A stretch of 32,000 nt of DNA from Ferroglobus placidus DSM 10642 (lineage in GTDB: Archaea > Halobacteriota > Archaeoglobi > Archaeoglobales > Archaeoglobaceae): the NCBI RefSeq assembly GCF_000025505.1, contig NC_013849.1, forward strand, positions 1,290,001 to 1,322,000, in the 5' to 3' direction. The notes under the pieces were generated by a model. It was not told where the DNA came from and made no database searches. It saw nothing but the letters and a program-made list of their open reading frames with translations. Below are positions 1 through 32,000 of the stretch, piece after piece. Both the position numbers and the translations under genes were made by a program. The stretch's first letter is position 1; the number at the start of each line of letters is the position of its first letter.

Positions 1-123
1 TTCTTTAGCTTTGCTCCTCAATTCGGGATTTTCAGCAATTATCTTTCCAATTACAGCTTTTTCGTTCGCCTTTCCGTATTTAGCAGCGTTCCTAACAACG
101 TGCTTTACAATCAGCTCTTTCAT
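1..123 (-). CDS. First 41 codons of a gene that runs off the window; the N-terminus resembles archaeal glutamyl-tRNA synthetase
   Basis: The reverse-strand ATG at 123-121 overlaps the idsA stop (TGATG). The translation MKELIVKHVVRNAAKYGKANEKAVIGKIIAENPELRSKAKE resembles the N-terminal helical segment of archaeal GluRS as I recall it. The fragment is partial, so the product is tentative. Confidence 0.45.
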   Translation of the reverse strand, partial: MKELIVKHVVRNAAKYGKANEKAVIGKIIAENPELRSKAKE

Positions 124-1079
124 CAGTAATCCCTCTTTACGAAGAATTCCGCAAGAGCTTCAAGCAGCTTTCTCCCTTCGTTATTCTTGAGAACTTTCAG
201 TTCTTCTCTCGCTTTGTTCAGATATTCAAGAGCTTTATTTTCCGCGTACTCTATAGCTCCGCACTCTATGAGCTTTTTAACGTCCCTCTCAATTACTTCG
301 ATCTCAGCCTTCCCCTTTCCGAAGCTTTCAAGCTCGACTCCCTCTTCGAAGGCTTTTATAACTATAAGCGTCTTCTTTCCCTCAACGAGGTCGCTTCCCC
401 AATCCTTTCCGATCTTTTCCTTTCCGAGGAGGTCGAGGATGTCGTCTTTGATTTGAAAAGCGATTCCCGCGTTGATTCCGTAATTCCACAGAGCTTTTTC
501 GTATTTCTTCTCTCCGAAAAGGATGGCTGGAATCGAGGAAGACAAAGCTATGAGAACGGAAGTCTTTTTTCTAACCATTTCCAAGTACTCCTCTTCACTA
601 ACGAACTCCCTCTCCTCGAACTCTATGTCCATCTGCTGACCTTCGCATATTTCAACGCAGACTTCTGCAAGCTTCCTCATTCCGTTAACTAAGTTCTCGC
701 TTTCAACCTCGCAGTAACTCATGATTTTGAAAGCCTCGGCAAAGAGCGTGTCTCCGGCTAAAATAGCTGTTGGCACTCCGTAGATGGTGTGGACGGTCTT
801 TACTCCCCTTCTCAGCTCGTCTTCGTCCATTATGTCGTCGTGAATTAGGGTGAAGTTGTGTACGACCTCTATAGCCACCGCCGCTGGTAAAATTTTTCTG
901 TAGTCTCTCTCTATGGCTTCGCAGGCTATTAAAGATAGAACCGGTCTTAGCCTCTTTCCTCCGGCGTTAATCAAATGTCTTGCAGCCTTGTAAAGTTTTT
1001 CGGGCTCTTTTACCGGAAGGAATTTCTTAATCTCATCGTTCACGATTTCTGCCCTCTTCTTAATCTCTTCCACTATCAT
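123..1079 (-). CDS. idsA: Geranylgeranyl diphosphate synthase (trans-polyprenyl synthetase family)
   Basis: Both aspartate-rich motifs are present (LIHDDIMDED and FQIKDDILD). I trimmed the ORF to the ATG at 1079 (MIVEEIKKRAEI), which sits 1 nt after the fni stop and is preceded by GGAGGAGG on the coding strand. Confidence 0.9.
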   Translation of the reverse strand: MIVEEIKKRAEIVNDEIKKFLPVKEPEKLYKAARHLINAGGKRLRPVLSLIACEAIERDYRKILPAAVAIEVVHNFTLIHDDIMDEDELRRGVKTVHTIYGVPTAILAGDTLFAEAFKIMSYCEVESENLVNGMRKLAEVCVEICEGQQMDIEFEEREFVSEEEYLEMVRKKTSVLIALSSSIPAILFGEKKYEKALWNYGINAGIAFQIKDDILDLLGKEKIGKDWGSDLVEGKKTLIVIKAFEEGVELESFGKGKAEIEVIERDVKKLIECGAIEYAENKALEYLNKAREELKVLKNNEGRKLLEALAEFFVKRDY

Positions 1080-1080
1080 T

Positions 1081-2145
1081 CTACCTCCTCCTTGCGAACA
1101 CCTCAACACTTATCTCTCTGAATTCGAGCCACTCTCTGAACTTTCCGGTGATGAAAAGGGGGGCTTTTCTGAGATCTTTCACGCTCTTACAGCCGGTGAG
1201 GAACATCGCTGTTTTTAAACTTTCCACGAAATACTTAACCTTCCTCTTCACCTCTTCCTCGCTAATGGTGGCTGGCTTTAAAAAGGGTAGAGCGATTCCC
1301 GCCGCTTCAGCTCCTAACGCGAGAGCTTTTGCAACGTCGATCCCGCTTCTTATCCCTCCAGTGGCTATCGTCGGCAGGATGTCGTGCACTTCGGCAACGC
1401 AGAAAGCGGTGGGAATTCCCCAGTCCCAGAAGTCTAAAGCGACTTCTCTCATAACGTCGTCCTTTATTCTGAAAACCTCTACAGCACTCCAACTCGTTCC
1501 TCCCTTCCCTCCGACGTCTATAGCTGAAACTCCCGCCTCCCTCAGCTCGAAGGCTACTTCTCTCGAAATTCCTGCTCCTGTCTCTTTAGCTATAATCGGA
1601 ACTTTCAAGCTGCACGCTTCTTCGAGAGCTTCTTTAGCTCCTTCAGCCTTTTTATCGCCCTCCGGCTGAACCGCTTCCTGCAAAAAGTTCAGGTGAATCG
1701 CTAAAGCGTCAGCGTCGATCATCTCTACAGCTTTTTCCGCATACTCTACACCGCTTTCAAGCAGCTGGGATATCCCTATATTGGCTATGACGAAAGCGTT
1801 TGGAGCCTTTTCCCTCACGATTGCGTAAGTATCTACAAGACTATCGTCCTCGATCCCAGCCCTCTGGCTTCCTACGCCGATTCCAATTTTAAATTCCTCA
1901 GCAGCTGCAGCCAAATTCTCGTTAATTCTTTTCGTCTCCGGGTGTCCACCGGTCATTCCGGCAATTATTATGGGAGCGTTAAGCTTTTTTCCGAGAAATT
2001 CGATTTCGAGAGAAATTTTATCGTAATCGACTTCCGGCAGAGCTTTGTGGATAAGCATGACGTCTTCGAAGCCGGTATAGGATGATTCGACGTTCTCCTC
2101 AAGACAAATCCTTATGTGCTCGAACTTCCTCCTTTTCGTTTCCAT
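1081..2145 (-). CDS. fni: Isopentenyl-diphosphate delta-isomerase, type 2 (FMN-dependent)
   Basis: The sequence reads as a typical IDI-2 (KRKFEHIRICL..., IIAGMTGG, GVGSQR, IAKETGAG, GGIRSG). I trimmed the start to the ATG at 2145 (METKRRK), which removes the overlap with the upstream gene. Confidence 0.9.
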   Translation of the reverse strand: METKRRKFEHIRICLEENVESSYTGFEDVMLIHKALPEVDYDKISLEIEFLGKKLNAPIIIAGMTGGHPETKRINENLAAAAEEFKIGIGVGSQRAGIEDDSLVDTYAIVREKAPNAFVIANIGISQLLESGVEYAEKAVEMIDADALAIHLNFLQEAVQPEGDKKAEGAKEALEEACSLKVPIIAKETGAGISREVAFELREAGVSAIDVGGKGGTSWSAVEVFRIKDDVMREVALDFWDWGIPTAFCVAEVHDILPTIATGGIRSGIDVAKALALGAEAAGIALPFLKPATISEEEVKRKVKYFVESLKTAMFLTGCKSVKDLRKAPLFITGKFREWLEFREISVEVFARRR

Positions 2146-2159
2146 GTTTCCACGCTCTT

Positions 2160-2891
2160 CTATATTCTGAAAAACCTTTTCGCGTTTTTGAGAAGAACCT
2201 TCTCGTTCTTCAACTCCTTCCAAAGCTTGTAGACAGCCAGGTAATCCGACTCCGAAAATCCGGTGTCGCTGTTAGCCACGAAGTATTCGTCTCCGAAGTT
2301 GTAGACTATTTCAACAGCCTCTTCAACGCTGAGCTTTCCCGGCTGGACAGTTAAACCCACGTGGTATCCTTTCCTCAACGCTTTTTCAGCAACAGCAGCA
2401 TTCGCATGATCGATCAGGCAGAGCTCTTCCGGAAACTCTATTCTTTCGAGAATTTCAAAGATTTTTTCAGCTACAGCCTCTTTATTTCTCCTCGGGGTGT
2501 GGATTATGCAAGGAACGTCGAGTTTTTTCGCGAGCTTGAGTTGATCTTTAAAAACCTCCACCTCCTCTTTACTCGCCTCCTCCAGTCCTATCTCTCCGAA
2601 AGCTATGTAGCCTTCCACTTCTTCCATGAACTTTAGAGCTTTATCCCACTCCCTCGGAATGCACCTCGGATGAATGCCTATTGCAGCGTAAATGTTCATT
2701 CCAGCCTTCTTTCCTCTCTCCCTTTCGTACTCTATAAGCTTCCTGAAAAGGTCTATTAGCGTTTCCGCAAACAAAGGTCTTATAGGATAGAATGCGCAGC
2801 TCACCGCATGCTTTATTCCGTGATCGCTCATTTTCGCAAGGTCCTTTACGCTTCTACCCTCCGAGTGTATGTGGGAATCGAAAAGCTCCAT
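2160..2891 (-). CDS. TatD-related TIM-barrel metal-dependent hydrolase
   Basis: The N-terminal DSHIH metal-binding motif and overall TatD/COG1099-like sequence support the call. It heads the fni-idsA gene string. Confidence 0.7.
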   Translation of the reverse strand: MELFDSHIHSEGRSVKDLAKMSDHGIKHAVSCAFYPIRPLFAETLIDLFRKLIEYERERGKKAGMNIYAAIGIHPRCIPREWDKALKFMEEVEGYIAFGEIGLEEASKEEVEVFKDQLKLAKKLDVPCIIHTPRRNKEAVAEKIFEILERIEFPEELCLIDHANAAVAEKALRKGYHVGLTVQPGKLSVEEAVEIVYNFGDEYFVANSDTGFSESDYLAVYKLWKELKNEKVLLKNAKRFFRI

Positions 2892-2915
2892 GCAACTTCT
2901 TCACTTCACGGGATT

Positions 2916-3653
2916 TTAATCTTTGTCTTTCCTCCTCTTAATTTTAAAGGCGTAAACCCCTCTCTTTTTTATCTCCTCAATTTCGAACGAATCGAGTTTC
3001 TTCTCAAGCTCTTCACTTTTTTCGTCGTACAAAACCGTTAAAGCGGCATTTTTCGGCAAAGCGTGAGCGAGCTTTAGAACGAAGTCGTCTCTATCCTCCT
3101 TCGGGATTGCCCTCGCTTCGAGTATAGCGTTTCCGCTCTTCGAAACGATTTCGAGAAATATTTTGCTGGCGAGATTTTCCATCTCTTCAAAACTTCCAAG
3201 CTCTTCGTCAACTCTTTCGAACTCTTTTAAAATTTCCTCTTTTTCCTCCTCGCTAAATACGTTGTTCAAAGCGGGAAAGAGCACGAAATTTTCTCTTTCT
3301 ATGTGGTTCGGGATGAAATTTGCCCAGTTTCTGAGGTTTACAATAGCATCTTCGATCTTCCCTTCTTCGAGAGCTTTTACAGCTTGCTTTACAACTCCTC
3401 TCGTCATTTCGTGCTCTTTTTCCATAGCCTCGATCGGAGAGTAATCAATCCTCTTCTTCTTCGTCCTCTCGAAAACCACTTTTTCTTCCTTTTCGTGGTG
3501 GTATCTGTCGGCATAATTTCTTATGAAATTAACTGCTTCCTTCAAAATTTCTGGATTTATTTCGTGAGTTGTTTTCATTGCAGCAAGTGCCGAAGCTACT
3601 TGGAGTATCGGATAGTGCTCTACTGCGAGAATTTCAAACGGATTCTTTGTCAT
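2916..3653 (-). CDS. Hemerythrin-like (HHE cation-binding) domain protein with a C-terminal DUF2249/TusA-like domain
   Basis: Repeated His/Glu-containing helices are present (VEHYPIL, YADRYHHEKEE, MEKEHEMT, NHIERENFVLFP). The C-terminal ~70 aa (ILEARAIPKEDRDDFVLKLAHALPKNAALTVLYDEK...GVYAFKIKR) follow the DUF2249 pattern as I recall it. Confidence 0.6.
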   Translation of the reverse strand: MTKNPFEILAVEHYPILQVASALAAMKTTHEINPEILKEAVNFIRNYADRYHHEKEEKVVFERTKKKRIDYSPIEAMEKEHEMTRGVVKQAVKALEEGKIEDAIVNLRNWANFIPNHIERENFVLFPALNNVFSEEEKEEILKEFERVDEELGSFEEMENLASKIFLEIVSKSGNAILEARAIPKEDRDDFVLKLAHALPKNAALTVLYDEKSEELEKKLDSFEIEEIKKRGVYAFKIKRRKDKD

Positions 3654-3730
3654 TGAAAAATAGTTTCGCCGGTTTTATTAAATTGTTTCTCTCGGAAAAC
3701 CTTTAATTTTATAAAAGTCAATTGTCGTTT

Positions 3731-5062
3731 ATGGCGGAGAGATACGGAGAAATATACGACTATTACGTCGACGAGAGCTACGAGCCGAACAGGAAGAGGG
3801 ATGTAATAGCGGTTTTTAAAATAACCCCGGCTGAGGGTTACACGATAAAGGAATGTGCAGGAGGCGTTGCAGCGGAAAGCTCGACGGGAACTTGGACGAC
3901 TCTCTACCCTTGGTACGAGGAGGAGAGGTGGAAAGACCTTTCTGCTAAAGCTTACGAGTTCGTCGAGCACGACGGAAGCTGGATAGTGAAAATAGCCTAT
4001 CCCTACCACGCTTTCGAGGAAAGAAACCTTCCGGCTTTGTTGGCTTCTATCGCCGGAAACGTCTTCGGAATGAGGAGGGTGAAGGCGTTAAGGCTTGAAG
4101 ATTTGTATTTGCCTGAAAAACTGATTAGAGAGTTCAAAGGTCCGAGCAAAGGTATCGAGGGAGTAAGGAAAATGCTCGAGATTAAGGACAGACCGATTTA
4201 CGGAGTAGTTCCAAAGCCGAAGGTCGGTTATTCGGCTGAGGAATTCGAAAGCTTGGCTTACGACCTCCTCTCCTCCGGAGCTGATTACATCAAAGACGAC
4301 GAAAACCTTGCCTCTCCTTGGTATAACAGGTTTGAGGAACGAGCGAGGATCGTTAGCAGAGTTATAGAAAAGGTTGAGAGCGAGACTGGAGAGAAGAAGA
4401 CTTGGTTCGCAAACATCACAGCTAACGTAAAGGAGATGGAAAGAAGGCTTGAAATTCTCGCCGAGCACAATTTAAAGCACGCGATGGTTGACGTAGTTAT
4501 TTGTGGCTGGGCGGTTCTCGAGCACATAAGGGATATTGCTGAAGACTACAACCTTGCTATCCACGGGCATAGGGCGATGCACGCCGCTTTTACGAGAAAT
4601 CCTCAGCACGGAATCTCGATGTTCGTTTTAGCCAAGCTTTATAGGCTTATAGGGATCGACCAGCTCCACGTCGGAACAGCTGGAGCGGGAAAACTTGAGG
4701 GTGGTAAGTGGGAAGTAATTCAGAATGCGAGGATTCTGAGAGAAATGCACTACAAGCCGGAGGAAGGAGACGTCTTCCACCTCGAGCAAAAGTTCTACAG
4801 CATCAAGCCGGCTTTCCCCGTTAGTTCAGGCGGACTGCACCCGGGCAACTTGGCACAGGTTTTCGAAGCTCTCGGAACGGACATAGTCATTCAGGTAGGA
4901 GGAGGAACTGTTGGGCATCCAGACGGTCCAAAAGCCGGGGCTAAGGCTGTTAGGCAGGCTATAGATGCTATAATGCAGGGAATTCCCCTCGAAGAGTATG
5001 CGAAAAAGCATAAAGAGCTTGCGAGAGCTTTGGAGAAGTGGGGAACGGTTACACCAATTTAG
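3731..5062 (+). CDS. rbcL: Ribulose-1,5-bisphosphate carboxylase/oxygenase large subunit, archaeal form III
   Basis: RuBisCO active-site motifs are present (GADYIKDDENL with the carbamylated Lys context, GHRAMHAA, SSGGLHPG, QVGGGTVGHPDG). No small-subunit gene is adjacent. I chose the ATG at 3731; an in-frame TTG at 3722 is an alternative start. Confidence 0.95.
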   Translation: MAERYGEIYDYYVDESYEPNRKRDVIAVFKITPAEGYTIKECAGGVAAESSTGTWTTLYPWYEEERWKDLSAKAYEFVEHDGSWIVKIAYPYHAFEERNLPALLASIAGNVFGMRRVKALRLEDLYLPEKLIREFKGPSKGIEGVRKMLEIKDRPIYGVVPKPKVGYSAEEFESLAYDLLSSGADYIKDDENLASPWYNRFEERARIVSRVIEKVESETGEKKTWFANITANVKEMERRLEILAEHNLKHAMVDVVICGWAVLEHIRDIAEDYNLAIHGHRAMHAAFTRNPQHGISMFVLAKLYRLIGIDQLHVGTAGAGKLEGGKWEVIQNARILREMHYKPEEGDVFHLEQKFYSIKPAFPVSSGGLHPGNLAQVFEALGTDIVIQVGGGTVGHPDGPKAGAKAVRQAIDAIMQGIPLEEYAKKHKELARALEKWGTVTPI

Positions 5063-5109
5063 TTAAACAATTTAGTTAAATCTAAATAATCTTTTATCGA
5101 GAAATTTTT

Positions 5110-5868
5110 ATGAAGCCCTCGGAGTTTGCGAACGTTCTTCAAAGGTATTTGAGAACGCCTACTTTTCCGATAGGTTTCAAATTCGTGAAAGACCCTTCGG
5201 AAGTTCCGGAAAAGGCGAGAAGGCTGAAAGACATAACGATCTGTCAGGGTTACAACTTAGCGAGGTATTACAGGTGGACTGTCTTCATAGATAAAGAGAC
5301 GGTCTGTCCTATTGGTCTCATCGCTTACGGATTCGCTAAGCCTGACGAGCTTTACGAGAGCGGAGAAATTGCCGTCGCGGGAGGTTACGCGGAAAACGCC
5401 GAGATAGGTAAGAAGTTTGAGGAAGCGATTGTAAAACTCGATTACGGAGAGTACATAGGTTTTATCGCATTTCCTCTCGAGAGGGACGAAGCTGAGCCGG
5501 ACATCGTCGTAGTTCACGGTTTGCCGGCGCAAATCTTAAGGTTGGTTCACGCCGTTCTCTACGACACCGGTGGAGCCTTCGAGACGAAGATTCTGGGAAG
5601 AGCTTCTTGCAGCGAGTATCTCGAAGCTTTCGTTGAAAAGAAGCCGAGGTTCGTCTTAACTTGCTACGGAGAGAGAATTTTCGGACTAACTCAGGATTAC
5701 GAAGTTTCATTCGCTTTCCCTTGGGAGATGGCTGAGAAGATTGCGAGAAATCTTGAGAGAACGCACAAAATGGGAATAAGGTATCCGATCCCCTTCAGCG
5801 GCTTAAGAACGAAACCGATTTTGCCGGAGAAGTACGTGGAATCTCTGGAGAACATAAAGAAGGAGTAG
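5110..5868 (+). CDS. Conserved protein of unknown function, DUF169/COG2043-like
   Basis: A 252-aa ORF with coding-like composition. The family assignment is from recall of DUF169 features (about 250 aa, conserved Cys/Gly positions), so it is tentative. Confidence 0.5.
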   Translation: MKPSEFANVLQRYLRTPTFPIGFKFVKDPSEVPEKARRLKDITICQGYNLARYYRWTVFIDKETVCPIGLIAYGFAKPDELYESGEIAVAGGYAENAEIGKKFEEAIVKLDYGEYIGFIAFPLERDEAEPDIVVVHGLPAQILRLVHAVLYDTGGAFETKILGRASCSEYLEAFVEKKPRFVLTCYGERIFGLTQDYEVSFAFPWEMAEKIARNLERTHKMGIRYPIPFSGLRTKPILPEKYVESLENIKKE

Positions 5869-5911
5869 CTTCGCAATCATTTTTTTAGATTTAACCTCAA
5901 GTTCAAAACGG

Positions 5912-5919
5912 TTTTATAT
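5912..5919 (+). promoter_or_regulatory. Putative archaeal TATA box (TTTTATAT) for purS-purL-purQ; implies a leaderless mRNA
   Basis: The TATA-like octamer is centred about 26 nt upstream of the purS ATG (5941). A purine-rich BRE-like AAAACGG lies just upstream. No Shine-Dalgarno sequence precedes the ATG. Confidence 0.35.
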
Positions 5920-5940
5920 CCTCTTCGCTCTCTTGAAAAT

Positions 5941-6183
5941 ATGATAGCTGAGGTTTACATCAAGCTCAAGGAGGGAGTTACCGATCCGGAAGGGGAAGCT
6001 ACGAAAAAAGCTCTAAACTTGCTGGGTTTTAAGAACGTTAAAAGGGTTTCGAGCGTGAAGGTTTTTCGAATAGAAATTGAAGGCGTAAGCAAGGAGGAAG
6101 CTGAAAAGGAAGTTGAGGAGATGTGTAAGAAGCTTTTAGCAAATCCGGTTATTCACGATTACGAAGTGAGGTGGGTTGATTAG
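5941..6183 (+). CDS. purS: Phosphoribosylformylglycinamidine synthase subunit PurS
   Basis: An 80-aa PurS-like sequence ([14 protein letters not shown]...) lies immediately upstream of purL. Confidence 0.9.
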
Positions 6184-6185
6184 GT

Positions 6186-8453
6186 ATGTATCGCGAGATC
6201 TATCCCGGTGTTTACGAAGTAGACATTTTGAATGCGAGCGACGAAGATCTCGTAAAGATCAGCGAGGAGATGGGGTTAAACTTGTCCCTCGATGAAATGA
6301 AAGTTATTAAAGAGTATTTTAAGAAGAAGGGTAGAAATCCGAGGGATATCGAGTTGCAAGCTTTGGGACAGGCTTGGAGCGAGCACTGCTGCTACAAAAG
6401 CTCGAAGTACTGGTTGAAAAAGTACCTCCTCGGCTTCAAAACGGATTACGTCATCTCTACCGAATACGACGCTGGAGTGGTTGAGTTCGATGAAGAGCAA
6501 GCTTACGTTGTTGCTTTGGAATCCCACAACCACCCTTCGGCAGTTGAGCCTTACGGAGGAGCTGCTACCGGCATCGGCGGAATTTTGAGAGACGTGCTTT
6601 GCATGGGCGCTCAGCCCGTAGCTTTGGTAGACCCTCTATTTTTCGGAGAACTTTCCACTCCATACGAAAAACTTCCACCGGGAATAAAGCATCCAGTTTA
6701 CCTCTTGGAGGGAGTTGTGGCTGGGATAAGGGATTACGGTAACAGAGTTGGAATACCAACGGTAGCTGGAATGGTCTTCTTCGACGAAAGCTATCTCACT
6801 AATTGCCTCGTCAATGTAGGATGTGTAGGAATAGCTAAGAAGGATAGGATAATTCCGAGTAAAGCCGGAGGAGAGGGAGACATTTTCATCCTCGCCGGAG
6901 GTGCGACCGGAAGAGACGGAATTCACGGAGTTACTTTTGCTTCGGCTGAGCTAACGGATACTGAAAGCACGAGGAGTGCCGTTCAGTTAGGAAATCCGAT
7001 AATGAAGGAGCCGCTGATTCACGCTTGTTTGGAGATAGTCGAAAAGGGATTGCTTACCGGGATGAAGGATCTTGGCGGAGGAGGTTTGAGCTGTGCTGTC
7101 GGAGAAATGGCTTTGGCTGCCGGCTACGGAGCTGAGGTGTGGCTCGACAAGGTTCACCTGAAGGAGAAGGACATGAAGCCTTGGGAGATATGGATCAGCG
7201 AAAGTCAGGAGAGGATGCTCCTAACCGTGAAGCCCAAGCACGTTGATGAAGTTCTGTACATCTTCAGAAAGTGGGACGTACCAGCGAGCGTCATTGGAGT
7301 TGTTAAGGGAGAAAAAGTTCTTCGAGTTTACTACAAAGACTGGCTGATTTACGAGATGGACATCGAATTCGTCACTAAGGGACCCGAGTACTGCAGAGCA
7401 ACTGCCGAGAAGAGGGAAAAGGTTGAGGTGGATGAGGTAAAGGAGCCTGAGGATTTCGCAAAAGTTTTCCTAAAAATGATGTCTCACCCGAACGTAGCGA
7501 GCAAGGAATGGGTGATAAGGCAGTACGATCACGAGGTTAGAGGGAACACAGTCTTAAAACCCCTTCAGGGAAGAATTGGCTTCGAAACTCACGGAGATGC
7601 GGCTGTAGTTAAACCGACGGAGAGCTGGAGAGGCTTGGCAATAACTGCAGACGTTAATCCGTGGATGACGAGGATCGATCCCTTCTGGGGGACCGCGTCG
7701 GCGTTCGACGAGATGGTGAGGAATTTGGTGGCTGTGAACAGCAGACCTCACAGCTTCGTAGATTGCTTGAACTTCGGAAATCCGGAAAAACCCGAAAGAA
7801 TGTGGGAGTTTGTCGAGAGCGTTAAAGCTCTCGGCTGGATGTCGAAGGAATTCGGTTTACCCTGCGTGAGCGGAAACGTTAGCTTTTACAACGAAACTCC
7901 TTACGGCGGCGTTGCTCCGACTCCGACGCTTATGGGGATAGGTATTGTGGAGGACGTTAGAAAAGCGGTAACTTCCAACTTCAAGAAGGAGGGTAGCGAG
8001 ATAGTTCTCGTAGGAGAGACGAAGAGAGAATTCGGAGGAAGCCTTTACTCGAAGGTTACTGGAATGAAGTGCAACGTAGTTCCTAAAACCGATCCTAAGG
8101 TTTTGAAGAATTACGCCGAAGCCATGCTCGAAGCTTTCAAAAAGTTTAAGGTTTTATCCTGCCACGATCCGGCAGAAGGAGGCGTGGCTGTAGCTTTAGC
8201 TGAAATGGCTATTTGCGGAATAGGTTTTGAAGTTGATTTGAGCTTTACCGAGCTTTTCAGCGAATCAAACACGAGGTGGATAGTCGAAGTGAAAAATGCC
8301 GAGAACTTCGTGAACTTCTTCGAAGAGAAGGGATTGAGAGCGAGAGTGATCGGATACACCGGCGGAGATAAGTTGAATTACGGAAGGTTTTCAGTAGAAT
8401 TAAGCGAAGTCGAAAAAGCTTGGAGGAGTGGTTTCTCGAAATTCCTGAGGTGA
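6186..8453 (+). CDS. purL: Phosphoribosylformylglycinamidine synthase subunit PurL (FGAM synthase II)
   Basis: A 755-aa protein with AIR-synthase-related domains ([34 protein letters not shown]) sits in purS-purL-purQ order. Confidence 0.95.
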
Positions 8454-9271
8454 TGCTGATGGACATTAGAGTGGCTGTTTTGAGAATTGAGGGAACGAAC
8501 TGCGAAGACGAGACTGTGAGAGCTTTCAGAGCTTTGGGAGTTGAAGCTGAAGCTGTCCACCTCAAGCAGTTTTACAGCGACATGATAAAAGATGATGAGG
8601 TTAGAAGCGTATGGGATTACCACTGCTTAGTCTTCCCCGGGGGATTTTCTGCTGGAGACTACGTTAGAGCCGGAGCGATCTTTTCGGCGAGGGTGAAAAG
8701 CGTTTTGAGGAAAGATCTTGAGGAGTTTATAAAAGAAGGCTATCCGGTTTTGGGAATTTGCAACGGATTTCAGGTTCTCGTCGAGCTCGGAGCCTTGCCG
8801 GGCTTTGACGAGGATAAGCCGATAGCTGAGGAGCCTCAGATGGCTTTAGCGATAAACGACAGCAACAGGTTCGAGTGCAGACCGACTTTTCTCAAGCACG
8901 AAAACAGAGGGAAGTGCGTTTTCACGAGGAAGTTAAAGAAGGAAATCGTCATGTATCCCGTTGCACACGCTGAAGGAAAAGTCGTCTTTCCCAGGGGTAA
9001 GGAGGAAGAGTACCTCGAGAGGCTCATAGAGAACGATCAGATCGTTTTCAGATACGTCGATCCCGAAGGAAATTACGCTTCTTACCCTTGGAACCCTAAC
9101 GGAAGCTTCTACAACATAGCCGGAATTTGCAACGTTAAGGGCAACGTCTTCGGTTTAATGCCACATCCGGAAAGAGCGTTTTTCGGATGGCAAGTCGGAA
9201 GAGAAGAGGAGTTTTTCGACGGAAAATACGTTTTTGAGAGCGTTGTAGATTACCTCAGAAAATTTTATTAA
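8453..9271 (+). CDS. purQ: Phosphoribosylformylglycinamidine synthase glutaminase subunit PurQ
   Basis: Class I amidotransferase features are present (GFSAGDY, nucleophile in GICNGFQ, MPHPER). I placed the start at the ATG 8453, which overlaps the purL stop (TGATG). The ATG at 8459 is equally possible. Confidence 0.9.
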   Translation: MLMDIRVAVLRIEGTNCEDETVRAFRALGVEAEAVHLKQFYSDMIKDDEVRSVWDYHCLVFPGGFSAGDYVRAGAIFSARVKSVLRKDLEEFIKEGYPVLGICNGFQVLVELGALPGFDEDKPIAEEPQMALAINDSNRFECRPTFLKHENRGKCVFTRKLKKEIVMYPVAHAEGKVVFPRGKEEEYLERLIENDQIVFRYVDPEGNYASYPWNPNGSFYNIAGICNVKGNVFGLMPHPERAFFGWQVGREEEFFDGKYVFESVVDYLRKFY

Positions 9272-9313
9272 AAAACCAAAACAGCTTTAAATTAACTGTT
9301 ATTATTAATTTCT

Positions 9314-10381
9314 ATGGAACTGGAGAAGCTTTGCGAAATTCTTGACAAAAAAGCTTCGGAGATCGACAGAAACAACGACATGGGAGAAGTTTTCGAGGAG
9401 GTCGTGAATTCCGGGGCTCTTGCACTGATGATTCCGAAGGAGTACGGGGGAGAAGGAAAAGATTACTACGAAATGAGCCTTATTGCCGAAAAACTCGCTT
9501 ACTACTCTGCCGGAGTTGCTCACAGCGTGATAGTTCACGGGATGGCTGTCGATGCTTTGAGGATTTTTGGTAGCGAGGAGCAGAAGAAAAAGTACTTCCC
9601 TAAGCTGATGAAAGGCTTTGGAACTCTTGCTATTACCGAGCCGACCGGAGGGAGCGACGTTGCCAATGCCGTCAAAACTAAAGCCGAAAGGAAGGGAGAC
9701 GTTTACGTTATAAACGGAAACAAAACTCTGATAACGAACGGAGAGTTTGCGGAGCTTTTCATCGTGATCGCAAGGACTGGAGAGGGGGCTAAGGGGTTAA
9801 CCGCTTTCATCGTAGAGAGGGGAGAAGGAATAGAGACGACGAAAATAGACCTTTCGGGAATGCGGGGAAGTGGTTTAGCGAGCGTTCGTTTCAAGGATGT
9901 GGAGGTGCCGGCGGAGAACGTTATAGGAGGGGAAGGTAAGGGTATGAGAGTTGCTTTAGGAACTCTCGCTCCGAACAGGATTCCTTTCGCTGCAATGGGC
10001 ATCGGCATAGCTCAAAGATGCCTCGACCTGGCTGTGGAAAGAGCTAAGAGCAGAGAAGCTTTCGGAGGGAGGCTTGCTGACTTGCAGGCTGTGCAGTTCA
10101 TGTTAGCTGAATTAGCAGCTGACGTAGAGGCTCTGAGAAAACTAATTTACGGATTTGCAAAGGATATGGGTGACACAAATTATTCTGGAGCTATTTGCAA
10201 GCTAAAGGCTGCTGAAGTGGCAAAGAAGGCTGCTGATATAGCGATGGAGATTTACGGAGGTTTCGGCTTGCTTTCGAATTCGAAGGTCGAAATGGCTCAC
10301 AGAGATGCGAAGGTTTTGGACATTGCCGAAGGTGCGACTGAGGTTATGAAACTCCTCATAGCGAGAAAACTCTTCTCATAA
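9314..10381 (+). CDS. Acyl-CoA dehydrogenase family protein
   Basis: Typical ACAD motifs are present (AITEPTGGSD, NGNKTLITNG, YGGFG..., catalytic-base region IAEGATEV). At 355 aa it is slightly short at the N-terminus. Confidence 0.85.
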   Translation: MELEKLCEILDKKASEIDRNNDMGEVFEEVVNSGALALMIPKEYGGEGKDYYEMSLIAEKLAYYSAGVAHSVIVHGMAVDALRIFGSEEQKKKYFPKLMKGFGTLAITEPTGGSDVANAVKTKAERKGDVYVINGNKTLITNGEFAELFIVIARTGEGAKGLTAFIVERGEGIETTKIDLSGMRGSGLASVRFKDVEVPAENVIGGEGKGMRVALGTLAPNRIPFAAMGIGIAQRCLDLAVERAKSREAFGGRLADLQAVQFMLAELAADVEALRKLIYGFAKDMGDTNYSGAICKLKAAEVAKKAADIAMEIYGGFGLLSNSKVEMAHRDAKVLDIAEGATEVMKLLIARKLFS

Positions 10382-10425
10382 GTTTTTTATTCAAACCTTT
10401 TTCCTTTTTTTCGGGAGGTGGTTAC

Positions 10426-11031
10426 TTGAGGGTAGGCTGGGATGCTACGCACGGAGAATTTATAGCTGACGATTACTATTACTTTTCCAAGCTCAGAAAT
10501 TTTGTTGATGCTGAAATTGATTGCGTTTACAGCTTTTACAAACTTGAAGACTACGACGTTATCGTTTTTAACTATCCAGAGGTTAGGTTCAAGCTCAGGG
10601 AAATTTCGAGGATTAAGAGCTGGTTGAGAAAGGGGAAAACGGTGGTTTTCGCCTCCTACTACAACAACCTCGACAACGTTACTGAGATAATAAACAGCGT
10701 TCTAAAAAAGCTTGGTGTGGAGGTGAGAATTAGCAGCGACGTTATAGTGGATGAAGAGAAGAACGACGGAGATAGGATGCATCCATTAGCAAAGTATGGA
10801 GATCGCGTCGTAGTAATGCCCTGCTCGTCGAGCGTTGTAGGAGGTGAAGCTTTCGTCGAAGGTTTTTCTTCGGCAGAATGCAACAACGGAAGCAAGTGTT
10901 TTGCAGCTTACGAGGAGTTTGGAAAGGGGAAGGTTATCGTCTTAGGCACGTGCGTCTTCTGGGACAACTACAGCATCGAAAAGTACGACAACAGAGTTTT
11001 AGCGAATGACATTCTGAGCGGCAAAATCTGA
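10426..11031 (+). CDS. Hypothetical protein, possibly DUF4350/GldG-N-like (class I amidotransferase-like fold)
   Basis: A TTG start at 10426 lies 5 nt downstream of a strong GGGAGGTG box (10413-10420). The WDATHGE start and the C-terminal VLGTCVFWDNYSI...NRVLANDIL pattern resemble DUF4350-type proteins, but the family call is weak. Confidence 0.5.
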   Translation: MRVGWDATHGEFIADDYYYFSKLRNFVDAEIDCVYSFYKLEDYDVIVFNYPEVRFKLREISRIKSWLRKGKTVVFASYYNNLDNVTEIINSVLKKLGVEVRISSDVIVDEEKNDGDRMHPLAKYGDRVVVMPCSSSVVGGEAFVEGFSSAECNNGSKCFAAYEEFGKGKVIVLGTCVFWDNYSIEKYDNRVLANDILSGKI

Positions 11032-11036
11032 TAACA

Positions 11037-11044
11037 TTTTTAAG
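11037..11044 (+). promoter_or_regulatory. Putative TATA box (TTTTTAAG) for the CoADR gene; leaderless geometry
   Basis: The box is centred about 26 nt upstream of the ATG at 11067, and no SD sequence is present. Confidence 0.3.
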
Positions 11045-11066
11045 GCTGAAAATTTCATAAAAGAGC

Positions 11067-12380
11067 ATGAAAGTAGCTATTATCGGCGGCGGAGCAGCCG
11101 GGATGAGTGCGGCTTCGAGAGTTAAAGCGTTAAAACCGGAATGGGAAGTTTCGGTTTTCGAAGCGACGTCTTTCGTAAGCCACGCTCCTTGCGGCATTCC
11201 TTACGCGATAGAATTCGACTTCGGAAGCGAGGAGCTGATGTACTACAAACCGGAAGTCTTCGTTAAGGAGAGGGGGATCGATTTACACTTGAATGCGAAG
11301 GTAGTCGAAGTCGACTACGGAAAGCTGAGGGTGGAGGAGAACGGAAAAGAAAAAACTTACGAGTGGGACAAGCTTTTAATCGCTACCGGAGCATCGCCGA
11401 AGGTGCCTAAGATAGAGGGAGTCGATTTGGAGAACGTTTTCACCGTCGATTTACCTCCTGATGCCGACAGAATAAGGAGAGCTGCGAAGGAAGCTGAGAA
11501 TGTAGTTATAATCGGAGCCGGCTACATCGGAGTCGAAATGGCGGAGGCTTTTTCGGCTATAAATAAGAAGGTGACGGTCATAGAATTCCTCGACAGACCG
11601 TTAGCCAACTTTGATAGAGAGATTTCGAACATCGTGAAAGAGGAGATGGAGAAAAAAGTTGAACTTAAGCTTGAGGAGAGCGTTGAGGCGATAGAAGGCA
11701 AGGACAAGGTTGAAAAAGTTGTGACGAATAAAGGAGAGTATAAAGCGGATTTGGTCATTCTTGCCACTGGCGTAAAGCCGAATGTTGAGCTTGCTAAACA
11801 GCTCGGCGTAGAGCTCGGTGAGACGGGGGCGATAAAGACGAATTCGAAAATGGAGACGAACGTTGAGAACGTTTACGCAGCTGGCGACTGCGCTGAGACG
11901 ATAAATCTGGTTACAAAAAAGCCTGCTTGGATTCCCTTAGCTCCGGCGGGGAACAAAATGGGGTACGTGGCTGGAGTTAACATGGCTGGAGGAAACATTG
12001 AATTTCCCGGAGTCGTCGGGACGCAAATAACGAAATTTTACGACTTGCAGATAGGAAAAACCGGACTTACCGAAGAAGAAGCTAAAAAGGAAGGATTTAA
12101 CGTAAAATCAGCGTTTATCCAAGCTAACACGAAAGTCCACTATTATCCTGGAGCGAAAAAGACTTTTATAAAGGCTGTTAAAGACGCGGATACGAACAGA
12201 ATACTCGGTGCTCAGATTGCCGGCTACGAGATGGTAACGATGCGAGTAAACGTTTTCGCCACCGCTATTCAGGCTGGCTTCACCACGAGAGATTTGTTCT
12301 TCGCCGACTTGGCTTACGCTCCTCCATTTACTCCAATATGGGATCCGGTAATAGTGGCTGCGAGGGTGTTGAAGTTTTGA
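11067..12380 (+). CDS. cdr: Coenzyme A disulfide reductase / NAD(P)H sulfur oxidoreductase (pyridine nucleotide-disulfide oxidoreductase)
   Basis: FAD-binding [12 protein letters not shown] and the single redox Cys in SHAPCGIPY are present. The end-to-end sequence closely resembles Pyrococcus CoADR as I recall it, including the C-terminal DLAYAPPF...ARVLKF. Confidence 0.85.
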
Positions 12381-12973
12381 CGCTCGAAGAAATCCACGAG
12401 GAAATCAAGAAATGTAGGAAATGCGAGCTGTACAAAACTAAAACGAACTACGTCCCCGGAGAAGGAAATGAGAAAGCCAAAATTGTCTTCGTCGGAGAAG
12501 CACCGGGGAGAGAAGAGGATTTGCAGGGAAGACCTTTTGTTGGAGCTGCCGGGCAATATCTGACTAAAACTCTGGAAAAATGCGGAATTAAGAGGAGCGA
12601 AGTCTTCATTACAAATATTTTGAAATGCCGTCCGCCGAACAATCGAGATCCGAAACCTGAGGAGGTGGAGAAGTGCTTTCCATATCTTGTAAAACAGCTT
12701 CACGAAATAAAGCCTGACGTGATAGTATGCCTTGGAAGGCATTCGGCAAGGGAGATACTGAACTTTTTTGGTAAGAAATTTAAAGGAATTTCCGCTGACA
12801 GAGGCAAGATTTTCGAAGCTGAACTCGACGGAAAGAAGGTAAAGATAATTCCAACGTATCATCCAGCAGCAGTTCTGTACAAACCGCAGCTGAAGGAGTA
12901 CTTCGAGGAAGACATAAGGAAGGTGGCGAGCTTCTTTAAAAGGAAAACGCTTTTGGACTTTATAGGGGAGTAA
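12338..12973 (+). CDS. udg: Uracil-DNA glycosylase, family 4 (Fe-S type)
   Basis: The CRKCEL Cys cluster, [15 protein letters not shown] and the HPAAVLY motif are present. The ATG at 12338 overlaps cdr by 43 nt. An alternative TTG at 12377 is preceded by GAGGGTG and may be the real start. Confidence 0.85.
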
Positions 12974-12995
12974 GCAAAGAAAGAATTAAAAATTT

Positions 12996-13667
12996 TTAGT
13001 TTACCAAGTTCACTGCTTTTCCTAAAACCGTCAACGAGATTTTCACGTTCTTCCCTACCCTCTTCGTCTCTACGAGTCCGTCCTCCTCCAGTCCTCTGAG
13101 GTGGTAGCTCATCCTCGCTCTCTGAGCCATGTACTTCTTGTGATCCGTCGTTCTGCCTTCGAGAAGTTCTATCAATTTGTTTATCGACTCGACCTCTCCT
13201 CCGTTCGCCTCGATAACTTTCAGAATTTCGAGCTTGTCTTCGGAAACCTTTTTCATCGGAGGAACCGGGATTTCAATAACTCTTTCAATCCCAACTTCTT
13301 TTCCTTCCTCGTATTTGGGCATCGCGGTATAGATTTTGCTTCCCGAAACCTGCGCAGCTATATATGCGGCGATGGTCAAAGTTTTCGGAGCTTCCGTTAT
13401 GTTGATGTAAACTTCGTTACCCGCCTTTAAGTCGTCTCTAATTGCCTCAAGAACTTTGAGCATCGATTCGAAAACTTCGTATTGATTCACTTCAACCATT
13501 TCAACGTCGATAAGCACCTTTAAAATCTCTTTCAGCTTTTCAGCCACGCTTTTAACGTCTGCGTAGTAAACTAAATACGCTTTGTGTATCGGATAGCCAC
13601 TCGCCTTTATGCTTTCCATCACCTTCTCAGCATCGCTTCCCACGAAGACTACATGCACTACTGCCAT
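12996..13667 (-). CDS. Csa3-like / HFX_2341-like regulator: N-terminal CARF-like Rossmann domain plus C-terminal winged HTH
   Basis: The N-terminus has a beta-strand/Gly pattern (VVHVVFVGSD...KAYLVY...VYINITEAPKTLT) like Csa3/CARF N-domains. The C-terminal part (KLEILKVIEANGGEVESINKLIELL...SYHLRGLEEDGLVETKRVGKNVKISLT) is wHTH-like. The assignment is by recalled pattern, not by search. Confidence 0.5.
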   Translation of the reverse strand: MAVVHVVFVGSDAEKVMESIKASGYPIHKAYLVYYADVKSVAEKLKEILKVLIDVEMVEVNQYEVFESMLKVLEAIRDDLKAGNEVYINITEAPKTLTIAAYIAAQVSGSKIYTAMPKYEEGKEVGIERVIEIPVPPMKKVSEDKLEILKVIEANGGEVESINKLIELLEGRTTDHKKYMAQRARMSYHLRGLEEDGLVETKRVGKNVKISLTVLGKAVNLVN

Positions 13668-13688
13668 GTTGTTCCATTGGATGGAATA

Positions 13689-13696
13689 ATAAATAA
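13689..13696 (-). promoter_or_regulatory. Putative TATA box (TTATTTAT on the minus strand) of the Csa3-like gene
   Basis: The box is centred about 26 nt upstream of the ATG at 13667 (leaderless geometry). It lies only 6 nt from the IS1 left end, and the BRE position is occupied by the target-site duplication. Confidence 0.3.
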
Positions 13697-13702
13697 GTTT
13701 TT
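13695..13702. repeat. Target-site duplication, left copy (AAGTTTTT)
   Basis: This 8-mer is identical to 14461-14468 and directly abuts the IS terminal inverted repeat. Confidence 0.85.
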
Positions 13703-13726
13703 GGTAATGCCTCAGTAATGTTTATA
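13703..13726. repeat. IS1-family left terminal inverted repeat
   Basis: See the mobile element entry; this repeat pairs with 14437-14460. Confidence 0.8.
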
Positions 13727-13750
13727 TTCAATTAGTTGGATAAATCGGTG

Positions 13751-14035
13751 ATGATGTGTCCGCATTGCAAATCGATAAAAACTGTGAAAATGGGCTGTTA
13801 TTACACGAAATCTGGTGAGAGGAGGCAGAGATACAAATGCAAGAGCTGCGGGAGAACTTTCGTTTTGAATCCGATAAAGCCGAGGAATTATCCCGAGGAA
13901 TTTAAGGAGATGGTAGTTAGAGCTGTTGTGAAGGAGGGTGTAGGGATAAGACAAGCGAGCAGAATTTTCAAGCTTTCTCCTAACACTGTGACAGCTTGGG
14001 TAAGAGAATTTTCTAAAAAAAGACCTGAGAAATGA
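13751..14035 (+). CDS. insA: IS1 transposase N-terminal part (InsA-like: CxxC...CxxC zinc finger plus HTH)
   Basis: MMCPHCKS...YKCKSCGRTF is followed by an HTH-like GIRQASRIFKLSPNTVTAWV. The ORF ends at a TGA (14033-14035) just after an A7 run at 14015-14021. Confidence 0.85.
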   Translation: MMCPHCKSIKTVKMGCYYTKSGERRQRYKCKSCGRTFVLNPIKPRNYPEEFKEMVVRAVVKEGVGIRQASRIFKLSPNTVTAWVREFSKKRPEK

Positions 14036-14450
14036 GATTAGATCGGAAAAGCCTGTTATCGAGTTAGATGAAGCTTGGAGTTTTGTTAAGAAAAAGGAAA
14101 ACGAAATCTGGATTTGGATTGCTTTAGAGAGAAATTCCCGAAAAATAATAAGTTATGCAATAGGAGATCGTTCTGTGGATACTTTCAAGAAATTGTGGGA
14201 CGGAATTGGCGATGAAATAAAGCGGAAAGCAATTTTCTACACGGATCGCTGGGACGCTTATAATTTGATTCCTTACAGGCAGAGAATCGTAAGAAGAGGA
14301 GGAACGAACCACGTTGAAAGGTTATTCTTAACTCTGAGAAATGATAATCCGAGATTCGCAAGAAAATCAATCAGATTCTCAAAATCCTCGGAAATGCTCG
14401 AAAATTCTTTTAAATTGTGGATTCATTACTATAATTTATCAACATTATAG
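14004..14450 (+). CDS. insB: IS1 transposase catalytic part (InsB-like DDE), open from 14004 with no start codon of its own; +1 frame relative to insA
   Basis: The frame reads ...ELDEAWSFVKKKENEIWIWIALERNSRKIISYAIGDRS...FYTDRWDAYN...TNHVERLF...SFSKS, colinear with E. coli InsB (EMDEQW...WMTDGWPLY...QRIERHN...SFSKS). The stop TAG lies inside the right inverted repeat. Confidence 0.85.
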   Translation, partial: ENFLKKDLRNEIRSEKPVIELDEAWSFVKKKENEIWIWIALERNSRKIISYAIGDRSVDTFKKLWDGIGDEIKRKAIFYTDRWDAYNLIPYRQRIVRRGGTNHVERLFLTLRNDNPRFARKSIRFSKSSEMLENSFKLWIHYYNLSTL

Positions 14451-14460
14451 TGACACTACC
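14437..14460. repeat. IS1-family right terminal inverted repeat
   Basis: See the mobile element entry. Confidence 0.8.
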
Positions 14461-14468
14461 AAGTTTTT
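14461..14468. repeat. Target-site duplication, right copy (AAGTTTTT)
   Basis: This 8-mer is identical to 13695-13702. Confidence 0.85.
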
Positions 14469-14608
14469 CTACATCGCTAAAATCGTCTTCTCTGATTACA
14501 CTTCGTTAAGTTATAGGCGAAATTAGAAAGAGATAACAACAATCTGAATTGATAATCAGATGTTGAATCAACAACTATATAATGCAGAGTAAAGAGAAAG
14601 GTGATGAA

Positions 14609-14881
14609 ATGAAGAGAGTCAGAGTTTATGTTAGCGGAGTCGTGCAGGGCGTAGGATTCCGTTATTTCACTAAAAAAGTCGCAAAAGAAATTGGAGTTAA
14701 AGGCTACGTGATGAACCTCAGCGACGGAAGAGTTCTCGTTGTTGCTGAGGGGGAAGAGGAGCAGATAGAAAAGTTGATATCTGCTTTGAAAGTAGGACCG
14801 AAATCGGCAATAGTTAAAAATGTCGAGGTAATTGAAGAGGAGTACAAAGGAGAGTTCGAGAACTTCGAGGTGAGGTATTAG
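14609..14881 (+). CDS. acyP: Acylphosphatase
   Basis: The 90-aa sequence has the acylphosphatase signature [13 protein letters not shown] and [11 protein letters not shown]. The ATG at 14609 is preceded by AAGGTGA 4 nt upstream. Confidence 0.85.
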
Positions 14882-15696
14882 TGCTTGCCAAAAGGATAAT
14901 ACCGTGCTTGGACGTCACGCTCGATGAAAAAGGAGCGAGGGTGGTAAAAGGGGTAGAATTCGTAAATCTTAGAGATGCCGGAGATCCAGTGGAGTTGGCG
15001 AAGAGGTACGATGAAGAAGGAGCGGACGAACTCGTCTTTCTTGACATAACCGCTTCAGCCCAGGGAAGGAAGACGATGGTTGACGTTATAGAGAGGACGG
15101 CTGAAGAAGTTTTTATTCCCCTCACGGTGGGAGGAGGAATAAAAAGTATTGAGGATATAAACGAAATGCTTTCAGCCGGAGCTGACAAAGTTTCGATAAA
15201 TACTGCTGCGGTGAAAAATCCCGAGTTTGTGAGAAAAGCGGCGGAAATATTCGGAAGTCAGTGCATAGTTGTTGCGATAGACTGCAGAAGAAATTTCGAC
15301 CTCAGCAAGGGCAAGTATTTTGTCGAGCTCGAGGACGGAAGGAAAGCTTGGTACGAAGTCGTAATTTACGGAGGAAGAAAGCCTACCGGTATTGATGCGG
15401 TGGAGTGGGCTAAAAAGGTGGAAGAGCTCGGAGCGGGAGAAATTTTGCTGACTTCGATGAACAGAGACGGAACGAAAATTGGCTACGACATCCCGATAAC
15501 GAGAAAGATCAGCGAAGAGGTGAAAATTCCGGTCATAGCTTCTGGAGGAGCTGGAAAGCCCGAGCATTTTTACGAAGCGTTCACAGCTGGAAAAGCCGAT
15601 GCATGTTTGGCAGCGAGCATTTTCCACTACAGAGAAATTGAGATAGAAGAACTGAAGAGGTATTTGAAAGAAAGAGGTATTCCCGTCAGGATCTGA
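14881..15696 (+). CDS. hisF: Imidazole glycerol phosphate synthase cyclase subunit HisF
   Basis: A canonical HisF sequence ([11 protein letters not shown]..., [21 protein letters not shown]). The GTG start at 14881 overlaps the acyP stop by 1 nt. Confidence 0.95.
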
Positions 15697-16054
15697 AAGC
15701 TACCACTTCCATTTCTATGTCAACACCTTTTGGCAGCTCTGAAACTCCGACAACAACTCTTGCCGGCTTTTTTTTGAAGTATTTTTCGTAAACCTCGTTG
15801 AACTCGTTAAACTTCGACAGGTCTTTCAAGTAAACCGTAACTTTAACAACGTTTTCCAGATCGAGACCGACCTCATTTAGGATAGCTCTAACGTTCTCAA
15901 TAACGGCTTCGACTCTCTCTTCAAACTTTTCTGGAATTTCACCGTTCTTTCTCATTGGTATCTGTCCAGAGACGAACACAAAGTTTTCAACCACCACCGC
16001 ATGACTGTAAGGTCCTACCGGCTTCGGAGCGTTTTCGGAGATAACGAACTTCAT
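15686..16054 (-). CDS. ridA: RidA/YjgF/L-PSP family reactive-intermediate deaminase
   Basis: [12 protein letters not shown]..., VFVSGQIP and a C-terminal [23 protein letters not shown] are present. I trimmed the start to the ATG at 16054 (MKFVISEN). The 3' end overlaps the 3' end of hisF by 11 bp (convergent). Confidence 0.85.
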
Positions 16055-16136
16055 AGGAATTCTTGGAGGAGCAGCATTAATAAATTTCACGTACTCTTAA
16101 GCAAAGTGTTTAAAACAGAAACCGTAAGCTTCGGTT

Positions 16137-16433
16137 GTGAAGATATCCGAGTTTCAGAAATTAATAAAAGACCTGTATTTCGAAAAAGATAAGAAGAGGG
16201 GGTTAGACAAGACTTTCATCTGGTTCGTTGAAGAAGTTGGGGAACTGGCTGAGGCTATAAGGAAAGGGGAGAACGTTGGAGAGGAAATAGCGGATGTGTT
16301 TGCCTGGCTCGTGAGCTTAGCTAATATCCTCGGCGTTGACGTTGAGGAGGAAGTTCTGAAAAAATACCCCTACAAGTGCGTTAAGTGCAACAAAATCCCG
16401 TGCGAGTGTGAGGAGCATGTTTCTGATAGTTAG
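16137..16433 (+). CDS. MazG-like nucleotide pyrophosphohydrolase (small, single domain) with a Cys-rich C-terminal tail
   Basis: The EExxE-type motif is present (EEVGELAEAIRK ... EEIADVFAWL), and the tail reads CVKCNKIPCEC. The start is GTG. Confidence 0.7.
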   Translation: MKISEFQKLIKDLYFEKDKKRGLDKTFIWFVEEVGELAEAIRKGENVGEEIADVFAWLVSLANILGVDVEEEVLKKYPYKCVKCNKIPCECEEHVSDS

Positions 16434-17565
16434 GGATGAGGATATAAAGAAAGGTGTAACGACTGACAAGTACTTCATATGGACGGAAAAAATCCTGAAA
16501 GAGAAGGGCAAAAATCCTCTTGTTGTCGCTGAAGTTACAGCCTCGACTTGGGGGATTTTTGCCGGGCTAAACGATGCCCTGAAACTGCTGGAAGGAATGA
16601 ACGTGGACGTTTATGCGATGGACGAGGGAACGCTTTTCTTCCCCCACGAACCCGTTTTGACGGTCGTAGGGAACTACTTGGACTTTGCGAGGTTCGAAAC
16701 AGCTTTACTCGGATTTCTCTGCCACGCTTCCGGAGTGGCTACAGAAGCCTTCAGAACCAAGCTTGCCGCCGGAGATAAGAGAGTTCTATCATTCGGAACG
16801 AGAAGACAGCATCCTGCTTTGGCTGCTTTCATAGAGAGGTCCGCTTACATCGGAGGAGTCGATGGGGTGAGCAATTACGCAGCAGAAAAGTATCTCGGAA
16901 TAGAGAGCGTGGGAACGATGCCTCACGCTTTGATAATCTCCTTTGGAAATCAAATCGAAGCTTGGAGGGCTTACGATGAAGTCGTTGAAGAGAAAGTTCC
17001 GAGGACGATGCTGATAGACACGTATTACGATGAAAAAACCGAAGCGATCTTAGCTGTTGAGAACGTGAGGAGAGTTGATGGTGTAAGGCTCGACACTCCG
17101 AGCAGCAGAAGGGGCAACATAAGGAAGATTATCGAAGAAGTCAGATGGGAGCTGAAAATAAGGGGTAGGGAGGACGTGAGAATTGTTCTCAGCGGAGGAA
17201 TTAACGCTAAAGATGTTTACGAGCTGAGGGACATCGTCGACGTTTTTGGAGTTGGGACGTCGATAGCTGGGGCTCCGCCGATAGACTTCAGCCTCGACAT
17301 AGTTGAAAAGGAAGGAAAGTTTGTAGCCAAGAGGGGGAAGAGAAGCGGAATGAAGCAGGTTTACAGAGACTGGGAGACGCTTGAGGATGAGGTTAAACTG
17401 TACAAAGACGCTGCTCCAGAAGGAAAGGAACCGCTCGTTAAAAAGTACATGGAAAAGGGGAAGATAGTAAGGGAATGTAACATGGAAGAAGCGAGAAAGT
17501 TGAGCTTGAGGCAAATGGAAATTATAAGGAAGCTCGGGAGAGTTGAGGAGTTCGTTTTCGGTTAG
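16417..17565 (+). CDS. pncB: Nicotinate phosphoribosyltransferase (archaeal type)
   Basis: TDKYF near the N-terminus, FGTRRQH, GTMPHA and VRLDTPS are typical of the NAPRTase family. The start is either the ATG at 16417 or the GTG at 16408, and both overlap the MazG-like 3' end. Confidence 0.8.
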   Translation: MFLIVRDEDIKKGVTTDKYFIWTEKILKEKGKNPLVVAEVTASTWGIFAGLNDALKLLEGMNVDVYAMDEGTLFFPHEPVLTVVGNYLDFARFETALLGFLCHASGVATEAFRTKLAAGDKRVLSFGTRRQHPALAAFIERSAYIGGVDGVSNYAAEKYLGIESVGTMPHALIISFGNQIEAWRAYDEVVEEKVPRTMLIDTYYDEKTEAILAVENVRRVDGVRLDTPSSRRGNIRKIIEEVRWELKIRGREDVRIVLSGGINAKDVYELRDIVDVFGVGTSIAGAPPIDFSLDIVEKEGKFVAKRGKRSGMKQVYRDWETLEDEVKLYKDAAPEGKEPLVKKYMEKGKIVRECNMEEARKLSLRQMEIIRKLGRVEEFVFG

Positions 17566-17567
17566 AG

Positions 17568-18083
17568 TTACAAAAAGTCCTCCAGTTTTACATCTTTTTT
17601 AGCGTATTTGCTGAGAGTTTTTCTTATCTCTTCCGGATCTGCCGACTTCAATCCGAAGTAGTCTGCGAAAAGTTTTGTGGTTGTTAAAATCGTGTTTTTT
17701 CCTTTCCTCTCAACGTTCACGAACCCCAACTCCTTCAGTTTTTTCACGTGCTCGTAGCACTTGTTTCCCCTTACTTTAGCAAGCTCCGACAGCTTAATCG
17801 GCTGTCTTAACGCTATTACCGCAAGAGTTCTCAAAACGCCTTTCGGCAAGTCCCTCTCTATATATTCTTCAACGTACTTCGAAAATTCGGGCTTTACCCT
17901 CATCAAGTATTTTTTTCCGAGCTTTATTATCTCTAATGCGGTCTCTCTGCTTTTGTATTCTTCAATCAGCCTTTCAATTTCCTCTTCTACAACTTTTCTC
18001 TCAGCTCCTATTATTTTTGCTATCTTTTCAGCAGATACTGGCTCCGGAGACGAAAAAAGGATGGCTTCAATTGCCTCCTTCAT
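17568..18083 (-). CDS. scpB: Segregation and condensation protein B
   Basis: The ScpB N-terminus is present (IEAILFSSPEPVS...KIAKI), with tandem wHTH-like halves. The gene lies downstream of scpA and overlaps it by 17 nt. Confidence 0.8.
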   Translation of the reverse strand: MKEAIEAILFSSPEPVSAEKIAKIIGAERKVVEEEIERLIEEYKSRETALEIIKLGKKYLMRVKPEFSKYVEEYIERDLPKGVLRTLAVIALRQPIKLSELAKVRGNKCYEHVKKLKELGFVNVERKGKNTILTTTKLFADYFGLKSADPEEIRKTLSKYAKKDVKLEDFL

Positions 18084-18744
18084 CGATCCACCTCAAAAAA
18101 ACCTCCGTTTCGAGAATTTTCTCCTGCCAGATTTCTATTTTCTTTCTGAAAGCCAGATGAAGAATTGATATGTAACTCTTCACGATATCGCTCCCGCAAA
18201 TTTGCGAAAAGGGAATTATTTCAGCTTTTTTAGCGAACTCGAATACTACTTTTTCGACCTCTCTTATCCACTCCTCCACGTTCTCTTCGTGAGGAGTTTC
18301 GAGAGGGTCTTCTTTAACGACTCTCTCCCTTTTAACCTTTCTCTTCTTCCTTCTCTTTTCTTCAGCTTTCTTCAACTCTTCTATTAAATCTTTTAACGTC
18401 GTGTATCTTCTCAGCCTCTTTTTTCTGCTTCCCGTTGCGACGAGCGACTTGATTACCTCGTCCTCTATATCTTCAACCAAATAATCCTCAAAATCGAGTT
18501 CTCGATAATCCGGAGCGTAGTAATCTTCGAAGTCCTCTTCTTCCACCTCTTCCTCCTCTTCAACCCTGAGGAGTTCGTTCGCGAGTATTTCCGACTTCAT
18601 TCTAACCAGTATGGCTGCGTAGAGCAAAACCCTTCCTGAAATTCGTAAATCGAGCTTCCTTGCTCTTTCAAGCTCTTCCAAAAACTTGTCAGCTACCTCC
18701 ACAACGTCAACGTTCCAAGGATCAATTTCCCCCTTTTTAGCCAT
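18067..18744 (-). CDS. scpA: Segregation and condensation protein A (kleisin)
   Basis: An archaeal ScpA-like N-terminus (GEIDPWNVDVVEVADKFLEEL), an acidic/basic linker and a C-terminal winged-helix part are present. The gene lies directly downstream of smc. Confidence 0.8.
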   Translation of the reverse strand: MAKKGEIDPWNVDVVEVADKFLEELERARKLDLRISGRVLLYAAILVRMKSEILANELLRVEEEEEVEEEDFEDYYAPDYRELDFEDYLVEDIEDEVIKSLVATGSRKKRLRRYTTLKDLIEELKKAEEKRRKKRKVKRERVVKEDPLETPHEENVEEWIREVEKVVFEFAKKAEIIPFSQICGSDIVKSYISILHLAFRKKIEIWQEKILETEVFLRWIDEGGN

Positions 18745-18758
18745 GTTTAGGAGGATTT

Positions 18759-21700
18759 CTACTGGGTCTTCGAGAGTTTGATTCCAGTTACCACCGATGA
18801 GTTATCCCTCCCTAAGGTAACGCCAATTATAGCATCCGCCTCTTCGATCATCGGCTTTCTCAGCGAAACAACTATGAACTGAGCGTTTTTAGACATCCTC
18901 TTTATCATCTTCGCGACTCTCTTCACGTTCACTCCGTCGAGAAACATGTCCACCTCGTCGAAAGCGTAGAAAGGAGCTGGTTTGTAGCGTTGAATTGCAA
19001 GAATAAAAGCTAAGGCAACCAAACTTTTCTCTCCTCCGCTCATCGACTCAAGTTTTTGAATCGGCTTATTTCTCGGCTTTACTCTCATATGCAACCCGCT
19101 GTTGAAGGGATCTTCGGGATCGTCCAAATACAGCTCCCCCCAGCCTTCCGTTAGCTCGGCGATGATCTCTTTGAAGTACTCGTTTATTCTATCGAAAGTT
19201 TCGAAGAAAGTTTCTCTCTTCATTTTCTCGTACTTCTCTATTCTTTCGAGAATCTCCTCCCTCTCCCTTTCGAGGGTAAGTTTCCTCTCGAATAAGTCGT
19301 CCCTCCTCTTCTTCACCTCTTCGTACTCCTGAATCGCTTTCATGTTCACCTCTCCGAAGTTCGCAAGCTCCTTTTCAACCCTTTCAAGCTGTTCGATAGC
19401 ATCCTCTTTCTTCATCTTTGGCTCTACTTCCGGATAGGTGGCAAGTTCGGCTTTAAGTTTCTCCTCAACTTCCTTTCTCGCTTTTAGCTTTTCCGTCAAA
19501 GCCACGATTCTGTATTCGATCTCCTTCTTCTCAGCCTCCCTTTTTCTCATCCTTTCGAAGATTTCGTCTCTCTTCGCTCTTAGGTCTTTAGCCTCCTCTT
19601 CAAGCTTGGAAACTTCCTCCTCGTAGCTTTTGAGCAGCTTTTCGAGTTCGATCTTTCTTTTCTCCTTTTCTTCCAATTTCCTTCTTATCTCTTCTACCCG
19701 CCTTTCGATCTCTTTGATTTCTTCTTCTTTTTCCTTTACTGAATTGTTCTTCTCGCTTAGCACGAATGTTAGCTTTTCGGCTTGAGTTTCTATCCTTCTC
19801 AGCGTTTCAGCTCGTACTTCGTACTCGCTTTTCAGCTTTTCCAGCTCCTCCGTGAGTTTCGGAACTTCGCTGCCTCTTAGCTGCTTTTCTATTTTTTCCA
19901 TCTCCGACGAAATCTTCGAAATTTCCTCTTCGAATCTTTTGATTTCCTCGTTCTTCTCCGATAGCTTGATCTTCAGTTCCTTCTTTTCGTCCTCTTTTTC
20001 CTTCAGTTTCCTCTCGATTTCGGAAATTCTTGAGATCAAACCTTCGAATTTTCCTTTCTTTGTCGAAATGACGTTTTGAACCTCCTTTATTTTCTCCTCA
20101 AGTTCTTCAATCTTCTTCTGCGCGTCTTTCCAAGCATCCTCCGCTTTCCTCAACTCGCCGTTAAGTATCGATTTTTTGGAATTCAGTACCGTTATTTCCT
20201 CGAGGATTTCTTTTTCCCTTTTTAAAAGCTCCTTGACCATTAAAATTCCTGATTTGAGTTTTTCTGCGCTTCCACCGGTCATTGCGCCGCTTTTTTCTAT
20301 TAAATCGCCGTCGAGAGTAACGATTCTTCTCCCGTCCATTAGCCTCTTAGCGTTATCGAGGTTGTCGACAACGAGCGTATCTCTGTAGACGAAGTTGAAA
20401 ATCGGTCTGAATTTCTCGTCGCATTTGATCAGGTTCACAGCATAGTCTATCACGCCTTTTTCTTTTAGAACCTTTTTGTCGAGTTCTATTTTTCCGAAGT
20501 TTTTCCTAATCTTGTTTAGAGGAAGAAAAGTTGCTCTGCCACCTTTTATCTCTTTTAAGTATTTTATCGCCCTAACAGCATCATCCTCATTTTCAACGAC
20601 TATAAAGCTAAGAGCGTTTCCGGCAGCAACTTCGAGGGCTAACGCAAACTCCTGATCTACTTCTCCGAGTTGAGAGACCGTTCCATAAACTCCCGGAAGA
20701 GCTCTTTTCTCTTTCGCTTCTAAAATTAACTCCACAGCTTTTCCGAAGAAAGCCTCCCTTGAGCTTATTTCCGTTCTAATTTTCGTCAGCTCTATTTCCT
20801 TTTCCTTTATCTTTTCCTCCAAGTCGGCGAGCTCCCTTCTTATGGAGAAAATCCTCTTGTCGATCTCGTTTCTGCTCTTTAACTCTGAAGAAAGCTGCTT
20901 TTTTAAAATTTCCAGTTCTCTTTCTTCTCTTTCAACATCCCTTTTAAGAGCTTCGATCTCTTTTTCGGCAGCTTCCTTCTCAGCTGAAAGCTCGGCTGAA
21001 AACATGTCAAGCTTTCTCAAACTTTCGAGAATGACGTCTCTTTCCCTAATTACCTCGTTTAGCTTACTTTTTAACTTCTCAAGCTCTTCTCTCTTTCTTA
21101 AAAACTCGTCCCTCAGCTTTCCGTACTTCTCGTCCGCTTGAGTAATTTTTATTTTTAACAAGTTGATTCTGCTTTCGATCTCCTCTTTTTCCTCTTCAAC
21201 GCTCATTCTCTGAAGAGAGAGCTTCTCGAGCTCTTTGAGAATTTCATCGATTTCATCTTTGAGTTTGGATACTTCCGAAAGAACTTTTATTTTTTTACTT
21301 TCGAGCTCGTGAATTTGAGAGCCGTAAAACTCCTTTTCTTCGAAAATTTTCTCGATTTCAGCTTTTGCCTCTGAAATTCTCTTTTGAAGCTCCTTGTATC
21401 TTTCGTCCATCCTCGACGAAATTTCTCTCACTATTTCTTCGAATTCCTCGTTTAGTTTTTCCACCTCCGCTTTTATCTTCGCGAATTCTTCGTGAAGCTC
21501 GTCTATTTCTCTTTCGCTCTCGATTATCTCCTTCGTAACTCTTTCAAGCTTCTTCAAAACTTCCAATCTTTTGTGAGCGAGAATCTCTCTTTCGAGTTCT
21601 TCTTTCCTTTCAAGAAGGCTTTTGTACCGCAAAGCTTCTTCTCTATCCTTTTCGAGGGTTTTTAAGTGCTGTTCGACCTCTGCCAGAACTGCCGAAATTT

Positions 21701-22259
21701 TTTCGATGTTCTCCCTGACGACCTCGAGTTCTTGCAGAGCTTTCTCCTTTTTCTCGTCGAACTCTGAAATTCCGGCTATGTCGTCTATGACCTTCCTCCT
21801 CTGGTACGGGCTCATTTCGACAATTCTCGTCACATCGCCTTGCATTATTACGTTTGGCGTATCCTCGTAAACCCCCGCTTTTTCGAGGAACTTTTTCACG
21901 TCCGCTAGCGAGCAGGGTTTTGAGTTTATGTAGTAGTAGCTGTAGTATCCGCTTTCGGTAACTTTAATTCTCCTTTTCACTTCAACTTTGCCGTTTTCTC
22001 CTTCGTTCTCGCTTCTGAATGTTATGCTGACCTCCGCCTCCTTTCCGTTTGAATTCAGGCTTATTAAGTCTGTCAGCTTTTCCGCTCTGAGAACTTTTGT
22101 GGAAGAAGACAAGCCGAGGCAGAAGAGGATAGCGTCTATGATATTGGACTTTCCGCTTCCATTTGGTCCGCTTATAACGTTAAATCCCTTGACAAAGGGA
22201 ATTTCGGTTTTTCGAGAAAAAGATTTGAAGTTTTTTAGCTCGATTTTTTCGATGTGCAT
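18759..22259 (-). CDS. smc: Chromosome segregation ATPase SMC
   Basis: An 1166-aa protein with Walker A (GPNGSGKSN), long coiled coils, a hinge region, the signature motif (LSGGEKSL) and Walker B (FYAFDEVD). Confidence 0.95.
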   Translation of the reverse strand: MHIEKIELKNFKSFSRKTEIPFVKGFNVISGPNGSGKSNIIDAILFCLGLSSSTKVLRAEKLTDLISLNSNGKEAEVSITFRSENEGENGKVEVKRRIKVTESGYYSYYYINSKPCSLADVKKFLEKAGVYEDTPNVIMQGDVTRIVEMSPYQRRKVIDDIAGISEFDEKKEKALQELEVVRENIEKISAVLAEVEQHLKTLEKDREEALRYKSLLERKEELEREILAHKRLEVLKKLERVTKEIIESEREIDELHEEFAKIKAEVEKLNEEFEEIVREISSRMDERYKELQKRISEAKAEIEKIFEEKEFYGSQIHELESKKIKVLSEVSKLKDEIDEILKELEKLSLQRMSVEEEKEEIESRINLLKIKITQADEKYGKLRDEFLRKREELEKLKSKLNEVIRERDVILESLRKLDMFSAELSAEKEAAEKEIEALKRDVEREERELEILKKQLSSELKSRNEIDKRIFSIRRELADLEEKIKEKEIELTKIRTEISSREAFFGKAVELILEAKEKRALPGVYGTVSQLGEVDQEFALALEVAAGNALSFIVVENEDDAVRAIKYLKEIKGGRATFLPLNKIRKNFGKIELDKKVLKEKGVIDYAVNLIKCDEKFRPIFNFVYRDTLVVDNLDNAKRLMDGRRIVTLDGDLIEKSGAMTGGSAEKLKSGILMVKELLKREKEILEEITVLNSKKSILNGELRKAEDAWKDAQKKIEELEEKIKEVQNVISTKKGKFEGLISRISEIERKLKEKEDEKKELKIKLSEKNEEIKRFEEEISKISSEMEKIEKQLRGSEVPKLTEELEKLKSEYEVRAETLRRIETQAEKLTFVLSEKNNSVKEKEEEIKEIERRVEEIRRKLEEKEKRKIELEKLLKSYEEEVSKLEEEAKDLRAKRDEIFERMRKREAEKKEIEYRIVALTEKLKARKEVEEKLKAELATYPEVEPKMKKEDAIEQLERVEKELANFGEVNMKAIQEYEEVKKRRDDLFERKLTLEREREEILERIEKYEKMKRETFFETFDRINEYFKEIIAELTEGWGELYLDDPEDPFNSGLHMRVKPRNKPIQKLESMSGGEKSLVALAFILAIQRYKPAPFYAFDEVDMFLDGVNVKRVAKMIKRMSKNAQFIVVSLRKPMIEEADAIIGVTLGRDNSSVVTGIKLSKTQ

Positions 22260-22260
22260 C

Positions 22261-22578
22261 TCAGTCGCATACTATGATGTCGCTCTTCTCTTCTTTCTTC
22301 TCCTCTTCTCTTTCGACGACTTTCTTAGCTACTTCCTCTTTCTTCGGAGAAATTTCTGCTTTCAGATACAGCACTTCATCCATCAGAGTTCTGACGGTTT
22401 TGCTGAGTTCAACGATTTTCGCTTCAAATTCTTTCAGCCTTTCGTTAACCTCCGAAAGAATCTCTTCTTTGAAGTTTTCGTAACTCATTCCTACCACCTG
22501 TTTTAACGAACGAATTTCCCTCTCCTTTTCCGCAAGCTTTCTTTCGAGCCTCTCAATCAGAATATCTTTTTCCGACAT
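22261..22578 (-). CDS. Small (105 aa) coiled-coil protein of unknown function, first gene of the smc string
   Basis: Heptad-rich E/K/L sequence with coding-like composition. The stop TGA (22263-22261) lies 1 nt before the smc ATG (22259). Confidence 0.6.
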   Translation of the reverse strand: MSEKDILIERLERKLAEKEREIRSLKQVVGMSYENFKEEILSEVNERLKEFEAKIVELSKTVRTLMDEVLYLKAEISPKKEEVAKKVVEREEEKKEEKSDIIVCD

Positions 22579-22784
22579 TTCGAAATTATAATGCTCGTCC
22601 TAACTTAATATACTTTTCTGCAGTGGAAAGCGAGCGTTAAAACTTTCAAAATGTTAATTGGAGAATTTTTAACTCGCAAAATCTACCGAGATTTTTCGGG
22701 TTGATTTGCCTATTTCGAAACGCTCCAAATAAAATTCCTTAGAAGATGCATCCTTTTATTGGAACGCATTTTTTCCTGTCCAGA

Positions 22785-22803
22785 AGAAAAATTTGGAAAA
22801 AAG
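22785..22803 (-). terminator. Oligo-T tracts downstream of aspS (archaeal-type terminator candidates)
   Basis: On the minus strand, T6 and T5 runs occur within about 30 nt after the aspS TAA stop (22815-22813). Confidence 0.3.
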
Positions 22804-22812
22804 CTGTCTTTT

Positions 22813-24102
22813 TTAAGGAACGAGCCTTTGTCTGTCTCTCGGAAAGAGAACAGCCTCTCTTATGTTCTTTAAATCGAGCATAGCCATCAGCAATCTTTCC
22901 ACGCCAAGCCCCCAGCCAGCATGAGGCGGCATTCCGTAACGGAAAGCTTCTAAGTAAAAGCCGAAGCTTTCTGGATCTAATCCCTGAGCTTTTATCCTTT
23001 CTACGAGCAGATCGTACTTGTGAATTCTCTGAGCTCCGCTCGCCAGCTCCAACCACCCTTTCATAAGGTCGAAGCTCTTGCAGATTTCTTTTCTGTTCTC
23101 GTAGGGCATCGCGTAGAAGGGTTTGCTTTCCGTTGGCCAGTCGGTTATGAAGTAGTATCCCTGCATGTGCTCCGCGAGAACTTTTAACGCTGGAGTTGAG
23201 AAGTCCTCCCCCCACGGAATCTCTTCTTTCCTCGAAACGATTTCAAGGGCTTCGTCGTAGGTTATCCTTTCAAAGGGCTTTTCTGGAACTTCTAACTTAA
23301 CGTTTAACCAATTCAAATACTTCTCGCAGTTCTCAACGACTCTCTCGTGAATGTAAACTATCAACTCCTCCAAATACTTCATCACACCGTTGTGGTCGGT
23401 GAAACTAACCTCTATATCTATCGAAGTAGCCTCGTTGAGGTGTCTCACCGTATTGTGCTCTTCCGCTCTGAATATTGGTCCTATCTCGAAAACCCTGTCG
23501 AAGCCAGCAGCCATTAGAGTTTGTTTGTAAAGTTGAGGACTCTGGTTGAGGAACGCTTCTCTCTCAAAATACGTAATCGGGAACAGCTCGGTTCCACCTT
23601 CGGTAGCTGTAGAAACTATTTTCGGCGTGTTAACTTCTATGAAACCTCTTTCGTGAAAGAACTCCCTCGTAGCATTTAAAACCTCGCTCCTCACCCTGAA
23701 TATCGCGAAAACTCTGTGCTTTCTCAAATCCAAAAACCTGTGGTCGAGCCTCGTGTCGAGCTCAGCCGGAACCTTCTCAGTCACGTCGAGGGGAAGAGGT
23801 GCGTCGGCTTCGTTTAAAACCTCGAATTCCTCGGGAATTATCTCAAAACCGTTTGGTGCTCTCTCCTCTTTCTTAACCTCTCCTACAACTTTCACTACGC
23901 TCTCCCTTCTAACATTCTTCGCCCTCTCGAAAACTTCTTGCTTAACTTTTTTCTTCGGCAGCGTAATCTGAGCGAATCCCTCCCTGTCCCTTAAAACTAC
24001 GAAAACGAGCCCTCCGAGGTCTCTTACCTCGTGAATCCATCCGTACAAAGTAACCTTCTTTCCGAAATCCTCTTCGCTTATTTCTGAGGTGAACTTCCTC
24101 AT
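22813..24102 (-). CDS. aspS: Aspartyl-tRNA synthetase, archaeal type
   Basis: An N-terminal OB anticodon-binding domain and class II motifs are present (FRAEEHNT..., [21 protein letters not shown]). Confidence 0.95.
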
Positions 24103-25268
24103 TTCAACCTCTCCTCCACAGATTTTGCGTGAAGAGGCAAACCTTCTGCTTTCGCAATTTTAATAATGACCTCTCCGTACTTTTCAAGCCACTCCTTCGA
24201 GAGCATCTGATACGTTACGTGCTTCATAAAAGTTTCAGTGCTCAATCCGGAGTAAACTCTCGCGTATCCTCCGGTGGGAAGGACGTGATTCGTTCCGCTC
24301 GCGTAATCTCCGGCGGCAACCGGAGAATACTCCCCGAGAAATACGCTTCCAGCATTCCTAACCTTTCCGAGCATTTTGAGGGCGTTTTTTGTGAATATGC
24401 TCAAGTGTTCCGGAGCGATTTTGTTTGCGATTTCAAAAGCCTCGTCGAGGTTTTTCACGAGAATCGCTTTAAATTCTCCCTGAGAAACGAGTTCAGAAAC
24501 TTTCCTTTTAACTTTCTCGGCAATTTCCTCGGAAGTCGTAACGAGGATGGCTTTAGCTAAAGGATCGTGCTCGAGCTGTGCTGCACAGTCGTAGGCGATA
24601 AAGTCGGAATTTGCCGTTTCGTCGGCTATAATCAGAATTTCCGAAGGTCCGGCCGGCATGTCTATCGCAACGTCCTTCTGCACGAGGAGTTTTGCAGCCG
24701 TAACGTAGATGTTTCCCGGACCGACGATCTTGTCAACTTTCTCAACACTTTCAGTTCCGTAAGCCATCGCAGCTATTGCCTGAGCTCCTCCAACTGCGTA
24801 AATTTCATCGACGCCAGCCAAGTCTAACGCTACGAGAGTTAAAGGATTAACTCCGTCTTTCGCTGGAGGGGTGCATGCTACAATTTTATCGACTCCGGCA
24901 ATTCTTGCCGGAATTGCGGTCATCAAAGCAGTTGAAGGGTAGCTCGCTCTTCCTCCCGGAACGTACAATCCTGCTTTCTCAATCGGAACGTAAATTTTTC
25001 CGAGAATAGCATCTCCGTAGTCTACTCTTATGCTCTCCGGAGCTGTTGCTAAGTGAAATCTCTCGATGTTCTCCTTCGCAATTTCGAGAGCATCAATTAT
25101 ATCGTCGCTGACTCTTTCGTAGGCTTCGTCTATCTTTTCCTTGGGAACCTTAATGTAATCGAGTTTTACCTTGTCGAACTTCTCGGTCAGTTCGTAAAGT
25201 GCCTTGTCTCCTTCTTTCTTAACCTTTTCAATTATCTGCTTTACCTCATCGAGAACTTTCTCAAGCAT
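24099..25268 (-). CDS. hisD: Histidinol dehydrogenase
   Basis: HisD motifs are present ([33 protein letters not shown]). The stop overlaps the aspS start (ATGA). Confidence 0.95.
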
Positions 25269-26010
25269 TCATTACATCCTCCGCCATTTTTGTTAAGTGA
25301 TCCCTTATGGCTTCTATAGCTCTCTTTAATACTGTTTTGTTATCGTACTTTCTGAGTATTTCCTCGGCTTCTTCTTCTGTTATTTCTTTAGCGAACTCGA
25401 TCATTTCCGGAATGGCTCTCGTTATGTTGTTAACGATGGTTACGTCCGCCATTCTCGCGGTTCTCGAGAGCGGGTTCAGGTCGATGGCTATCACCTTCTT
25501 TCCGTGCCTTTTCAGAATTTCGCACCTATCTCCGTCTTCGAGGGGAACGAGAACTACGTCAGCCTTCAAAATTCCTCTGCTGTCGACGATCCTCCTCGCG
25601 TGAGATATTCCCTCTAAAACTGCGTCCCCTCTGTAATATACAGTTCCACCAAGTTCTTCGAGCTTTTTTGCAATTTTTTCAACTCTTTCCTTGGAGTAGT
25701 GGAAGATATTAACTTCGAGAGGAGCGTTAAGAGCTTTGGACAATTCAACGAGCTCTTTTGCAACGAGACTCGCTGCGTTACCGTTTACGGAAATTACCGG
25801 GTGTTTGGCTAATTTCATCAACGCAACGGCAGCTCTCTCAGCCTCTAAAGCAAAATCGTGAGATTTTTCTCCGAGGATGTAATCGAAAGCCTCCCCTCTC
25901 CCGTGAGCGATCAACCCCTCTAATACAGCCAAACCCTCTTTAACGCCTTCTACGAGCTTCTCTCTCGTCATTAGCGAATGATATCTCGGGTGACTCTTCG
26001 GAATTTCCAT
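25261..26010 (-). CDS. Archaeal phosphopantothenate synthetase (4-phosphopantoate--beta-alanine ligase)
   Basis: The sequence closely resembles Thermococcus PPS as I recall it (IPKSHPRY, LIAHGRGEAFDY, HPVISVNGN, VLVPLEDGDR, IDLNPLSRTARMAD). I trimmed the start to the ATG at 26010; the longer ORF would run into the ATPase gene. Confidence 0.8.
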   Translation of the reverse strand: MEIPKSHPRYHSLMTREKLVEGVKEGLAVLEGLIAHGRGEAFDYILGEKSHDFALEAERAAVALMKLAKHPVISVNGNAASLVAKELVELSKALNAPLEVNIFHYSKERVEKIAKKLEELGGTVYYRGDAVLEGISHARRIVDSRGILKADVVLVPLEDGDRCEILKRHGKKVIAIDLNPLSRTARMADVTIVNNITRAIPEMIEFAKEITEEEAEEILRKYDNKTVLKRAIEAIRDHLTKMAEDVMNA

Positions 26011-26048
26011 GGCAGAAACTTCGCTTTGAGGATAAAAAATTTCGTCTC

Positions 26049-28523
26049 CTAAGCTCTTCTGATCAGCTTTTCTAATTCTACAATCCAAAAAACTATGGAG
26101 GCTAACAAAAGCACAGCTATCCATTCTGAAATTTCTAACGGTTCAAGAAGTATGCTGCTCGCAAAATTGGTAACGAGAATTTGAAGGACGAGGGTCGAAA
26201 ATATGCCTAAAAATGCGAAGGGGTTTAAATTTACATTGAAGAAACTTTTGTCCGGATGTGGTGTTAGTAGGTACCACATCCCAACAGCTATTACTGTGTT
26301 CATAGCTGCGGACATTTTTCCAGTTTTAAAGTAAAGAAGATAAGCTAAAAGAATTGAGATTAGGGAAATGTAAAGGATTCTGAAAGCCAATACTTTGTTT
26401 AAAAGTTCACCTTTGGACGGTTTGAGTCTCAATAAACCTTTTTCTGGTTTGTCGAAGACTATCATCGTTCCAAGAAGCGCTGCAGTGACCGTATTTACCC
26501 AGAGGATATGTAAAGGCTTCATAGGCAGTGGAATTCCCAAAGCAAAAGCCGTAAGAACAATTCCAGCCTGCCCACCGTTTGTTGGCAGTATCCAACATAA
26601 AATTCGCTGAATTTTCCTAAAAACATCTCTTCCAACTTCGACAGCTTTCACAATGGAAGAAAAAGCGTTATCAAGAAGGATCATGTCCGATGCTTCTTTT
26701 GCTACATCCTCTCCCTCGCCCATCGCAATTCCTATGTCTGCTCTTTTTAATGCAGGAGCGTCATTTACTCCGTCTCCCGTTACGGCAACTATCTCTCCCT
26801 CTTCTTGGAGCGCTTTAACGATCTCCAGCTTTTGTTCCGGAGAGACTCTTGCAAAAACGTTGTATTTTTTAATGGCTTTTTTAACATCCATTTTTTCAAG
26901 CTCACTTCCATCTATGACCTCACCCTCGATCCCAGCAGCTCTCGCAATCGCTTTTGCTGTAAGGGGGTGGTCCCCAGTTATCATCACAACTCTTATCCCA
27001 GCTTCCTTGCAAGCCAGTATGCTTTGTCGACTGTCCTCTCTGAGCGGATCCATTAGGCAAACGTATCCCAAAAACTTCATATCTTCGAAATCAAAACCTC
27101 CGAACTCTTCCACATCCTTATAAGCAAAGGCAATCACTCTTGCACCCATCGAAGCGCAAATTTCAGCGGTGGAAATTTCCACATTGCACATTTTCGATAT
27201 AACCTCCGGGGCTCCTTTCACGAAAATATACTTCTTTCCGTTAACCTCACTCAAAACAGCCATAAATTTTCTTCTTGAGTCGAAAGGAATCTCGTCAATG
27301 GTTTCGTAGTCCGGTGTTATTCCGTTTTTCAAAGCAACTTCGAGTAACGCTATATCTGTTGGATCTCCGTGAAAGAAAATCTTCCCGTCCTTTACTTGGT
27401 AAGTAGCTTTGTTACATACGTATCCGGCAGTTAAGATCAGCTTTAAATCTTCTGACAGGTTGTTCAGTTCTTCTGCGGAATAGCTCCCACTTCTCGTGGT
27501 AATCCTAACGACCTTCATTTTGTTTTGAGTAATTGTACCGGTCTTGTCGGTACAAATAACCGTAACGCTCCCTAAGGTCTCTACAGCCGGGAGTTTCCTT
27601 ATTAAAACGTTCCTTGCAGCCATCTCCTTAACGCCTAGGGCAAGGCTAACGGTGACGAGAGCTGGGAGAGCTTCGGGTATTGCTGCTACAGCAAGGCTTA
27701 TCGATGCTAAAAGAGTATATAACGGGTCGTACCCTCTTATCATACCTACTAAAAAGTTCAGGAGAGAAACTGCCAATATTGCAACTGATAGTCTTTTCCC
27801 CATCCTTTTCATCTTTGCGATCAGTGGTGTCTGAATTCTCTCCTCTTTTTTCACGAGTTTGCTGATTCTTCCTATCTCTGTTTTTTCTCCAGTATCTACA
27901 ACGACCGCGAGTCCATTACCGCTTACGACGATCGTCCCTGCGTAAACCATATTTTTTCTTTCGGGTAAAATCGCATTTTCTTTAACAGTGTCTACTGTCT
28001 TCTCTACAGCTTCTGACTCACCGGTGAGCACTGCTTCGTTAATAAAAAGCTCCTTAGCTTCTATAACTCTCGCATCTGCCGGAACTCTCATTCCCGGCTC
28101 AAGAATTATTACGTCTCCCGGAACTATTTCGGAGGAGTCAACGACTTTTATCTTTCCGGAGCGTTTTACTTTAACTTTGTATGTCATAAGTCTCTGAAGA
28201 CTTTCGATTATCTTTTCCGCTTTCCACTCCTGAAGAAAACCAAGTAGGGCGCTGGCAAATATTATAAGTGCAACAACCGCCGATTCCAGTAAATTATTCA
28301 TTAAGTATAAGATTACTGACGAAAAAACCAGCACGAGCATTATAGAGTCTGTAAATTGACGAAGAAAGATAACGTGAGCCCTTACTTTCTTGAGTTTTAT
28401 CGTATTTTTACCAAATTTCTCAAGCCTTTTTCTTACTTCCTCATCGCTTAGACCGGTTTTTGAAGTTTTCAACAACTTTAAAACTTCTTCTGGAGATAGC
28501 GACCAGTAACTTTGTGTTTTCAT
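26049..28523 (-). CDS. Cation-transporting P-type ATPase (P2-like)
   Basis: An N-terminal cation-ATPase-N segment is followed by TGES, the phosphorylation site CTDKTGTIT, MITGDHPLTA, and TGDGVNDAPALKRADIGIAMG. Multiple transmembrane helices are present. Confidence 0.9.
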   Translation of the reverse strand: MKTQSYWSLSPEEVLKLLKTSKTGLSDEEVRKRLEKFGKNTIKLKKVRAHVIFLRQFTDSIMLVLVFSSVILYLMNNLLESAVVALIIFASALLGFLQEWKAEKIIESLQRLMTYKVKVKRSGKIKVVDSSEIVPGDVIILEPGMRVPADARVIEAKELFINEAVLTGESEAVEKTVDTVKENAILPERKNMVYAGTIVVSGNGLAVVVDTGEKTEIGRISKLVKKEERIQTPLIAKMKRMGKRLSVAILAVSLLNFLVGMIRGYDPLYTLLASISLAVAAIPEALPALVTVSLALGVKEMAARNVLIRKLPAVETLGSVTVICTDKTGTITQNKMKVVRITTRSGSYSAEELNNLSEDLKLILTAGYVCNKATYQVKDGKIFFHGDPTDIALLEVALKNGITPDYETIDEIPFDSRRKFMAVLSEVNGKKYIFVKGAPEVISKMCNVEISTAEICASMGARVIAFAYKDVEEFGGFDFEDMKFLGYVCLMDPLREDSRQSILACKEAGIRVVMITGDHPLTAKAIARAAGIEGEVIDGSELEKMDVKKAIKKYNVFARVSPEQKLEIVKALQEEGEIVAVTGDGVNDAPALKRADIGIAMGEGEDVAKEASDMILLDNAFSSIVKAVEVGRDVFRKIQRILCWILPTNGGQAGIVLTAFALGIPLPMKPLHILWVNTVTAALLGTMIVFDKPEKGLLRLKPSKGELLNKVLAFRILYISLISILLAYLLYFKTGKMSAAMNTVIAVGMWYLLTPHPDKSFFNVNLNPFAFLGIFSTLVLQILVTNFASSILLEPLEISEWIAVLLLASIVFWIVELEKLIRRA

Positions 28524-28857
28524 TTAAAATATCCATGTTTCGAACGCTCTTTTAATGTTTTTTGGTAAAGTAGTAAAAGTGCAACCTATACTTCTATTTT
28601 CTTGTACGCTTTTATGGTTGCCTCGAAAGTTACAAAAAGAGTCAGTTTAAGCTTTCCAAAATTTCTGGACTACTCGAACATTCCGCAACTTTAACGCTGT
28701 TAAATGGGCTGAAAGCTTTCAAATATTTAAAATTTTCCTCGAACACGCCGGGGTTTCATTTTTAACTGTTTCGCTCGGTATGTCGTGTTCGAGAGATGTT
28801 TGTGAGAGAAAGTATTATATACTTCCATTCGACGTAAAATTTTGTTAGAGTATATCC
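28524..28857 (+). promoter_or_regulatory. CRISPR leader, also the divergent promoter region of the ATPase gene
   Basis: A 334-bp AT-rich non-coding region lies upstream of the first repeat in the orientation that puts ATTGAAAG at each repeat's 3' end. TATA-like ATTATATA at about 28814-28821 lies about 40 nt before repeat 1. Confidence 0.6.
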
Positions 28858-30220
28858 CTCGATGAAAAGAGGATTGAAAGTCGTGAAGTATCCCGCCTTC
28901 TTCTTGGGAGGTGATTTAACGAGCTCGATGAAAAGAGGATTGAAAGACATACTCACCACCTCTCACATTCGTGGAGACAATAACCCACTCGATGAAAAGA
29001 GGATTGAAAGCCAATTGGAAATTTCGTTGAAAGTTCGAAAAAGTTTTTACTCGATGAAAAGAGGATTGAAAGTCGCAACCTTGTTCGGTCTGTATCTAAT
29101 CACCCTACCAATCTCGATGAAAAGAGGATTGAAAGGATTATGGCTTCAGATGGGTTTGGAACTACTTTAAGAGTGCTCGATGAAAAGAGGATTGAAAGAA
29201 GCCATAGTATTCAAGCAGGTAACCATGCCTTCCTACCTCGATGAAAAGAGGATTGAAAGTCTTATTTCCCTCCTGTAAACCTCTTCAAAACCTCGTCTGC
29301 TCGATGAAAAGAGGATTGAAAGGCGATTTGGCTACTTTCTTGTAGCCTATCAGCTCGTGAGCTCGATGAAAAGAGGATTGAAAGACCTGATCGTCCGTAC
29401 CATCACAAACGTAATCTCCTGACTTACTCGATGAAAAGAGGATTGAAAGTAGAGATACACTGTTCTCCTTCTTACCCTCTTAACCTTAGGCTCGATGAAA
29501 AGAGGATTGAAAGGTCTATTGTGTCTTTGTTGGTTATCTTCTTGAAGTCTTCCAACTCGATGAAAAGAGGATTGAAAGATATTATCCCTCCAGTGCAGCT
29601 TTTCTTTTTAGATAGTAGGGACTCGATGAAAAGAGGATTGAAAGTTGTCTGTTCCAAATGGAACTTCCAGATCGTCGGCAAAATCTCGATGAAAAGAGGA
29701 TTGAAAGAAGAGAGAGTCTAATCTATGCAGTTATTGTGAATTTATACCTCGATGAAAAGAGGATTGAAAGATCGTAGGGACAGAACCGGGTAGCTTTCGA
29801 AATACTTGGTTGCTCGATGAAAAGAGGATTGAAAGAGAACAGTTGCTGCTGCCGGCTTCTTTTGAGGTAAGAATGGGCTCGATGAAAAGAGGATTGAAAG
29901 TTGGAGGCTTACCGATGCTGTTGGAGCTTTACATAACAGTGTCTCGATGAAAAGAGGATTGAAAGACCTTTTTAAATTCTCTATCCACGTTTGTACTGTA
30001 GGAAACTCGATGAAAAGAGGATTGAAAGTGTTGTAGGCTTCGTTAGGCGTTCTTGCCCTAATTTTGGCCTCGATGAAAAGAGGATTGAAAGCTCATCGCC
30101 CATCCACCTCCTCATAACCAACTCCGCAATTCCTCGATGAAAAGAGGATTGAAAGCTTCGTGTCCAAGTTGTAGAGCCACAACGCTATCCTGTACCTCTC
30201 GATGAAAAGAGGATTGAAAG
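28858..30220 (+). CRISPR. CRISPR array: 22 identical 23-nt repeats (CTCGATGAAAAGAGGATTGAAAG) and 21 unique spacers of 38-43 nt
   Basis: I located every repeat by hand, with starts at 28858, 28924, 28988, 29050, 29113, 29176, 29237, 29300, 29362, 29427, 29491, 29556, 29622, 29685, 29748, 29813, 29878, 29943, 30006, 30069, 30133 and 30198. All copies are identical. The strand was assigned from the 3'-terminal ATTGAAAG tag and the leader position. Confidence 0.97.
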
Positions 30221-30493
30221 TCAAATTCGCTCGAGCAAGTCTCCTATGACAACTCCGATGAGGAAAATAACTGCAAAGTACAGTATCACAAAAAGAATCG
30301 CAAAAAAGCCGACTCCAGCCAGAAATAGGACTGCCGGGTGAGGGAAGATTAGAAAAGATGCTATCGCCAAAATTATTCCGAGTATTATCGAAAATTTTAA
30401 CGCCGCTTTCAAAATACCGAGCAGATCCTCTTTCCCTTTTCTCGAATAACCGTAAATTACGCCGAGGAGGAAGGTTAAAAGTTCCAGAATCAT
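30221..30493 (-). CDS. Small (90 aa) integral membrane protein, about 3 predicted TM helices
   Basis: Three hydrophobic stretches are separated by short charged loops. The start lies 1 nt after the stop of the KaiC-like gene (30495), which suggests coupling. The stop codon directly abuts the last CRISPR repeat. Confidence 0.6.
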   Translation of the reverse strand: MILELLTFLLGVIYGYSRKGKEDLLGILKAALKFSIILGIILAIASFLIFPHPAVLFLAGVGFFAILFVILYFAVIFLIGVVIGDLLERI

Positions 30494-30494
30494 T

Positions 30495-31241
30495 TTAGAA
30501 TCCCGCGTAAACTTCTTCCCTCGAATGAACGACTATTCCTTCGTCGGTTATGTCGTAGGGGTGAATCTTCTTGCTGTGGTTCGTTCCTCTTAACTTGTAG
30601 ATTTCCAAGCTCCTGATTCTAACGTTCTCGCTTCTCGTGTAGTAGAGAACTATCGTTCCCTCCGTAACGAAGTTCTCAACGCCGAATCTACTTATAGCTC
30701 CTGATTCGATCACTTCAGCCGTTAAAATCGAAGTCAAACCGAGAACTTCGAGTGTCGTGCTGATTTTGAGAAGTTCTACTCTGAATTTCGCGGGATCGTT
30801 TATTGCAAATCCGATGGCTGTTGTCGAATCTAAGGCAGCTCTTCTCGCTCCGATTTCGTCCTGAATCGTGATTATCTGATCTATCAAACTCCTCGTGTCG
30901 AAGGGTCTTACGTCTATGTACTTCTCATCGCTCGGCAAACCTATCTTCGTTGATGTAGCGTCGACTATTGCGAGCATGTTTTCGTCTTCGAGCTTTTCCA
31001 AATCCCATCCGAACACTGCAAAGTGCTCTCTCAAGTGCTGCGGTCTTTCTTCGGTTGCAATGAATATCCCGGGCTCGTTGTAAAGAGTGGCGCCGTTTAC
31101 CAAGAATTGCATCGCAAATATCGTCTTTCCCGAGCCTGAAGGTCCGGCTATTAGCACGGTTCGATCTCTTACCAGCCCTCCCTCGCAGAGTTCGTCAAAG
31201 CCCGGAATACCGGTCGGACACCTCTCAAGTTTGATTTTCAT
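30495..31241 (-). CDS. KaiC/RadA-like single-domain ATPase (RecA superfamily)
   Basis: TGIPGFDELCEGGL, Walker A (GPSGSGKT) and a Walker B-like LAIVDA are present, with KaiC-like overall architecture. I trimmed the start to the ATG at 31241 (MKIKLERCPTGIPGFD). Confidence 0.8.
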   Translation of the reverse strand: MKIKLERCPTGIPGFDELCEGGLVRDRTVLIAGPSGSGKTIFAMQFLVNGATLYNEPGIFIATEERPQHLREHFAVFGWDLEKLEDENMLAIVDATSTKIGLPSDEKYIDVRPFDTRSLIDQIITIQDEIGARRAALDSTTAIGFAINDPAKFRVELLKISTTLEVLGLTSILTAEVIESGAISRFGVENFVTEGTIVLYYTRSENVRIRSLEIYKLRGTNHSKKIHPYDITDEGIVVHSREEVYAGF

Positions 31242-31286
31242 ACAGCTGATGATTATCATACTACTATAAAAAGTTAACCTCAAAGC

Positions 31287-31296
31287 TTAAATTAAA
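31287..31296 (+). promoter_or_regulatory. Putative TATA box (TTAAATTAAA) for fbp; leaderless geometry
   Basis: The box is centred about 25 nt upstream of the fbp ATG at 31316, and no SD sequence is present. Confidence 0.3.
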
Positions 31297-31315
31297 TGAG
31301 GATTTATCATAATAC

Positions 31316-32000
31316 ATGAGTAAAATAACCGTCAGCCTGATAAAAGCAGATGTCGGCAGCGTAGCCGGACACACGACTGTTGCTGACGAACTTATTAAAA
31401 TTGCGGAAAACAACCTTTCTGAGGCAAAAGAAAGCGGATTGATAATTGATTTCAGGGTTTTCAAAGCCGGAGACGATTTGGAGCTTTTGATGACCCACAC
31501 GAAGGGCGTGGATAATGAAGAGATCCACAGGCTCGCTTGGGAAACCTTTGAAAAAGCGGCTGAAAAAGCAAAAGAACTAAAGCTTTACGGGGCTGGACAA
31601 GATCTTCTAGCAGACGCATTTAGCGGAAACGTGAGGGGAATGGGTCCCGGAGTGGCGGAAATGGAGTTTACGGAGAGAAAGGCTGAGCCGCTCATAGCGT
31701 TCATGATGGACAAGACTGAGCCGGGAGCGTTCAACCTTCCGATCTTCAGGATTTTCGCAGATCCCTTCAACACCGCTGGATTGGTGATCGATCCGAGCAT
31801 GCATCAGGGCTTCGTCTTCGAAATCTGGGACATAATGGAGCACAAAAGAGTGTTCATGAAAGCTCCGGAAGAGATGTACGACATCCTCGCTTTAATCGGA
31901 GCTAAGAGCAGGTTCGTTATTAAAAGAGTTTATCCCAAGCCCGGCGGAAAACTTCCGGAAGACGAGCCTGTTGCTGTGGTAAGCACGGAGAAGCTTTATC
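31316..32000 (+). CDS. fbp: Fructose-1,6-bisphosphate aldolase/phosphatase (class V FBPase), 5' part; continues beyond the window
   Basis: I translated this by hand because it is absent from the ORF track (no stop in the window). The translation MSKITVSLIKADVGSVAGH...LYGAGQDLLADAFSGNVRGMGPGVAEMEF...MDKTEPGAFNLPIFRIFADPFNTAGLVIDP...VIKRVYPKPG...EPVAVVSTEKL is near-colinear with the Thermococcus enzyme as I recall it. Confidence 0.9.
   Translation, partial: MSKITVSLIKADVGSVAGHTTVADELIKIAENNLSEAKESGLIIDFRVFKAGDDLELLMTHTKGVDNEEIHRLAWETFEKAAEKAKELKLYGAGQDLLADAFSGNVRGMGPGVAEMEFTERKAEPLIAFMMDKTEPGAFNLPIFRIFADPFNTAGLVIDPSMHQGFVFEIWDIMEHKRVFMKAPEEMYDILALIGAKSRFVIKRVYPKPGGKLPEDEPVAVVSTEKLY

Follow-up and report, generated by a model that had tools for sequence, protein, structure and literature searches.

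The window, a 32,000-nt stretch of Ferroglobus placidus DNA, contains a CRISPR array built on a 23-nt repeat. With a probability of about 0.85, this is one of five dispersed F. placidus arrays that carry the same 23-nt repeat and belong to a short-repeat type I-A/III-B family whose members end in AAAGAGGATTGAAAG. The array is probably functional, as one of a dispersed set served in trans. It is an ordinary array, 23 nt being a normal and recurrent repeat length in the Archaeoglobaceae and no defect.

The array, its published record and its leader

An exact-match scan recovered 22 copies of CTCGATGAAAAGAGGATTGAAAG on the + strand, between positions 28858 and 30220 of the window (NC_013849.1:1318858-1320220); this strand defines the orientation of the array, and feature coordinates are those of the window. 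The copies recur with a period of 61-66 and enclose 21 spacers of 38-43 nt, the same values as those from which the first-pass annotation had called the spacers long. All 21 spacers differ from one another and have no 12-mer in common. None of 100 shuffles gave 22 matches to CTCGATGAAAAGAGGATTGAAAG (the shuffle mean was 0.01), and no further copy was found when up to 3 mismatches were allowed. The first and the last repeats are both perfect, in keeping with the earlier remark that the array shows no repeat decay at its ends. The stretch thus has the generic make-up of a CRISPR array, namely at least three near-identical repeats of ~23-55 nt with unique spacers of comparable length between them. 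A candidate 23rd copy, degenerate and located downstream of the array, was rejected (alignment score 7), and an Rfam search gave no match.

The base preceding the repeat is a C in five copies, a G in seven, an A in six and a T in four, while the base following it is a T in eight, an A in eight, a C in three and a G in three. Since unconserved bases flank it on both sides, the conserved unit measures exactly 23 nt, as had been deduced beforehand from the sampling of all four nucleotides at either flank. It had also been envisaged that the 7 nt lying 5' to the repeat might be a conserved, though degenerate, part of it. Within the F. placidus array, all 12 positions upstream of the repeat are unconserved, and in pooled related arrays only a mild A bias is seen at -2/-1.

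An alternative reading would make the stretch a coding or structural tandem repeat and no CRISPR array. ORFs of up to 102 aa do cross it (for example at 28862-29170), but they are artefacts of the repeat, in which MKRGLK recurs, and the uniqueness of every spacer, the homology of the leader to those of cas-adjacent arrays and the presence of the same repeat beside cas genes in other genomes all speak against this reading, which has a negligible chance of being right. The identification as a CRISPR array, made in the first-pass annotation from the 22 identical repeats, therefore stands. On its trailer side, the array is followed by the gene of an AF0891-family small membrane protein (30221..30493, - strand), given here for context only, the stop codon of which abuts the last repeat. 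Its product matches F. placidus ADC65681 exactly, and the gene marks both the trailer end of the array and the orthologous locus.

The array and its 23-nt repeat length are already on record, since Table S1 of PMC12195208 lists, at 1318858-1320220, an array of 22 DRs, each of 23 nt, with 21 spacers of 38-43 nt. This entry places the window at NC_013849.1:1290001-1322000, and three proteins encoded in the window are identical to proteins of F. placidus DSM 10642. Six CRISPR arrays are listed for NC_013849.1 in the same table, five with the 23-nt repeat and a sixth with a 24-nt repeat. The other four 23-nt arrays are listed at 273660, 676127, 1578276 and 1597286, contain 10, 27, 11 and 19 copies and are 98-100% conserved (PMC12195208). 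The genome paper also counts 6 CRISPRs (PMC3236036). The present array is thus already catalogued and differs in nothing from the published entry; the consensus printed for it in Table S1 drops one A, which is a typographical error. The same survey bears out the earlier statement that this repeat lies at the short extreme of known lengths: 23 is the lower limit for repeat length in CRISPRFinder, and 23-bp repeats occur in 7 of the 115 archaeal arrays surveyed, five of these being from F. placidus (PMC12195208).

Upstream of the array lies a gap of 334 nt (28524-28857) with a GC content of 35%. The CRISPR leader was placed at 28652..28857 (+ strand) on the basis of BLAST identity to the leader of another array, in a Ferroglobus sp. 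MAG (L028; 80.6% over 232 nt, starting at 28652), and of an alignment (A1) of the leaders of 16 arrays, the F. placidus one included, among which are cas-adjacent arrays and 25-nt arrays from other phyla. About 150-200 nt of leader are conserved across the 16 arrays. L028 was also considered as a syntenic leader end and was rejected, the homology being limited to the leader itself. Four elements, all on the + strand, stand out. The distal box TATTTAAAATTTTCCTCGAACA (28724..28745) consists of near-invariant or invariant columns of the alignment in Archaeoglobaceae, Korarchaeota and Thermoproteota, and a second conserved block, GTTCGAG, occupies 28787-28793. A BRE/TATA-like element, GAAAGTATTATATA, lies at 28808..28821, ~37-50 nt upstream of repeat 1; the consensus of this box in the Archaeoglobaceae-type leaders is aAGAAAGnnTTATATA, and it may act as an archaeal promoter element. 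Finally, the leader-repeat junction motif GTTAGAGTATATCC (28844..28857) abuts repeat 1. In nearly all 16 arrays, the cas-adjacent ones included, the first repeat is directly preceded by GTT(A/C)GAGTATA plus 1-3 nt, and GTTAGAGTATATCC is presumed to be a Cas1-Cas2 integration signal. The array is thus preceded by an AT-rich, conserved leader with both a promoter-like box and a junction motif. A sigma-70 promoter scan was set aside as irrelevant to archaea.

A family of short repeats and its cas genes

In a scan of one genome per species for pairs of AAAGAGGATTGAAAG copies spaced 40-66 nt apart, 90 stretches matched this shared 15-nt 3' end. According to the consensus derived for each locus, several MAGs of Archaeoglobaceae and of Ferroglobus, as well as other uncultured archaea, contain the exact 23-mer with unconserved flanks; Korarchaeota (Methanodesulfokora), Thermoproteota and Desulfurococcales have versions of 25 nt, lengthened by NT at the 5' end, and Pyrobaculum has the 24-nt form GAATCTCAAAAAGAGGATTGAAAG. 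A 23-nt variant, CTCAATGAAAAGAGGATTGAAAG, is carried by a different Archaeoglobaceae MAG. By its sequence, the F. placidus repeat can be classed in this 23-25-nt family, the members of which share at least 15 nt at the 3' end and are described by ...GAGGATTGAAAG; it has the handle ATTGAAAG and the core AAAGAGGATTGAAAG and matches exactly. The 37-nt repeat of Nitrosocaldus consists of GTTGCAATGGCTAA followed by the 23-mer, so that its 3' 23 nt are identical to the F. placidus repeat. Because the longer repeat contains the shorter one, repeats of this family do become extended or truncated at the 5' end, and such a change in length is a feature of the lineage and no defect of the F. placidus array.

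This bears on the proposal of the first-pass annotation that the repeat is a 30-nt Pyrococcus-type repeat deprived of 7 nt at its 5' end, so that Cas6 would have to recognize it in a new way and Cas1-Cas2 would need a different ruler. The two repeats do have the ATTGAAAG 3' end in common, and the Nitrosocaldus repeat shows that long and short forms of one 3' module exist. The 3' end had rightly been recognized as the 8-nt handle, which is present in every repeat. It is nevertheless not diagnostic of the Thermococcales family, because it is common to many archaeal repeat families, and the literature describes it in type I-A, I-B and III crRNAs alike. Against truncation, the nearest relatives, in many genomes, are themselves 23-25 nt long and identical to the F. 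placidus repeat over the last 15-21 nt, and their genomes carry normal type I-A cas genes, Cas6 and Cas1. The Thermococcales pattern is a repeat of ~30 nt with a 5' segment bound by Cas6. In P. furiosus, the repeat has 30 nt, of which Cas6 binds nt 1-10, and it is cut 8 nt from its 3' end to leave the ATTGAAAG handle; the handle and, by prediction, the position of the cut have their equivalents in F. placidus, but the 23-nt unit has no counterpart of the bound segment. The 5'-end binding of P. furiosus Cas6, which had been taken as the yardstick, is moreover a 'wrap-around' mode that reviews call an outlier, while recognition close to the cut site is known for the 24-25-nt repeats of Sulfolobus. 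We consider it very improbable that the repeat arose in the way first proposed. Because its relatives measure 23-25 nt, the apt comparators are the short repeats of crenarchaeal type and not the 30-nt repeat of Pyrococcus.

Several of these relatives have the repeat next to cas genes. In an Archaeoglobaceae MAG (L033), the exact 23-mer has cas1 on one side and a csa3-cas6 pair on the other, with csa5, cas7/csa2 and cas5a alongside; the array there comprises five perfect repeats and three decayed trailer copies. The exact repeat is accompanied by csa3 and a Cas6-like ORF at L065 and by cas1 at L044, and a variant with a one-base change stands beside cas4/csa1, cas1, a full Cmr1-6 module and csx1 at L005/L015. 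Linkage of the repeat to type I-A or cmr genes is therefore found at these loci of relatives, and not at the F. placidus locus. The suggestion that processing and integration must be unusual, or dead, is not supported in view of the L033 arrangement, in which an identical repeat sits between cas6 and cas1. Cas6 of the L033 type combines PF27225 (AF_1859_N) with PF10040 (CRISPR_Cas6) and is only remotely similar in sequence to the Cas6 proteins of solved structure. Homologues of this Cas6 and of the L033 Cas1 are found in Geoglobus, Korarchaeota, Thermoproteota and Desulfurococcales, that is, in lineages that have the repeat family. Other loci in the group show the two components apart: three type I-A cassettes with an AF_1859_N cas6 have no array nearby, and five arrays of the family lie beside housekeeping genes. 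Because array-less cassettes and dispersed arrays are both common in the group, a locally orphan array is the usual layout.

cas genes of F. placidus and turnover of the spacers

About 38 ORFs of the window were scanned against Pfam and NCBIfam. Apart from one CARF/winged-helix protein, they correspond to housekeeping genes, among them those for type III RuBisCO, PurL/Q/S, SMC-ScpAB, AspRS, HisD, a P-type ATPase, a KaiC-like ATPase and FBPase, and the scans gave no bona fide cas gene within the window. The CARF/winged-helix protein (12996-13667, - strand), the sole cas-like item of the window, matches Csa3 only at a sub-cutoff level (TIGR01884; E=4.7e-7; 29 bits, the curated cutoff being 60). 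The array is therefore locally orphan, as had been noted from the 32 kb alone. The possibility then raised, that a standard cas operon lies just outside, did not materialize on the right, where the 10 kb beyond the edge of the window contain no cas gene; in all, the array has no cas gene for 28 kb on its left or for ~11 kb on its right.

What is known of the cas genes of F. placidus comes largely from the literature. The genome has been typed as I-A, with 5 cas genes counted (PMC12195208), and cas genes common to F. placidus and A. fulgidus have been described. Cas10-like and large-subunit proteins of F. placidus figure in the alignments of Makarova 2011, which contain two large-subunit sequences from it, and F. 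placidus has been reported as the sole complete genome with a type VII (Cas14) system. Protein searches limited by a word index, with the L033 proteins as queries, returned no F. placidus protein among 54 matches to Cas6 or among 58 matches to Cas1; with Csa2, none was seen among the best 120 of 727 matches. Given these results and the published count of 5 cas genes, the cognate cas6 and cas1 may be absent, divergent or pseudogenised in F. placidus. The Cas6 search, however, missed even AF1859 of A. fulgidus, the namesake of this Cas6 family, so that the lack of F. placidus matches is weak evidence.

The content of the array was compared with that of close relatives. Three contigs from Ferroglobus MAGs break off within an array built on this 23-mer at the orthologous locus, which is recognizable by an AF0891-like gene, a KaiC-like gene and FBPase. 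All the spacers visible in them differ from those of F. placidus and from one contig to the other. Since these relatives carry wholly different spacers there, the array site has been active recently in the lineage, and a conserved site with turned-over content is what an active array looks like. Identical spacers were found in three assemblies of sequencing runs of the type strain, which are uninformative on turnover because they represent the same strain.

The origin of the spacers had been singled out as a point to check. No protospacer was found when the whole array was compared with phage and plasmid collections, nor when three spacer 24-mers and the repeat were compared with IMG/VR, and comparison of the spacers with the window and with all loci gave just chance 12-15-mers. 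The viruses of the group to which F. placidus belongs are barely known, and missing protospacers are for this reason unsurprising.

These observations can be set against the view that the array is stranded, a fossil in which the five 23-nt arrays merely persist after loss of the matching Cas6 and Cas1-Cas2. The failure of the L033 queries to find Cas6 or Cas1 in F. placidus, the published count of cas genes, the lack of protospacer matches and the identity of the spacers in the three assemblies of the strain would all fit with it. However, the protein search had the limitation just described, and F. placidus has genes for type I and type III large subunits as well as a type VII module. The state of the arrays also argues the other way: 22 out of 22 repeats are perfect here, conservation is similarly high in the four other arrays, the leader and its junction motifs are intact, and the spacers at the locus are wholly different in close Ferroglobus relatives. 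We regard a stranded array as quite unlikely, and the conserved leader and the replacement of spacers in the Ferroglobus MAGs likewise speak against the earlier suggestion that the array may no longer be processed. A functional array, served by cas genes located elsewhere, remains the preferred reading.

Proposed processing and integration, and comparison with known systems

A plausible course of events for such an array can be outlined. The promoter in the leader would direct the synthesis of a + strand pre-crRNA, and, by analogy with published systems, a Cas6 encoded elsewhere would cleave every repeat between G15 and A16, 8 nt short of the 3' end. Folding of the repeat predicts a near-unstructured RNA with a stem of 3 bp, CUC/GAG (-2.6 kcal/mol, z = -1.7), which ends one base before the expected cut. 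This mini-hairpin is without covariation support because the stem is invariant across the family. Cas6 would probably hold the weak CUC...GAG hairpin by the cut, as Sulfolobus Cas6 does on repeats of 24-25 nt. The resulting crRNAs, with the 8-nt 5' handle AUUGAAAG, would be loaded in trans onto complexes of type I-A, of type III or perhaps of type VII that are encoded elsewhere in the genome, and Cas1-Cas2, provided that this module is intact in F. placidus, would insert new spacers at the leader-repeat junction.

Which effector is the main recipient has a bearing on how the array is to be seen. One view holds that it feeds mainly a type III complex or the type VII Cas14-Cas7-Cas5 complex in trans, and it is compatible with the best explanation, not opposed to it. 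Complexes of types III and VII are typically without adaptation genes of their own, and often without their own Cas6; a Cas10-like protein is present in F. placidus, the one-base variant of the repeat flanks the Cmr module at L005/L015, and the handle is one that type III crRNAs share. No effector gene lies near the array, though, and the arrays described in association with type VII have degenerate repeats, whereas those of the present array are perfect: neither an adjacent cas14-cas7-cas5 operon, for which the window and the 10 kb beyond it were searched, nor substituted repeats are found here. Predominant use by one of these complexes is possible, but we would not bet on it; the type VII Cas14 effector of F. 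placidus may draw its guides from the 23-nt arrays.

The length of the spacers varies with that of the repeat. In 23-nt arrays the mean is 41.3 nt (n=232), as compared to 39.3 nt in 25-nt arrays (n=774; Mann-Whitney p=7e-49), and the unit of repeat plus spacer measures ~64 nt in both alike. The CTC of the repeat is equidistant from the leader motif GAGTATA in the two groups, which differ in whether the two intervening bases duplicate with the repeat. In the pooled 23-nt arrays, the last two bases of the spacer are biased towards A (49% and 42% against a background of 26%), a bias that is weaker in the F. placidus array. These three observations hint at a coupled shift in the geometry of integration. 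One might imagine that the 23-nt repeat results from an inward displacement, by 2 nt, of the integration site on the leader side, with Cas1-Cas2(-Cas4/Csa1) measuring the whole unit, an idea that we hold to be tentative and rather unlikely. If the relation is mechanistic, the measuring anchor of such a whole-unit ruler would lie inside the repeat, and repeat and spacer would not be measured separately. Were this true, the natural pairs of 23- and 25-nt arrays, with their homologous leaders and Cas1 proteins, would constitute a ready system for the study of the type I-A integration ruler.

Taken by itself, the F. placidus array matters little: it is published, and short ATTGAAAG-ended repeats served by distant cas genes are a known archaeal pattern. 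On the other hand, F. placidus is a cultured host. Its 23-nt arrays, five in number, are clean, it has a type VII module, and its type I-A gene set seems to be reduced, so that it is a reasonable organism in which to ask which Cas6 and which effectors use the guides of the 23-nt arrays.

Among known short repeats, those of 25 nt, (G/T/A/C)TCTC(G/A)ATG(A/C/T)AAAGAGGATTGAAAG, from Methanodesulfokora Korarchaeota and from Thermoproteota and Desulfurococcales MAGs contain the 23-nt core with 0-2 substitutions. They differ from the F. placidus repeat by two extra conserved bases at the 5' end (NT), but the leaders of these arrays are homologous to that of F. placidus, the unit period is likewise ~64 nt, and the Cas6 (AF_1859_N) and Cas1 families are those of the hosts of the 23-mer. 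The repeat GAATCTCAAAAAGAGGATTGAAAG of Pyrobaculum/Thermoproteaceae, hosts of type I-A/III-B systems (three P. oguniense loci), is identical to it over its last 16 nt, AAAAGAGGATTGAAAG. Both repeats are short, are combined with long spacers and have a predicted CUC...GAG(G) mini-stem before the cut site and a ATTGAAAG handle; the F. placidus repeat is one nt shorter, with its CUC at the extreme 5' end and a loop of 8 nt as against 5 nt in Pyrobaculum, and the leaders are unrelated in sequence. In S. solfataricus, the AB (25-nt) and CD (24-nt) repeats, handled by Cas6-1 and Cas6-3, differ from the F. placidus repeat in the sequence upstream of the handle, and the Cas6 found beside the 23-mer in relatives of F. 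placidus is, in contrast to theirs, of the AF_1859_N type. These Sulfolobus repeats are nevertheless also short and nearly unstructured and end in AUUGAAAG; in 24/25-nt repeats with this ending, Cas6 holds a 3-bp hairpin, and cleavage at its base leaves an 8-nt 5' handle; the arrays of S. solfataricus, like that of F. placidus, are not contiguous with cas genes.

Spacer length and the repeat-spacer unit

Spacers are longer in arrays with a 23-nt repeat, such as that of F. placidus (the 23-mer), than in sister arrays with a 25-nt repeat, which carries two additional 5' bases on the same core: the means are 41.3 nt and 39.3 nt, respectively (p = 7e-49). The 23-nt set comprised the F. placidus array (window 28858-30220, + strand) and those of L017, L063, L022, L005, L015 and L050 (L numbers designate contigs or loci used for comparison), while the 25-nt set comprised L066, L074, L012, L027, L029, L052, L056 and others. 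The unit of repeat plus spacer is about 64 nt in both kinds of array, and the distance from the conserved leader motif GAGTATA to the CTC of the repeat is likewise equal in the two.

Among 232 spacers pooled from 23-nt arrays (window, L017, L022, L063, L015, L050 and others), A occupies position -2 in 49% and position -1 in 42%, against 26% overall; in the window array alone the bias is weak (38% and 29%, respectively). This preference at the final two spacer bases may be a signature of prespacer trimming. The bias is too weak for the repeat to be extended into these two positions.

The trailer end and other genes of the window

In the F. placidus array, nothing separates the last repeat from the AF0891-family gene, which reaches it with its stop codon (window 30220/30221). 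At the orthologous locus of the Ferroglobus MAG contigs L097-L099, a 47-nt trailer lies between the last repeat and that gene. This trailer weakly resembles F. placidus repeat 1 plus spacer 1, with TCGTGA and GAGGTGATTTAA in common, and about 0.15% of random windows score equally well or better; the likeness is probably due to chance.

Elsewhere in the window, a CARF-like/winged-helix protein of 223 aa (12996-13667, - strand; Pfam HFX_2341_N and DUF6293_C) matches Csa3 below threshold (E = 4.7e-7). Its neighbour, an IS1-family transposase (13736-14450, + strand), is divided between two ORFs and is probably a pseudogene.

Published CRISPR counts for the F. placidus genome conflict: 6 in the genome paper and in PMC12195208, 12 in the A. 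profundus paper ("JGI, unpublished") and 1 in the comparative table of the A. neptunius paper.

The 23-mer in other genomes

The identical archaeal 23-mer occurs 26 times, with an Archaeoglobaceae-type leader, on a 3.1-kb contig binned as Thermotogaceae, a bacterial MAG (L022, JAMOOR010000082.1). The contig is most likely misbinned, because its sample series is also that of the Archaeoglobaceae MAG JAMOPJ. In two separate MAGs (L063 and L093), 23-mer arrays adjoin the same purF/inositol-phosphate cytidylyltransferase neighbourhood, so other dispersed arrays of the family also occupy fixed chromosomal sites.

A longer form of the repeat in Nitrosocaldus

The Nitrosocaldus MAG JBKBIE01 contains a 37-nt repeat, GTTGCAATGGCTAACTCGATGAAAAGAGGATTGAAAG, with a period of about 79 (L037, L018, L047, L055 and some 25 further short contigs). 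In the single flank examined (L083) no cas gene was found, and a radical-SAM gene is present there instead. The last 23 nt at the 3' end of this repeat are identical to the F. placidus repeat; thus, different phyla possess the 3' module with or without a 14-nt 5' extension.
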